Shown here in pieces: positions 1 to 64,000 of a stretch of DNA of 64,000 bases; within the stretch, counting starts at the first letter, position 1, and each line of letters starts with the position of its first letter. The position numbers were made by a program, and so were the translations under genes. The notes beneath the pieces were generated by a model that saw only the letters and a list, made by a program, of their open reading frames with translations, was not told the origin of the DNA and did not search any database. The DNA comes from Planctomycetota bacterium (GTDB taxonomy: Bacteria > Planctomycetota > UBA1135 > UBA2386). Location: NCBI GenBank assembly GCA_965228735.1, contig OZ245838.1:4416001-4480000 (forward strand), read 5' to 3'.

Positions 1-2
1 CG

Positions 3-1430
3 CTGCTCGCGTTCGCGGACCTCCTGCCGACCGCCGGCATCGAACTGGTCGCGGCCGACCCGCGCGGCACCGCGTGCCTGCGATGGCCGGAATCGACTCC
101 GGCAGTCGCCAGCTCGGCGGTGGATGCGGCGGTGGCGACGACCCGGATCGTGCTGGCGCGCGGCGCGCGCTTCCGCGAGCGCGTCGACCAACCGCAGCTG
201 TCGCCGTTCGTCCGCGACCTCAACGAGGACGGCGAACTCGACCTCCTGCTCCCGGGCATGCGCGGCGTGCGGCCCTACCTGCACGACGCCCGCGACGAAC
301 ACGGCGTCCCGCAGTTCCGCCGCATGGCGACGATCCCGGTGCCGATCACGGTCGAGGCCGATCCGGGCAGCACGGGGCTCGACGGTGAGCTCGTCGGCTC
401 GCTGCGGATCCCGACGCTGAAGACCGCCGACCTCAATGGCGACGGACGCCCCGATCTGCTGACGCGGGCAGGCCAGGTCTACGGCTACCACCTGCAGGAC
501 GAAGCTGGCGAGTTCGCGCCGCCGATCCGCGTCGACATCGGCCAGTTCGAGGACAGCACGCCGAAGGCCGCGATCGAACTCGGCAGCACGGCGGTGATCG
601 GCGATCGCCAGCTGCTGCAGGACGGCGACATCAACGGCGACGGCATCCCGGACTACGTGATCGCGCACCGCCGCAAGATCTGGACGTTCCTGGCCGACGC
701 CAAGGGACCCCAGTTCGAGAAGGCGCGCACGCAGGCGGTCGCCGACGACGTGACCGCGTTGCTGCTCGTCGACCTCGATGCCGACGAGCGCGCCGACCTG
801 CTCACGTTCCGCGTGCAGCTGCCGGGCGTCGGTGAGCTGCTGCTCGCGCTCGTGCAGGGCATCGACATCGACGTCCGCGCGGTCGGCTACCAGAGCGAGA
901 GCGACGGCTTCGCCCGTTCGCCGAAGTGGCGGCGGACCGTGACGCTGCGAGTCCCGTCGCTGCTGTCGCTCCTGAGTCGGCAGGAGGAGCTGGTCGAGCG
1001 GTTCACCGAGCTCGTCGACCGAACCCGGGTGGCGGTGCGCGGCTCGTTCGCCGGCAACCCGGAGCTCGACCTCGCGGTCGCGACGGCGGACGCGACCGCG
1101 GTGCAGATCTACGCTGACGTCGGCGCCGCCCCCGAGCTCGCCTCCGTCGCGGGGCAGGACATGCTGCGCCGACTGCTCTTCGAGGACGACGACACGATCT
1201 TCGATCTCGAGCGCGTCTTCGGACTGATCGCGGGCCTGCTCGACACGCTGTCGGAGCGCAACGTCGGCGACCGCGAGCCGATGACGACCGTTCCGCTACG
1301 CGACCCAGCGACCTGGCAGTTGCTCGAGCTGCTCGCGGGCGATGCCGGCCGGGACACGAACGACGAACTCATCGCCGTCTACGCCGCCAAGACCGACGCG
1401 AACCGTCGGGTCTACGACGTGCTCCGGTAG
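3..1430 (+). CDS. FG-GAP/VCBS repeat-containing protein, 5' truncated by window edge
   Basis: Frame is open from position 3. Repeated Ca-binding DxxxDxxxD motifs: DLNEDGELDL, DLNGDGRPDL, DINGDGIPDY, DLDADERADL. Confidence 0.85.
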   Translation: MLAFADLLPTAGIELVAADPRGTACLRWPESTPAVASSAVDAAVATTRIVLARGARFRERVDQPQLSPFVRDLNEDGELDLLLPGMRGVRPYLHDARDEHGVPQFRRMATIPVPITVEADPGSTGLDGELVGSLRIPTLKTADLNGDGRPDLLTRAGQVYGYHLQDEAGEFAPPIRVDIGQFEDSTPKAAIELGSTAVIGDRQLLQDGDINGDGIPDYVIAHRRKIWTFLADAKGPQFEKARTQAVADDVTALLLVDLDADERADLLTFRVQLPGVGELLLALVQGIDIDVRAVGYQSESDGFARSPKWRRTVTLRVPSLLSLLSRQEELVERFTELVDRTRVAVRGSFAGNPELDLAVATADATAVQIYADVGAAPELASVAGQDMLRRLLFEDDDTIFDLERVFGLIAGLLDTLSERNVGDREPMTTVPLRDPATWQLLELLAGDAGRDTNDELIAVYAAKTDANRRVYDVLR

Positions 1431-1488
1431 GTGCTTCGGGCCGCGCCGACCGTACCGGCGAAGCACGGTAGCCGGGGAGACCGCCCGA

Positions 1489-2145
1489 TCAGTCCGACTG
1501 CGGCTTCTCGCCCGGCGGCACCACGTCGTGCATCGGGTCGATGAGCTCGCCACGTAGCAGCGCGAGCGGCGAACGCCAGTAGATCATCGCGTCGTGGAAC
1601 GGATCGGTGAGGATCTTGGCCAGCCAGCAGATGCCGACCTGCGGGTGGCGCGTCACGGCGAGGTAGAGCACGCGCAGCAGCAGTGCCATGACCCCGAGCG
1701 CGAACCACATCCAGCCGATGTTGAGCATGTAGTCCCAGAGGCCGACGGGCTGATCCAGGAGGCCGAACACCGTCGGCGACGGGATGAGGATCAGCGGCAA
1801 CGCGACCCACGCGGCGTGCAGGACGACTTTGCGCTGCAGGTTGTAGCCGACCTTGATCGCTTCCTTGTGCTCGTGCGTCGCCTGATTGACGTGGTCGTAG
1901 CCCTTCGGCTCGAAGAAGAAGTGACCGCTCTGCCGCGTCACCATTGCCACCAGCCAGCCGAGCAGCGCGGCGATCGGCGGGCTGAACCACACGACGACGT
2001 ACGCCGTGAGGAACGCCAACGCCGAGATGAAGTGCAGCGTCTGGTTGATGCGGCTCTGGTGGTAGTAGCGGTGATCGTCCCAGCGCTGGACGCGCAGTTC
2101 TTCGAAGAACGGCAGACGCGCGGGTGCCGTGGCGTTGATGGTCAT
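1489..2145 (-). CDS. Mpo1/DUF962-like membrane protein
   Basis: YYHQSRINQTLHF and RQSGHFFFEPK His motifs, several hydrophobic helices. ATG at 2145 overlaps the psd stop. Confidence 0.7.
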   Translation of the reverse strand: MTINATAPARLPFFEELRVQRWDDHRYYHQSRINQTLHFISALAFLTAYVVVWFSPPIAALLGWLVAMVTRQSGHFFFEPKGYDHVNQATHEHKEAIKVGYNLQRKVVLHAAWVALPLILIPSPTVFGLLDQPVGLWDYMLNIGWMWFALGVMALLLRVLYLAVTRHPQVGICWLAKILTDPFHDAMIYWRSPLALLRGELIDPMHDVVPPGEKPQSD

Positions 2146-3116
2146 CGTGTCTCCTGGACCTGGGTGTCGGTGTCTGGCGTGATCGCGATACGGCGCAGCA
2201 GCGGGCTGCCCATGCGGATCGTGGCGCCCTCGCGGACGCCGGGATCGATGTCGAGGTCGCCCGACGCGAACAGCACGATCGTCGAGCCGTGCTGGAAGTA
2301 GCCCATCTCGTCGCCGCGCTCGTAGGACGCATCGCACGTGAGGTGGTTGCTGCCGCGATACTTCAGGCTGAGCAGATCGTCGAGGCAGTGCAGCTTGATG
2401 CTCGCCACGAGAATCGCCGCGACGGGCACGAGCGTGACCGCTTCGAGCGAATCACGGAGCTCGAGATCGATCACGGCGCGCTCGTTCTTGCAGAACAGCT
2501 TCTCGATCCGCTTCAGCGCGATCGGGTTCACGTTCCACGTATCGCCGGAGATGTAGTTCACCCGCCGCACGCGACAGTCGTCGGGCGCGTGGAAGCGGTG
2601 ATACATGTCCGACCGCAGCCGCAGCGTGATGAACAGTCCATCGCGGTGCTTTTCGACCATCGCCGGATCGCCCAGCAGGTCCTCGAGCGTGTAGGGGAAG
2701 CCCTTCGCCTGGATCAGCTCGGTGCCGCGGATCCGACCCATCGCACCGACGACCGCGTCGCACGGACTCACGAGCACGCCCGGCCGCCGATCGACGGTGC
2801 GCGCGCCAGGTCGCAGTTCGCGGATGAAGCAGTCGTGCAGACTGCGAAAGCGCTGCTCCCTGCTCTCCGTGAGGTCGAGATCGGGCGCGAACTTGCGCCA
2901 CGTCGCGATCGACACCCTGGTCAGCCAGCGAATGCGCAGCCGGCTGTACCAGCCCATGAAACGCGTCGCGAGGCGCCGCGGGATCCGGTTGGTCACGAGG
3001 AAGTTCACGTTCTCGTGCATGAACAACCGCCGCAGCCGCGAGTCGGATCGCGGGCGCTGGAACACGCGCCGGACCGGCGGGCGCTTTCTTCTCTTGGGCA
3101 GTCGGAGTCGGACCAT
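2142..3116 (-). CDS. psd: Phosphatidylserine (archaetidylserine-type) decarboxylase proenzyme
   Basis: SPCDA, QAKGFPYTL, YHRFHAP, LFCKNER motifs and self-cleavage site GYFQHGSTIVL (LGST-like). Start at 3116 is uncertain; ATG at 3020 is an alternative. Confidence 0.9.
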   Translation of the reverse strand: MVRLRLPKRRKRPPVRRVFQRPRSDSRLRRLFMHENVNFLVTNRIPRRLATRFMGWYSRLRIRWLTRVSIATWRKFAPDLDLTESREQRFRSLHDCFIRELRPGARTVDRRPGVLVSPCDAVVGAMGRIRGTELIQAKGFPYTLEDLLGDPAMVEKHRDGLFITLRLRSDMYHRFHAPDDCRVRRVNYISGDTWNVNPIALKRIEKLFCKNERAVIDLELRDSLEAVTLVPVAAILVASIKLHCLDDLLSLKYRGSNHLTCDASYERGDEMGYFQHGSTIVLFASGDLDIDPGVREGATIRMGSPLLRRIAITPDTDTQVQETR

Positions 3117-3259
3117 GTCGCCTGTACGACAGCCACGGACGTTAGGAACCGACGAATAGAATCCGTGCTCTTCGTGTGAAGATTGGCCGTGGACTCGGCG
3201 AGTTCCCACTGCAGTCGCCATGATCGAACCCGCGGTCGCTCGCGGCCGCAGAACCGCCC

Positions 3260-4003
3260 GTGACCGAAGCCGCCAGTTCCGTTGACGCCGAGTCCGACCC
3301 CGCGGCAACGCCGTCCCGTCGGCTCGTGCTGCTGCCCGGCATGGACGGCACCGACGTCCTGCTCGGACCGCTGCTCGACGCGCTGCCGAGCAGGCTCGCG
3401 CCCGACGTGCTGACCTACCCCGAACGCGGGCCGAACACCTACGAAGACCTGCTGCCGCGCGTCGTCGAGCACGTGCGCAGCGGCCCGGCCGCGGTCGTGC
3501 TCGGCTGGTCGTTCTCCGGCCCGCTCGCGTTGCGCGCGGCGCAGGAGTGTCCGGATCACGTGCGCGCGGTCGTCCTCGTCGCCACGTTCGTCCGCCCACC
3601 GCTGCGGTTCCTGCCCTACGTGCGGCAACTCGTCCGCACCCCGTTGGTCGCGACGCTCCGCACGCTGCGCCGGCTGCCGATCTGGCTCTGCCGCGCACCC
3701 GACGATCCGCTGCGCCGGGCGAAGGCCGAGATCTGGCGGCGGGTGCCGCCAAGCACGCTCGCGACGCGGTCCCGAGCGATCCTCGCGGTCGACGCGCGCG
3801 CGGCGCTCCAGAACTGCCGTGCGCCACTCCTCTACATCGGGAGCAGTGCCGACAACGTCGTGCCACAGCGCTGCGCCGATCTCGTGCGCGAGCTGCGTCC
3901 CGACGTGGAGACCGCAATGATCCCGGGCGGCCACTTCGCGCTCTACGAGGAGGCGCAGGCCGGCGCCGACGCGATCGCCGACTTCGTCGACCGCGTCACA
4001 TGA
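3260..4003 (+). CDS. Alpha/beta fold hydrolase
   Basis: LLPGMDGT oxyanion region, GWSFSG nucleophile elbow, DNVVP Asp, GGH His. Confidence 0.85.
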   Translation: MTEAASSVDAESDPAATPSRRLVLLPGMDGTDVLLGPLLDALPSRLAPDVLTYPERGPNTYEDLLPRVVEHVRSGPAAVVLGWSFSGPLALRAAQECPDHVRAVVLVATFVRPPLRFLPYVRQLVRTPLVATLRTLRRLPIWLCRAPDDPLRRAKAEIWRRVPPSTLATRSRAILAVDARAALQNCRAPLLYIGSSADNVVPQRCADLVRELRPDVETAMIPGGHFALYEEAQAGADAIADFVDRVT

Positions 4004-4200
4004 ATCTCCAGCGTTGGGTACGGTGCCTGACCTTGCTGGCCGGCGACCGGAGCGAGGAGGACGGAGAGCGCGACGAGCGAGCGGGCGGGCCATACGGTCC
4101 AGAGGGCCGCGAGACCCGAAGGTTCGACGGCCGGGCATGAAGCATCGTCCGCATCGGCGTTCGGCCCCGGCGACCTTGCGGGATAGAACATGGCGCCCGC

Positions 4201-5418
4201 ATGCCGCCCTCCCGCCGCCACGACCACCAGCGATGCGCTCCCGACCCGGATGAGCTGCTCGACTGCCCGCACTTCGGCACGTGCGGCGGCTGCGCGCTGC
4301 TCGATCAGCCGATTCGCTGGCAGATCAGCGACAAGGTCGCGCGCTGCGAACAGCTGCTCGCGCCGTGGCTCGGTGGTCGCGGCGTCGACCACCGCATGCC
4401 CGAGCGCGTGCCGCGGTGGTTTCGATCGCGCCTCCTGTGGCCGGTCCGCCCGGGCAAGAAGGGCAAGCCCATGGCCGGGCTCTTCGCCTACCGCTCGCAC
4501 GACATCGTCCGCATCGACGAGTGCCAGACGACGGATCGCTGGCTCACCGCGCTCGGGCAGACCGCCGAATCGATCCTGCGCGAGCTGCAGGTCACACCGT
4601 TCGATCCGGCGCGCGGTCGCGGGCACGTCAAGGCGATCTGGGCGCGGCTCGCGAGCGGCACGGGCGAGGTGCTCGCGGGCATCGTCACGCGGCCGGGCGA
4701 GTTCTTCGCGGGCCGCGAGTTCGCCGATCGCCTGCACGCAGCCGCGGCCGGGCTCCCGCGCGGTCGCCAGAACCGCACGCTCGTCGGCATCGTGCACGGC
4801 ATCAGCGAACGCGACGACGACTTCCTGCTCGGTGATCGGCACGTACCGTTGCGCGGGCGCGATCACATCGTCGACGAACGCGACGGTCTGACGTTTCGCA
4901 TCAGCGCCGGCAGCTTCTACCAGATCCACGCGGGCGCGAACGCGCTGCTCTATCGCGAAGCGCTCGCGATGTGCGGCGACGTCAAAGGCCAGCACGTCGT
5001 CGACGGCTACGGCGGCGTCGGCACGTTCGGCCTGCGCCTCCTGCGCGCCGGCGCCGAACGGCTGACGATCGTCGAGGACAACGCCGCGGCGTGTCGCGAC
5101 GCGGCGCACAACGCGACGACGAACGGCTGCGAGGCGACGGTCGTCCGTGCGCCGTTCGCCGCCGCCGAACTGCCGGCCGAACCCGACCTGCTCGTCGTCG
5201 ATCCGCCGCGCGCCGGCCTCGGCCCGGCCGGCGCCGTGCGCGCGATCGCGGCCCGGCCGCGCCGCATCCTGCACGTCGCGTGCGACGCCGAAGCGCTCGC
5301 CCGCGACCTCCGCGCCCTGACCGCCGGCGGCTATGTGACCCGGGCAGTTCGCCTCTGCGACCTGTTCCCGCACACCGAGCACGTCGAGCTCCTCGCGCTC
5401 CTCGAGCGCGCTCCGTAG
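4201..5418 (+). CDS. 23S rRNA (uracil-C5)-methyltransferase, RlmD/TrmA family, lacking TRAM domain
   Basis: CPHFGTCGGC Fe-S motif, SFYQ, DGYGGVG SAM motif, VDPPRAG, catalytic VACD, DLFPHTEHVE. Confidence 0.9.
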   Translation: MPPSRRHDHQRCAPDPDELLDCPHFGTCGGCALLDQPIRWQISDKVARCEQLLAPWLGGRGVDHRMPERVPRWFRSRLLWPVRPGKKGKPMAGLFAYRSHDIVRIDECQTTDRWLTALGQTAESILRELQVTPFDPARGRGHVKAIWARLASGTGEVLAGIVTRPGEFFAGREFADRLHAAAAGLPRGRQNRTLVGIVHGISERDDDFLLGDRHVPLRGRDHIVDERDGLTFRISAGSFYQIHAGANALLYREALAMCGDVKGQHVVDGYGGVGTFGLRLLRAGAERLTIVEDNAAACRDAAHNATTNGCEATVVRAPFAAAELPAEPDLLVVDPPRAGLGPAGAVRAIAARPRRILHVACDAEALARDLRALTAGGYVTRAVRLCDLFPHTEHVELLALLERAP

Positions 5419-5430
5419 ATTGACCAACCG

Positions 5431-7524
5431 ATGATCTCGCTGATGAACCGCTACGTTTGGGCCCCGTCGCTCACCTTTCTCCTGGCTGCCCCAGCAGCCG
5501 CCCAGGGCAGCCACGACCCGCTTGCCATGGGCAAGATGTGGACGTTCGAGAACCCGCCGCTCGGCTACCTCGAACAGGAGTACGGCTTCAAGCCCGACCA
5601 GGCGTGGCTCGACTCGCTCCGGCTCGGCGCGCTGCGGCTCGGCGAACGGGACAACCCGTGGTGCTCCGCGTCGTTCGTGTCGCCCCAGGGTCTGATCATG
5701 ACCAACCATCATTGCGTGCGGGATCAGGTCGCGCAGATCCAGGGCAGCAACGACTGGGTCAAGGATGGGTATGCGGCGACGAGCCTCGAGGACGAGGTCA
5801 AGATCCCGGGCCTCACGGTGCACCAGCTCGTGTCGCAGGAAGACGTGACGGCGCGTGTCAACGCCGGCATCGAAGAGGGCGACGACGACGTCACGATCAC
5901 GGAGAAGCGCGAGGCCAACACGAAGGCGATCATCGCCGAGGCCGACGCCGCGCATCCGGACCACATGCACCAGGTCGTCGCGCTCTATCAGGGCGCGGTG
6001 CAGCAGCTCTACCGCTATCGCGTCTACGACGACCTGCGACTCGTGCTCGCGGTCAACCTGCAGTGCGCGCACTTCGGCGGCGACCCCGACAACTTCACCT
6101 ACCCGCGCTGGAGCATCGACTTCTCGTTCTTGCGCGCCTACGCCGACGACAAGCCCGCGGACACGTCGGCGCACTACTTCCGCTGGCGCCAAGAAGGCGC
6201 GCAGGACGGCGAGCTCGTGTTCATCCCGGGCAACCCCGGCAACACGAATCGACTGCTCACGACGGATCAGCTGCACGTGCAGCGCGACGTCGAGTATCCG
6301 ATGATCCTCGAGCAGCTGCGCAACGGCATGGCGGTTCTCGAGCCGTTCGCCGAGCGCGCACCAGGCCTGCTGACGACGCTCCTGAGCTGGCAGAACAGCG
6401 AGAAGGCGATCGGCGGCATGCTCGACGGCCTGCACGACGAAGCGCTGATGCAGAAGAAGCGCGCCCACGAGGAGCACTTCAAGGCGCAGATCGCGAGCAA
6501 GCCGGAGTGGGCCTCCGAGTACGGCGACCTGTGGTCGACGATCGCGACCCTCGCGGCGCGGGCGCGCGCCGTGCAGCCGAAGGTCGCGTTCTACAACCCC
6601 AGCTACTCGGGCACCATCGAGCGCGGCGTGCTGATCGCCAAGGCGCTCGACGAGACGCTGGCCGAGGACGAACGCGCCAAGGCGAAGAAGGAGGCGCTCG
6701 AGATGCAGGTCCGCGGCAACATCATCACCGCGCAGCTGCTCGTCGATCACTTCGAACGCGCGCAGAAGTGGCTCGGCCTCGACGACCCCTACGTGCAGGT
6801 CGTCGCGTCGGCGCCGATGACGGACGGCCCGCTCGTGTGGCGCGAGTCGCTCGGCGTCGTCGAGGGCAGCCGCCTGCGCGACCCGAAGTTCGTCGCCGAA
6901 CTGTTCGAAGGCGACAACCCCGCCGCGACGTTCCAGGCCAGCGAGGACCCGGCGATCCGCGCCGCGCGCGTGCTCTGGCCGCTGATGCGCGCCGCGGAGG
7001 CCGAGCAGACCGCGGTCGACAAGGCGCTCGCCGCGCAGGGCACGCGCATCGGCCGCGCGCTGCACGCGGTCTACGGCACGGGGACGAGCCCCGACGCGAC
7101 GATGACGTTGCGCTTCTCGGATGGCCGGGTGAAGGGCTACGACTACAACGGCACGATCGCGCCGTGGGCGACGACGCTCTACGGGCTCTACGGCCGCGCG
7201 ACCGCGTTCGGCAACGAGCATCCGTTCGACCTCGCCGCCCCGTGGATCGACGCCCGGGACCGGCTCGATCTGACGGCCCGGGTCTGCTTCGCGAGCACCA
7301 ACGACATCGTCGGCGGCAACTCGGGCTCCGCGGTCGTCGACCGCGACCTCAACGTCGTCGGCCTCGTGTTCGACGGCAACATCGAGTCGCTGCCCAACGA
7401 CTTCTACTTCACGCAGGAGATCGCGCGCGCGGTGAGCGTGCACACCGACGCGATCAACGCGGCGCTCGAGCACGTCTACGGGATGGGCCGCATCCTCGAA
7501 GAGCTGCGCGCCGGCGCGAAGTAG
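5431..7524 (+). CDS. S46 family dipeptidyl peptidase (DPP7/DAP BII-like), secreted
   Basis: Signal peptide, GKMWT, CSASFVS..GL..TNHHC, FGGDPDNFTYPR, PDATMTLRFSDG, DIVGGNSGS; FDGN (Gly rather than Arg) suggests DPP7-type specificity. Confidence 0.93.
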   Translation: MISLMNRYVWAPSLTFLLAAPAAAQGSHDPLAMGKMWTFENPPLGYLEQEYGFKPDQAWLDSLRLGALRLGERDNPWCSASFVSPQGLIMTNHHCVRDQVAQIQGSNDWVKDGYAATSLEDEVKIPGLTVHQLVSQEDVTARVNAGIEEGDDDVTITEKREANTKAIIAEADAAHPDHMHQVVALYQGAVQQLYRYRVYDDLRLVLAVNLQCAHFGGDPDNFTYPRWSIDFSFLRAYADDKPADTSAHYFRWRQEGAQDGELVFIPGNPGNTNRLLTTDQLHVQRDVEYPMILEQLRNGMAVLEPFAERAPGLLTTLLSWQNSEKAIGGMLDGLHDEALMQKKRAHEEHFKAQIASKPEWASEYGDLWSTIATLAARARAVQPKVAFYNPSYSGTIERGVLIAKALDETLAEDERAKAKKEALEMQVRGNIITAQLLVDHFERAQKWLGLDDPYVQVVASAPMTDGPLVWRESLGVVEGSRLRDPKFVAELFEGDNPAATFQASEDPAIRAARVLWPLMRAAEAEQTAVDKALAAQGTRIGRALHAVYGTGTSPDATMTLRFSDGRVKGYDYNGTIAPWATTLYGLYGRATAFGNEHPFDLAAPWIDARDRLDLTARVCFASTNDIVGGNSGSAVVDRDLNVVGLVFDGNIESLPNDFYFTQEIARAVSVHTDAINAALEHVYGMGRILEELRAGAK

Positions 7525-7780
7525 CGCCAATCGACATTCGGAACCCCGGGCCGTCGCAGCCTGGGACTCGGCCCGCCGCAATCCGACGGACCACGCCCGG
7601 CCGATGGCACCGCCATCGTGAGCGACCGTCATGACGGCCTCGGCCGCGCCGCGTCACCGCGACGATCCAGGCCCCTTCTCATGGGGCCGTCGTCGGGTAC
7701 GGTTCTGCGGCCCCGCCCGAATCGGTCTGCCCCGCGCGCGATCGGCCGCTCCGCCGAGACACTCGCGCCCGTCCGCCAAC

Positions 7781-10102
7781 ATGCGCCTGACTAGCTCCGC
7801 GACTCTCTGGTCCACCTTCGGCATCGCGATCCTCGCGGCCAACCTGCCGTTCTTCACACCGCCGACCGACGTGCAGATGCCGGGCACGCAGCCCGGTCAG
7901 GTGCCGGCGCTCATGGGGCCGCCGGACACGTGCTCGGGCTGCCACGCGTTCTACGATCCGATCGCCGAACCGGGCCAGAACTGGATGGGCAGCATGATGG
8001 CCCACAGCTCGCGCGACCCGGTGTTCTACGCCGCGCTCGCGATCGCCGAGCACGACATCCCCGGCTCGGGTGACTTCTGCCTGCGCTGTCACGTGCAGCG
8101 CGCGTGGCACGAGGGCCGCGTGAGCAACGCGACCGACGGTTCGGCGCTCGATCCGGTGCACGACGTCTGGGGCGTCGAGTGCTCGATCTGCCACCAGATG
8201 GTGAACCCGGACACCAGCGAACACGCCGGCCTGCAGACCGCGCCGTTCCTCGCGCACGACGGCGGCACCCCGCCCGAAGGCTACTACGGCAACGGCATGA
8301 CCGTGCTCGCCGGTGACTTCATCCGCCACGGTCCGTACGCGCAGACGACCGCGCCGCACGGCTTCGTGCAGTCGGCGTTCATGCGCGACTCGGCGATGTG
8401 CGGGACGTGCCACGAGGTCAGCAACCCGCTCGTCGGCGACCTCGCGAACAACCATGGCGCGCAGCAGCCGCTGCCGCCAGGCACGTTCAGCGGGGTGTTC
8501 AACTCACCGGTCCAGGGCAAGGCCGCGTTCAACAACTTCCCGTATCAGTACGGTGTCGTCGAGCGCACGTTCAGCGAGCATCAGGCGAGCGCGATCGGCA
8601 ACACGGCGGTGAAGGACTACGCCACGTTGCCGGCCGATCTGCAGCGCGGCGCGATCAAGCGGGCCTACGATCAATCGGTGATCGCCGGCCAGGGCGGCGA
8701 CTACCAGGATGGCACGGAACGGCTGTTCTCGTGCCAGACGTGCCACATCGAGCCGGTCGTCGGCGAAGGCGCGGCGTTCGGCCTCGGCCCGCTGCGCTAC
8801 GACATGCCGCGCCACGATCTCACGGGCGGCAACACCTGGGTGCCGCAGGCGATCCAGTGGCTCGACAACCAGAACCGCCTCGTCTTCGGCGGCGGCCTCA
8901 CGCCGACGCAGGTCTCGGCGATGGACGACGGCGTCGAGCGCGCCCGCGCGACGCTGCAGCGGGCCGCGGCACTCGACGTCGGTGCGGACTCGGTGCGCAT
9001 CACCAATCTCACGGGTCACAAGCTGATCACCGGCTACCCCGAGGGTCGCCGCATGTGGCTGCGCGTGCGCTGGCTCGACGAGCAGAACAACGTGCTCGGC
9101 GAAGAAGGCAGCTACGAGAGCTTCCAGGCCAACGTCGCCGGCACCAACTTCCCCGTGAGCTCGATCACGGATCCCAACGCCCGGGTCTACGAGGCCAAGT
9201 TCGGTATCTCGCAGGATTGGGCGCAGGAGCTGCTCGCGCTCGGCGTCCCGCCGCTGACGCCGCTGTCGTTCGATCGCGTGACGGGCAACGTCGAGAAGAC
9301 ACTGATCCAGCTCGCCGCGGACCCGGCGGGCACGGTGCACCCGACGTTCCATTTCATCCTCAACAACACGCTGATCTCGGACAACCGCATCCCGCCATAC
9401 GGCATGGATCGCGACGAGGCCGCGACGCGCAACGCGCTGCCGGTGCCGGCGACGCAGTTCGGCAACCCGGGGCCGGGCGGCACGTACGAGCACTTCGACG
9501 ACGTCGCGCTGGCGCCGCCCGCGGGCGCGACGCGCGCCGAGATCGACCTGCTCTACCAGACCGCGAGCTGGGAGTACATCCAGTTCCTGCGCCTCGCCAA
9601 TCCGGGCACCAACGCGTTCCTCGGTGGCACGGGCGTCGACGTCTTCGACGCCTGGCGCAACACCGGCCAGTCGACGCCCGAGGTCATGGCGCGCGCCCGC
9701 TGGTGCGATCTGCCGGGCACGGGCGAGGACGTCGAACTGCGGTCGAGCAAGAACGGCGCTCCGGCCGACACCGCCTGCGGCAAGGAGCTGCTCGGCGGCG
9801 ACAGCGTCACGTTCGAGGTCACCTCACCGAACAACACGCACGTGAACGATCTCGGCGGCCTCGTCTTCCAGGTCCACGACGCGTCGACCCCGCCGGCCCC
9901 GACGCTGCCGGGCATCTGGCTCGACCGCGCCGACGCGCAGGTGCTGCTCATCGGCGCCTCGACGACGCCGACGACGCACACGCTGACGATCCCGACCTGG
10001 TTCACCGGTCTCATGATCCGCACCCAGGCGATCATGCTGTCGACGACCGCCAACAACGGCATCTACGCCGCGAGCGACGCGCTCGACGTCTGGGTCGAGT
10101 AG
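7781..10102 (+). CDS. Secreted pentaheme c-type cytochrome with C-terminal putative sorting domain
   Basis: Five CXXCH motifs (CSGCH, CLRCH, CSICH, CGTCH, CQTCH), N-terminal signal from ATG 7781, WMGSMMAHSSRDP and GHKLITGYPEGRRMWL motifs. Confidence 0.88.
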   Translation: MRLTSSATLWSTFGIAILAANLPFFTPPTDVQMPGTQPGQVPALMGPPDTCSGCHAFYDPIAEPGQNWMGSMMAHSSRDPVFYAALAIAEHDIPGSGDFCLRCHVQRAWHEGRVSNATDGSALDPVHDVWGVECSICHQMVNPDTSEHAGLQTAPFLAHDGGTPPEGYYGNGMTVLAGDFIRHGPYAQTTAPHGFVQSAFMRDSAMCGTCHEVSNPLVGDLANNHGAQQPLPPGTFSGVFNSPVQGKAAFNNFPYQYGVVERTFSEHQASAIGNTAVKDYATLPADLQRGAIKRAYDQSVIAGQGGDYQDGTERLFSCQTCHIEPVVGEGAAFGLGPLRYDMPRHDLTGGNTWVPQAIQWLDNQNRLVFGGGLTPTQVSAMDDGVERARATLQRAAALDVGADSVRITNLTGHKLITGYPEGRRMWLRVRWLDEQNNVLGEEGSYESFQANVAGTNFPVSSITDPNARVYEAKFGISQDWAQELLALGVPPLTPLSFDRVTGNVEKTLIQLAADPAGTVHPTFHFILNNTLISDNRIPPYGMDRDEAATRNALPVPATQFGNPGPGGTYEHFDDVALAPPAGATRAEIDLLYQTASWEYIQFLRLANPGTNAFLGGTGVDVFDAWRNTGQSTPEVMARARWCDLPGTGEDVELRSSKNGAPADTACGKELLGGDSVTFEVTSPNNTHVNDLGGLVFQVHDASTPPAPTLPGIWLDRADAQVLLIGASTTPTTHTLTIPTWFTGLMIRTQAIMLSTTANNGIYAASDALDVWVE

Positions 10103-10121
10103 ACGGAGCCCATCGTGGGCC

Positions 10122-12305
10122 TCAGTGCCCGATGACGACGCGTTGCCACTCGCTCGCCGCGAGCCCCGGCGCCGTCGGGCACGGCGCGCCGGGAGCGCCG
10201 ATCATGAGCCATTGGAACTCGATCGGCAGTCCGACGAACCCGGGATCGCACGGCAGCGGGAACGGCGAGGACGCCGCGCCGCCGACGGGCACCGTGAACG
10301 TCAGGGCAGCAGGCGGCAGGTAGTTGCACGGTCCGCAGGAGATCGTCGCCCCGCCGAGCGCCAGGGAGAGCCCGGCAAGCGCCGTCTGCGGATCCGCACC
10401 GCTCACCGTGAAGCGCAAGTCCTCGTTGCCGATCGCGAACGGGCCGTTCGTGGCCGCCGTTCCGCCGTTCCCACATCCGGGATGGACGGTCGTCATCGGC
10501 CCCCCGAGCATGGCATCGAAACGCTGCGCGCGGACCTGCCCGGTGAACGGCAATGCGAGCGCGAAGTCTCCGAACAAGATCATTGCTTCGTCGCCGCCCG
10601 ATCCGCCCGCCGACTGACTCGCGATCGCCGGCGCCGTGTCGCGGCTCGTCGCGCCCCCACTGCCGACATCGCCCGAGGTCCCGCAAACTGCGCACGCCGT
10701 GTCGTAGACCGCGTGCACGAGCCGCAGCGACGCACTCTCCTCGCGCAACCAGACCGCGAGGTACTTGCGACCCACGAGGGCGATCTGCGGCTCGGACTCG
10801 TCGAGAGCCTGGTCGTCGGCGAGCGCCAACGGTGCGCCGGTCTCCGCGAGCGCGAGGCCGTTCCAGCTCAGCTTCTGCAGGAACACGTCGCGTCGCACGT
10901 TCGGCGCAGTGGAGTGGGTCCGCTCGTAGACCAGCACGAACTCGGTGCCATCACCATCGACATCGAGTCGCGCAGCTTCACGCTCGGGTTCGGCGGGGCC
11001 GATGAAGGCCTCGGCCGAGATCGGGAAGCCGCCGCGATTGACGACGCGCCCGACGATCTGCCCATTGCCGACACCGCCCTCCTCGACCCACGCGACGACG
11101 TTCTGCCCCACTGCGCCACCGCTCTTGGAGATGACCGGGTGTCGCGCGCTCGCATCCGGAGTAACGGTCGACAGCGCCCCGGGCACGGGGTCGCCGCTCG
11201 CCGGCACGCCGACGGCCGTGCTGAAGATGCCCCCGCCGGTCTCACGCCACACGAGGACCGCGTTGGCGCCGAATGCGACTTCGCCGGCGAGATCAGGGTC
11301 CTCGTGGTTCCCAGTCGAGCTCGTCAACGCGACAGCCGCGGACGTTCCCCCCGCGGGAGTCACCGACCGACCGAATACCTCGTAGACCCCGAACGGTGTG
11401 GGCGCCTGCCGCCAGGCCACGAGGAACCTGTCGGTGGGGTCGATGCTCGCGACAGTTGGCTCCAGTTCGAGCGCTGCCGACGCGGCGATCGTATCGATCC
11501 CGAGCATCGAGCCGTCCTCGGTCAGGCGGGCCGCGAACACGTCGGCGTCGAGTACGGAGAAACGCACCTGGAACGCCGCGAGATACGTCGCGCTGTCGCT
11601 GTCGAACGCACCATCGGGATTCAACGCGTCATCGTTCCCCGAGATCACGGCGCTCGCGCCGATCAGCGGGTCCAGCACGAGCGGAAAGGCGGCCTGCTCG
11701 ACGAACTCGCCGGGCAACCGCAGCTCGAGCCGTTCGCCGGCGACGCGGAACATGCCGGGCGCCCGGCGACCGCTAGCGTCGATCCCCGTGATCGCGCCGA
11801 ACGAAACGCCGCCGGCGGGACCGTCGAAGCGAACCCGATCATGAGTTCCGGGTAACGCGGCGAGCGCGGTGTCGAGCCGCAACGTCACCACGAGGTCCCC
11901 CCGCCCTCGCAGCGGGGCCGAGAACACGAAGCTCTGCGCCACACCCTCCACGCGCACGTCGTAGCGCTCGACCACGTTGCCGCCGTGCGGATACTCGACG
12001 CGACCTTTGGCCATGTCGACGACCGGATACGGCGCACTTCGCACGTCGTGCACGAGCGTGCCGTCGGACCGCGAGACCGACTCGAGGGCGAACGCGACCG
12101 GGGCATTCTCGGGGGCCGCGACACCGAGCGCCGGCGTGAACACGACGCGGCCGGGCAGGAACTCGGCCTTGTAGCTCGGCGACACCCCGAGCGGGACGGA
12201 CTCGTGATGGGCGATGCCGGCAAAGCCCGCCGGCGCCTGGCCAACCCCGGCAACGGCAAGCGTCGCAGCAACGACACCAGAGATCGACAACGTACGGAGG
12301 TTCAT
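10122..12305 (-). CDS. Secreted beta-rich protein, paralog 3 (N-terminal domain ending PLVLDP, propeller-like repeats, C-terminal domain)
   Basis: Signal peptide; clear similarity to the next two ORFs (ERYDVRVEGVAQSFVF, ITGIDA, LELRLP, PLVLDP, VDGDG). Confidence 0.85.
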   Translation of the reverse strand: MNLRTLSISGVVAATLAVAGVGQAPAGFAGIAHHESVPLGVSPSYKAEFLPGRVVFTPALGVAAPENAPVAFALESVSRSDGTLVHDVRSAPYPVVDMAKGRVEYPHGGNVVERYDVRVEGVAQSFVFSAPLRGRGDLVVTLRLDTALAALPGTHDRVRFDGPAGGVSFGAITGIDASGRRAPGMFRVAGERLELRLPGEFVEQAAFPLVLDPLIGASAVISGNDDALNPDGAFDSDSATYLAAFQVRFSVLDADVFAARLTEDGSMLGIDTIAASAALELEPTVASIDPTDRFLVAWRQAPTPFGVYEVFGRSVTPAGGTSAAVALTSSTGNHEDPDLAGEVAFGANAVLVWRETGGGIFSTAVGVPASGDPVPGALSTVTPDASARHPVISKSGGAVGQNVVAWVEEGGVGNGQIVGRVVNRGGFPISAEAFIGPAEPEREAARLDVDGDGTEFVLVYERTHSTAPNVRRDVFLQKLSWNGLALAETGAPLALADDQALDESEPQIALVGRKYLAVWLREESASLRLVHAVYDTACAVCGTSGDVGSGGATSRDTAPAIASQSAGGSGGDEAMILFGDFALALPFTGQVRAQRFDAMLGGPMTTVHPGCGNGGTAATNGPFAIGNEDLRFTVSGADPQTALAGLSLALGGATISCGPCNYLPPAALTFTVPVGGAASSPFPLPCDPGFVGLPIEFQWLMIGAPGAPCPTAPGLAASEWQRVVIGH

Positions 12306-12315
12306 GTTCGGTCTC

Positions 12316-14550
12316 CTATTGGATGCGCACGTGCACCATGTCTGACGTGAGGAACGGCGCTCCGAACTGCGTGCAGCCGGCGGTCGCCACCGGGGTCAGC
12401 CATTGCGCGAAGAACTCGACCCCGCGCAACGCATTGGCGGGCGGAACCGAGAACACGCGGCTGCCCTCGCCGATCGAGCCGACGAGATCCATGAGCACGA
12501 AGCCCTGAAACGGGTCGGCGAGCACACTGCAGAGTCCACATCCGAGGTTGAGTCGCGCGGGGCTCACCACGAGGAACGTGTTGGTGTTGAGCGGTGCGTC
12601 GTGAAGCGTGATGCGGAAGAGGTTGTTCCCGACCATTGCGCACGGGGCCGCGATCCGACCGCCGTTCGGACACGGCACGTCGAGCGTCGATTGCTCGCCA
12701 TCGGTGTTCTCCCAGAAGTAACCCCAGATCCCGCCCGTGAATCCGCTGCCACTCTGCCGCGAGACCGCGAGCAGAGCCCGTTCGCCCGGATGCCCGGAGA
12801 CCTCGAAGGTCGCGGCCCCTCTCGGCTCGAGTTCGTCACGGCCGATCGTGTCGACGACGGTCACGCTGCCCTCGCAGACGAAACCGAAGTGATTCTCTCG
12901 CGACGAGAGTTGGCTGCCCAGGTCGTTGGCCGTGTTCGTTTCCGACCAGCCGACGAGACTCGTATGGCCTGTCGTGACGACGGCGGGAAAGACCTCGTTC
13001 CGGCTGCTCGTCGCCACGGCCTGCGAGGAGCTCGGCACGAACAAGGTCCCGGTCGACGAATCCCACTTGAGCGTCAGACAACGGATGTCGTTCTGCGCAG
13101 ACGTGCTCGCGCTGGACTCGAACCCAACGAGCCAACGCGCGCCGTCACCGTCGACCGACGAGTCCGAATAGTCGAACCCGGCCGCAGACGAGAGCACGGC
13201 GGCGACATCGAGAACGTTCAGGGCGTTGTCGACGACGATGGCACGAACGACGCGCGGGCCGTTCGTGAAGATGCGCACGTGATAGGTCAACAGCCACCGC
13301 CCGAAGCGCCCACCTGTTCGCGAGATGTCGCCGACCACGGGATCCCCCGACGCGAACGCGAGCGTCCGCTGCGGACCCTGCACCAGGACCGTGAAGGGCC
13401 CCGATGTCCCGAACGCCACGGCGCGCCCCTGCACGCGATCGAAGTCCGTGTTCGTCCAGACGACGACCGCGTTGGGATAGCCCGAGCGTGACGTCCCGCC
13501 GACAGCCGGCGCCGCACAGTTCTGACCGCTGGGCGACAACGGGATCGCCGACGTCACGCCGCCGGCCGACGTCACACCGCGAACGCGGATCTCGCCGTCC
13601 GGAATGTTGACGTGGATGTACGCGACGACGAAGCCGCCGTCCTCGTCGATGCCGCCGACCGCGGGTTGCTGTTCGATCACGCCGTTCGTCGCCGCGATGA
13701 TCCTGGTCGCTGAAACGGCGCGCGTATCCGCGTCGACCTCGCGCGCGAGAACGTCGGAGTCGCTGCCGGACAGGATCATCTGGTACGCGACGAGGAAGCG
13801 GCCCGTGCCGAACGCATCCGACACGAACGCCACGTCAGGAGCGATCCGGCCGCTCGAACCTTGATCGATCGTGACGGACGCCACGATCGGGTCGAGGACG
13901 AGCGGCAGCGCGGCGGCCTCGACGAACGCCGCCGGCAGCCGCAGCTCGAGCACGTCATCGTCCAGATGTGCACTGCCAGCGATCGCCGCCCCATCGGCCG
14001 CGACTCCCGTCACGCCGCCGATCGCCACCCCGCCGATACCGGACGCGCAGAAGCGAGCGCTCTCGCCGGGCAACGGCGCGGCGCGCGGGAGTTCGGTCGC
14101 GACCCGGCAACGGACGACGAGATCGCCGTGGCCTGCCGGCAGCGCCGAGAACTCGAAACTCTGCGCCATGCCCGCGGACCGCAGTTCGTAGCGTTCGGTG
14201 CAGAGTCCGTGTTCGTACCGCACGCGCAGCGCATCGAGGTCCGGGGTCGCCGCGACCTCGGTGAGCGGCCGAAGTTCTTCACCACGACCGACCGCGATCG
14301 TCCGCAACGCGAGTGGCAAGTTCCTCGGTGCCGCCGACCCGAGCGCGGGCACGAACTCCACCTCGCCGGCACGGAAGTACACCTTGTAGTCGCGGCCAAC
14401 GCCGACCAGCTGACCGTCGAGTCGCTGCAGTCCGGCCCCGTCGTCGAGGGCGCGTGGGAGCGCTTCGAGCTGGCCACCACCTTGTGCGAGCAGACTGCTG
14501 GCGCTGAGAACGGTGGCCAGGACCAGGGCGTGAGCACGAACCGTGAGCAT
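12316..14550 (-). CDS. Secreted beta-rich protein, paralog 2
   Basis: Signal peptide (SSLLA-Q); same motifs as its neighbours; GGAGG RBS upstream. Confidence 0.85.
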   Translation of the reverse strand: MLTVRAHALVLATVLSASSLLAQGGGQLEALPRALDDGAGLQRLDGQLVGVGRDYKVYFRAGEVEFVPALGSAAPRNLPLALRTIAVGRGEELRPLTEVAATPDLDALRVRYEHGLCTERYELRSAGMAQSFEFSALPAGHGDLVVRCRVATELPRAAPLPGESARFCASGIGGVAIGGVTGVAADGAAIAGSAHLDDDVLELRLPAAFVEAAALPLVLDPIVASVTIDQGSSGRIAPDVAFVSDAFGTGRFLVAYQMILSGSDSDVLAREVDADTRAVSATRIIAATNGVIEQQPAVGGIDEDGGFVVAYIHVNIPDGEIRVRGVTSAGGVTSAIPLSPSGQNCAAPAVGGTSRSGYPNAVVVWTNTDFDRVQGRAVAFGTSGPFTVLVQGPQRTLAFASGDPVVGDISRTGGRFGRWLLTYHVRIFTNGPRVVRAIVVDNALNVLDVAAVLSSAAGFDYSDSSVDGDGARWLVGFESSASTSAQNDIRCLTLKWDSSTGTLFVPSSSQAVATSSRNEVFPAVVTTGHTSLVGWSETNTANDLGSQLSSRENHFGFVCEGSVTVVDTIGRDELEPRGAATFEVSGHPGERALLAVSRQSGSGFTGGIWGYFWENTDGEQSTLDVPCPNGGRIAAPCAMVGNNLFRITLHDAPLNTNTFLVVSPARLNLGCGLCSVLADPFQGFVLMDLVGSIGEGSRVFSVPPANALRGVEFFAQWLTPVATAGCTQFGAPFLTSDMVHVRIQ

Positions 14551-14559
14551 TTTCGCCTC

Positions 14560-16761
14560 CTATTCGATGCGGATGAGCTGGGCGTCCGAAAGGTGGACGT
14601 CGATGCCGGCGAACACGCAGCTCGCGGCCGAAGTGCCCGGAGTCACCCATTGCGCGTACAGCGCTGCACCACGCAACGTGCTCGTCGCCGGGATCGGCAG
14701 CGCCACGAAGGCACGCCCCGTCAGGTCCGTCGTCCGCGGTACGACCCATCCGTTCAACGGATCCGGCACCACACGAAAGCCGCCGCACTGCAAGCCGAAC
14801 GCGTCGGCGCTGAGCATGAGGTACGTGCTGGCGTTCGGTGACCCGCCGAACCGGGCGACGCGGAAGTCGGAGTTGCCGACGACCGCGCACGGGGCCGACA
14901 AGACCCCACCGCTGAAGGCACCGAGCGCGAGGCGGGTCTGCTCGCCGTCCTCGCCCTCGAACACGTAGCCCCAGATCCCGCCGCCGAACGAGAACGAGTT
15001 CGGTCGGTCGACGACGAGCAAGGCCCGCTCCCCGGGTTGGCCAGCCGGGTCCGAGACCGCCGCGATCCGAGGCGCGAACTCGTCGCGACCGATGTTGTCG
15101 ACGACGGTGAAGCGGCCCTCGCAACTGTCGCAGAAGTCCATGTCGACCGACGCGACCACGCTGCCGAAATCACCGAAGACGTTCGCTCCGGCCCAACCGA
15201 CGAGCGCACCACGACCGAGCACACCGACCGTCGCATCGAGTTCGTCGCGCGAGTTGCCGGCGACGGTGGCCGGCGGGGAGACGACGAGCGTCCCGTTGAA
15301 CTGCACGGGCTGGCAGACGATGTCGTTGGGCTGACCCGCGCTCGTCGCGCTCTCCCAGGCAACGACGAAGCGGCGGCCGTCACCGTCGACGGCGGGCAGA
15401 TCGTTGTCGTTGATCCCCGGCGGCACGAGCGCAGCCGTGGCCTGGGCGGTCATGGAGGTTCCGAAGACGACGATCGAGACCCCGGTCGCGTTCACACCCG
15501 GCAGATCGGTCGTATAGGCAGCGAGCATGCTCGCGCCCTCGCCGCGTGCCCGACATACCGCCACGTTGCCGACCCGCGCGACCGGGTCCGAGACGACCGT
15601 TTGTATCGGGCTCGAGAGATCGAAGTCACCCTGCGCATCGAGGCGAATCGCGCGGCCACGGACGGCGTGCAGCGAAGAATCGGTCCAGAGAACGAACGCC
15701 CGATCGGAGAACGACCGTGAGGAGCCACACACGACGGGCTGCAACGCCGACTGGAAGAAGGCACTGTCCGTGATCGTCCCATCGGGCCGCACCGCGATCA
15801 CGGAGGCCATCTGGAACGACTGCCCGATCCTGCCGTACGTGACGACGAACTGACCGCGATCCCGAACCGCCGCGGCCCCTGGGTTCTGCTCGACGCCGTT
15901 GAAGATCGCAGTCAGCGGCAACGTGTTCGAGATCGTCAGCGTCGCCTCGTCGACGGCGTGACTCCAGATGTCCGAGTCGCTGCCCGAGAACACGACCTGA
16001 TAGACGACGAGCCAGGTGCCGGGGACCCACGCGACGTCGGGAAAGACCAGGCTGGAACCGCCCGCGACCTGAAGCGTGGTGACGACCGGATCGAGCACGA
16101 CCGGCAGGGCCGCGGTGTCGACGAACGCGGCGGGGAGGCGCAGTTCGAGCACCCCATCGCGATACCGCGCGGTGCCGCGCACGGTGTCGCCGTCCGCATC
16201 GATGCCGGTCACCTCGCCGATCGCGATGCCGCCGACCCCGGGCTCGAAGAACCGCACTGCCTCGCCACGAGCCGGAAGCGCCAGCGGCAGCTCCGTCGTG
16301 CACGCGCACTCGACGACGAGGTCGCCACTGCCGGCCGGCAGCGCATCGAACACGAAGCTCTGCTCCATGCCTCCCGGCCGGAGCTCATAGCGTTCGTGGC
16401 AGGTACCGCGGTCATAGCGCACGGCGAGCCCCTGCACTGCTGGCACGGCAAGCGGCAACTCCGCGCGATCCGTTCCGCGGCCAGCGCGCGTCGCCCAGAG
16501 GCGCAGTGGGAGATTGCGCGGCGCCGCCGAACCGAGCATCGGCACGTACTCGACACCATCCGACCGGAAGTAGGCCTTGTAGTTCCGCCCACACCCGACG
16601 AGTTCACCGCCAACCTCTCGCAGGCCCGCGCTGTCGCTGATCGCGCGCGAGAGCGGCACGGGCCGCGGTGGCATCGCGCGTTGCGCCGCTGCCGCAGCGA
16701 CGACTCCGAACGTCGCAGCCACGATGCCTGGCACGAGGAGGAGGTTCCGAGCGAGGCTCAT
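14560..16761 (-). CDS. Secreted beta-rich protein, paralog 1
   Basis: Start placed at ATG 16761 (MSLARNLLLVPG..AAAA-Q signal); paralogous to the two downstream ORFs. Confidence 0.85.
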   Translation of the reverse strand: MSLARNLLLVPGIVAATFGVVAAAAAQRAMPPRPVPLSRAISDSAGLREVGGELVGCGRNYKAYFRSDGVEYVPMLGSAAPRNLPLRLWATRAGRGTDRAELPLAVPAVQGLAVRYDRGTCHERYELRPGGMEQSFVFDALPAGSGDLVVECACTTELPLALPARGEAVRFFEPGVGGIAIGEVTGIDADGDTVRGTARYRDGVLELRLPAAFVDTAALPVVLDPVVTTLQVAGGSSLVFPDVAWVPGTWLVVYQVVFSGSDSDIWSHAVDEATLTISNTLPLTAIFNGVEQNPGAAAVRDRGQFVVTYGRIGQSFQMASVIAVRPDGTITDSAFFQSALQPVVCGSSRSFSDRAFVLWTDSSLHAVRGRAIRLDAQGDFDLSSPIQTVVSDPVARVGNVAVCRARGEGASMLAAYTTDLPGVNATGVSIVVFGTSMTAQATAALVPPGINDNDLPAVDGDGRRFVVAWESATSAGQPNDIVCQPVQFNGTLVVSPPATVAGNSRDELDATVGVLGRGALVGWAGANVFGDFGSVVASVDMDFCDSCEGRFTVVDNIGRDEFAPRIAAVSDPAGQPGERALLVVDRPNSFSFGGGIWGYVFEGEDGEQTRLALGAFSGGVLSAPCAVVGNSDFRVARFGGSPNASTYLMLSADAFGLQCGGFRVVPDPLNGWVVPRTTDLTGRAFVALPIPATSTLRGAALYAQWVTPGTSAASCVFAGIDVHLSDAQLIRIE

Positions 16762-16831
16762 GGACGTGAGAGCGACGGCCGACTCGCCCGCGCGCGGTCG
16801 GATCCCGGAATTCCCGTAGACTCCGACGATC

Positions 16832-17413
16832 GTGAACCAGCCCCCAACCGACGAACTCCGAGAGCTCGTTCGCGCTGCCCAGCGCGGCGACCGGGAGGCG
16901 CTCGGGCAAGTCCTCGAACGCATGCAGATCCCGCTGACGGCGTTCGTGCGCGTCCGGGCCGGCAACCTCGTGCTCGAACGCGAATCGGCGCACGACATCG
17001 TGCAATCGGTCTGTCGGGAGGTGGTCGAGGACCTCGGCGAATTCGAGTACCGCGGCGAGACCGCGATGCGCAACTGGCTGTTCGTGTTGGCGACACGCAA
17101 GCTGCTCGACCGCAAGAAGTTCTATCGCCGCGGCAAACGCGACATCGGCCGCGAGGTCGGCGCCGAGGAACTGCTGCGCTGCTACGGCACGCTCGCGACA
17201 CCGAGCCAGGTTGCTTCCGCCCGGGAACAACTCGAGTGCGTCGAGACGGCACTCGGCCGGTTGCCCGCAACGCAGCGTGACGCGATCGCCTATTCCCGAC
17301 TGCTCGGGCTCGGCTACCCGGAGATCGCAGAGCGCATGGCGACGACCGAAGCCGCAGTTCGCAGCCTCGTATCGCGCGGCCTCGCACGGCTGGCAGACGA
17401 GCTCGAAGAATAG
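16832..17413 (+). CDS. ECF RNA polymerase sigma factor (planctomycete type, kinase-associated)
   Basis: AQRGDREAL, SAHDIVQ region 2, NWLF, TPSQ, LP..QRDAI, YPEIAERM, AVRSLVSRGLARL region 4. Confidence 0.92.
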   Translation: MNQPPTDELRELVRAAQRGDREALGQVLERMQIPLTAFVRVRAGNLVLERESAHDIVQSVCREVVEDLGEFEYRGETAMRNWLFVLATRKLLDRKKFYRRGKRDIGREVGAEELLRCYGTLATPSQVASAREQLECVETALGRLPATQRDAIAYSRLLGLGYPEIAERMATTEAAVRSLVSRGLARLADELEE

Positions 17414-17472
17414 AGTACGAATCGCCGCGCGCTGTCCGGACGCCGTCGCTCTGCTACCGAACCGCGAGTCGA

Positions 17473-19773
17473 ATGATGACAGAAGTCAGGAAGAACCTCG
17501 TTCGAAGCCTCGTGGCCCGCTGCGTCGAAGCGACCGAACGCGGCGAACACGATCCCGCCGCCGCAGTCTGCGCCAACGACCCTGAGCTGGAATCGGCCGT
17601 CCGGAATCGACTCGCGCGGCTCGAACGACTCGGGTTGATCGCGCCCGCGGGCAGCCCGGAGCTCGATTCATTCGGCAGCTACCGGGTCGAGCGGCTGCTC
17701 GGCACAGGCGGGATGGGCGCGGTCTACCTCGCGACCCAGCACGAACCCGTCCGGCGTCACGTCGCACTCAAGGTCATCAAGCTCGGGATGGACAGCGCGG
17801 CGGTGATGCGGCGCTTCGAACTCGAGCGACAGGCTCTTGCCGCAATGGATCACGACGCGATCGCGAAGATCTACGACGCCGGCATGACCGATCGTGGGCA
17901 ACCGTTCTTCTCGATGGAATACGTCGAGGGCGCGACGATCACCGACTACTGCGACGCCCACGAGCTGTCGGTAGTCGACAGACTGTTGTTGTTCATCGAG
18001 GTCTGCACGGGCGTGCAGCACGCCCATCAGAAAGGAGTCGTGCACCGCGACCTCAAGCCTTCGAACGTCCTCGTCCGTCACCAGGCTGACGGGCCAAGAC
18101 CGAAGATCATCGACTTCGGCCTCGCACGCGCCACCGATCGTGACGGACTGCGACAGTCGCTGTTGACCGAACTCGGCCAGGTCGTCGGCACACCCGAATA
18201 CATGGCTCCCGAACAGGCCGAGGCCGACATCGCACAAGTCGACACCCGCAGCGACGTCTACTCCCTCGGGGTCATGCTGTTCGAGATCCTCACGGGGAAC
18301 CTGCCGGAGGGCCACGGCAAGCGGCCGAGTACGGTCACGGCGGCACCCGCGATCGAGCGGGCATTGCGTGGCGACCTCGACTGGATCGTGCTGCGCGCGA
18401 TGGCGCTGGAGCCAGATCGCCGCTATGCCTCGGCCGCCGAGCTCGCCCAGGACCTCAAGCGCCACCTCGACGGCGACCCGGTCCTCGCTGGTCCCCCGAG
18501 CGCGACCTATCGCCTCACGAAGCTCGTTCGCCGCCACCGCGTCTTGTTCGGCGCCGCTGCGCTCGTCGTGACCGTCGCCGTCGCGAGCGCCGTGGCGCTC
18601 TACGTCGCGTTCGCGAGAGCGACGCGGGATGCCGACGACGCCCGTGCCAATCTGAAGCTCGCCGTCGAGGCCGTCGACTCGTTGCTGGTGCAAAACGCCG
18701 ACTCGAGACTGCGAGGCGTCCCCAACGCCAACCCGATCATCCTGGATTCGCTGCGCGACGCCATCGCACTCTACGACCGGCTGCTCGCCCGCGTGCCCGG
18801 CGACCACGAGCTGCGGTTGCGCCGCGCCGAAGCCAGTTCGAAGCTCGGGGCGCGCCTCGTCGGCTGGCGGGGAGTGGACTGCGAAGAAGGCCGCGAGTCG
18901 CTCCACACCGCGGCCCGCACACTCGCGGAACTGCGCCGGGCTCGGCCGGACGACGCCCGCGTCGTTCGGGCGCAGGCCCGGCTCGTGCTGCACGAGGGCG
19001 CCGTGCTGCTCGCGCTCGGCGACCGCGAGAAGGCGATCGCCGACTGGCGGCGCGCGGTCGAGGACCTGACCCGCGACGGCCGCGCCCCTCGCCTGTTGGC
19101 CGATCTGCATCAGCATCGCGCGAACTGGGCGCTCGTCGAGAACGACTTCGAAACCGCGCTGTCCTCGGCGCGCGAGTCCTTGCAGCGCCGGCGCGCACTC
19201 GTCGCCGCGAACCCCGGCGACGACGTCGTGCGAACGGAACTGGCGCGGGCGCTCAACCAGATGGTCGCGTTGCACGGGCGGCAGCGCAACGTCGAGGCCG
19301 CACTGCCGTTCTCCGAGGAAGCCTGCGCACTCGCCGATGCGCTCACGGCGAGTCACGGGAACGACGAGTATTACCGTCAGGATCAGGTCACCGCGTGGGC
19401 GCTGCGGGCAGAGCTCGAACGTGAGACCAGGCGTCTCACGAACAGCGAACGCTCGGCCCGCCGGGCGCTCGCGCTCTACACCGCGCTCATCGCCGACCAC
19501 CCGGAGAACACGTTGCACAAGTACGGTGCGTGTACGGCGCAGCTCACTCTGGCGAAGGTGCTGTTCGCGAACGGCGACCGCGAATCGGCGATCGCCCTGG
19601 TGCGTGACGGGCTCACGCAGAGCGCCCTGCTGCGAAGACACAACCCCCGGAACCCGCAGTTCACCGAGCTGCGGCGCTGGCAACTGCGCGCGCTCGTCCC
19701 GATGCTCGAACCCGGCACCGAATCCGAGAACGACGCGCGTGAAGAACTCGCCCGTCTGGAAGCCAAGCGCTGA
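17473..19773 (+). CDS. Membrane Ser/Thr protein kinase with C-terminal TPR-like domain
   Basis: GTGGMGAVY, VALKVIK, HRDLKPSN, DFG, GTPEYMAPE, DVYSLG; one TM helix followed by helical repeats. Confidence 0.95.
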   Translation: MMTEVRKNLVRSLVARCVEATERGEHDPAAAVCANDPELESAVRNRLARLERLGLIAPAGSPELDSFGSYRVERLLGTGGMGAVYLATQHEPVRRHVALKVIKLGMDSAAVMRRFELERQALAAMDHDAIAKIYDAGMTDRGQPFFSMEYVEGATITDYCDAHELSVVDRLLLFIEVCTGVQHAHQKGVVHRDLKPSNVLVRHQADGPRPKIIDFGLARATDRDGLRQSLLTELGQVVGTPEYMAPEQAEADIAQVDTRSDVYSLGVMLFEILTGNLPEGHGKRPSTVTAAPAIERALRGDLDWIVLRAMALEPDRRYASAAELAQDLKRHLDGDPVLAGPPSATYRLTKLVRRHRVLFGAAALVVTVAVASAVALYVAFARATRDADDARANLKLAVEAVDSLLVQNADSRLRGVPNANPIILDSLRDAIALYDRLLARVPGDHELRLRRAEASSKLGARLVGWRGVDCEEGRESLHTAARTLAELRRARPDDARVVRAQARLVLHEGAVLLALGDREKAIADWRRAVEDLTRDGRAPRLLADLHQHRANWALVENDFETALSSARESLQRRRALVAANPGDDVVRTELARALNQMVALHGRQRNVEAALPFSEEACALADALTASHGNDEYYRQDQVTAWALRAELERETRRLTNSERSARRALALYTALIADHPENTLHKYGACTAQLTLAKVLFANGDRESAIALVRDGLTQSALLRRHNPRNPQFTELRRWQLRALVPMLEPGTESENDAREELARLEAKR

Positions 19774-19808
19774 GCGGTCGAAGCCGCGCACGACCCCCGC
19801 GGCAGCTC

Positions 19809-21746
19809 TCAGAGGATGTCGAGAACGCCGGACAATCCGTTCGTCAGCGTGTTGACCGGCTCCATATAGTTGCTGTCGACGGTGAGGCGGGTGTTGAACG
19901 GCAACAGTTCCTTGTCACCGATGCCGCCGAGCGCGGCGGCGACGAAGCCGCGGGCGATCTTGGTCAGGTCGCGCTTGTCGAGCAGGTCGAGGAGCGGGCC
20001 GATCGAACGGCGGTCGCGGATCCGGCCGATGCCGATCGCGAGCGCCGACAGCACGGCGACGCTGTCGCTCTGCTGCATCAGATCGACGAGGTTGGTCGAC
20101 GCCTGGCGGTCGCCGAGCTGGCCGAGGGCGATCGCGCAGCGCTGCACGAGGAACGGTCGGCGGGTGCTGCGCTTGAGCAGCTGGGTCAGGTCGTGCGACG
20201 CGGCCCGTTCTCCGAGCAGGGCGAGCGTGAGGCACAGGTAGCCCGCCGCTTCCTGGTCGGATTCGTGCTCGACGAGCAGCCGCTGCACGGCGGGTGCGGC
20301 CTGCTTGTAGCCCGTGAGCCCGAGGCTGATCGCCAGCGCCCCCATCAGGGAGTTGTCGCTGACGTCGCGCAGGTCGTCGAGCAGCATGCGGGCGATGACC
20401 TCGTCGGGCTTGTCCGCCGTGCCCCGGTCGTAGGCCTGCAGGCCGAGGGCCAGCGCGGCCCACGGCTTTTCCGTGCCTTTCCGGCCGCGGATGTAGCTCT
20501 GGACGAGGAACTCGCGGTTGCTCGGCCCGCCGATGCGACCGAGCGAGATCAGGCTGAAGAACCGGGTGCTCTGGTCGCGCGCGTCCTCCCACACGTCCCG
20601 CAGCGTCTGCGAGAACACGGCGTCGCCCGAGTGATGCTCGCTCGGCACCGCCATCATGCCGAGCGCGATCGCGCTCGATCGCAGGATCGGGTTGCCGCGC
20701 GGCTTGCGCGCCGTCAGCTCCTCGACCAGCCGCTCCTTCGCCCGCCGGTGCACGGGGCTGTTGCCGCGACCGAGCAGGCGACCGACCGCGATCGGCGCGT
20801 GCGCCTGGATCGCCTCGAAGCCGGCGCCGCGGTCCGCTTCGAACCAGGTGAACAGCTCGTCGACCGTCTGCCACAGCAAGCGCTTCTCGAGACCACGCGG
20901 TTGCAGGTCGAGGATGCCGAGTCCGGACACCGCGGCGACGTTGAGATCGCGGTCCTTCTGCTTGGGGTCGGCAAGCACGGCCCAGAGCACGTCGTGCACG
21001 TTCTGCTTGAGCTCGACGTCCGGCGCGCGCGCGGCGAGCAGACCGAGGCTGTAGCCCGCGAACGCGCGGGTGCGCTCCTTGACCTCGTCGCGTTCGACGA
21101 GCCGTCGGCCGGTCTTCTCGTCCCGCAGCAGGGACACGAGGATCGGGTACGCGGCCTTGCGCCCCGCGATGCCGAGCGCGAGCACGGCCGTCTCGCGGAC
21201 CTCCTGGTCGTCGCGCGGAATGTGCTTCTGGATCACCTCCTCGAGCACGACGCCCGGCGCATCGCGACCGATCTTGCCGAGCGCCACGAGACACGCGGTG
21301 ACGATGTCACGGTTGCGTTCTTTCTCGAGCAACGCGGCCAGCGCCGGAACGATGCGTTCGATGAGGTCCTTGTCCGTCGGCGCGAGCATGTCGAACCGCA
21401 CCTGATGCCGGCCCGCGCCGAGGTAGAAGTCGTCCGACCCGGTGACCGGCAACGATTCGCGCACCTCGCGGCCGAGCAGGAACGGCCGCTGGTTGAACTC
21501 CCACCACTGCTGCCAGCGGGTGACGCTCGGCGCGACCAGCACGTAGCCGCCGCCGGTGACCGCCGGCGTCGACGGGGCCGGCGCGGACGGCGCCGCCGGT
21601 CGGCCGGACGAACCCGGCCGGCCGATCTTCGGCACCGGCAGTTGCGGCGGCGGCCCCTGGTATTGGCCCCCGTGAGCCAGGAGAGCCGCCGAGAGCGTCG
21701 CGAACGTCAGCGCGACGCGAACCGGGGTGCGTGCGAGGAGGGCCAT
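19809..21746 (-). CDS. Secreted HEAT-repeat protein
   Basis: Signal peptide + HGGQY, WQQWWEFN motif, many VRETAVLALG / A.ALG.xG repeats. Confidence 0.88.
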   Translation of the reverse strand: MALLARTPVRVALTFATLSAALLAHGGQYQGPPPQLPVPKIGRPGSSGRPAAPSAPAPSTPAVTGGGYVLVAPSVTRWQQWWEFNQRPFLLGREVRESLPVTGSDDFYLGAGRHQVRFDMLAPTDKDLIERIVPALAALLEKERNRDIVTACLVALGKIGRDAPGVVLEEVIQKHIPRDDQEVRETAVLALGIAGRKAAYPILVSLLRDEKTGRRLVERDEVKERTRAFAGYSLGLLAARAPDVELKQNVHDVLWAVLADPKQKDRDLNVAAVSGLGILDLQPRGLEKRLLWQTVDELFTWFEADRGAGFEAIQAHAPIAVGRLLGRGNSPVHRRAKERLVEELTARKPRGNPILRSSAIALGMMAVPSEHHSGDAVFSQTLRDVWEDARDQSTRFFSLISLGRIGGPSNREFLVQSYIRGRKGTEKPWAALALGLQAYDRGTADKPDEVIARMLLDDLRDVSDNSLMGALAISLGLTGYKQAAPAVQRLLVEHESDQEAAGYLCLTLALLGERAASHDLTQLLKRSTRRPFLVQRCAIALGQLGDRQASTNLVDLMQQSDSVAVLSALAIGIGRIRDRRSIGPLLDLLDKRDLTKIARGFVAAALGGIGDKELLPFNTRLTVDSNYMEPVNTLTNGLSGVLDIL

Positions 21747-21818
21747 GGCAGGAATCTAGTCGGCGCGCGCCGCCGCGGTAACCGCCTCGGGGCCCGTTCC
21801 TGCGGTGAATCTGTGGCG

Positions 21819-22919
21819 CTAGATTTGCGTAGCGACCGCAGGTGTCCTGCTGGCGAGACGGTCGCCGTCCGGAGTCACGACGAGCGCCCGGACGAGCACG
21901 CTCCGACCAGCGATCGCGGGCCCGGACGGAAAGCGCAGCAGGGCAGAAATCCGGCCATCCGCCGGCACCTGACCGAACAGATCGACGCCGAAATTGCCCG
22001 CGATGTCGCCGAGCAGAACGGTCGGCGCGACCGGCCCGTGCAGCAACCAGGGCTCGAGGCCCGCGACCGTCTTCGGCAGCAACGGGTGGGGCCGGTCGAG
22101 CGCCAGTTCGACGACGTACCAGTGCCCACCCGAGTGCGCGGTCGCCGCGCGCAGTTCCGCATCCGCATCATCGTGCAGCCCACCGGCCGGCCCGACGCGC
22201 ACGATCACGCTGCTCGCTCGTGCCGCGGTCGGCGGCTCGACCCGCACGTTCTCGAACTCGACCTGCGACGCGTGCGACCAGGTGTCGTGACCGCCCTCAC
22301 CGTGCGCGCCGTCGAGCGCCTGCAGCACGAGTTCGTCGTCGAACCACGCGTGCAGCCGGAAGCCTTCGACCTGGAACGCGAGCTCGTGCGCGCGATCGTC
22401 GGCGACTGGGCCCGGCGCCGACCGGATGACCATGGCGTCGCCACCGAGTGCGCGCTCGAAGCGGAACTCGCCGCGCTCGCGGTCCCACACGAAACGATAC
22501 CAGTTGTCGTCGTCGCGCCGCCGTGCGACGAGGCCCCACGCCCCGCCCGAGTCCTCGGCGGTCGCCGTCGCGCGCACCATGTAGTCGCGCTGGCCGGGGG
22601 CGAGCTCGATCGGCGCTGCCGCGGTCCCGGGCGCGACCGCGATGGCCAGCGTCGACCCGGGCGGCGCGGTGACCTGCAACGAGTCGGGCTTGCCCGCCGC
22701 GTCGCGCGGAAAGTGCACGTGGTAGCCGCCCGGTGGCAGCTCGAGCGGCATCGCGCGCTGCATGCGAATCGGCGTGCCGGGCCCGATGACCCGCATGCCG
22801 CCGGCGGCGAGCCGCGGATACCAGTTGGTCGATTCCTGGGCCGCGAGCTCCGAACCCGGGGCCCAGGCCAGAAACGCGGCCGCCACGACGCAGGCGGCGG
22901 ATCTATCGGCTCTCGACAT
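21819..22919 (-). CDS. Secreted hypothetical protein with concanavalin/DUF1080-like beta-sandwich and C-terminal domain
   Basis: Signal peptide; WGLVARRRDDDNWYRF..HELAFQVEG..WFDD..VEFENVRV pattern. Start placed at ATG 22919, 7 nt after TATGAT. Confidence 0.7.
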   Translation of the reverse strand: MSRADRSAACVVAAAFLAWAPGSELAAQESTNWYPRLAAGGMRVIGPGTPIRMQRAMPLELPPGGYHVHFPRDAAGKPDSLQVTAPPGSTLAIAVAPGTAAAPIELAPGQRDYMVRATATAEDSGGAWGLVARRRDDDNWYRFVWDRERGEFRFERALGGDAMVIRSAPGPVADDRAHELAFQVEGFRLHAWFDDELVLQALDGAHGEGGHDTWSHASQVEFENVRVEPPTAARASSVIVRVGPAGGLHDDADAELRAATAHSGGHWYVVELALDRPHPLLPKTVAGLEPWLLHGPVAPTVLLGDIAGNFGVDLFGQVPADGRISALLRFPSGPAIAGRSVLVRALVVTPDGDRLASRTPAVATQI

Positions 22920-22999
22920 CGGCAGGATCATACTTCGGGTTGCCCGGTCCCGGCTGCGGCAGGTAACCTGCTCGCCCTCGAATTCGGAAACGACGCGCT

Positions 23000-25036
23000 A
23001 TGAGCTTCACCCACCAAGGCCGCACGATCGGCAAAGTCGCCGTGATCGGCTCCGGCCAGATCGGCCCGGACATCGCCCTCTACTTCACCAAGGTCCTGAG
23101 CCCGCACGGTGTCGAAACGGTCGTCGTCGACGTCAGCCAGGACGCGCTGCAGACGGGCCGAAAGAAGCTCGAGAAGAAGGTCGCGAAGGGCGTCGAGACC
23201 GGCGCGTTCTCCCCGGAGCAACAGCAGCAGATGGTCTCGGCCGTGACGTTCACGACCGACTACGACGCGATCCGCGGCGCCGACCTGGTCGTCGAGGCGG
23301 CGACCGAGAACAAGGAGCTCAAGGGCAAGATCTTCGGCCAGGTCGAAGGACTCGTGAGTGACGACGCGATTCTCGTGAGCAACTCGTCGCACCTCGAGCC
23401 CGAGGTGATCTTCGCAGCCGCGAAGACCAAGGGCCGCACCGGCGTCGTGCACTACTTCTTCCCCGCCGAGCGCAACCTGCTCGTCGAGGTCGTGCCGGGC
23501 CAGGACACTGCGCCGGCGACGACGGCCTGGCTGCTGTCGTTCTACGAGGCTATCGGCAAGGTGCCGATCGAGGTCAAGTCACGCTACGGCTACGCGCTCG
23601 ACCCGGTGTTCGAGGGCCTGTTCTTCGCGTGCGCGCTGCTCGCCGAGCGGGGCGTCGGCACGACCAAGCAGATCGACCTCGTGTGCAAGAAGACGTTCCG
23701 CATGGGCGTCGGCTCGTTCACCGCGATGAACCTCACGGGCGGCAACCCGATCACGGCAGTCGGCCTCGACAACTACACCACGAAGATCAACAGCTGGTTC
23801 AAGACGCCGGACTCGCTCAAGGAGAAGGTCGAGAAGGGCGAGAACTGGGACGTGTGCAAGCGCGGGGAGGACGTCGACGTGCCCGCCGATCTCGCGGCGC
23901 AGATCACGGACAACCTGCTCGGCGCCTACTTCGGCATCTGCGGCGAGATCGTCGACGCGGGCCTCGTGTCGATCGCGGACTTCAACATGGGCCTCGAGGT
24001 CGCGCTCGACATGAAGCCGGCGTTCTCGTTCATGAACGAGCTCGGCACGAAGCGCGCGCTCGAACTCGTCGAAGCCTACGCCGAGGCCAACCCGGGCTTC
24101 CCCGTTCCGAAGTGCATCAAGGCGCACGGCAGCAGCAACGAGCCGTTCGACATCCCGGTCGTGCTGCGTGAGGACCGCGACGGCATCGCGGTGCTGACGA
24201 TCCGGCGGCCCAAGGTGCTCAACGCGCTCGATCAGGAGGTGTTCGAGGAGATCCGCACGCGCTTCCAGGAGTGCGACGCGGACGCGTCGGTGCAGGGCAT
24301 CGTGCTCACGGGATTCGGCAAGAAGGCGTTCGTCAGCGGCGCCGACGTGAACTTCCTGGCCAGGATCGAGAACGAGCAGCACGGCGAAGAGACGTCGCGC
24401 GGCTCGCAGGTCTGCGTCGACGCCGTGCAAGCCGTCATGAAGCCGACGGTCGCCGCGCTCAACGGCCTCGCGTTCGGCGGCGGCATCGAGCTCGCGATGG
24501 CGTGCGAAACGCGGATCGCGCTCGCCGGCCTCAAGGTGCTCGCGGGGCAGCCCGAAGCCAACCTCGGCATCATCCCTGGTGCTGGCGGCACGCAGCGCCT
24601 GCCGCGACTCGTCGGCATCGAACGCGCCGCGGCGATGATGCGCACCACGCGCCCGATCGACTCGGCGACCGCGCTCGAGTACGGGCTCGTCCGCGAGCTC
24701 GTCGAACCGAACGCCGACGGTGGCCTCGTCGATCGCGCGGTCGCGCTCTGTCGTGACATGGTCACCGGCAAGGCCGACCGCTCGCGCATGGCGACCGACC
24801 CGCTGCCCGACGTCCCCGCGACGCTGCCCGACGTCGACATCGGCCACCGCAGCACGAAGGTCGACGAGATCCTCTGCGAAGCCATCCTCGGCGGCGCGAA
24901 GCTGCCGCTCGGCGAGGCCATCCCGTTCGAGGCGAAGTGCTTCGGCAAGGTCTGCGGCACCGAGGACATGCGCATCGGCGTCGACAACTTCCTGAAGAAC
25001 GGCCCGCGCAGCAAAGCCGAGTTCGTCCACCGCTGA
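23000..25036 (+). CDS. 3-hydroxyacyl-CoA dehydrogenase / enoyl-CoA hydratase fusion (dehydrogenase N-terminal)
   Basis: VIGSGQIG, VVEAATEN..LK, SNSSHL, HYFFP..LVEVV; C-terminal crotonase AFVSGAD, AFGGGIELAMAC, GQPEANLGIIPGAGGTQRLPR. Confidence 0.93.
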   Translation: MSFTHQGRTIGKVAVIGSGQIGPDIALYFTKVLSPHGVETVVVDVSQDALQTGRKKLEKKVAKGVETGAFSPEQQQQMVSAVTFTTDYDAIRGADLVVEAATENKELKGKIFGQVEGLVSDDAILVSNSSHLEPEVIFAAAKTKGRTGVVHYFFPAERNLLVEVVPGQDTAPATTAWLLSFYEAIGKVPIEVKSRYGYALDPVFEGLFFACALLAERGVGTTKQIDLVCKKTFRMGVGSFTAMNLTGGNPITAVGLDNYTTKINSWFKTPDSLKEKVEKGENWDVCKRGEDVDVPADLAAQITDNLLGAYFGICGEIVDAGLVSIADFNMGLEVALDMKPAFSFMNELGTKRALELVEAYAEANPGFPVPKCIKAHGSSNEPFDIPVVLREDRDGIAVLTIRRPKVLNALDQEVFEEIRTRFQECDADASVQGIVLTGFGKKAFVSGADVNFLARIENEQHGEETSRGSQVCVDAVQAVMKPTVAALNGLAFGGGIELAMACETRIALAGLKVLAGQPEANLGIIPGAGGTQRLPRLVGIERAAAMMRTTRPIDSATALEYGLVRELVEPNADGGLVDRAVALCRDMVTGKADRSRMATDPLPDVPATLPDVDIGHRSTKVDEILCEAILGGAKLPLGEAIPFEAKCFGKVCGTEDMRIGVDNFLKNGPRSKAEFVHR

Positions 25037-25121
25037 CCGGCAGGGGCGTGTGGTGCGTACCGGTGGTGCGTACCTGGCACCCATCACACCCTCTCTCGGT
25101 CGCGGCTGGTAGAGTGGGGGT

Positions 25122-26306
25122 ATGCGGGCCGAGCTGCGGATCGTGGGATTGGCTGCGGTCGTCGCTCTGGTGGCTGTGGCCGTGTGGTCGTGGGCCCGCG
25201 GCTCCGGAGCCGATGCCGTGGCGCCGAGCGCGACCGCGATGCCAGTGGCCCGTTCGACCGCGCCCGCGCGAGCCGTGGAGCATCCTGGCGGAGCCGATCC
25301 GCTCGACGCCGTGGCGGAGCGGGTTACAGTCGACGCGTCGGCGGGCCCCGGCCGTAGTTGGCGGCGACATCTGGGGTCGCTCGAGGTGCGGCTGACGCGG
25401 AGCAGCGGCGCTCCCGCCGCGGGGGTGAACGTGCTGCTCGCCGCGGCCGGCGCGATCGACGCGGAGGGCGAACGACCGGGGTGGATGGACGATGCGATGC
25501 CGCTCGCACAGAACGTTTCGTTCTGGCCGACGAGCACGCTGACGGCGATCGCCTCGGGGTTGCGGCGCGGGCGCACGGATGACCATGGCGTCGTGGTCTT
25601 TCCGCGGGTGCGCGCCGGCACGTACTGGCTCGAGACCGACCGCGCGTTCGGGCGGGGTGGGATTCGCGTCGCGGCGCGCCGGGAGAACGTCGCCAACGTG
25701 ACATTGCCCCGCGGGATCGACGTGCACGGCCAGGTCGTCGACGATCTCGGCCGGCCGCTGGCCGAGGTCGGGGTGAAGCTCGGCAGCTGCGAGGTCGCGA
25801 CGAGCGACCGAGCCGGGCGCTTCGCGGTTCTCGACCTGCCGCCTGGCGGCGCGCTCACGTTCGGGCTCGACGACTACGCGATGACCACGCCGCCCGTCCG
25901 CGCGGTCGACGCCTCGGAGCCGGCTCTCGTTTCGATGACCGCGCTCTTCGCCGTGCTCGAGGGCCGCGTGACGAACTCGGACGGTGAGCCAGTCCCTGGA
26001 GCCACGATCACGTCGTACTCCGAGGCGGGCCGATCCGGGCAGGGCACGACCAACGCGATGGGCTGGTACTCGACCAGGGTCCCCGCAGGCCGGTTCTCGT
26101 GGCGGGTTCGCGCCTACACCTCGGCGGCCGAGCACGGCACCATGACCGTACCGCCCGGCCGGCGCAGCCGGCTCGACGTCCAAATGACGTCGAAGTGGCG
26201 GCCGAAGTCGATGAACCTCGACGTCTACGGCCCTACCTTCCGCGCGCCGGACTCGGCCGATCCGGACGAGGTGCCGAGCTACTTCCGCCCCGAGCCCCGC
26301 AAGTGA
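25122..26306 (+). CDS. Membrane-anchored carboxypeptidase-regulatory-like (beta-sandwich) repeat protein
   Basis: N-terminal TM; GQVVDDLGRPLAEVGV, SDRAGRF, GRVTNSDGEPVPGATI, TNAMGWY repeats. Confidence 0.8.
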   Translation: MRAELRIVGLAAVVALVAVAVWSWARGSGADAVAPSATAMPVARSTAPARAVEHPGGADPLDAVAERVTVDASAGPGRSWRRHLGSLEVRLTRSSGAPAAGVNVLLAAAGAIDAEGERPGWMDDAMPLAQNVSFWPTSTLTAIASGLRRGRTDDHGVVVFPRVRAGTYWLETDRAFGRGGIRVAARRENVANVTLPRGIDVHGQVVDDLGRPLAEVGVKLGSCEVATSDRAGRFAVLDLPPGGALTFGLDDYAMTTPPVRAVDASEPALVSMTALFAVLEGRVTNSDGEPVPGATITSYSEAGRSGQGTTNAMGWYSTRVPAGRFSWRVRAYTSAAEHGTMTVPPGRRSRLDVQMTSKWRPKSMNLDVYGPTFRAPDSADPDEVPSYFRPEPRK

Positions 26307-27493
26307 CCGACCGAGCAGCGACCTCGCCTCTGCGACCCGTCGGCGCCGCGCTCGTCGCCGGCGCTCTCGCTCTGTCCGTCTGGCTGTGGCTCGGCGACGA
26401 CGACACGCCGACGCCACCTGCGCCCGCGGCGCCGGTTGCCGTGGCGAGCGAGCAACCGCCGACCGCGACGACGGCGAGCGCCGCGGCGCGCGAAGCCGCC
26501 TTGCCCGACGAGATCGGCGAGGAGATCGACCCCGCTGGCGTCCGGAACGGCACGGGCACGTTGATCGTGCGCGGGCTGCACGTCGACGGTTGGTTGCCGG
26601 CGGCCGGGCTCAACCTCGAGCTGCTCGGCGCGGGCGAGGCCCACGCCACCGGCGGGTCCGTGCGGCCCGGCAGCGGCGGCTGGCTGCACGGCCGCGACCT
26701 CGTCGACGAGTCGCTCTTCTACCCGGCTCCCGAAACCGACCGGGCGAGCTCGTCGGAACGCTCCTCGCGCGCGAACGCCGACGGGGTCGCGACGTTCCTC
26801 GCGGTGCCGGCCGGCGACTACGACCTCCTGGCCGACCGCGGCGACAGCAAGGGCTCCGTGCGGGTCGAGCCCGGCCGCACGACGCGGGTCGACTTCCTCG
26901 TGCAGCGCGGGTTCCGCTTCAAGGGTCGAGTCGTGGACGAGAGCGGGCGCGCGCTCGCCGGGGTCGAACTCATGCTGCAGGACGATGTCATCGCCCAGAC
27001 CGACGCCAACGGCTACTTCCACGCGCTCGACCTCAGCGCCCGCCATCGACTGCGCGCCCGCTTCCCCAACCACCTGATGCGAACGACGCCAGTCGATCCG
27101 GCCAAGCACATCGACAGGCCCGCGCACGTCGTTCTGAGTTCGCGCATCACGACGGTGCTCGGCAACGTGACGACCGGGTCGGGTGATCCCGTGCCCGGCG
27201 TCACGCTCACGTTCCAGACAGGCGACGGCAAGGTGCCGATGATCCGGGTGGAGACGGACCAGAACGGCCAGTTCCAGCAATGGGTTCACGTCGGTCCAGT
27301 GCACTGGCTCGCGAAGAAGCGCGGCATGGAGGTCGACTCCGGCACGCGCATGGCCGAGCTCGGCCGACCGGTTCGCATCGACGTCGTCCTGCAGGCGAAC
27401 GAAACGCAGGGCGGCAGTCCGGCGATGTCGCCCTGGTCCGACGACAGCTCACGCGACCGCCGCACGACCACGCGCCGTTTCCGCAACCGCTGA
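26303..27493 (+). CDS. Carboxypeptidase-regulatory-like repeat protein, tandem paralog
   Basis: GTG at 26303 overlaps the upstream stop (GTGA); TM anchor; GRVVDESGRALAGV, TDANGYF, TDQNGQF; shares PAAG.N..LL.A and RPG..W motifs with the upstream ORF. Confidence 0.8.
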   Translation: MTDRAATSPLRPVGAALVAGALALSVWLWLGDDDTPTPPAPAAPVAVASEQPPTATTASAAAREAALPDEIGEEIDPAGVRNGTGTLIVRGLHVDGWLPAAGLNLELLGAGEAHATGGSVRPGSGGWLHGRDLVDESLFYPAPETDRASSSERSSRANADGVATFLAVPAGDYDLLADRGDSKGSVRVEPGRTTRVDFLVQRGFRFKGRVVDESGRALAGVELMLQDDVIAQTDANGYFHALDLSARHRLRARFPNHLMRTTPVDPAKHIDRPAHVVLSSRITTVLGNVTTGSGDPVPGVTLTFQTGDGKVPMIRVETDQNGQFQQWVHVGPVHWLAKKRGMEVDSGTRMAELGRPVRIDVVLQANETQGGSPAMSPWSDDSSRDRRTTTRRFRNR

Positions 27494-27496
27494 CCC

Positions 27497-28717
<1,221 letters not shown>

Positions 28718-28724
28718 ACCGACC

Positions 28725-29801
28725 ATGATCGCGCGCCCGGCCCACCTCCCCGTGCTCGACGGGCTGCGCGCGATCGCGGTGCTGCTCGTGCTTTGGAGCC
28801 ACGTGCCGCCGCACACGCCGGGCTACCCCGAGTGGCTCCTGTGGTCACGGCTGCTCGTGGAGCCGGGCGGCTTCGGCGTGGAGATCTTCTTCGTGCTCAG
28901 CGGCTTCCTGATCACGCGGATCCTCATCGCCGAACGCGCGGCCCTTCGCCCGGTGCGCTACTTCATGGCGCGGCGGCTGCTGCGCATCTTCCCGATCTAC
29001 TACCTGCTGCTCGCGATCCTGTTCGTCGTCGACCCGCATCCGGAGTTCCTCTGGTGCGCCGTCTACCTCGGCAACTGGCTCACCGTGACCACCCCGGGAA
29101 TCGACTTCCCGCTGCAGCACACGTGGTCGCTGTGCGTCGAAGAGCACTTCTACCTGCTCTGGCCACTCGTCGTCGCGTTCACGGCGCCCCGCCGGCCCGT
29201 CGCCGTGCTGCTGATCTGGCTGCCGCTCGCGCTGGCCGCCGCGCTGTTCGTCGGTTACTGGACGACCGACCTCCGGCACGCGTTCACGGCCACCCAGCAC
29301 TGCTCCCCCATCCGCTTCTTCAGCCTCGGCGCCGGCTGCCTGCTCGCCTACGCCGAGCCCGCCCTCACCGGCAGGCCGCGCCGCATGCTCGTCGCCGCGG
29401 TGATCCTGCTCGTCCCGGGCATCGCCGCCAACAACGTCCTGCAGTTCGCCCTGTTGCCCAACTGGCTCGATCGGCCCGTGCTGCTGCCCCACCGGGCCGG
29501 CCCGGCGCTGTGGCTGCTGTCGATGACGGCGCTCGCGACCGCGGTGCTGCTCGTGTGCCTGGCCAGCAGTGCCGCGCGCTGGTCACCCCTGCGACTGCTG
29601 ACGACGTGGCCGTTCGTTGCCATCGGCCGAATCAGCTACGGGACCTACCTGTACCACCTCCCGATCTTCCGCGCCCTGCTGCGCCCGGCGCCGACCGGCG
29701 GTCGCGTGGCGCTCGCCATCGGGCTCACGTTGGTTGCCGCCACCGCTTCGTATTGGCTGCTCGAACGGCCGATCCTGCGATACGGTAGGCGGCTGCGCTG
29801 A
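28725..29801 (+). CDS. Acyltransferase-3 (OafA-like) membrane O-acyltransferase
   Basis: LDGLRAIAV, GVEIFFVLSGFLIT, RRLLRIFP, HTWSLCVEEHFY, GRISYGTYLYH. Confidence 0.93.
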   Translation: MIARPAHLPVLDGLRAIAVLLVLWSHVPPHTPGYPEWLLWSRLLVEPGGFGVEIFFVLSGFLITRILIAERAALRPVRYFMARRLLRIFPIYYLLLAILFVVDPHPEFLWCAVYLGNWLTVTTPGIDFPLQHTWSLCVEEHFYLLWPLVVAFTAPRRPVAVLLIWLPLALAAALFVGYWTTDLRHAFTATQHCSPIRFFSLGAGCLLAYAEPALTGRPRRMLVAAVILLVPGIAANNVLQFALLPNWLDRPVLLPHRAGPALWLLSMTALATAVLLVCLASSAARWSPLRLLTTWPFVAIGRISYGTYLYHLPIFRALLRPAPTGGRVALAIGLTLVAATASYWLLERPILRYGRRLR

Positions 29802-29826
29802 TCGCCCCTCAGCGTCCATCCCCGAC

Positions 29827-31473
29827 ATGCGCCTCTCCCACTTCCAAGCCGGAATTCTCTCGGTTGCGGGCCTCGCCGCCGTGGCGCCGAGCCAGATCTC
29901 GACCCGCGACCGTGGCCTGAACGACGAACAGGCCGTCGCGCGATACAAGGAGTTCATCGAGCGCGCTCCGATGATCCACCACGTGCGCGGCTGGACCTTG
30001 CTCGCGAACGTCCGCTCGGCCGATGCGCTCACGATGCTGGTGCAGGACTACGCCGAACCACCGGCCAACGCGGAGTTCTCGCGCTACATCCTGACCAATC
30101 TGCTGGCCCGCAACTTCAAGAAGGCGGAGTTCGTTCCGCGACTCGACGCCCTCCGTCGAGCGCACGACGGCCCGGGTGACATGTGGGCATGGGTCTGGCT
30201 GCTGGAGCTGAGCATCGACCGCACGGGCGACGAAGAAGCCGTCAAGCTCGCGCTCGAGCCCAAGAACGCGATGCATCGAGCCGCCGCGATCCTGGCACTC
30301 GGACGCTCGCGCAAGGGCCGGATCAAGGACGCGATCGTGCAGAACTGCGTCGAGTTCCCGCGGAAGAACGACGAGCGCTGCCTGCTGCTGGGCGCGATGT
30401 CGGGTGCACTCCACGAGCGTCGGCGTGACGTCAACGACGAGGACTACCGCGCGGCGATCGAGGCCTACATCAGTCTGCTCGACGAGTCCGTCGGCCTCGA
30501 TCACGTGAGCAAGATCCAGATGGCCCGCCATCTCCAGTGGATCCTCGGCGGCCCCGCGCTCTTCGTGCAGGCGCAGCCGTGGCTCGACATCCTCGCCCGC
30601 GGTGACGTGCAGAAGCCCAAGAAGACCGACACCAGCGCGGCGCCTTCGTTCTTCGGAATCTCGACCCAGGGCGAGCGCTTCTGCTACGTCGTCGACATGT
30701 CGGACACGATGTGCACGCCGATCTCGCCCGACGCCAAGCCGGACAACGTGCCGATCACCGGCAAGCGGCCGAAGCGCAAGAAGGGCTTCATCCCGACCGA
30801 GCGCGACCTGCCGTGGGCGCTCATCAACACGCGCTGGGACCTGGCCCGCGAACAGCTGCGCATCTCGTTGCTGCGGCTCACGGACGACAAGTACTTCTGC
30901 GTGATCGGCTTCGGCGATGAAGCCAGCACGCTCAAGTCGTGCAAGGGCATGACCCGCGCCACCAAGCGCAACGTCGACCGCGTGATCAAGGAGCTCGATT
31001 CGATCCAGCCGGGGCCGGTGAAGCGCGACGGCACGGCCCCGCACGGCACGTTGCGCGGCAAGACCAACATGCACGGCGGCCTGCGGCTCGCGTTCGGCAT
31101 GGCCCGACGAGGCCCCGTCGAAGAATTCGCCTACGTCGATTCCAAGGCCCTGACGGAAGGCTGTGACACGATCTTCCTGCTGTCGGACGGTTCTCCGTCG
31201 TGGGACGACTTCTGGCTCAAGGCGCCCAACTACGATGAGGAGAGCGGCGTCAAGACGACCGAGTATGCATCCAAGGTCGCGCCGCCGACCCACCTCAACT
31301 TCGCGGGGCCGTTCGAAGAGGAGTATTGGCTCATCCAGGACGTGGAGCGCATGAACGCGTTCCGCCGTATCCGCATGCATTGCGTCGGCCTCGGCGAAGC
31401 GAACATGCGGCTCATGAAGAACCTCGCAAAGATGGGGAACGGCGAGACGTTCTCCCGCGGCGACAAGAAGTAG
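29827..31473 (+). CDS. Secreted helical-repeat plus VWA-domain protein
   Basis: Signal from ATG 29827; PSFFGI, YVVDMSDTM (variant MIDAS), KTNMHGGL, DTIFLLSDGSP, HCVGLG. Confidence 0.8.
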   Translation: MRLSHFQAGILSVAGLAAVAPSQISTRDRGLNDEQAVARYKEFIERAPMIHHVRGWTLLANVRSADALTMLVQDYAEPPANAEFSRYILTNLLARNFKKAEFVPRLDALRRAHDGPGDMWAWVWLLELSIDRTGDEEAVKLALEPKNAMHRAAAILALGRSRKGRIKDAIVQNCVEFPRKNDERCLLLGAMSGALHERRRDVNDEDYRAAIEAYISLLDESVGLDHVSKIQMARHLQWILGGPALFVQAQPWLDILARGDVQKPKKTDTSAAPSFFGISTQGERFCYVVDMSDTMCTPISPDAKPDNVPITGKRPKRKKGFIPTERDLPWALINTRWDLAREQLRISLLRLTDDKYFCVIGFGDEASTLKSCKGMTRATKRNVDRVIKELDSIQPGPVKRDGTAPHGTLRGKTNMHGGLRLAFGMARRGPVEEFAYVDSKALTEGCDTIFLLSDGSPSWDDFWLKAPNYDEESGVKTTEYASKVAPPTHLNFAGPFEEEYWLIQDVERMNAFRRIRMHCVGLGEANMRLMKNLAKMGNGETFSRGDKK

Positions 31474-31536
31474 CCGCAGCCCCTGACGCCGGGCGGTGAC
31501 GGGGTATCCTGCGGGACCCGCTGCGACCGCCGCCCG

Positions 31537-32604
31537 ATGCAACAGACCCTCGCTGCCGTCCTCTACTCCGCACTGTTCGCCGGAGCACTCGCCGCGCAGA
31601 GCACGGTCACGTTGCCGTGCGTGCAGGACAACACGCTCTACGACGACCCGACGGGTTCGCTGAGCACCGGCGCGGGTGATGCGATCTTCGCCGGCATGAC
31701 GGGCATGGCGATGAACGCGAGGCGCCGTGCGCTGCTGCAGTTCGACGTCGCGAGTGCCGTGCCGGCCGGCGCGGTGATCGTCAGCGCCGAGCTCAGCATC
31801 CGCACGATCCAGAGCTCCACGAGCGCGATCGTCGACGTGTTCGGCCACCGCGTGCTCGCGGCCTGGGGCGAAGGCACGTCGCTGCCGACGGGCGGGGGCG
31901 GCAGCGGCGGACCGGCCACGACGGGAGACGCGACGTGGATCCATACGTTCTGGCCGAGCACCACCTGGACGACGCCCGGCGGCGATTTCGCCGCCGCACC
32001 GAGTTTCGTGCTGCCGACGCAGGCACTGGGCGTCGCGACGTCGCCCGTCACGGCGCAGGTGATCGCGGACGTTCAGCTGTGGCTCGACAACCCGGCGCAG
32101 AACCACGGCTGGCTCCTCAAGACCGTGGAGACGGGCAGCGGCACGGCGCGCAAGATCGACTCGCGCGAGACGACGAGCGGCATCGCGCCGACGCTGCGAG
32201 TCAGCTACCTCGTGCCGAGCCAAACGGGCACGTTCGGAATCGGCTGTCCAGTCGGCGCCGCGACGTTCGGCTACGACCTCGTCGGCACGGCCGCGGGCGG
32301 GCAGACGCTCACCCTCGCGATGTCCGCCGGACCGCCGGGCCAGCTCGCCGGCAACTTCCTGTCGTTCGGCTTCGTGCCCGCCGGCAACCCGATCCTGGCG
32401 AGCTGTGACCTGTACCTGCCGCTCGGTCCTGGCATCGTGACCCACAGCCTGGTGACGCTGGACGCCGTCGGCAGCGGGGCTGCCCCGTTCCCGGTGCCGA
32501 CCGGATTCCTCGGGCTACGAATCAACGCACAGGCCGGCGCGCTCGACCCGACGACCCCGAACGGTTTCGTCCTGAGCAACGCCGCCGTCGCGGTCCTGCA
32601 GTAG
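31537..32604 (+). CDS. Secreted DNRLRE/CBM96-like domain protein with C-terminal putative sorting domain
   Basis: QDNTLY, RRALLQFDV, WGEG, ATW, WTTPGGDF, VQLWLDNPAQNHGWLLK, SRE..PTLRVSY. Confidence 0.85.
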   Translation: MQQTLAAVLYSALFAGALAAQSTVTLPCVQDNTLYDDPTGSLSTGAGDAIFAGMTGMAMNARRRALLQFDVASAVPAGAVIVSAELSIRTIQSSTSAIVDVFGHRVLAAWGEGTSLPTGGGGSGGPATTGDATWIHTFWPSTTWTTPGGDFAAAPSFVLPTQALGVATSPVTAQVIADVQLWLDNPAQNHGWLLKTVETGSGTARKIDSRETTSGIAPTLRVSYLVPSQTGTFGIGCPVGAATFGYDLVGTAAGGQTLTLAMSAGPPGQLAGNFLSFGFVPAGNPILASCDLYLPLGPGIVTHSLVTLDAVGSGAAPFPVPTGFLGLRINAQAGALDPTTPNGFVLSNAAVAVLQ

Positions 32605-32648
32605 GGCCGCGATCTATTGGGCCCCGATCTACTGGGCCGCGATCTACG
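32604..32648. repeat. Three 15-bp tandem copies of GGGCC(G/C)CGATCTAnn between convergent genes
   Basis: GGGCCGCGATCTATT / GGGCCCCGATCTACT / GGGCCGCGATCTACG; each copy carries an in-frame TAG on the minus strand. Confidence 0.9.
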
Positions 32649-33945
32649 GCGCCGCGACGACGAGGCGCGTCTGCTCGTTGTCGAGCCCGCGCACCGTGTA
32701 CTCACTGGCACCGTCTTCACCGCGCACTTCGAACTGCACCGGACCGGACGCGAGGCCGACCTCGGCCCAACCCTGCTCGTCCGCGCGCGTCACGCCGCTG
32801 CGCGTGCCGTCGAGCAGCACGGCGACGTAGGCCTTGCCGACGGGTGAGCCGCTCTCGTTGGTGATCTGCAGCTTGCGGGACTGCACGGGCTCGAGGCTCA
32901 GCTCGCACTCCGCGACGGCACCATCGAGCACGACTTCCTGGGCGCGTCCGACGCTGCCGCTCCAGGGGTGCGGCCGGATCTCGTAGGTCCCGTTGAGCAG
33001 CCCGGCGACCAGGAAGCGGCCGCTCGTTCCGGTCTCGCACACGCGCCGCACGCCCTCGCCACGGATGACGACCGGCACGCCTTCGAGCGGTGCGCCCTGC
33101 ACGTCGTGCAGCTGACCGCGAATCACGCCGGCCGGCGCGGTGCGCAGTTCGGGCAACGGCACGAGCCCGTGTTCGCGCTCGAACGCGACCAATTCCGACC
33201 GCGCCGCCCGCGCGTGATCGCCGGCGGTCTCGTGAACCAGCAGCCGAGCGTTCGGGCCGTAGAGCGGCAGGCTGTAGCGCCCGATCTCGTCGGTGCGACT
33301 CCAGAGCCCGGAGCCGACGGCAGTCACGAACGCGCCAGCGAGCGGCACGCCCGCGTCATCGCGGACCGAACCTTCACCGACGAGCGGCGGGGCCTGCGCG
33401 ACGACGGGCTCGATGTCCCAGGGCGCCTCGGGCTCGAGCTGGATCACGAGCGGGTCGGGCGACGTGAGGGAGGCCCGCAACCAGCGCGGGGTGTTGCCGG
33501 CGGCGTGCACGCGGAGATCGGCGAACGCCGCCTGCGGCAGCACGAGTTCGAACCGCCCTTCCGTATCGGTCTGCACCTCGGCCGCCGACTTCTCCGCGGC
33601 GGCCTGCTTCGCGCCCGCCAGGACCGACACCTTCGCCGCGTCGACCGCGAACCCGAGCGCATCGAGCACGCGACCATGCACGACGACCATCTCGACGTTG
33701 CGCGGCCTGGCCGGGGCCTGCGCCCGCACGACCGTCGGCTCGTCGGCCGGTGACTCGACCAGGCGCGCCCCAGGGCCGTTCTTCCGGGAGCCGTTCTGGG
33801 GACCATCCTCCAGTTGGGCGACCCGACTCCGGTCACCGGACGCCGTCTGGATCCGCAGATCGCCGCGCGCGATGAACACCGAGAGGACGACGGTCGCGCA
33901 CAGGACGACGAGCGCCGACGGTCGCTTCATGAAGAAACCCGCCAT
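32644..33945 (-). CDS. Carboxypeptidase-regulatory-like domain protein
   Basis: TM anchor; GRVLDALG, TDTEGRF, VRDDAGVPLAGA, TDEIGRY, ADEQG repeats. Start placed at ATG 33945, 7 nt after TATCAT. Confidence 0.8.
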   Translation of the reverse strand: MAGFFMKRPSALVVLCATVVLSVFIARGDLRIQTASGDRSRVAQLEDGPQNGSRKNGPGARLVESPADEPTVVRAQAPARPRNVEMVVVHGRVLDALGFAVDAAKVSVLAGAKQAAAEKSAAEVQTDTEGRFELVLPQAAFADLRVHAAGNTPRWLRASLTSPDPLVIQLEPEAPWDIEPVVAQAPPLVGEGSVRDDAGVPLAGAFVTAVGSGLWSRTDEIGRYSLPLYGPNARLLVHETAGDHARAARSELVAFEREHGLVPLPELRTAPAGVIRGQLHDVQGAPLEGVPVVIRGEGVRRVCETGTSGRFLVAGLLNGTYEIRPHPWSGSVGRAQEVVLDGAVAECELSLEPVQSRKLQITNESGSPVGKAYVAVLLDGTRSGVTRADEQGWAEVGLASGPVQFEVRGEDGASEYTVRGLDNEQTRLVVAAP

Positions 33946-34090
33946 ATGTGGAATGATACTCGACAGTGGCTGCGACGACATGGGGAAAGCGACCCACTCT
34001 GTGGGCGCACTTGCACTACGCGCGTCCGCAAGCGAACGGTCCGAGAAACATCGCGCGCGCAGCGGCCACGCCGACGCCCGCCGCGTCGGG

Positions 34091-35089
34091 TCAGCGCAGC
34101 AGCCGCGGCGGCGCGACGTCGAGCTGCGTCACGAGGCCAGGGCGCGCGTCGACGACGCCGCGCAGGTTGTTCACGAGCATCGCCGCGGTCGCTTCGTCAC
34201 CCGCGATCCCGCCCTTGAACAGCAGGTGAACGGGCGGCTCGCTGTCGAGCACGATCTCGTCACGCGGTTCCGGCGCGCCGACGTACATCGACAGGTCGAG
34301 GTGCACGAGCACCTGCTGTCCGGCGCGACCGTAACCGTGGTTGCGGATGCCCGCGACCTGTCCTTCTTTCACCGTCAGGAACGGCGTCTTGTGGTCCTCG
34401 GCTGCGATCACGGGCTCGACGGTCTGGTCGATGCTGTCGACCTCGAGACCGAGGCCGCGCGCCACGAGCGCCACGGATTCGCGCATTCCGATATGGCCGA
34501 ACCGGCCGGTGGCGAGCTCCTTCTTGAACTCGGACTCGGTCAGGCCGGCGCCGACCTTCTTCTGCAGCGGCAGGCGCCGCGTCGCGGCGTCGACGACCCG
34601 CGTGCACTTCACCGACCGCGTCGTGAACGTGACCGCGGACGCCACGACGGCCACGTAGTCCATCGCGAAGCCGGGATTCACGCCCGAGCCGAGCACGGTC
34701 ACTCCAGCCGCCTTGGCCGCAGCGTCGATCGTGCCCGCGAGCTCTTCGTGCTGCAGGTCCGGAACGAGCAGCTCTTCGGCGGACGACACGACGTTGACGC
34801 CGCACGCGACCGCCGTCTGCAGCTGGTCGCCGATCGCGGGCAGGAAGCTCGACGTGCAGTGCAGGATCGCGTCGGGGCGCAGGCGCTCGAGCGCGGCCTT
34901 GGCATCCCCGTCGACGGTGACGCCCAGCGGATCCTGCCCGAGCAGTTCGCCGAGGTCGCGACCGACCTTCTCCGGGTCGACGTCGATCGCGCCGACCAGC
35001 TCGATCGACGACTTGCTCGCGGCAAGACGCGCGGCGGCGAGGCCGATCGGGCCGAGGCCGAAGGAGACGACACGCAAGGCGGAGGACAT
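34091..35089 (-). CDS. NAD(P)-dependent amine dehydrogenase / 2,4-diaminopentanoate dehydrogenase family (DapB-like N-terminus)
   Basis: GLGPIG Rossmann fold, EKVGRDLGE, NVVSSAEEL, GVNPGFAMD, GIAGDEATAA. Confidence 0.8.
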   Translation of the reverse strand: MSSALRVVSFGLGPIGLAAARLAASKSSIELVGAIDVDPEKVGRDLGELLGQDPLGVTVDGDAKAALERLRPDAILHCTSSFLPAIGDQLQTAVACGVNVVSSAEELLVPDLQHEELAGTIDAAAKAAGVTVLGSGVNPGFAMDYVAVVASAVTFTTRSVKCTRVVDAATRRLPLQKKVGAGLTESEFKKELATGRFGHIGMRESVALVARGLGLEVDSIDQTVEPVIAAEDHKTPFLTVKEGQVAGIRNHGYGRAGQQVLVHLDLSMYVGAPEPRDEIVLDSEPPVHLLFKGGIAGDEATAAMLVNNLRGVVDARPGLVTQLDVAPPRLLR

Positions 35090-35102
35090 GAGCCGCAACA
35101 GG

Positions 35103-35807
35103 CTAGCGGGCCTCTGTCACGTTGCACGCTTTCGCTGGGGTCCGAATCCGGCCCGGGCGAACTCGCGAACGCGCCGCGCGGACCTGCTCGGCAAACCGGC
35201 GCGTTACCGGGTGTTCCGGCGACAACTCCGGATGGAACGCCGCCGCGAGGATCGCCCCGTGCTGCACGAGCACGGGGTCGCCGTCGCGGCGCGCGAGCAC
35301 CTCGCACGCCGGGTCCGTCACGGCGAGGACCCGCGGGGCGCGGATGAACGTGCCCGCGGTGTTCGGCGGCAGGGCGTCGGACTCGAGCGCGAACGTGCCG
35401 GAGTGCACCTGGCGGCCGTAGCCGTTGCGCACGACGTGGAGCGGCAGCAGCCCGTAGCTCGGCTGCTCGGGCTCGACGCGTTCGGCCAGCAGGATCATGC
35501 CCGCGCACGTCGCGAGGACCGGGATCCCCGACCTCAGCGCCCGACCGAGCGGCTCGTAGAGGCCCTCGACGCGCAGCAGCCGCAGCATCGTGGAGCTCTC
35601 GCCGCCGGGCAGCACGAGCCCGTCGAGGCCCGCGAGCGCCGGGGCCGTGCGGACCAGGCGTGGCGTGATGCCGAGGCGCTCGAGCGCCTTGCCGTGTTCG
35701 GCGAAGTCGCCCTGCAGCGCGAGCACCCCGACGATCGGAGCGCCCGATGTCGCGTTGCCGCGCGCGGCGCCGTGGCCGCGGCCGTCGCTGTCGCGGTCAG
35801 ATGCCAC
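35103..35807 (-). CDS. pdxT: Pyridoxal 5'-phosphate synthase glutaminase subunit
   Basis: [40 protein letters not shown]. Confidence 0.96.
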
Positions 35808-36717
35808 GGCTCGCGAGCCGCTCGTCGTCTCGGAGCGTGTCGATGTTGATGCCGACCATCGGTTCGCCGAGGCCCTGGCTGACCTCGACCAGCACCTTCG
35901 GATCCTCGTAGTGCGTCACCGCGCGCACGATCGCTTTCGCGCGCTGCTGCGGGTCGCCCGACTTGAAGATGCCCGACCCGACGAACACCGCCTCCGCGCC
36001 GAGCTGCATCATGAGCGCCGCGTCGGCGGGCGTCGCGACGCCGCCGGCCGAGAAGTTCGGCACGGGCAGCTTCTGACACTCCGCGACCCACGCGACGAGC
36101 TCGGCCGGCACGCGGTACTCGACTGCCTTCTTCTCGATGACCTTCTCGTCCTGGCCACGCAGCTCGCGGATCTGTGTCCACAACGTGCGCATGTGGCGCA
36201 CCGCTTCGACGACGTTGCCCGTGCCGGCCTCACCCTTGGTGCGGATCATCGCCGCGCCTTCGTGGATGCGCCGCAGCGCCTCGCCGAGATCGCGGCAACC
36301 GCAGACGAACGGCGTCTTGAATGGGCGCTTGTCGATGTGGAAGTGTTCGTCGGCCGGCGTCAGCACCTCGCTCTCGTCGATGCAGTCGACCTCCATCGCC
36401 TCGAGCATCTGCGCCTCGACGAAGTGGCCGATGCGCACCTTGGCCATCACCGGGATGTTCACGGCCTTCTGAATGCCGGCGATCATCTCGGGGTCGCTCG
36501 CGCGCGCGACGCCGCCGTGCTTGCGGATGTCGGCCGGCACGCGCTCGAGCGCCATCACGGCGCAGGCGCCCGCGTCCTCGGCGATCTTCGCCTGCTCGGC
36601 GTCGATGACGTCCATGATGACGCCGCCCTTGAGTTGCTCGCAGAAGCCGATCTTGCTGACGACTTCTTCAGCCGTGAAGCCGGGGACGGAACGGGGAGGT
36701 TGATTGGTCGGGGCCAT
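35797..36717 (-). CDS. pdxS: Pyridoxal 5'-phosphate synthase lyase subunit
   Basis: [73 protein letters not shown]. Confidence 0.98.
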
Positions 36718-36752
36718 GATTCGAATGGGAAGAGGTCGAACGATGCGGAAGA

Positions 36753-38360
36753 TCAGAGGAACGAAGGCACGGCCGGGCCGGCCAGGATCGTGCGCGCGCA
36801 CTCGCCGAGCACGGCCATGCCGGCCGCGATCTCGGCGCTGTCCGCGCGCGTGAGGGACAGGCGCACACCAGTCGACGGGCGATCGATGGCGTAGAACGCG
36901 CGGCCGGCGACGACGCGCACGCCGCGTTCGCTCGCGAGCTCGACGAGTCGGTCGGCCTGGCCGGGCTGCGGCAGTTCGAGCCACGCGAGGAAGCCGCCGT
37001 CCGGTCTCGTGAGGCTGCAATCGGCCGGCAGGTGCCGTTCGGCCGCTTCGACGAGCGCCGCGTGGCGCCGCGCGAGTTCGACGCGCAGGTCGGTGAGGTA
37101 GGCGTCGAAGCTGCCGCGCGCGAGGAACTCGACGAGCGCGGCCTGCAGCAGTGGGCTGGTCTCGAGGTCGACGAAGCGCTTCACGGCCGCCATCGGCTCG
37201 AGCACGGACTCGGAGCCGAGCGCCGAACCGATGCGCAACGCCGGGAACAGCTCCTTGCTCACGCTCGCGACCGTGACCGTGAGCCCGCGCGGATCGAGCG
37301 AGCGCAGGCTCGGCAACGCCTCGCCACGGAACCGCAGCGACTGCTGATACTCGTCCTCGACGATGGGCACGTCGGTGGTCTTCACCAGATCGACGAGCGC
37401 GCGCCGCTGCTCGAGGTCGAGCGTGCGTCCCGTCGGGTTGTGGAACGTCGGCATCAGATAGACGAGCCGCACCCGCGGCCGCCGCAACACCGTCGCGAGC
37501 TGGTCGAGGTCGAGACCGCCGACGCCGTCGCCGTCATCCTCACGCCGCCACCGCAGCGCCACGGCCTCGAGACCGTGGGCCTCGAGCAGGCCGAACATCT
37601 GGTGATACGACGGGTCGGTCACCACGACCGCGTCGCCGGGCGCGCAGAACGTGCGCAGCGCGAGATCGAGCGCCTGCTGCGCGCCACCCGTGATCAGCAC
37701 TTCTTCGGCCGTCGTCCCCGGATCGGTCGCCTGCGCACGTTCGGCGAACGCGGCGCGCAGCTCGGGCAGACCGTTCGCCGAGCCGCCGTAGCCGAGGACC
37801 TCCGGCCCGCGGCGCAGCACCGCGTCGAGCGTCTGCCGCCATTCATCCACGGGGAAGCGCGCACTGTCGGGCAGCAGCTCCGCGAAGTTGGCGACGAGCC
37901 GCTGCCCCGACGCGAGTTCGGGCGCTCCCGGCATCGCGAGGGTGCGCTGCAGTGCCGCGGTCGCGAACGAGCTCAGCGAGCGACCACTGCGCGTTGCATC
38001 CGCGCCCGCAGAAGAACCAGCGCGCCCGTCACCCGGCCCGCCACCGGCGCCGACGTCACGCGCCCCCCCGCCACCGCGCGCAGCCCCACTGCCACCTGTG
38101 CGCGTCGACGCCACGCCTTCGAGCACGGTCGTGCCCCGACCGACGATGCCTTCGACCAATCCGTCCGCCGCGAGTCGGCGGTACGCCTCCTGCACCGTTG
38201 CGCGCGTCACACCGCACTCCCGCGCCAGGTCACGGATCGGCGGCAACCGTTCCCCGGCGCGCAGCTGCCCGCGCCGGATCGCCGACGCGAAGTAGGTCGC
38301 GATCTGGGCCGCGAGCGGCTCGCGGGCCGCGCGGTCGAGGCTCGGGAAGGAGAACGTCAT
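36753..38360 (-). CDS. pdxR: MocR/GabR-family PLP-binding GntR regulator (PdxR-like)
   Basis: N-terminal GntR wHTH ([20 protein letters not shown]) plus aminotransferase-like domain ([31 protein letters not shown]); directly upstream of pdxST. Confidence 0.85.
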
Positions 38361-38406
38361 CGGATTCCAGGCAATGGCAGCACCGCCGCCATGGGGGATA
38401 TGTAGC

Positions 38407-38441
38407 GGACAATCTTGGCCGGTCAATCGGGACAATTTGTC
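38407..38441. promoter_or_regulatory. Candidate MocR/PdxR operator
   Basis: GGACAAT (38407), GGTCAAT (38421) and GGACAAT (38430) direct repeats plus GACAA-T-TTGTC inverted repeat (38431-38441), about 50-80 bp upstream of pdxR. Confidence 0.65.
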
Positions 38442-38647
38442 TCATCGCCATTCGACCCGAACCCGCTGCGGTCAACAGCGCCGGCCGGCCGGCCGCGAGA
38501 ACTCCATTCCGTGAAGTGCTTTAGGCGCCCTTCCCGATTGTCTCACGCGCACTCGCCCATGCCATGGGCCGTTCCGCACCCGCAGTGCTGCGGAATCCGA
38601 CAGTGTCGTGGTTTCTGCCCGATAGCTGGCCAGCTCGGGAGGAGCCT

Positions 38648-39655
38648 GTGGAGAACAACACGACAACCTGGCTGGCTGCCGGATGCGCCGGCCTGACACT
38701 GACGATCGCGGTGCTGATCACCAACCTCGGCGATCAGAACCCAGCACCCGGGGCGCCACCCTCGCTCGAGGTCATCACGGCGCAGGCCGCCGCGTACCTG
38801 CCGCGGCCAGCCTCGGTGAACGTCACGCGACCGTCCGCGTCATGGCGGCACGGCCGGCACCACGCGGCAAAGGCACCGCCGGCCCCTGGCGGCGAGAGCG
38901 CCCCGCGCACCTCGGCAACGGCGGCCGACCGCGTCGCGTTCGCGCTCGGCGAGCGCGCCAAGGCCATGATCGGCGAGCGGGCCCTCGCGGGGTTCCGCAC
39001 GGCCCAGGCCGACGAGTTCGCGGTCGATTTCGCTGACTGCTCGGACCGCGACGCGGTCGAACTGCAGCTCATGGGCCGGGTCGAAGCCGGCCTGATCGGC
39101 GCCAGCCTCTCCCCCAGGGAGCTCGGCGCGGGCGCGCGCGAGGTCGCGGTCGGCCTCGAGCTCTGGGCGCTCGCGGTCGCGCGTGACTTCCCGCTCGACT
39201 CGATGTCGACGACGCAGATGCGGCAGGTGCTCACGGGTCAGGTCACGGACTGGCAGCAGTTCGGCTACGACCGCGGCCCGGTCGTCGTCGTGCTCCCGGC
39301 GGAGCGCGACCTCGCCGAGCGCGCTGCCGCGACGTTGATCCACGGCGACGCGTTCAGCCAGAAGGCCGTCCGCGTCGCCGACGACCGCGGCGTCGCCGAT
39401 CGCATCGTGCGCGACTCGGGCGCGCTCGCCGTCGTCCGCGTGAAGTCGACCGCGCCCGTCGGCATGAAGCTGCTGCAGATCGACTGGACGCCACCGACAC
39501 CGAACGCGTTCGCCTACGGCAACTACCCGTTCGGCGTGCCGCTGCACGTCATCATGGGCGGCCGCGTCACCGCGCCGGTGCAAGGCCTGATCGACTACCT
39601 GCGCTCACCCGACGGCCACGAGCACCTCGATCCGCACCTGCTGATCACCCGCTGA
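38648..39655 (+). CDS. Membrane-anchored PstS-like (PBP type 2) substrate-binding domain protein, divergent
   Basis: GGAGGAG RBS then GTG; TM helix; MSTTQMRQVLTGQVTDWQQFG and GNYPF..PLHV motifs resemble PstS. Confidence 0.7.
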   Translation: MENNTTTWLAAGCAGLTLTIAVLITNLGDQNPAPGAPPSLEVITAQAAAYLPRPASVNVTRPSASWRHGRHHAAKAPPAPGGESAPRTSATAADRVAFALGERAKAMIGERALAGFRTAQADEFAVDFADCSDRDAVELQLMGRVEAGLIGASLSPRELGAGAREVAVGLELWALAVARDFPLDSMSTTQMRQVLTGQVTDWQQFGYDRGPVVVVLPAERDLAERAAATLIHGDAFSQKAVRVADDRGVADRIVRDSGALAVVRVKSTAPVGMKLLQIDWTPPTPNAFAYGNYPFGVPLHVIMGGRVTAPVQGLIDYLRSPDGHEHLDPHLLITR

Positions 39656-39692
39656 GCGCCCATTGATGGCGGCGCGCTGCGGCCACGCCGAT

Positions 39693-40469
39693 TCAGAAGC
39701 TGATGCCGCCGGCGACGAAGAAGCCGTGGAAGTCGACATCGGCGTCGAAGTCGCGACCCGAGGCCGCACCGAACGCATCCAGCACGAGGTAGCGGTAGCC
39801 GCCCATCACCTGCAGCGAGTCCGTCATCTGCCAGCGCGCGAGGGCCTCGATGTCCACGTAGCGGCCGTTCGCATCGCCGAGATCGGCCGCCATCACGCCG
39901 GCCGAGGCCGCGAGCGACACGTCACCGATGTTGGCCTCGAACTCGGCGAACGGCATCGGCACGAGCACGTCGGTCTCGACCTCGTCGCGCGCAACGCCGA
40001 CCTGGGCGCGCGTGTCGACGTTGAGGAGGCTGTAGCCGAGCTGGCCGCCGAGGCCGAGGTGGAAGTGCTCGCTGCCCCAGACTTCGTAGGTGTACGCCGC
40101 GCCGGCGGAGAGGAAGTCCATCGTCGTGTTGACCGAGGTGCCGGCCGCGATGCTGCCGAAGTCGCCGGCGAGCGTGCCCGAACCCTCCGCCTCGTAGCCG
40201 AACCCGTGGGCGTAGATGCGGTGCAGGCCGCGCTCCCACGTCGCGCGCAGGTAGGGCGAGGTCTCGCGCTCGCCGACGTTGAAGTCGTTCTCGAGGCTGT
40301 TCTGTTCGTCGTGCAGCGTCAGCGTGCCACCGGCGTTCTGCAACGCGATCTCACCGCGCCCTTCGACGAACATCGCGCCCGCGTCGACGCGGAAGACGTT
40401 CGGCGCACAGGCGGCACTCATTGCGAACAACAGAGCGAGAGCGGCGGTCGTCCTCATGACGGACAGCAT
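39693..40469 (-). CDS. Outer-membrane beta-barrel protein (TIGR04219-like)
   Basis: Lipobox-like signal (MSAAC), alternating beta-strand pattern, VPMP, GGYRY, C-terminal GISF. ATG 40457 is an alternative start. Confidence 0.75.
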   Translation of the reverse strand: MLSVMRTTAALALLFAMSAACAPNVFRVDAGAMFVEGRGEIALQNAGGTLTLHDEQNSLENDFNVGERETSPYLRATWERGLHRIYAHGFGYEAEGSGTLAGDFGSIAAGTSVNTTMDFLSAGAAYTYEVWGSEHFHLGLGGQLGYSLLNVDTRAQVGVARDEVETDVLVPMPFAEFEANIGDVSLAASAGVMAADLGDANGRYVDIEALARWQMTDSLQVMGGYRYLVLDAFGAASGRDFDADVDFHGFFVAGGISF

Positions 40470-40526
40470 CCCGGATCGGCGCGATCATCGCCACTGCCGA
40501 AACCCGGTCGGGCCGCGGCAGCGCGG

Positions 40527-41363
40527 TCAGAAGCGGAAGCCGCCACCGATCACCCAGCCGTCGATCAGCCCGTCGATCGCGAAGCTCGTGTCCGACGTCT
40601 CGCCCTTGCCATCGATGTCGAGCAACCGATAGCCGGCGAACAGGTGGAGCGTCGGCAGCACGCTGACCTCGACGAGCGCCTCGATGTCGAGCAGGTCGAC
40701 CTCCGCGCCGTCGATCTCGGGGATGCTCAGGATCCCGACCTCACCGACGAAGTCGACGATCCCGATGCCGCCCTCGGCCCGCACGAGCGCCATCGGCAGC
40801 GGCAGCAGTTCGTCGATCTGCCCCTGGTTGCCGAACGTGGTCTCGGTCGCCGTCAGGTTGAAGTCGATCAGGTCGAGCCCGATGCCGGGCGACACCTTCA
40901 CGAGCCCCAGGTCGATGTCGTAGGTCAGGCTCAGCTTGGTGTTGTGGAACTCGAAGCTCGTGCGGACCTGCGAGCCCGCGGCGATCGGTCCCCACGTCGA
41001 ACTGATCGTGCCGCCGCCATCCTGCTCGAAGACCGTGGTCGAACCCGTCGCGACGAGCGACCCGAGGTCGACCTGCCCGCGCAGGAACGGCCCGACCGCC
41101 ATCGAGCCGACGCCGAGCTCCTCGTCCACGTCCTGGAACGACGACGACGGCACCCCGCCGGTCGCCGACGCGAGCGCGGCGTCGCCCTGGAACGACATCG
41201 AAGCGAATCCGACCTGGGCCGTCGCGCCGACGAACGAACACCCGCCCAGCAGGGCAGGGAGCCCGGCCCCGAGCAGGACGGTCCGGGCCAGGGCGGTTCC
41301 GGGCCATTGCGGCGCGATGCGCGCGCCGAGCGGCCGCGTCCGGGCATTCCGCTGGGGGTTCAC
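40527..41363 (-). CDS. Outer-membrane beta-barrel protein, tandem paralog
   Basis: LLGGC lipobox-like signal, LPLPM, AGYR, C-terminal GFRF; paralogous to the downstream ORF. Start (GTG 41363) is uncertain. Confidence 0.72.
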   Translation of the reverse strand: MNPQRNARTRPLGARIAPQWPGTALARTVLLGAGLPALLGGCSFVGATAQVGFASMSFQGDAALASATGGVPSSSFQDVDEELGVGSMAVGPFLRGQVDLGSLVATGSTTVFEQDGGGTISSTWGPIAAGSQVRTSFEFHNTKLSLTYDIDLGLVKVSPGIGLDLIDFNLTATETTFGNQGQIDELLPLPMALVRAEGGIGIVDFVGEVGILSIPEIDGAEVDLLDIEALVEVSVLPTLHLFAGYRLLDIDGKGETSDTSFAIDGLIDGWVIGGGFRF

Positions 41364-41430
41364 TCCGGGGAAATCGGCACCGGGGCCCGCCAACCTGCAA
41401 TAATCCCGGTCCACTCCGCAAATCTGCCCC

Positions 41431-42243
41431 ATGCGCCCCTCCCGCTACCTGCCCTTCGCTCTGGCCGCCGCCGCGCTGGCCACGAGCTGCACCTATCCCC
41501 GTTTCATCGCCCGTCGCACGATCACCGACACGGTCGACCTGCGCGGCGCGCAGACGCTCGCCTGCAACACGCACAACGGCGACATCACGATCCACGCCCG
41601 CCCCGAAGCGACGGCCATCCAGATGCGCGTCGAGATGTCGGTACGGGGATACACCCAGGACGAGGCCGACGAGAATCTCCGTTCACTGCGCGTCGAGCCC
41701 CGCACCGAGAACGGCACGCTCACGCTCGAGGGGTCGTACGACTCGGAGGTGCGGCGGATGTCGCCGAGCTTCTCGTTCCATCTGGACGCGCCGGAGTCGC
41801 TGATGACGAAGCTGGTCACGCACAACGGCGACATCGACCTGCAGCAGCTCGTCGGGAACGTGAACGCGGAAACGCACAACGGCAACATCGGGCTGCGCGA
41901 CATCGCGGGCGACGTGCGGCTGCACACGCACAACGGCGCGGTCGTCGCGAGCGTCGCGGCCAACGCCGTCGAGCTCGTCTCGCACAACGGCCGGATCGCA
42001 CTCGAAGTCCAGGGTGACGGCGCGCTCGACGGTTCGATCGTCACGCACAACGGCAGCGTGGAGGTCGCCGTCGCGGAGTCGCTCGGCACCGTCGTCGACG
42101 CCTACACGCACAACGGTTCGCTGCGACTCGAGCGCGGCGCGGACGGCGTCCGGATGCGCAAGCGGCACCTGCACTGCACGCTCGGCAACGGCGGTGGCGA
42201 ACTCACCGTCGAGACGCACAACGGCAGCGTGGTCGTGCGCTGA
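41431..42243 (+). CDS. DUF4097-family beta-strand-repeat lipoprotein
   Basis: LATSC lipobox; eight (T/S)HNG repeats. Confidence 0.85.
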   Translation: MRPSRYLPFALAAAALATSCTYPRFIARRTITDTVDLRGAQTLACNTHNGDITIHARPEATAIQMRVEMSVRGYTQDEADENLRSLRVEPRTENGTLTLEGSYDSEVRRMSPSFSFHLDAPESLMTKLVTHNGDIDLQQLVGNVNAETHNGNIGLRDIAGDVRLHTHNGAVVASVAANAVELVSHNGRIALEVQGDGALDGSIVTHNGSVEVAVAESLGTVVDAYTHNGSLRLERGADGVRMRKRHLHCTLGNGGGELTVETHNGSVVVR

Positions 42244-42311
42244 ACGGCGCCGGATCGCGGCCGCCCGCTGCGCTCGTGAGCGGTGGCGGCCAGGCTCGGC
42301 CGCGGCTGCGG

Positions 42312-42335
42312 CTACTGCTACTGCTACTGCTACTG
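42312..42335. repeat. (CTACTG)4 microsatellite, read as (CAG TAG)4 at the 3' end of the minus-strand gene
   Basis: Read directly from the sequence. Confidence 0.95.
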
Positions 42336-43625
42336 CAGGCGCAGCTTGTACTGCTGGATCTTGCGATACAGCGTGGCGCGGCCGATGCCGAGCAGCTGGG
42401 CGGCGCGGCGCACGTTGCCCTTCGTCGCGCGCAGCGCGCGGGACAGCAGATACTGCTCCTCTTCGTCGAACGGCCGGATCTCGTCCTCGCCGATGTCGCG
42501 GTCGAGATCTCGTTCGGCGATCGCGGGTGCCGCGGTCGGCGCGCTGCCCGACGGCGCCGGGCGCGATGCCGCGACGTGCTCGCGATCGATCGGCGCCCCA
42601 CCGGCGAGCGCGTGAGCGCGCCGCACGACGGTCTCGAGCTGGGTCACGTTCCCGGGCCACGTCATGCTCTCGAGCAGCACGAGCGCCGCGGGCGTCAGGC
42701 CGTTCTGCGGGCGGCCGGACTGCGCCGACGCGAGTTGCAGCACGGACTCCGCGATCGCGGCGATGTCCTCGACGCGTTCCTTGAGCGCCGGGACCACGAG
42801 CGGGAACGCATTGAGCCGGTAGTAGAGGTCTTCGCGGAAGTCGCCGCGCGCGATCGCCTCGGGCAGATGCGCCGCGGTCGTGGCGATGATGCGCGCCGCG
42901 CCCGCACCGCGCGGGCCGGAGCGTTCCTTGAGGTGCTTGACGAGCACGGACTGCGCCGGGCTCGGCAGCTTGTCGACGTCCTCGAGCAACAGCGTGGTGC
43001 CGCGCGCGGCTTCGAGCTGCTCGCTCATGCCACTGGCGTCGAGGTCCGCGCTGTCGGCGATGACGGCCGGGCGGTCGGCGTTGCGGCTCTTGGTGTGGAT
43101 CATGCGGGCGGCGAGTGACTTGCCCGCGCCGGCCGGGCCCTCGATCAGCACCGTGACGTCACTGTCCGCGGCGCGGCTGATGCCGCTCTGCATCCGGCGC
43201 ACGATCGGACAGTTGCCCGCGAGGGCAGAACCGGTGTGCAGGCCTTCGACGAACTGCTCGAGCCGCCGGAGCTGCGTCGTCTGCTCACCGAGTTGCAGCG
43301 CGAGCGCGACGATCACGTCGGCGGCCTGATCGAGCGCGGTGAGCGACAACGACGCCTCCCCGTCCCCGACCGCGATGGTCGGTCCCGAGAACCCGGTCGG
43401 CGCGACCCGACCGTCAGCGTCCGCTGCCTGCAGCAGCAGATCGAAGTTCTCGCCCTCCGCGCACGCCGCGTCGAACGCCGCCACGTCGGGGAAAACCCGC
43501 GGTTCGTGCCCGTGGCCCGCCGTGGTCAGCGCGTCCGCGAGCTCCCGTCCCACGTCTTGCGCGACGATGGCGACGACGGCCTTGCCCGTCGTCGCGTCCC
43601 GATTCCCGATGAGTGCTGTCGTCAT
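42330..43625 (-). CDS. Degenerate sigma54-interaction (NtrC-like) AAA+ regulator with Fis HTH, lacking GAFTGA
   Basis: VLIEGPAGAGKS, RIIATT, FREDLYYRLN, PALKERVEDI, WPGNV, GNVRRAAQLLGIGRATLYRKI; no ESELFGHxxGAFTGA loop. Confidence 0.9.
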   Translation of the reverse strand: MTTALIGNRDATTGKAVVAIVAQDVGRELADALTTAGHGHEPRVFPDVAAFDAACAEGENFDLLLQAADADGRVAPTGFSGPTIAVGDGEASLSLTALDQAADVIVALALQLGEQTTQLRRLEQFVEGLHTGSALAGNCPIVRRMQSGISRAADSDVTVLIEGPAGAGKSLAARMIHTKSRNADRPAVIADSADLDASGMSEQLEAARGTTLLLEDVDKLPSPAQSVLVKHLKERSGPRGAGAARIIATTAAHLPEAIARGDFREDLYYRLNAFPLVVPALKERVEDIAAIAESVLQLASAQSGRPQNGLTPAALVLLESMTWPGNVTQLETVVRRAHALAGGAPIDREHVAASRPAPSGSAPTAAPAIAERDLDRDIGEDEIRPFDEEEQYLLSRALRATKGNVRRAAQLLGIGRATLYRKIQQYKLRLQ

Positions 43626-43888
43626 TCCCGTGATTCCCGTTCTTGGATCGGCATTCGGAACCGCCGGGATGAAGCCATGTTCGGGCCGGCGGCCGACATG
43701 CCGCGCGGCCGGGGCCGTTGCAGCGATGGCAAGGCTCACGCAATCGCCGCAGAAACCTGCGGTTCGGGGTTATCCCGCAGGGGTGTTGCCGAATGCAGCG
43801 GCCCACGGATTCCGCGGTCCGGAACCGCCGACGGCGTGGCCCAGGGGCCACCGCGCCGGGCTGCGGCATGGCGATTGCGTCGCCGCCC

Positions 43889-44052
43889 GGGGATGAAGGC
43901 GGGGGGCTGAAGGCAGGGGGATGGGCGGCGGGGGAACCGGGCTGCGCTGGGGGTCGCAGCCGGGGGCGAGCTGGGGGTCGCTGCTGGGGGCGAGTCGGGG
44001 GACTCGCAGGGGATCGCCCGGGACGCAATCGAGAGGCGGGGGAGCGATCGGG
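43889..44052. repeat. Periodic G-run tract (11 runs of 4-6 G; C-runs on the transcribed strand)
   Basis: Runs at 43889, 43901, 43916, 43930, 43949, 43962, 43973, 43986, 43997, 44009 and 44038; includes a 24-bp unit repeated twice (43946, 43970). Confidence 0.9.
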
Positions 44053-44478
44053 TCAGTCGCTGAGGCGCCGCGCGAGCTCGTCGAAGTCGATCTCTTCGAG
44101 TTCGTTCTGCGAGATCGGCGTCATGTCCTTGAACTTCCGATACTCCTCGATGCTGCTCAGCTCGACATAGTCACGCGCCGTCATCTCGTTGGAGTCGGTG
44201 ACGGCCGGGCGCTTGCGATCGGCAGTCGCACCCGGGGTGGCGCGATCGAGCGTCTGCTTCGCGCGGTTGCAGATCGCGAGCGTGTTCTCGAGGTTGGAGC
44301 GGATCTTCTGCAGGCGCTCCTCGTTCGCCCCAGGAACGTCCATGCTCTTGCTGATCTTGCCGATCGCGACTTCGAGGACCGCGATGAGGCAGTTGAGCTT
44401 GGTCGTGAGACGAGCGCGATACTCGGTCGAACTCAGCGCCTGGGGGAGGTTGGGATTGTCGTTCTTGTTCGTGTCCAT
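44053..44478 (-). CDS. Hypothetical cytoplasmic helical protein (141 aa)
   Basis: AGGAG RBS, ATG 44478, typical GC3-rich codon usage, amphipathic helices; no family recognised. Confidence 0.85.
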   Translation of the reverse strand: MDTNKNDNPNLPQALSSTEYRARLTTKLNCLIAVLEVAIGKISKSMDVPGANEERLQKIRSNLENTLAICNRAKQTLDRATPGATADRKRPAVTDSNEMTARDYVELSSIEEYRKFKDMTPISQNELEEIDFDELARRLSD

Positions 44479-44507
44479 CGCGGAAATGCTCCTGTCGCCA
44501 GTGGTGG

Positions 44508-44523
44508 AGCACGCGACGTGCCA
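44508..44523 (-). promoter_or_regulatory. Sigma54 (-24/-12) promoter
   Basis: Minus strand TGGCACGTCGCGTGCT against consensus TGGCACG-N4-TTGCW (one mismatch, exact GG-N10-GC spacing), 29 nt upstream of the ATG and ahead of the RBS. Confidence 0.75.
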
Positions 44524-44733
44524 GGTGCCGGCAGCGCAGCATCGCGGCCATGTCATGGGCCGCTACGGTTTTGGCGCGATGAGCCTACACCCCGGCGCCG
44601 TCGCTTCGATGGGACCCCGGGGTCCGAGCCACAAGACTTCGTCCGATTCGCGCGACCGTTCGTCGGCACCCGGCCAGCCCGCCGCGGCGTTTCAGGGGCG
44701 CGGACTTTCGATGCGAACTTCCGCGACTGACCA

Positions 44734-45843
44734 CTAGCCGCCGGCTATCGACTGCCGGTAGATCTCGCGCGCGAAGTCGTCGAGGCGCCGCAGCGCACCC
44801 CGGCCCGCAACCTGGAAGGACACGCCGTCGTTCCAGAACAGCAGCACGCTCATCGCCGGATCGCGATACCGCGCGATCGTGTGCGACGGGTCGCGCTTGT
44901 CGCGCACCGGCAGGCCGCGGAACGGGTCGCCGTTCGGCGTCTCCAACAGGAAGAACGCGTCGATCCCGTCCGTGTAGGTCAGGACCAGCGACTGCCGGTT
45001 GTTGAGCGCGCTCGTCCGCAGCTCGACGCGGTCGAGGCCGTACTCGGCCGTCGCGTCACTCGGCTCGAAGACGTTGCTCGGGAACGTCATCGCCAACCGC
45101 GCCGCGTGGAAGCTGGCCATGACCACGGTCGTCACGGCGGAGTTGGTCGCGGGGCTCGTGATCACGGCGCCGGGCTGCCACGCGATCGTCTCGACCTCGG
45201 ACAGCATCCGCATGTGCGCGTCGTATTCGGCGACGTAGAGCGGCAGTTGCGTCTGACGGTCGACCTCGAGCAGCCAGATCGCCTTGTCGAACGTCCGCGG
45301 GTAGACCACGACGCGCTGCACGGCGCGGCCGATGCGCGTCGTGGTGCCGAAGTGGTGCAGCGTGTAGTTGGCCCGGGCCCGGCCGAGGTCACGCACGCGG
45401 AACGAACCGTGCCCGACGAACAGATGGCCGTAGTCGTCGTAGCTCTGCGACCACTTCAGCCACGCCGGCGAACCCTGCGGCTCGCCCTCGACGGCGAGGA
45501 ACTGCAGTTCGAAGTCCGGCTCGCTGGTCCCGTTCGCCCGCACCCGGAGCTCTTCCCGAACCGTGGTGACGTTGCCGGGTCCGCCGGTGGCGGAGTCGAA
45601 GAACCGCCGCAGCTGCACGGCCGTGTAGTTCTGCACCCGGGCCGCTTGCGTCAGCGAGTAGAACGTCGCATTGCCGCCGGCCTTCGGCGATACACCACCG
45701 GACGGTCCTACGTTCGACCCGGACACTCCGGACGTCTGCCCCACGGCCGTAGCCGCGAGACCGACCCCGCATGCGATCGCCATCGTCAACGCGACGAAGG
45801 ATCGGCGGGCGGCGCCGAGGTTCAGGGCAGTGGAACGAGGCAT
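44734..45843 (-). CDS. MucB/RseB-like periplasmic sigma-E regulatory protein
   Basis: Signal peptide; QNY, RARANYTL...RIGR..QRVVVYP, EVDRQTQLPL, YTDGIDAFFLLE resemble the RseB/LolA fold; follows ECF and anti-sigma genes. Confidence 0.75.
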   Translation of the reverse strand: MPRSTALNLGAARRSFVALTMAIACGVGLAATAVGQTSGVSGSNVGPSGGVSPKAGGNATFYSLTQAARVQNYTAVQLRRFFDSATGGPGNVTTVREELRVRANGTSEPDFELQFLAVEGEPQGSPAWLKWSQSYDDYGHLFVGHGSFRVRDLGRARANYTLHHFGTTTRIGRAVQRVVVYPRTFDKAIWLLEVDRQTQLPLYVAEYDAHMRMLSEVETIAWQPGAVITSPATNSAVTTVVMASFHAARLAMTFPSNVFEPSDATAEYGLDRVELRTSALNNRQSLVLTYTDGIDAFFLLETPNGDPFRGLPVRDKRDPSHTIARYRDPAMSVLLFWNDGVSFQVAGRGALRRLDDFAREIYRQSIAGG

Positions 45844-45990
45844 GACGGACGTGACGACGGAACGAGCGAGACGGGCAGGGGAAACGCTACCGTGGCGGGA
45901 GCGTGAACGACAGGTGCCGGCGTGTCAGGGTCCGGTCGACAGGCAAACGACCGGATTGCGAAACGCCGGGTTGGAAAACACGCGGACCCG

Positions 45991-46734
45991 TCATTCTCCA
46001 CCTCCGCGCCGTACGGCACGTATCGGGGAGAACTCGACGCCGGACAGGGACGTCAGGTCCGCGAAGACGATTTCGGGCTCCACTGGCGGCGGGCCGCGCC
46101 GCCCGGGATCGCGTTCCCGCGGCAGGTTGTCGCCGACGAGGACCACGTAGAGCAGCGCCGCGGCCGCCAGGCCACCCGCAGCGGCCATCGCGCCGGCACG
46201 CGCTCGTGCGCTCCGCCCGCTGGCCGCACCGGCTGCAGGCGCAGCATCGGCGGCCGCGGGACGCGCGAACACCGCGTCCCGGATCTCGCGCCATTCGGGA
46301 GCGGCACCCCGGCCGGGCGCCTGGCGCAGCCGTTCGGCGAGGTCGGCCGACAGGTCGACGGCGACGCCGTCGTCGCCACCCCCGATCGAGGCCGAATCGA
46401 CTGCTGCCAACTCATGCGGGGCCACCTCACGCGCGGCCGTCTCGCTCGCGAACGTGTCGGCGACGGCCTGCCCGAGCGGTGCTTCCTCGCACTGCTCGAC
46501 GAGCCGCTCCCGCACGGCATCGAGCAACGCCGCGGCCCGCAACTCGGACAGCGGCGCCACGGGCTCGCGCAACGCCGACTGCAGCCGCTCACGCCCGCGC
46601 AACCACTCCGCGCAGAACGCACAGTCGGCCGCGTGACGCCGGATCGCGTCGGCGAGAGGCTGACCCCCGCTCCGCAGCATGGCGCGGCAAGCGGGAGTCA
46701 GGCGGGTTTCCCCCGGGTTCGGCGCACCGGTCAT
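45991..46734 (-). CDS. Zinc-finger (HxxxCxxC) transmembrane anti-sigma factor
   Basis: HAADCAFC ZAS motif, single TM helix, ATGA overlap with the ECF sigma gene. Confidence 0.8.
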   Translation of the reverse strand: MTGAPNPGETRLTPACRAMLRSGGQPLADAIRRHAADCAFCAEWLRGRERLQSALREPVAPLSELRAAALLDAVRERLVEQCEEAPLGQAVADTFASETAAREVAPHELAAVDSASIGGGDDGVAVDLSADLAERLRQAPGRGAAPEWREIRDAVFARPAAADAAPAAGAASGRSARARAGAMAAAGGLAAAALLYVVLVGDNLPRERDPGRRGPPPVEPEIVFADLTSLSGVEFSPIRAVRRGGGE

Positions 46735-47357
46735 CCGGCACCTCCACCCAGGGAATCGATGGCCGCGTCGCTCAGGTTCAGATGCGGGAAGCGGGTCCGA
46801 ACGAGGTTTTCGAGAGCGAGGTGGGCACGCGCAAGGCGTGATTTGACGGTTCCGAGCGAGAGCCCGAGCGTCGCGGCCAATTCGTCGTACGACATCTCCT
46901 CGAGGTAGCGCAGCGCGAGGATGACGCGCAGCTTGGGGCTGAGCATCGAGATCGCGAGCTGCACCTGATCCCCGAGTTCGCGCACCTCCGCGGAGGCACC
47001 CGGACTCTGCGTGTCGTCCTCGGGCTCGCGACCGAGGTCGGCGGTCTCGAGCGACAGCGCCGGTCGCGCGCCTTCACGGCGGCGGTGGTCGATGCTGCAG
47101 TTGACGACGATGCGGAACAGCCAGGTGCTGAAGCGGGCGCCGCCGCGGAAGTTCTGCAGCTTCCGGAACACGAGCGCGAACGCTTCCTGGAGGACGTCGT
47201 GCGCATCACTGGCCGAGCCGGTAATGCGGAACGCGATGGCGTGGACCCGATCGCGATAGCGCGTGAAGAGCTCTTCGAACGCGGCTTCGAACCCGTCGCT
47301 CTCCGGCTGCCGGCAGGCGGCAACGAGATCGGCATCGGGGTCGCGCAAAAGTTCCAC
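46731..47357 (-). CDS. ECF sigma factor, RpoE/SigW-like
   Basis: DADLV, AFEELF.RY, DAHDVLQEAF, FRGGARFSTWLFRIVVN, SYDELA..LGTVKSRLARA. Confidence 0.95.
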   Translation of the reverse strand: MELLRDPDADLVAACRQPESDGFEAAFEELFTRYRDRVHAIAFRITGSASDAHDVLQEAFALVFRKLQNFRGGARFSTWLFRIVVNCSIDHRRREGARPALSLETADLGREPEDDTQSPGASAEVRELGDQVQLAISMLSPKLRVILALRYLEEMSYDELAATLGLSLGTVKSRLARAHLALENLVRTRFPHLNLSDAAIDSLGGGAG

Positions 47358-47362
47358 GGTTT

Positions 47363-47391
47363 ACAGACGGCCCGGGCGCCTCACGGGTTCC
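47363..47391 (-). promoter_or_regulatory. SigmaE-type autoregulatory promoter
   Basis: Minus strand GGAACCC-N16-GTCTGT, 5 nt before the GTG start; matches RpoE/AlgU consensus spacing GGAACTT-N16-GTCnAA. Confidence 0.65.
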
Positions 47392-47628
47392 GCGGAATCT
47401 GGCCCACGGGAGAATCAATCCACATCCGTAACTTCCTTCTCTTCATCAGCTTCGGATGGCGGCTACGGCTTTTCCCGAGATTCCGGGCGCGCGCCGTGCG
47501 GATTCGCCCGGCGAGCCGCGAGACCGTTCGGTAGTCTCGCTGCCGGCGCGTGAGACGGCGCGCCGGGCCGGCCACACCTTGGCGACACCGGGGGCGATCC
47601 CGCGGGCCGACCCAGGTGGCGGGGCGGG

Positions 47629-48636
47629 CTAGAGCGGCCCGCCCGGCACGAGCAGGAACGTGCCGATCGACGCCAGGCACGTGGGCCCGCATTCCATGTC
47701 GTTGCAGTCCTCGCAGTCGGCATCGACGACCTCGTAGAGCGATCCACCCTGACCCTGCGCGCTGAGCTCGAGGACGAGCTCACACACCTTGTTCGAGGTC
47801 GGAAAGTTCATCGGCACCGGGCCGATGCTCTGCAGCACGTGCGAGTGCTGCCGGAACGGCACCAGCGCACACGTCACGCCGCCCACGTCGAGCAGCCGGA
47901 TGTCCGTCTGCACCACGTTGCCGCCGATCCCGGCCTGCGCGTGAATCGAACACGGCAGGAACGACTGCATGAACTGCGGCGAGAGCATCGGAATCGCGAG
48001 ATGCAGCCACGTCCCCTGCATCGCGGTCGGGCGCTCGGTGATCCGGACGCCCTGGAACGCGAGCACGTTCAGCGGGATGTGCAGACCCGGATACGCCGGC
48101 AGTTCGATCCACGACTGGAACGTCTGGATCAGGTTCGTCGTGCCGCCGACGAAGCGGAAGAACAGGTGCAGCGTCGTCGGATCGTGCTGCCGCCCCGGCC
48201 CCGGGCCGGTCATCACGGCCCGCATCTCGTGATCGAGCGGCAACGGCGCGCCGGCCGTTCGCGGCGCCCCGTACTGGACGGCCTCGACGAAATCGCTGAC
48301 GCCGTCCGCGTCCGTGTCGACGCTGTTGGGGTTCGTCATCAGCACCCACTCGACGCTGTCCGGCAGGAAGTCGCCGTCGCTGTCGGCCAGGTTGTCCTCG
48401 CCGCTCGCATGCAGCAAACGCGCGTTCGCGGCGCCGGCCGCATCATGCGGCGTCCCGTTCCTCGCCCCGTTGGAGCTCACTCCGAGCGCACTCGAACCGA
48501 AGTCGGCGCACCACATGCCCGCCGCGAGCAACGCGAGAATCGCGGTCGCGGTGGCGGTCGTCGTGAGGGGGTGGACGCGTGTCAAGTTCTGGCGGTGTCG
48601 AGGGGTCGACGCCGGGGAAGCGGGAGCGCTCTGCAT
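47629..48636 (-). CDS. Exported protein with thrombospondin type-3-like Ca-binding repeats and Cys-rich C-terminus
   Basis: Hydrophobic signal/anchor; DSDGDFLPDSVE..TNP...DTDADGVSDFVE; C-terminal CEDCNDMECGPTC. Start is uncertain. Confidence 0.75.
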   Translation of the reverse strand: MQSAPASPASTPRHRQNLTRVHPLTTTATATAILALLAAGMWCADFGSSALGVSSNGARNGTPHDAAGAANARLLHASGEDNLADSDGDFLPDSVEWVLMTNPNSVDTDADGVSDFVEAVQYGAPRTAGAPLPLDHEMRAVMTGPGPGRQHDPTTLHLFFRFVGGTTNLIQTFQSWIELPAYPGLHIPLNVLAFQGVRITERPTAMQGTWLHLAIPMLSPQFMQSFLPCSIHAQAGIGGNVVQTDIRLLDVGGVTCALVPFRQHSHVLQSIGPVPMNFPTSNKVCELVLELSAQGQGGSLYEVVDADCEDCNDMECGPTCLASIGTFLLVPGGPL

Positions 48637-48871
48637 GATAGCGCTGAGCGCGGTGGAAGTTTCATGCCTGTCCGGTTGCCGCCACGCACGTGGGTTCACC
48701 AGGGGGACACGGCAGCCGGAACGACAGGATATTGAACCCCAACCGCGCTCGGCTGGCAACCTCGGCACCCGCGGGAACGCCCGGAATCGTGCCTCGACCA
48801 CCGCGAAACGGCGCCGATTCGCGCGTGCAGTTGTGTTTCGGCCGAAGGCCCGATAAGACCGGGCTCGGCGA

Positions 48872-48948
48872 GCGCCCGTAGCTCAGCTGGATAGAGCGAC
48901 GGCCTCCGGAGCCGTAGGTCAGAGGTTCGAATCCTCTCGGGCGTGCCA
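48872..48948 (+). tRNA. tRNA-Arg(CCG)
   Basis: Acceptor stem GCGCCCG/CGGGCGT, D-arm GCTC..GAGC, anticodon arm ACGGC-CT CCG GA-GCCGT, T-arm AGAGG-TTCGAAT-CCTCT, encoded CCA. Confidence 0.98.
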
Positions 48949-49120
48949 CTCGTGGGGTCTGCCGCGAGTTCGGCGGGCGGTCCGTCAGGCGCATCCGCCC
49001 GACCGGATTCGATGGGCGTATCGTGGTGCAATGCGCTCGAGCGCATACGCCGAACGCTCCGCGACCGTAGCGAACCGCCTCCAGCGAGGACCCAGCCCAA
49101 GCCCGACCTGGCAGCGCCCA

Positions 49121-49217
49121 GCCCAGACAACGCCGCCCAGACAACGCCGCCCAGTCAACGCAGCCCAGACAACGCCGACCGGTCAACGCAGTCCAGTCAA
49201 CCCAGACCGGCAACCCA
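49121..49217. repeat. About seven imperfect 14-bp tandem repeats (consensus GCCCAGWCAACGCM)
   Basis: Units start at 49121, 49135, 49149, 49163, 49177, 49191 and 49205; the array ends 10 nt before the M61 ATG. Confidence 0.9.
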
Positions 49218-49227
49218 GAACACGCCC

Positions 49228-51060
49228 ATGTCGACCGCCGTTCCCGCGTTGGATTTCTTCGTCGACGCGCGTCGCCCGGCCGCGCGCACCCTCGACGTGG
49301 TGCTCGAGTTCGACCGCGACGCGCTGGGGCCGGCCGCGGGCGGGACGGCGGTCGACGAGAACGTGGTCGACGAGAACGCGGTCGAGCTGTTCCTCGCGGT
49401 CTGGACCCCGGGCAGCTACCTGGTGCGCGAGTACGCGCGGCAGCTCTCGCGCGTCGAAGCCGAAGATGCCAACACCGGCGCCCCGCTCGCGATCGCCAAG
49501 ACGACGAAGAATCGTTGGCGGATCGACGCTGCCGGCGCGGCAACGCGGATCCGGGTGCGCTACTCGGTCTACGCCCACGAACTCACGGTGCGAACCGCCG
49601 ATGTCACCGCCGCGCACGCCTACTGGAACCAGGCGTGCGTGCTGCTATGGCCCGTCGATCGCCCGGCCCTCCCCGCCCGCCTGGCCGTCGCGATGCCGGA
49701 CGGCTGGGACGCCGAGTGCGCGCTGCTCGCCACCAAGCCGCCGGCCGGCAGCGACGCTACCGTCGCGTGGTCGATCCGCGATCTCGACGAGGCGATCGAC
49801 AGCCCGTGCCTGCTCGGCGCGTTCGATCGGCTCGAGTTCGAAGCGCGCGGCGTCCGCCACGTAGTCGCCCTCGACGGCCTCGACGGCATCCGGCCACCGG
49901 CGCGGTTCGTCGCCGACCTCACCGCGATCGTCGACGCCGCCGCCAACGTCTTCGGCGGTGCGCTGCCGTACGACGACTACGCGTTCCTCTGCCTGTTCAC
50001 CGATCGCGGCTACGGCGGCCTCGAGCACAACAACTCGTGCACGCTGCTCATGGACCGGACCGCGTTCGGTCCGCGGAGCAGCAGTCAGTACCGCCAGTTC
50101 CTCGGGCTCTGCGCGCACGAGCTGTTTCACGTCTGGAACGTCAAGCGCATGCGGCCGAGCGAGCTCTGGGAGTTCGACTACGAGAACGAGAACTACACGC
50201 GCATGCTCTGGCTCGCCGAGGGCTGGACCGCGTACTACGACGATCTGCTCGTCCGGCGCGCCGGCTGCGTCGCCGTCGAGCACTACCTCGCGGTCGTCGA
50301 ACGCAACATCGAGCGCGTCCTCGCCAACCCGGGCCGCCAGGCGCTGTCGCTCGCCGAATCGAGCTTCGACGCGTGGATCCGGCTCTATCGTCCCGACGAG
50401 AACACCCGCAACTCCTCGCAGAACTACTACGTCAACGGCGCCGTCGCCGCCATGTGCCTCGACCTAGCGATCCGCCGTCGTTCGGCCGGCGAACGCAGCC
50501 TCGACGACGTCCTGCGCCGACTCTGGCACACGTTCGAGGCCGGCCGCGGTTACGAGCTCGCCGACGTGGAAGCCGCCATCGCGGCAGTCGCGGGGCCCGA
50601 CGAAGTCGAGCTGCTGCGAGAGCTGACGCAGGGTCCCCTCGATCCGCCGTGCGTGGAGGCGCTCGCGGCGATCGGGATCACGTGCGCGATCGATCGCGGC
50701 AGCAAGCCGCAGCTCGGCGTCACGTTCAAGGCCAACACGACCGAGCTCGCGAGCATCACCGACGACACGCCGGCCGCGCGCGCCGGCCTGCACCCGGGTG
50801 ACGAGATCATCGGCATGGCGGGTCTGCGCACGACGAGCGGGCTCTGGCGCGACGTGTTCGCGGCCGTCGCGCGCGTCGGCGAACCACTGACCCTGACGAT
50901 CGCGCGCCGCGGCGTGCTGCAGGAGCTCGTGGTCACGCCCGAACCAACGACCGCGAAGGTCGGGCTCGAACTCGCGGCCGATGCGACGCCAGAACAGGTC
51001 GCCCTACGCGACGGCTGGCTGTGCACCGCGATCAAGACGCGGTCGGACGACGACATGTGA
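49228..51060 (+). CDS. M61 family metallopeptidase (glycyl aminopeptidase) with C-terminal PDZ
   Basis: WTPGSYLVREY, YGGLEH, AHELFHVWNVKR, EGWTAYY, YYVNG, PAARAGLHPGDEI. Confidence 0.95.
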   Translation: MSTAVPALDFFVDARRPAARTLDVVLEFDRDALGPAAGGTAVDENVVDENAVELFLAVWTPGSYLVREYARQLSRVEAEDANTGAPLAIAKTTKNRWRIDAAGAATRIRVRYSVYAHELTVRTADVTAAHAYWNQACVLLWPVDRPALPARLAVAMPDGWDAECALLATKPPAGSDATVAWSIRDLDEAIDSPCLLGAFDRLEFEARGVRHVVALDGLDGIRPPARFVADLTAIVDAAANVFGGALPYDDYAFLCLFTDRGYGGLEHNNSCTLLMDRTAFGPRSSSQYRQFLGLCAHELFHVWNVKRMRPSELWEFDYENENYTRMLWLAEGWTAYYDDLLVRRAGCVAVEHYLAVVERNIERVLANPGRQALSLAESSFDAWIRLYRPDENTRNSSQNYYVNGAVAAMCLDLAIRRRSAGERSLDDVLRRLWHTFEAGRGYELADVEAAIAAVAGPDEVELLRELTQGPLDPPCVEALAAIGITCAIDRGSKPQLGVTFKANTTELASITDDTPAARAGLHPGDEIIGMAGLRTTSGLWRDVFAAVARVGEPLTLTIARRGVLQELVVTPEPTTAKVGLELAADATPEQVALRDGWLCTAIKTRSDDDM

Positions 51061-51076
51061 ACATGGTTCGGTATGT

Positions 51077-51331
51077 TCACTCCGAGGGCAGGCTGGAGTG
51101 GGTGCCGTCGCAGAACGGGGCATTGCCAGTCGCGCCGCACGCGCACCACACGACGGTCTGGTCCTTCTCGAGCACGACTTTGAGCGGAGTCGTGTCCGTA
51201 CCGCGATGGGTACCGTCGCACAGTGGGTAGCTCGCACTGCTGCCGCACCGGCACCACGCGTGCTTGCCGGCCGCGCAGCGCATCACGAACGGGCCGCGTT
51301 GGCGCCGGCCCGGCGGTTCTTGATCGACCAT
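51077..51331 (-). CDS. Two-domain CDGSH iron-sulfur protein (MiNT/CISD3-like)
   Basis: WCRCGSS..YPLCDGTH and WCACG.T.NAPFCDGTH. Confidence 0.93.
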   Translation of the reverse strand: MVDQEPPGRRQRGPFVMRCAAGKHAWCRCGSSASYPLCDGTHRGTDTTPLKVVLEKDQTVVWCACGATGNAPFCDGTHSSLPSE

Positions 51332-51403
51332 GACAGCGTTGGCGTCAGACGGACACGGGGATCGTTGAGCAACAACCCCGAGGCGGGGCGCCGAACCGCA
51401 CCG

Positions 51404-52030
51404 TCAGCGGAACCGCCGCACCACACCGCGCACGACGCCGCGGATCTGCACGTTGTCGGTGAAGATGGGCTCCATGCTCGCGTTGGCCGGCTGCAGTCGG
51501 ACGAGGCCGTTGCGCTCGCGGTAGAACCGCTTGAGCGTCGCCTCTTCGTCCTCGAGCACGGCGACGACGATGTCGCCGTCGCTCGCCGTCTCGCGCCGCT
51601 CGACCACGACGAGGTCGCCGTCGTCGATGTGGTCCTCGATCATCGACTTGCCGCGCACGCGCAGCAGGTACATCTGATCGCCGGTCGGCACGAGGTCGGT
51701 GAGGCTGACCTCCTCTCGATCCTCGAGCGCGTCGATCGGCCGACCGGCCGCGATCATGCCGACGAGCGGCAGGCTCGGGATCGCCTCGGGGCCCGCCGCA
51801 TCCGGCTCCGCGTCGGGATCGTGCAGGATCGCGACCGCGCGCGCCTTGGCCCGGTCCCGATGGATCGCCCCCTTGCGATTCAGCTGGTTGAGGTGCTCGT
51901 GCACCGTGATCTTGCTCACGCCTAGCGCCTTGGCCGCTTCGTCCAGCGTCGGCGAGATGCCGCGTTCGCGCCGGTAGTCGCGGAAGTAGCGAAGCACTCG
52001 AATCTGCTTCTCCGTAAGCATCAACTCCAT
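51404..52030 (-). CDS. lexA: Transcriptional repressor LexA
   Basis: LTEKQ..wHTH (SPTLDE..SKITVHEHL..L.RKG), cleavage site IAAG, catalytic Ser (GKSMI) and Lys (TLKRF), LQPAN. Confidence 0.96.
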   Translation of the reverse strand: MELMLTEKQIRVLRYFRDYRRERGISPTLDEAAKALGVSKITVHEHLNQLNRKGAIHRDRAKARAVAILHDPDAEPDAAGPEAIPSLPLVGMIAAGRPIDALEDREEVSLTDLVPTGDQMYLLRVRGKSMIEDHIDDGDLVVVERRETASDGDIVVAVLEDEEATLKRFYRERNGLVRLQPANASMEPIFTDNVQIRGVVRGVVRRFR

Positions 52031-52121
52031 GGCAGTCCCTCCCGTTCAATCGAGCAGAGGTGGATTGACGCGACTTCGGAGGTACCGCCCGACCGCAGCC
52101 ACGTCGTCATCGTGCGCACGT

Positions 52122-52154
52122 GTTCTGGTTCCGTTATGCGAACAAAGCCAGAAC
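52122..52154. promoter_or_regulatory. Candidate LexA operator: GTTC-N7-GTTA and GAAC-N7-GAAC in inverted arrangement
   Basis: GTTC tggttcc GTTA tgc GAAC aaagcca GAAC, about 90-125 bp upstream of lexA. Confidence 0.6.
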
Positions 52155-52469
52155 CACGATTGCGGCCATGAGCATACAGGATCCGATCAGCTCGATGGAA
52201 TGACGAATCCGCTTGGCTGCAAAGGCGTTGGCAGCACCGTCGTCGAACTCCGAACACCGGCTCACCGGAGCGTCTCGCCGCGGCGTCGTGTCGAGCACCA
52301 TCGGACCGCGCTCCCCAACCCGAGCAGCGGCCGGAGCACGGGCCGCAACACCGGCCCGATCACGCAACCCGTCCAGGGACCAGCGCTTGCCCTTGCCGTT
52401 CGGCAGGATGGCCGCGGTCTGCGAACGGGCGTCGGCGAACGGCAAACGGTGTTGGCGGGCGAACTTCAT
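52134..52469 (-). CDS. Small hypothetical protein with C-terminal TM helix, upstream of lexA
   Basis: 111-aa ORF ending LIGSCMLMAAIVVLALFA*; codon usage is atypical, and the true start may be the internal Met (MVLDTT). Confidence 0.5.
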   Translation of the reverse strand: MKFARQHRLPFADARSQTAAILPNGKGKRWSLDGLRDRAGVAARAPAAARVGERGPMVLDTTPRRDAPVSRCSEFDDGAANAFAAKRIRHSIELIGSCMLMAAIVVLALFA

Positions 52470-52522
52470 GGCGATCTTCCGTGGGGTTGCTGCGTGGGGA
52501 GGGACCAAAGGCTGCCCGAGCT

Positions 52523-52570
52523 GTTCGGCTCAGGTTCGGAGCAGGTTAGGGTTGTGTTCGCCAAACGCAA
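52523..52570 (-). promoter_or_regulatory. Sigma70-like promoter (TTGCGT-N16-TAACCT) overlapped by a four-half-site GTTC-N7 array (candidate LexA boxes)
   Basis: Plus strand GTTC(52523)-N7-GTTC(52534)-N7-GTTA(52545)-N7-GTTC(52556); -35 at 52565-52570 and -10 at 52543-52548 on the minus strand. Confidence 0.7.
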
Positions 52571-52694
52571 CCCGAATCTCGATTTCGCGAGAGCAGAATC
52601 CCCCGCCCTCCAGGGGATGGACGAAATCTTGTCCGGGGCGAACAGTTGACGCTGCCGCGCCATGCGGTCGCCTGCTTCGAAACGCCTGCTCAGG

Positions 52695-53240
52695 ATGCCA
52701 CGTCCGACCGAGGAACTGCGCGCCGACCACGCGGTCGTCGCATCCGGTCTCGCCGTGCTCGGCGCGATCGCGAATCACGTGCGCGACGGCCACGCGTTCC
52801 CGACCGACGACGCTGCCGTCGTGCTGCGGTTCCTCCGCGAGTTCGTCGTCGGTACGCACTTTCGGAAGGAGAACGAGATCGTGTGGCCGGCCATCGCGAT
52901 GCGCGCGGCCGACGCCGAGGCCACCGCCGTCGGCCAGCTCATGGCGGCGCAGGACGCGGCCCACGACCTGGTCCAGAGCCTCGTGTTCTTCTGGGAACCG
53001 GCCGGCGAGCTCACCGAGCCGGAGCGGCTCGGGTTCGCCGACACGGTCGCCGCATTGCGCGCCGCGATGGCGCAGCTCCAGGCCGACGAAGAACGGCTGT
53101 TTCTGAGCTGCGATCGCGTGGTGCCGGCCGACGACCAGCTCGACTGGTCCGAGCGGTTCGCCGAGCTCGAAGCCGAACGCGCGGTGCGGGGTGAGTGGCA
53201 GCAGCTGCTGCGGCCACTCAGCGCGCGCTGGATCGCCTGA
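52695..53240 (+). CDS. Hemerythrin-like domain protein with degenerate metal ligands
   Basis: EELRADH, GTHFRKENEIVWP, EERLF pattern; all-helical. Confidence 0.8.
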   Translation: MPRPTEELRADHAVVASGLAVLGAIANHVRDGHAFPTDDAAVVLRFLREFVVGTHFRKENEIVWPAIAMRAADAEATAVGQLMAAQDAAHDLVQSLVFFWEPAGELTEPERLGFADTVAALRAAMAQLQADEERLFLSCDRVVPADDQLDWSERFAELEAERAVRGEWQQLLRPLSARWIA

Positions 53241-53283
53241 CGCCGGGCCCGCCCCGGTGTCGGTCGAGGACCGCCCGGACCCC

Positions 53284-55338
53284 CTACGGCTCGATCACCA
53301 GCTCGGCGGGCGCGCTCGCCGTGATGCCGCCGCCGCCGTCGATGACGAGACCGGCGAACGCGAGCCGCAGCCCGACCGCGTAGGGCGCCGCAACGGCCGG
53401 GATGTTGATGCCGCCCGTCGCGCGGCCGTCGCCGTCGAGGCCGCCGAGGAAGCCGGGGAAGAACGGGTTGTTCATCCCGCCGACCGCGATGCTCGTGAAG
53501 ACGTCGGCCGTGACCGGCACGGGCACGCCACTGACGATCATCCCGGGCACCGTGCCGCTGCCGCCGAGCACGAGCATGTAGACCTCGCCGGCGCGATCAC
53601 TGCCGCCGTCGACGGTGAGCGCGTGGCCGAAGCCACCCGTCGCGCTGACGCGGTCGAGCCGCGGCGTCAGCGAGACGCCGACCGGCTCGAGCGGCACGTC
53701 GAGGCGCGGCGCGAACGTCGGGTCGATCTGCACCGCGAGGTCGGCATCGACGAAGTCGGGCGTCGCGTAGAAGTGCACGTTCCCCGGCTGGCGCTTGAGG
53801 TTGATGTTCTCGAGCGACAGGCGCAGCCGGTGCCCCGCCTCGAACACGTAGCCGACGTCACCGAGCTCGATGCGCAGCCGATGACGACCCGGCGCGACCT
53901 GGCGCAACGCGGCGGTCCCCGACGTGACGAAGCGCTCCTGGTTGCCTGGTGTCACGTCGTAGAGCGCCGCCGACAGCTGGCAGTCGGTCACGTTGACGTC
54001 GACGTCGAGCTCGACCACGCTGCGGCCGAAGAGCTCGGCCGGGCCCGGCAGCGGCGATGTGTCGAACGACGCCCGCACGAGCGGGATGCGCGGCAGCACG
54101 TCGACGGGCCGCGCGCCGTGTTGCATGAACTGCAGCATGCCGTAGCCCGCCTGCACGCGGTGCTGGATCGTCGGCCCGGCCTCGACGCCGGCCGGTGCGC
54201 TCGGATCGAGCTGCCCCGCGGTCCGCAGGTAGAAGCGGCGCGACGGTGCGATCGGCCACGTCGCGCTGCGGCGGTGGCGCCAATCGGTCGTCGGGTCGAG
54301 GTAGTCGCTCGGCGCGCTCGGCAGGATCGCGACCTCGGCGAACGGTTCGACGTCGACCTGGTTGGGCTCGTTCTTGAGGAAGCGGTCGAACCAGCGTTCG
54401 GTGAAGTCGCGGCGCACCGTCGTCGCGCCGTTGCTGCCCGCAGCGCCGTGTCCGCCCGTGATCTGCACGTAGCGCGTCGGCAGGCTCACGGGCAGCGTCG
54501 CCATCGCGTCGGCGTTGACGTTCACGAAGTGCTTGCTGTCGTCGTAGGCATAGCTCACGAGCAGCGGCACCGTCGTCTGCTGCAACTGCGGCAGCAGATC
54601 GAGCGTCGGGTCGCCGGCCATCGCCGCGGCCAGCCCGGCGTAGTCGTGCGTGATCATCAGGCTCGACAGCGGGCCGTTGCTGCCTTCGTGCTCGTACGCC
54701 GAGACCACCCAGTCCGCCTTCATCAGCGCGCCGTGGAGCAGCGCGTCGGACGGGGTGTCGATGACCTGGATGTCGGTGTGGATCGCGGAGATCACCGGCA
54801 TGTGCGTCACGTGCCCGGGCACGAGCAGCGGCCGGCCCGAGTACGCTGCGGCGAGCAGCGCGTGCTTGCCGCCGCCCGACTTGCCCATGACCGCGAGGCG
54901 GCTCTCGTCGAGGCTGCTGCCGTACTGGTTCTCGGCGTAGGCGAAGATCTCGGCCATGTCCGTGAGCCGCGACGGATCGACGCGCCGGCCCGGTGGATTG
55001 AGCGTCAGCGTGACGCCGTTGTTGCCCGTGTCGTACGCGAGCGTCAGGTAGCCGTTCTTGCTGAGGCGCTCGGCGATCGATTGCACCCAGCTGCGCTTGC
55101 GGCTGCCGCCGCCGCCGTGCACCACGAGCGCGCATGGCCAGCCCGTCGCGGGCGCGGCGACCGTCGGATAGCGCACGTCGAGGCGCGTCCGGTAGCCGTC
55201 CGAGTACGTGATCAGCTGATCGGCGTCGAGCTGGATCGGGAAGCCGCCCGGCGGCACGGGTGGATCCTGCGCCAGGATCGATCCGGTGACGACGGCGAAC
55301 GTGAGAAGAGAAGACGACAACGACAAGGCGTGGGGCAT
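53284..55338 (-). CDS. Secreted CocE/NonD (peptidase S15-like) hydrolase with C-terminal putative sorting domain
   Basis: Signal peptide; SDGYRTRLDV.YP, HGGGG, GKSGGG nucleophile, YVFEAGHRLRL PepX_C-like domain. Confidence 0.85.
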   Translation of the reverse strand: MPHALSLSSSLLTFAVVTGSILAQDPPVPPGGFPIQLDADQLITYSDGYRTRLDVRYPTVAAPATGWPCALVVHGGGGSRKRSWVQSIAERLSKNGYLTLAYDTGNNGVTLTLNPPGRRVDPSRLTDMAEIFAYAENQYGSSLDESRLAVMGKSGGGKHALLAAAYSGRPLLVPGHVTHMPVISAIHTDIQVIDTPSDALLHGALMKADWVVSAYEHEGSNGPLSSLMITHDYAGLAAAMAGDPTLDLLPQLQQTTVPLLVSYAYDDSKHFVNVNADAMATLPVSLPTRYVQITGGHGAAGSNGATTVRRDFTERWFDRFLKNEPNQVDVEPFAEVAILPSAPSDYLDPTTDWRHRRSATWPIAPSRRFYLRTAGQLDPSAPAGVEAGPTIQHRVQAGYGMLQFMQHGARPVDVLPRIPLVRASFDTSPLPGPAELFGRSVVELDVDVNVTDCQLSAALYDVTPGNQERFVTSGTAALRQVAPGRHRLRIELGDVGYVFEAGHRLRLSLENINLKRQPGNVHFYATPDFVDADLAVQIDPTFAPRLDVPLEPVGVSLTPRLDRVSATGGFGHALTVDGGSDRAGEVYMLVLGGSGTVPGMIVSGVPVPVTADVFTSIAVGGMNNPFFPGFLGGLDGDGRATGGINIPAVAAPYAVGLRLAFAGLVIDGGGGITASAPAELVIEP

Positions 55339-55584
55339 GGTAATGGCAGTGGCTGCGCGTTGGGGTTTGGCAGGGCGCCGCTTCGGTAGCAGTCGGTTCT
55401 GCGATGCGACGGCACAGCAGTGCAAGAACCAGCCGCGCCCGAACGCACGCGAAATGCGCGGCCTTGTCATCCCGGCACCGGTCCGCACAATGACTCACGG
55501 TCCTCACCGTTCGCCCACGGAGCCGGTCAGCCACGTGGCGCAACCAGGCGGTGAGTCGTGTCGCTGGTCCCACAGGTAGCGTTG

Positions 55585-56229
55585 ATGATTCTGAAGCTCA
55601 CCCGTCCGCTCGTCTTTCTGGACTTCGAAACCACCGGTCTGGACATCCAGAACGACCGCATCGTCGAGCTCGCGTTCGTCCGGCTCCTGCCCGACGGCAC
55701 GCGCGAGTCGCTCGTGCAGCGCGTCAACCCCGGCGTCGAGCTCAGCAAGGGCGCGACCAAGGTCACGGGCATCCACACGATGGACGCGACCGGCCTGTTC
55801 TGGGGCCCGCCGCTCAAGAAGTGCGGCGACAAGCTGCTCGAGTTCTTGAGCGACAGCGACATCGCGGGCTTCAACCAGATCGGCTACGACATGCCGCTGT
55901 GGGAGAACGAGTGCAAGCGGCACGACATCTCCTATGACCCGAACGGTCGTCACCAGGTCGACGTGAAGATCATCTTCAACGTCATGGAGACCGGTTGGGA
56001 CCGCTTCCTCATGGGGCCGCGCAACCTCACGGCCGCGGTGCGGCACTACTGCGGTCGCGAGCTCGAAGGCGCGCACGGCGCCGAGGCCGACACCATGGCG
56101 ACCGTCGACGTGCTGCTCGCGCAGCTGCAGCGCTACCCCGACCTGCCGCGCGACGTGCCCGGCCTCGCCCGCTGGTGCACCGAGCACCAACGCGAACTCG
56201 AGGCCTCGCAGCAATCGCAACAGAGCTGA
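55585..56229 (+). CDS. DEDDh 3'-5' exonuclease (DnaQ/epsilon-like)
   Basis: FLDFETTGL..DRIVELA, GFN..YD, AHGAEAD. Confidence 0.92.
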   Translation: MILKLTRPLVFLDFETTGLDIQNDRIVELAFVRLLPDGTRESLVQRVNPGVELSKGATKVTGIHTMDATGLFWGPPLKKCGDKLLEFLSDSDIAGFNQIGYDMPLWENECKRHDISYDPNGRHQVDVKIIFNVMETGWDRFLMGPRNLTAAVRHYCGRELEGAHGAEADTMATVDVLLAQLQRYPDLPRDVPGLARWCTEHQRELEASQQSQQS

Positions 56230-56245
56230 GCGGGGCGAACCGCGC

Positions 56246-56689
56246 ATGGCCTGGAAGACGCAGCTGCGCTACCGCTTCGGCGACATCGACGAAGCCGGCA
56301 TCGCCTACTACCCCAAACTGCTGCACTACTTCCACTGCGCGTTCGAGGACTGGTGGAGCGACGGCCTCGGGTATCCCTACCGCGACTTCCTGCGCGGCGA
56401 CGAACTCGGGCTGCCCGCGGTGAAGCTCGAGGCCGAGTTCTTCGCGCCGGTGAAGTACGGCGACGAGCCGTGGGTGCACCTCGGCATCGGCCGACTCGGA
56501 CGTTCGGCCGTCGAGTTCCTCATGTGGATGACGCGCGGCGACGATCCGACCCCGCTGTGTCGCGCGCGGATCACGACGGCGCTCGTCGACATGGCGGCGA
56601 TGCGCGGCACGCCGTTGCCGGATGGTTGGCGCGAGCGGTTCGAGCCGTTCGTGATCGACGAGAGCGAGTTCCCGACCGCGCGAGGGTGA
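56246..56689 (+). CDS. Acyl-CoA thioesterase (4HBT/YbgC hotdog fold)
   Basis: RFGDIDEAGIAYYP, F.APVKYGD, LGRSAV. Confidence 0.92.
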   Translation: MAWKTQLRYRFGDIDEAGIAYYPKLLHYFHCAFEDWWSDGLGYPYRDFLRGDELGLPAVKLEAEFFAPVKYGDEPWVHLGIGRLGRSAVEFLMWMTRGDDPTPLCRARITTALVDMAAMRGTPLPDGWRERFEPFVIDESEFPTARG

Positions 56690-56690
56690 G

Positions 56691-57458
56691 CTACGGGAGC
56701 TCGAACCCGCGCGGGAAGTAGCTCGCGGGGTCGACGGCCCGGACGCCGAAGACCGTCTCGACGTTCGCGGGCGCCAGGGTTTCCTGCGGCGGGCCCGAGG
56801 CGAGGATGCGGCCCTCGTGCAGCAGCGCGACGCGGTCGCAGTGCGGCGCGATGAGGTTGAGGTCGTGCGAGGCGATCGCGACGCCGTGGCCGCGATCGTC
56901 GACGACCTGGCGCAGCAGCTGGACGAGTTGCAGTGCGTGCTCGAGGTCGAGGTTGGCGGTCGGTTCGTCGAGCAGCATGAGCGGCGCCTCGGTCGCGAGC
57001 GCGCGGGCGACGGCGATGCGGCGGCGCTCGCCGCCGGAGAGCGTGGTGACGGGCCGGTCGCAGAACGTCGTGGCGTCGACAGCCGTGAGCGCACGTTCGA
57101 CCGCGTCGCGGTCAGCGGGGCCGAGCATCGACGTTCTCGGCGAGTGCGGGTAACGCCCCATCTCGACGAGCTGGCGGCCCGTGAACTCGAACGGTGAGTC
57201 GCTCTCCTGCTCGACGAACGCGAGTTCGCGCGCGCGCGCGAGCGGCTCGAAGGAGTGCACCTCGCGGCCGTGCAGCGTGACGTTACCCGCCTCCGCGCAC
57301 AACGCGCCGACGAGAAGTCGCAGCAGCGTGCTCTTGCCAGCACCGTTGCGACCAGCGAGCAGCACGAGCTCGCCCGGCATGAGCTCGAAGTCGACGGCCG
57401 CGAGCACGGTGCGATCGCCGCGCTGTACCCGGACGGAGCTGGCGGTGATCCCGTTCAC
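56691..57458 (-). CDS. Iron-siderophore/cobalamin/heme ABC transporter ATP-binding protein
   Basis: GRNGAGKS, MGRYPH, LSGGERRR, LLDEPT.NLD, SHDLN; GTG start overlaps the permease stop. Confidence 0.93.
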   Translation of the reverse strand: MNGITASSVRVQRGDRTVLAAVDFELMPGELVLLAGRNGAGKSTLLRLLVGALCAEAGNVTLHGREVHSFEPLARARELAFVEQESDSPFEFTGRQLVEMGRYPHSPRTSMLGPADRDAVERALTAVDATTFCDRPVTTLSGGERRRIAVARALATEAPLMLLDEPTANLDLEHALQLVQLLRQVVDDRGHGVAIASHDLNLIAPHCDRVALLHEGRILASGPPQETLAPANVETVFGVRAVDPASYFPRGFELP

Positions 57459-58459
57459 AGCGCTTCTCCGCGCCGGTGCCGGGCGAGCAGGAACAGGAAG
57501 TAGGGCGCCCCGAGGATCGCGGTGACGACGCCGAGCCGGAGGTTCGCATCGGGCGGCACGGCGCGGCAGAGCAGATCGCTGAGCACGAGCAGCAGCGCCC
57601 CGATCGCGGCGGCGACGGGCAGAAGCGTCCGGTGCGCGGGACCGACGACGAGGCGCGCGAGGTGCGGCACGACGAGGCCGACGAACGCGATGCCGCCCGT
57701 GTTGGACACCGTCGCGGCGGTCAGGCCGCACGCAAACCACAGCATGCGCCGGCGCACACGCTGCGCCTCCACTCCGAGGCTGTGCGCGCTGTCGTCGCCG
57801 AGCGTCAGCAGGTCGAGGACGCGCGCGTTCGGTACGATGCCGAGCGCGAAGACGACGAAGCCGATCACCGTGATCGCGGCGTGATCCCACGTGCTGCGTT
57901 CGAGCCCACCCATGAGCCAGAACAGCACCTCGGAGCTCGCGGTGTAGTTGTCGAACGTGAACGTCACGACGAACGAGGTCAGCGCGCCGACCAACGTGTT
58001 GAGCGCTATGCCCGCGAGCAGCAACCCGGCGACGGAGAAGCGGCCGTAGCTGCCGGCGAGCACGAACACGAGCGCGGTCACGACGAGCGCGCCGACGAAC
58101 GAAGCCGCCGGCACCGCGAGGATCGACCAGCTCGCGAACCCCGCGACGATCGCGAGCGCGCCGCCGAACGCCGCGCCCGCGGACGTGCCGATCACGTCGG
58201 GCGACGCGAGCGGGTTTTTGAACGTGGCCTGCATCGTCGCGCCCGCGAGCGCGAGCGCGGCACCAGCGAAGATCGCGACGAGCAGCTGCGGCGCGCGCTT
58301 GTTGGCGAGGATGAACGAGTCGATCGCGTCGGCGTCGCCGGTCAGCCACGCGAGCAGCTCGCGCGGACCCGGTCCGGGGCCGACGCAGAGATACGCCGCG
58401 CTGGCCACGACGAGCAGGCCGAGGACGAGCCAGAACACCGCACCAGCGCGTCGCGTCAC
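57455..58459 (-). CDS. FecCD/BtuC-family ABC permease
   Basis: MQATFKNPLASPDVIGTSAGA, FWLMG, LGDDSAHSLG, GIAFVGLVVPHLAR, GAPYFL. Confidence 0.95.
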   Translation of the reverse strand: MTRRAGAVFWLVLGLLVVASAAYLCVGPGPGPRELLAWLTGDADAIDSFILANKRAPQLLVAIFAGAALALAGATMQATFKNPLASPDVIGTSAGAAFGGALAIVAGFASWSILAVPAASFVGALVVTALVFVLAGSYGRFSVAGLLLAGIALNTLVGALTSFVVTFTFDNYTASSEVLFWLMGGLERSTWDHAAITVIGFVVFALGIVPNARVLDLLTLGDDSAHSLGVEAQRVRRRMLWFACGLTAATVSNTGGIAFVGLVVPHLARLVVGPAHRTLLPVAAAIGALLLVLSDLLCRAVPPDANLRLGVVTAILGAPYFLFLLARHRRGEAL

Positions 58460-59361
58460 CGCGGCCCCCACTCGAGCAGCTGCGCCTGGATGTGCGCCAC
58501 CGCGTCGACCGCGTGGTGCGAGGTGTCGGCCAGCAGCGCCGACGGCACGAACAGCAGCCGGTCTCGCTGCACGGCCGGCAGCAGCGCGAGCCCCGCTGAT
58601 TGGGTCAGCCACGCCGGCGCCTCGTTGACCGGCGTCGTCCGCACATCGGCCGCGCTCCCGAGCACGAGCACTGCGGGGCGCCACGCGAGCACGGCTTCGA
58701 GCGACAGCTTGCGGAACGGTCCGACCCCGTTCTCGGCCGCGAGATTGCGGGCGCCGGCCGCGCGCACGACGGCGTCGAACAGGGAGTCCTGGCCGTAGGT
58801 GTGGAACGCGCCGTCGAGACTCATGAGCGCGAAGCCGCCGAGATCCTGCCCGCGTTCTGCGAGTGCATCGAGGCGCGCTTCGGTCCGCGCGACGAGTGCC
58901 GTGGCCGCGCTCTCGAGATGGCACGCGTCGCCGATCAGCCGGATGTTGTCGAGGATGACTTCGAAGCTCGTGGGGTTGGCCGGGCGCAGCACCGGCACGC
59001 CGGCCAGCTCGAGAATCGCGACGGTCTCGGCACCCGTGAACGCATCGATGATCACGAGATCGGGGCGCGCCGACAGCAGCTGCTCGGGTTCGGCGCCGAC
59101 CGCGGGCACGGCCGTGAGCTCGGCTGCGACGAGCGAATAGCGCGTGTCCTTCGCGAGCGTGTGCACCGCCGCGATGCGCTCGCGCGGCGCGATCGCGAGC
59201 AACGTCTCCGCCGCGAGCACGGAGCCGGCGACGATGCGCACGGGCGGCGTGGCCGGCCGTTCGAATTCTGTAACCGCACGGTTACACGCGATCGCGAACA
59301 GCGGCAGTGCGAGCAGCAGCGATGCGAGCGTGCGGTCGGTCGAAGAACGGCGCCAGAACAC
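58456..59361 (-). CDS. BtuF/FecB-type ABC substrate-binding lipoprotein
   Basis: FAIAC lipobox, RIV..S..AETL, EQLLSARPDLV, SLEAVLAWRP. Start is uncertain. Confidence 0.88.
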   Translation of the reverse strand: MFWRRSSTDRTLASLLLALPLFAIACNRAVTEFERPATPPVRIVAGSVLAAETLLAIAPRERIAAVHTLAKDTRYSLVAAELTAVPAVGAEPEQLLSARPDLVIIDAFTGAETVAILELAGVPVLRPANPTSFEVILDNIRLIGDACHLESAATALVARTEARLDALAERGQDLGGFALMSLDGAFHTYGQDSLFDAVVRAAGARNLAAENGVGPFRKLSLEAVLAWRPAVLVLGSAADVRTTPVNEAPAWLTQSAGLALLPAVQRDRLLFVPSALLADTSHHAVDAVAHIQAQLLEWGPR

Positions 59362-59474
59362 CCGCGCATCATGGGCGGAGCACCGCGCCAGGGCCACGAC
59401 GAGGTCGCGCGCGCCAACGCTATACTGCGATCGTTCCCCCGGGCCGCGCACTTGAAAGCGTGGCCAACTCGACG

Positions 59475-60149
59475 ATGACCCAGCGTATCCCGGAACTGCA
59501 ATCGGGCGACTGCCTGACCCGCGACGAGTTCGAGCGGCGCTACGCCGCGATGCCGCACTTGAAGAAGGCCGAACTCATCGAAGGAGTCGTCTACGTGGGG
59601 TCTCCCGTTCGACATCGCCAGCACGGGCTGCCGCATTGGCTGCTCTCGTATTGGCTCGGCGTTTTCAGAGAACGCACCAAGGGTCTGGAGGTAAGCGACA
59701 ACGCCACCGTGCGCCTCGACCTCGACAACGAGCCACAGCCCGATCTCGTGCTCGGGCTTCCCCGCCATGCGGGCGGTGGGGTGGAGGTTACCGACGACGG
59801 TTACTTCGAAGGTGCCCCTGAACTCATCGTGGAGATCACAGCAAGCTCCGTTAGCTACGACCTGCACCAGAAGAAGCGTGCGTACCGCCGAAACGGCGTG
59901 CAGGAGTACCTCGTTCACCGGACCGAAGACGGCGAGGTCGACTGGTTCATACTGAAACGAGGCAAGTACGTGCGCCAGCAAGCGGACGTCGATGGTCTGC
60001 TGAAGAGCCGCGTGTTTCCGGGCCTCTGGCTCGACGTCGACGCCTTGCTCAACGACGACCAGGAGCGACTGCGGCTCGTCGTCGAACGCGGGTGCGCGAC
60101 GCCGGAGCACGCGCGGTTCCGGGCGCACCTGCGAGGGCGTTCCGAATGA
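59475..60149 (+). CDS. Uma2-family putative endonuclease
   Basis: GDCLTRDEFERRY, AELIEGVVY, EPQPD, PELIVEI..SS.SYD, GVQEY, SRVFPGLWLD. Confidence 0.93.
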   Translation: MTQRIPELQSGDCLTRDEFERRYAAMPHLKKAELIEGVVYVGSPVRHRQHGLPHWLLSYWLGVFRERTKGLEVSDNATVRLDLDNEPQPDLVLGLPRHAGGGVEVTDDGYFEGAPELIVEITASSVSYDLHQKKRAYRRNGVQEYLVHRTEDGEVDWFILKRGKYVRQQADVDGLLKSRVFPGLWLDVDALLNDDQERLRLVVERGCATPEHARFRAHLRGRSE

Positions 60150-60817
60150 TCTCGAGCCTTCCTTCCCTCGAGGCCGGCGACTGCCTGACCCGCGACGAGT
60201 TCGAGCGGCGCTACGACGCGATGCCGCACCTGAAGCGGGCCGAACTCATCGAGGGCGTGGTCTATCTACAGCTCCGTGTCCCGCACACCGGGCATGGCCG
60301 TCCGCACTTCGTGCTCGGAGGCTGGCTGTCGTCCTACGAACTCGAAACCCGCGGCCTCATCGCGAGCAACAGCGCCAGCGTCCGCCTCGACCTCGACAAC
60401 GAACCGCAGCCTGACCTCTTGCTCGGACTTCCCGAACAGCTCGGCGGCGCGTTGCGTATCGATGACGACGGCATCCTCGAAGGCCCGCCGGAACTGATCC
60501 TCGAGGTCACGACCAGCTCGGTCAGCTACGACCTGCATCAGAAGAAGCACGCCTACCGCCGGAATGGCGTGTGCAAATACGTCGTGCATCGTGTCGCCGA
60601 CCGCGAGGTCGATTGGTTCGTGCTCGATCGCGGAAACTACGTGCGGCAAGAACCGGACGTCGACGGACTGCTGAAGAGCCGGGTCTTTCCCGGGCTCTGG
60701 CTCGACGTCCACGCGCTGCTCACCGAGAAGCTGCCGGGCCTCCAGGCGGCGATCGCACGTGGTTGCCGCACGCCGGAGCACGCACAGTTCCGAGCCCGGC
60801 TCGCGGGGACTCCATGA
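60146..60817 (+). CDS. Uma2-family putative endonuclease, tandem paralog
   Basis: Same motifs as the upstream gene; ATGA overlap. Confidence 0.93.
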   Translation: MISSLPSLEAGDCLTRDEFERRYDAMPHLKRAELIEGVVYLQLRVPHTGHGRPHFVLGGWLSSYELETRGLIASNSASVRLDLDNEPQPDLLLGLPEQLGGALRIDDDGILEGPPELILEVTTSSVSYDLHQKKHAYRRNGVCKYVVHRVADREVDWFVLDRGNYVRQEPDVDGLLKSRVFPGLWLDVHALLTEKLPGLQAAIARGCRTPEHAQFRARLAGTP

Positions 60818-62019
60818 CATCCGCTCGCGCCCTCGTCGTGTTCGCGTTCCTCGCCGCGTGCATCGGCGCGCAGACCGAGCCCTCGACCACCGAACGCCCC
60901 CGCAGCAAGAAGGGGCTGCAGGTGCAGATGGTCAGCGACGCGATCGAACTCGGGATCGCACACGCGTGCCTCAACGTGCAGCTCGGACACCTCGTTCGCC
61001 GAGAGCGCGGGCGCGACGACGACATCGCGCTGCCTTCGGGCACGTTCGTGTCGGTCGACGCGCTGCGCTCGTTGGACCGGCAGGTCGCGCCGCTCACGCG
61101 CCACGGTGTCGAGCTCAACTTCATCCTGCTGGCTCGCGTCACGGGCGACGCGACGATCGATGCGCTGCAGCTCGACCCACGGTTCGACGACACGTGCCCG
61201 AACAAGCTCGGCGCGTTCCGCGTGCTCGACGCGCCGGGGCAGGAGCACTTCGGGGCCGTGATCGAAGTCCTCGCGCAGCGCTACGACAGCGCGAGCACGA
61301 TCGGCACGGTGCGCGGCTGGATCGTCGGCAACGAGGTCAACTCGCACTGGTACTGGCACAACCTCGGTGAGGCATCGGTCGACGACGTCGCCCGGGTCTA
61401 CGAGCCCGCGGTGCGGCTCGTGCACGAGATCAGTCGCCGCCACAACGACGACGCGCGCACCTACATCTCGCTCGAGCACCACTGGCACTCGCGGTACATG
61501 GGCGGCAACGCGCGGCGGTCCTGCGCGGGGCGCGCGCTGCTCGATCGCTTCGCGGCGTTGGCGAGAGAACGCGGCGACTTCCCCTGGCACGTCGCCTACC
61601 ACCCGTATCCCGAGGACCTGTTCGACTGCCGGTTCTGGGAGGACGAGACCGCGCTGCCGACGGCGGACACGCCGCGCATCACGTTCAAGAACCTCGAGGT
61701 GCTCACCGACTACCTCGCGCGCGCCGAGCTCACGTTCGATGGCCGGCCGCGCCGCGTGATCCTCAGCGAGCAGGGCTTCCACTGCAAAGCCGGCGAGCAG
61801 GGCGAACGCGACCAGGTCGAGGCGTTCCGGCGCGCGTGGGCCAAGGTGCAGGCGCTCGACGGCATCGACGCGTTCATCTACCACCGCCACGTCGATCACG
61901 CGATGGAGGGCGGCCTCCGGTTCGGGCTGTGGACGACCGCGAGGCGAACGCTCAGCTCGCCGGGCAGCAAGCGACCGCTGTGGGAGGTGTTTCGGACGAT
62001 CGACCGCGGCGAGAAGTAG
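60814..62019 (+). CDS. DUF5722-like secreted glycoside-hydrolase-fold (clan GH-A) protein
   Basis: Signal peptide; SKKGLQ, WIVGNEVN, AYHPYP, ITFKNLEVL, ILSEQGF, HRHVDH..EG..FGL. Confidence 0.8.
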   Translation: MTSARALVVFAFLAACIGAQTEPSTTERPRSKKGLQVQMVSDAIELGIAHACLNVQLGHLVRRERGRDDDIALPSGTFVSVDALRSLDRQVAPLTRHGVELNFILLARVTGDATIDALQLDPRFDDTCPNKLGAFRVLDAPGQEHFGAVIEVLAQRYDSASTIGTVRGWIVGNEVNSHWYWHNLGEASVDDVARVYEPAVRLVHEISRRHNDDARTYISLEHHWHSRYMGGNARRSCAGRALLDRFAALARERGDFPWHVAYHPYPEDLFDCRFWEDETALPTADTPRITFKNLEVLTDYLARAELTFDGRPRRVILSEQGFHCKAGEQGERDQVEAFRRAWAKVQALDGIDAFIYHRHVDHAMEGGLRFGLWTTARRTLSSPGSKRPLWEVFRTIDRGEK

Positions 62020-62033
62020 GCGGCAGCGATCGC

Positions 62034-63377
62034 TCAGCGACCGCGGCCGCCCTCACCCTCGTCGGGCAGGTCGAACGTCGCGGGCACGTCCTCGTTGCCC
62101 TGGACCTGCTCGGACCACGGCGCGTTCTGCAGCGCGAGCGGGCCGTACATGATGTCCTTGTCGTCCTCGGCGTCGTGCACCTTGAGCGTCACGAAGTCGC
62201 CGCCGAGCCGACTGCTGATGAGCATCTGCAGGTGCGGGCCGTTGAGCACCGGCACGCCGTCGACCTCGAGGATCACGTCGTTCTTGCCGATGCCGACCTT
62301 CTTCGCGACGCCGCCGTCGGGGGTGGCTTCGATCTTCGCGCCGGGGCCGAGCCACGCCGGCACGAACTGCACGCCGAGCCAGGCGCGCTGCAGCACCTCG
62401 CCCTCCTGCATGCGATCGAGCAGCGGCAGGATGTCGGCGATGGTCGTCGCGAAGCCGATGCCCGAGTCGTACCACTCGACGCCGGCGTTGCGGCCCGACG
62501 GCGACAGCGGCACGGCGATACCGAGCACGTTGCCCGCGACATCGATGACTGGGCCGCCGTAGTTGGCCGGTGACGTGTAGGCGTCGATCTGGATCGCGCG
62601 ACCGAACTGGCGACGCTTCGCGCTCACGATGCCGATGTGCACGGTCGGATCGTCCGCGGCGAACGTGCGCCCGAGCGCGAACGCCCACTGTCCGACCCTG
62701 ACGGTCGCGGGGTCGACGAACGTCGGCACGGGCAAACCCTCCGCCGCGATCTTGACGAGCGCGATGCCGCGGCTCGTGTCCTCACCCGCGCGCTCCGCGT
62801 GGAACGTGCCGTGGCCCGGCACGGTGACGAGGATCGTCGTCGGATCGAGATTGAGCGCGAAGCGCGAGATCAGGATCCAGCCGTCCGACGTGAGCACGAT
62901 GCCCGTCGTCCTGCCCTGCGTCTGCTGAAAGCCCGGCGCCTTGAGCAGCTTGGGCTTCTTCTTGTCCTTGTCCTCGCCCTTCTCGTCCTTCTTGTCGTCC
63001 TTCTCGCCCTCCGCGGGCTTCTGGTCGTCCGGCTTCGGATCATCGGGTTTCGGATCGGCCGGCTTCGGGTCGGCCGGCACGGGCTTCGGCCGCGGCTTGG
63101 GCGGCGCGACGCCATCCATCGGTCCGGCCTTGCCCATGTTGCGCCGCGTGCCGCCGAACGTCTCGACCGTCACGGTGAACGGCGCGGCCCGGTCGAGGGC
63201 GCGCTGCAGCACGGGCTCGAGTCGGATGAACTCTTCGGGGTCGGCGTGCTGCGCGTAGGCCACCGGCGCGGCGAACAGCGCCGCGACGCCGAGCGCCAGC
63301 CCGCGGTGTCCCAACCCGCGGTATCCCAGCCCGCGGTGTCCGAGAATGGGGCGCGAGAGCGCGTCGCTATGGTTCAT
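62034..63377 (-). CDS. HtrA/S1C-like trypsin-fold plus PDZ protein, catalytically degenerate
   Basis: TGIVLTSDGWIL, VGQWAFALG, GIVSA, IQIDA..SPANYGGP, PDZ; catalytic His, Asp and Ser not conserved. Confidence 0.88.
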   Translation of the reverse strand: MNHSDALSRPILGHRGLGYRGLGHRGLALGVAALFAAPVAYAQHADPEEFIRLEPVLQRALDRAAPFTVTVETFGGTRRNMGKAGPMDGVAPPKPRPKPVPADPKPADPKPDDPKPDDQKPAEGEKDDKKDEKGEDKDKKKPKLLKAPGFQQTQGRTTGIVLTSDGWILISRFALNLDPTTILVTVPGHGTFHAERAGEDTSRGIALVKIAAEGLPVPTFVDPATVRVGQWAFALGRTFAADDPTVHIGIVSAKRRQFGRAIQIDAYTSPANYGGPVIDVAGNVLGIAVPLSPSGRNAGVEWYDSGIGFATTIADILPLLDRMQEGEVLQRAWLGVQFVPAWLGPGAKIEATPDGGVAKKVGIGKNDVILEVDGVPVLNGPHLQMLISSRLGGDFVTLKVHDAEDDKDIMYGPLALQNAPWSEQVQGNEDVPATFDLPDEGEGGRGR

Positions 63378-64000
63378 CTCTGGCCCTCCGGTCGCGCGGC
63401 GAGCTCCATGTCGCCGGTCATGATCTTGGTGCCGCGCTTCCACGTGAGCTTGACCGTGTCGCCGGCCGAGAACTTCTCGAGCACGGTGCGGAACTCCTTG
63501 CAGCTGCGAATGGAGTAGTCGTCGATGCGCACGATCAGGTCGTCTGGCCGCAGCTTGAGCTTGAACGCCGGCGAACCGCGCCGCACGCGATCGACGTAGG
63601 CCGGCGGCGACCGGCGCCCGGCCTTGTCGAACAGGACGACGCCGACCCACGCGGGTTCACCGGTCTTCTCCTCGACCTTGCGCCGCTTGCCGAGGATGTG
63701 GTCCTCGAGGTAGGGCAGCAGGTCGCGCACGGGGATCGCCGCGGAGAGCATCGTGTTGGTCTCCTTGCTGTCGAGCAAGCGCATGTTGAGGCCGATCCAA
63801 CGCCCGTCGAGCGTGAACAGCCCGCCGCCGTAGTGGCCCGGGTTGTTGCACGCGTCGGTCAGGATCAGGTCGCCGTCGTACTTCACGTCGTGGACGCGGT
63901 AGCGCAACGCGGTGTTCGCGCGGCCGTTGATGACGCCGAACGTCGCACTGAGCTTCTCGGAGAACTCCGCGAGCCGGAAGCTGTTGCCGACCGACACGAC
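63374..64000 (-). CDS. HtrA/S1C-like plus PDZ protein, 5' truncated by window edge, degenerate
   Basis: VSVGNSF, TDACNNPGHYGG, GSPA..LRPDDLIVRID PDZ; frame open to the window end. Confidence 0.85.
   Translation of the reverse strand, partial: VVSVGNSFRLAEFSEKLSATFGVINGRANTALRYRVHDVKYDGDLILTDACNNPGHYGGGLFTLDGRWIGLNMRLLDSKETNTMLSAAIPVRDLLPYLEDHILGKRRKVEEKTGEPAWVGVVLFDKAGRRSPPAYVDRVRRGSPAFKLKLRPDDLIVRIDDYSIRSCKEFRTVLEKFSAGDTVKLTWKRGTKIMTGDMELAARPEGQR

Follow-up and report, generated by a model that had tools for sequence, protein, structure and literature searches.

A candidate direct-repeat SOS box and an overlooked small membrane-protein gene at the lexA locus of a planctomycete

The lexA gene of this planctomycete lies in a window of 64,000 nucleotides (the whole stretch of DNA that was analysed, whose numbering is used below unless genome coordinates are given), and the phased GTTC words in front of it raise the question of which operator LexA reads in this lineage and which genes are placed under its control. 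In this regard, a planctomycete LexA is reported not to read the E. coli box (PMC3108266), and GTTC-N7-GTTC is described as the LexA box of Alphaproteobacteria, as in Caulobacter (PMC9578287, PMC8565304, PMC3323433). An initial annotation of the locus had proposed that a Planctomycetota LexA binds an alphaproteobacterial-like direct repeat here, possibly oligomerising cooperatively along an extended run of four sites in exact phase, with a second cluster of sites just upstream of lexA.

The assignment of the regulator agrees with both its residues and its relatives. Pfam and TIGR00498 matches, above the curated cut-off, define a winged-helix domain and an S24 peptidase; the cleavage site (Ala79-Gly80) and the dyad (Ser129, Lys167) are intact; the recognition helix reads GVSKITVHEH, thus containing the annotated SKITVHEH; and the named close relatives are mostly Planctomycetota. 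With this query the genome yielded no other lexA. Directly downstream, on the same strand, is a small gene for a CDGSH iron–sulfur protein (51077-51331, minus). A hemerythrin-domain gene diverges from the operator region (Table 1), and a divergent homologue occurs at 56 of the 68 related lexA loci, these being the 80 relatives minus 12 Chloroflexota loci that were left out.

On rechecking, every coordinate of the annotated array, of its TTGCGT-N16-TAACCT promoter and of the proximal words matches the sequence. GTTC at 52523, 52534 and 52556 and GTTA at 52545 stand in exact 11-bp phase, and one of these four half-sites is the -10 hexamer itself. A consensus sigma-70 promoter scan passes no site at the lexA promoter, and an Rfam search of 51900-52800 gave no non-coding RNA match. 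Resampling of the 660-bp region by dinucleotides gave the four-phase array in 0 of 100,000 cases and a single pair in 3.9%; moreover, the whole 7.19-Mb genome contains only two four-phase GTT[CA] arrays. The other one, a GTTC array with letters similar to those at lexA, sits at the 3′ end of a gene and outside any evident promoter (G000 6406258-6406294; L161). The bare GTTC-N7-GTTC word, on the other hand, is not enriched genome-wide, with 347 copies vs 297-389 at control spacings of 1, 3, 4, 6, 9, 10, 12, 13 and 15, such that the case for a box rests on its conservation.

Table 1. Positions of the features at and around the lexA promoter, with weaker candidate sites elsewhere in the genome (genome coordinates).
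Feature	Position	Strand	Remarks
lexA, 208 aa	51404..52030	-	TIGR00498 172.9 bits vs cut-off 110.95; Pfam
Proximal cluster	52122..52154	.	Small ORF end, stop codon, 12 bases beyond
Unannotated ORF, 111 aa	52134..52469	-	First gene of likely ORF-lexA operon
Predicted single membrane helix, last 20 codons	52137..52196	-	Ends at C-terminus; from hydropathy
QHRLPF, residues 6-11, predicted sliding-clamp-binding motif	52437..52454	-	
Second operator CGAAC-N6-CGAAC (candidate)	52522..52538	-	Predicted transcription start; position varies in relatives; 16.2 bits
Predicted -10 hexamer TAACCT	52543..52548	-	Also serves as half-site
Core operator CGAAC-N6-CTAAC (candidate)	52544..52560	-	Promoter spacer and -10; conserved; 16.4 bits
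Predicted -35 hexamer TTGCGT	52565..52570	-	TTGACA in many relatives; below consensus-scan threshold
Hemerythrin-domain gene, divergent from operator region	52695..53240	+	PF01814; start may be 52662
Weaker candidate sites	G000 2584864, 703847, 6374074, 667666		

The promoters of related lexA genes were anchored on their -35 and -10 terms only, which makes the footprint count that follows non-circular, and 57 of 67 rows (this window included) reached the anchor score. In 51 of these 57 promoters an AAC is placed ten bases ahead of the -10, compared with 0-4 at other positions of the spacer, with the proviso, here as in all counts below, that related genomes are not independent. The conserved core is CNAAC-N6-CNAAC, with an 11-bp period, running across spacer and -10. 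The N7 geometry of the annotated repeat stands and its letters need loosening, the half-site being not strictly GAAC. The TTG of the -35 is nearly invariant. Of 61 family genomes, 27 contain exactly one copy of a composite pattern of promoter plus box, every time at lexA (27/27), and reversed controls contain 0; the pattern was derived from these same relatives, and hence what counts as evidence is that it is unique, not that it is present. Another candidate for a common motif, a palindrome of the form GTTC-N3-GAAC at the -35, was set aside, being present in part of the relatives only. The downstream N7 pair is found in 33 of 51 relatives, at offsets from +8 to +15 (+11 in 8, +12 in 15, others in 10), and is absent in 18. 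The shift by one base in 15 relatives and the absence in 18 fit two separate dimer sites, and the sequences are therefore better read as two such sites that happen to be in phase in this genome.

The words of the proximal cluster (GTTC 52122, GTTA 52133, GAAC 52140, GAAC 52151) are all present, in pairs that score 10.6 and 6.1 bits. They are explained, however, by the codons and stop of a small ORF: GAAC-N7-GAAC (52140-52154) is the reverse of the codons V-L-A-L-F and is kept in 11 of 66 relatives, and the pair overlapping the stop codon is kept in none of the 66. The suggestion that LexA is bound here is accordingly not sustained, and on sequence grounds the cluster is probably not an operator. 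Separately, an extra direct-repeat site of at least 10 bits lies between the small ORF and lexA, just ahead of the lexA ribosome site, in 29 of 67 loci (L009, L019, L023, L024, L027, L036 and others); the window's own site in this interval reaches only 6.1 bits.

The reach of the box beyond lexA was followed with a scoring matrix built solely from the lexA sites of 51 relatives. Among non-coding sites genome-wide, this matrix puts the promoter of imuA-imuB-dnaE2, whose gene identities were confirmed, at rank 1 (19.0 bits) and recA at rank 21; a refined matrix pointed to mrfA-mrfB. With the lexA-only matrix and a locus-specific null (p<0.05), the box is present at 30 of 31 recA, 26 of 30 mrfA and 7 of 27 imuA family loci, where the sets are the loci returned from 55, 52 and 26 genomes with a match, respectively, and each includes the locus of this genome. 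At recA, imuA and most mrfA loci the box is reversed relative to lexA (it is forward at two mrfA loci), as one would anticipate for a repressor site, in contrast to a promoter element. The sites of recA and mrfA, moreover, keep a fixed distance from a TA-N3-T element. Of the promoters that the initial annotation had named, those of lexA, recA and imuABC thus carry the motif, joined by mrfA, and uvrA falls away (ranks 2903 and 3469 of 5326); dinB is likewise without a box (rank 4114 of 5326). Both uvrA genes encode tandem-fused double UvrA proteins, of 2022 and 1637 aa (G000 1185870-1191935 and 5260743-5265653). In place of the box, several of the 20 imuA loci without one have either another lexA gene or a palindrome of different sequence. 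Many family members have one or the other: a second, divergent lexA inside the imuA-imuB-dnaE2 cassette, which forms its own clade in an 85-row quick tree, or, at the imuA promoter, a palindrome of the GGACA/AGACA-N2-TGTC type. Loci with one or the other are L174, L176, L184 and L186 (L187), and L167, L169 and L185, where L185 has both motifs. Many top matrix sites in the genome adjoin non-repair genes. Weaker candidate sites (Table 1) precede Ku-ligD (the Ku site recurring in only 2 of 6 relatives' loci), nrdR (14.9 bits), a lysine-rich histone-like gene, whose site recurs in 2 of 5 relatives within A-rich sequence near the ribosome site, and a nuclease gene of the ATP-cone/Mrr type. The gene calls behind these ranks come from a simple caller, which missed the small ORF and will have missed others. 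Taken with the conservation at lexA, the repeat at the recA and other repair-gene promoters is very likely a LexA-binding site.

The distribution of the box among planctomycetes follows the type of LexA. The LexA of this window belongs to a group with a recognition helix shortened by one residue, GV[ST]K[IV]TxxEH. In other families a significant site lies upstream of lexA in 19 of 32 short-helix loci (GV[STN]K[IV]T) against 0 of 30 canonical-helix loci, and the corresponding counts for recA are 7 of 18 and 0 of 12, the two groups having been drawn by different searches and containing kin that are not independent; within the short-helix group, 13 of 32 lexA and 11 of 18 recA loci have no significant site. 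Across the Planctomycetota sequences compared, therefore, the box co-occurs with one LexA clade. In the 43-row tree, on which the placement of this LexA is based (the 85-row tree serving as a quick tree only), the short-helix LexAs group together in a single clade (100/98) that leaves out the two alphaproteobacterial LexAs; that the two groups are sisters, with these two alphaproteobacterial rows, is not rejected (p-AU 0.316). Other apparent lexA boxes occur in loci L189-L218, from other planctomycete families, among them GAAC-N4-GTTC-type palindromes (L194, L195, L212) and CACACATATGTGTGG (L210, L211).

Comparison with characterised systems separates the geometry of the box from its ancestry. 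The alphaproteobacterial box is similar in being a direct repeat of 11-bp period with a near-identical half-site, placed at lexA, recA and imuABC; it differs in that the half-site here, CNAAC, admits G, T or A and takes a variant form, TTAC, at recA. The protein differs too, in its separate clade, its shorter helix and its short linker: the alphaproteobacterial combination of an SKSG[IV]HRL helix and a long linker is not found in this LexA, which has SKITVHEH and a linker of 40 residues (clade median 37, vs 60 in the one alphaproteobacterial protein measured; 65 of 85 rows covered). The description of the repeat as alphaproteobacterial-like holds for the N7 spacing only; the repressor, for its part, branches outside the two alphaproteobacterial LexAs in the tree. 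A long linker was also tried as the cause of direct-repeat binding and was rejected, the medians being 37 and 35 residues. The Bacillus box, CGAAC-N4-GTTCG (PMC9578287), shares the half-site CGAAC, and the helix here keeps the S-x-x-T-V-H-x-H-L pattern of Bacillus LexA (SSSTVHGH there); the Bacillus box is, however, a palindrome, where a head-to-tail repeat is found here. The simplest reading of these sequences is that the half-site has been kept while the geometry changed from palindrome to direct repeat. Such changes have precedent, since direct-repeat LexA boxes are described as having arisen independently several times (PMC7739468). The same source contains an EMSA-tested box of Balneolaeota, which resembles the present case in its direct-repeat geometry and in a small regulon centred on translesion synthesis and differs in its letters; it also references boxes in Acidobacterium and Patescibacteria, and, as far as its main text goes, does not mention Planctomycetes. 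A search of open-licence papers gave no description of this box for Planctomycetota. Direct-repeat SOS boxes as such are already known, and what appears to be new is this box in Planctomycetota and the small gene beneath it, the former probably being one more case in which a palindromic box independently became a direct repeat while retaining its half-site.

The region between the promoter and lexA is not an untranslated leader. It contains a conserved ORF, unannotated hitherto, which begins 79 nt from the -10 and encodes an N-terminal clamp-type motif, a low-complexity A/R/P/S linker and a C-terminal hydrophobic helix. A hydrophobic C-terminal stretch recurs in the ORF of 66 of the 68 related lexA loci, the exceptions being one locus without upstream DNA and one Phycisphaerales locus without the ORF. 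Identity by codon position (0.60/0.79/0.48 for the last 20 codons, pairwise over the first 46 rows) is the pattern of a protein-coding sequence. The helix is predicted by hydropathy alone, the last 18 residues having a mean value of 2.65. Searches of Pfam, NCBIfam and Atlas features gave no match to the product, and hence no sequence family in common with SidA, YneA or SosA; a literature search of open-licence papers found no description of the small gene. Short hydrophobic peptides before lexA also occur in other families, at 12 of 32 short-helix vs 1 of 30 canonical loci, where they have 26-30 residues and no clamp motif, which makes the predicted membrane helix the old core of the protein. 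The similarity to SidA, YneA and SosA, described in PMC13396833 and PMC9578287, lies in small size, a single membrane helix (here predicted) and a place under a LexA box, to which can be added that yneA, like the small ORF, adjoins lexA. In contrast to those genes, the ORF is upstream of lexA on the same strand, not divergent, and is without a LysM domain; it also differs in its clamp-type motif and in a host family without detectable ftsZ (0 of 61 genomes). This genome does contain two FtsW/RodA genes and ftsK, and known SOS membrane inhibitors act on FtsW (PMC13396833). On this basis a checkpoint on the division or wall-building machinery is the best guess for the role of the helix, and is put forward tentatively, at rather less than an even chance.

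The N-terminal motif opens a further possibility. Among 65 ORFs, 32 have a QxxLP[FL]-type word (Q-x-x-L-(x)-[FLY]), for the most part at residue 5-6, against a mean of 2.7 and a maximum of 9 in 1000 shuffled controls, and the other 33 are without it; where present, it is near-fixed in position within an N-terminus that is otherwise unalignable. Within the first 30 residues, a similar word is rare, being found in 32 of 5326 called proteins; the ImuB and DinB proteins encoded here also have one. Compared with the hexapeptides of Hda and Pol IV (bioRxiv 10.64898/2026.05.27.728225), the motif has the same Q1, L4 and hydrophobic residue 6, often Pro5, and the same modelled pocket. It fits the published clamp motifs, Q-phi-x-L-F or Q-phi-x-L-x-L, except at position 2, which is His here and is often polar and not aliphatic in relatives; it is also carried differently, on a linker and membrane anchor with no enzyme domain. 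A complex model with the genome's own DnaN scored 0.65 vs 0.02 for the best control and placed residues 3-12 in the conserved DnaN pocket, with runs agreeing in at least 53% of contacts and a partner pLDDT of 48-50. The mark for a pass was attained by 116 of 157 solved pairs and by 2 of 215 mismatched ones. Clamp–peptide complexes are well represented among solved structures, such that this pass may reflect likeness to them. On balance the modelling and the motif slightly favour binding of the sliding clamp by the N-terminus. Literature look-ups did not find a clamp motif on this protein.

The reading that best accommodates these observations, and one that is held with high confidence on the sequence comparisons, is that the distal array consists of two direct-repeat LexA operators on a promoter that likely drives an operon of the small membrane-protein gene followed by lexA. 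The two CNAAC-N6-CNAAC operators would cover the spacer, the -10 and the predicted start. From established LexA biology, LexA dimers would block the sigma-70 polymerase until RecA filaments trigger LexA self-cleavage, and this would free lexA and recA at the same time as the mutasome and MrfAB, the excision pair. Of the genes so freed, the first would make a tail-anchored membrane protein, whose helix may act on the division or wall machinery, as SidA and YneA do on FtsW, and whose N-terminal motif may bind the sliding clamp.

Other readings of the box have been weighed. ECF -35 elements often contain AAC, a half-site coincides with the -10 and the standard sigma-70 scan finds no promoter, all of which would suit AAC words that serve an alternative sigma factor, of the ECF type, as promoter elements and are not operators. 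Promoter elements are directional, however, and the box changes direction from locus to locus (reversed for recA, imuA and mostly for mrfA, forward for two mrfA genes); the -35, in turn, retains a nearly invariant TTG, with TTGACA in many relatives, and such an origin is very improbable. That the repeat is bound by another damage regulator (of the WYL PafBC/DriD kind, or an XRE protein like DdiA), with LexA sharing its targets, is also improbable: LexA-independent damage regulators do exist, and the fixed distance to TA-N3-T at recA and mrfA would accord with one, but the box tracks the helix type of LexA across families (19/32 vs 0/30), and at the lexA operon it overlies both the -10 and the start, in opposite orientation, in keeping with an autorepressor site and not an activator site. 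The annotated idea that LexA binds both clusters and polymerises cooperatively along the four sites draws on phasing beyond chance in this genome, on a proximal pair whose 10.6 bits could mark a weak site, and on the sites before lexA in 29 of 67 loci. It is quite unlikely nevertheless, as just 8 of 51 relatives keep all four sites in exact phase, codons account for the proximal words and the window's own intergenic site is weak.

The small protein admits a simpler account in which only the membrane helix matters, as in a SidA-like inhibitor or small toxin, and QxxLP[FL] is no working clamp motif. Such an account is a serious contender, at somewhat under an even chance, since other families keep just the hydrophobic peptide before lexA, half of the ORFs compared here (33 of 65) do without the motif, and hexapeptides bind some clamps weakly (bioRxiv 10.64898/2026.05.27.728225); it leaves aside the near-fixed position of the word, its rarity early in called proteins and the docking of residues 3-12 in the pocket. 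The fullest proposal, that FtsZ-less planctomycetes possess a LexA-repressed, tail-anchored checkpoint gripping the clamp with its N-terminus and the division or wall machinery with its helix, is, when taken as a whole, rather unlikely, and is given here for what it would imply.

What emerges for the phylum is a testable SOS box and regulon (the lexA operon, recA, imuABC and mrfAB) for a large part of the Planctomycetota. The overlooked first gene matters more than the box. The mode of division of FtsZ-less planctomycetes is an open question (PMC10632474), and a membrane peptide encoded before lexA is a natural probe for the machinery involved, while a clamp-docking version of it would be a new kind of connection between replication and the membrane. 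If the clamp-gripping checkpoint were true, it would hold replisome clamps tethered or sequestered at the membrane, which is a mode not described for SOS inhibitors, and would provide a ready-made bait for the planctomycete divisome.
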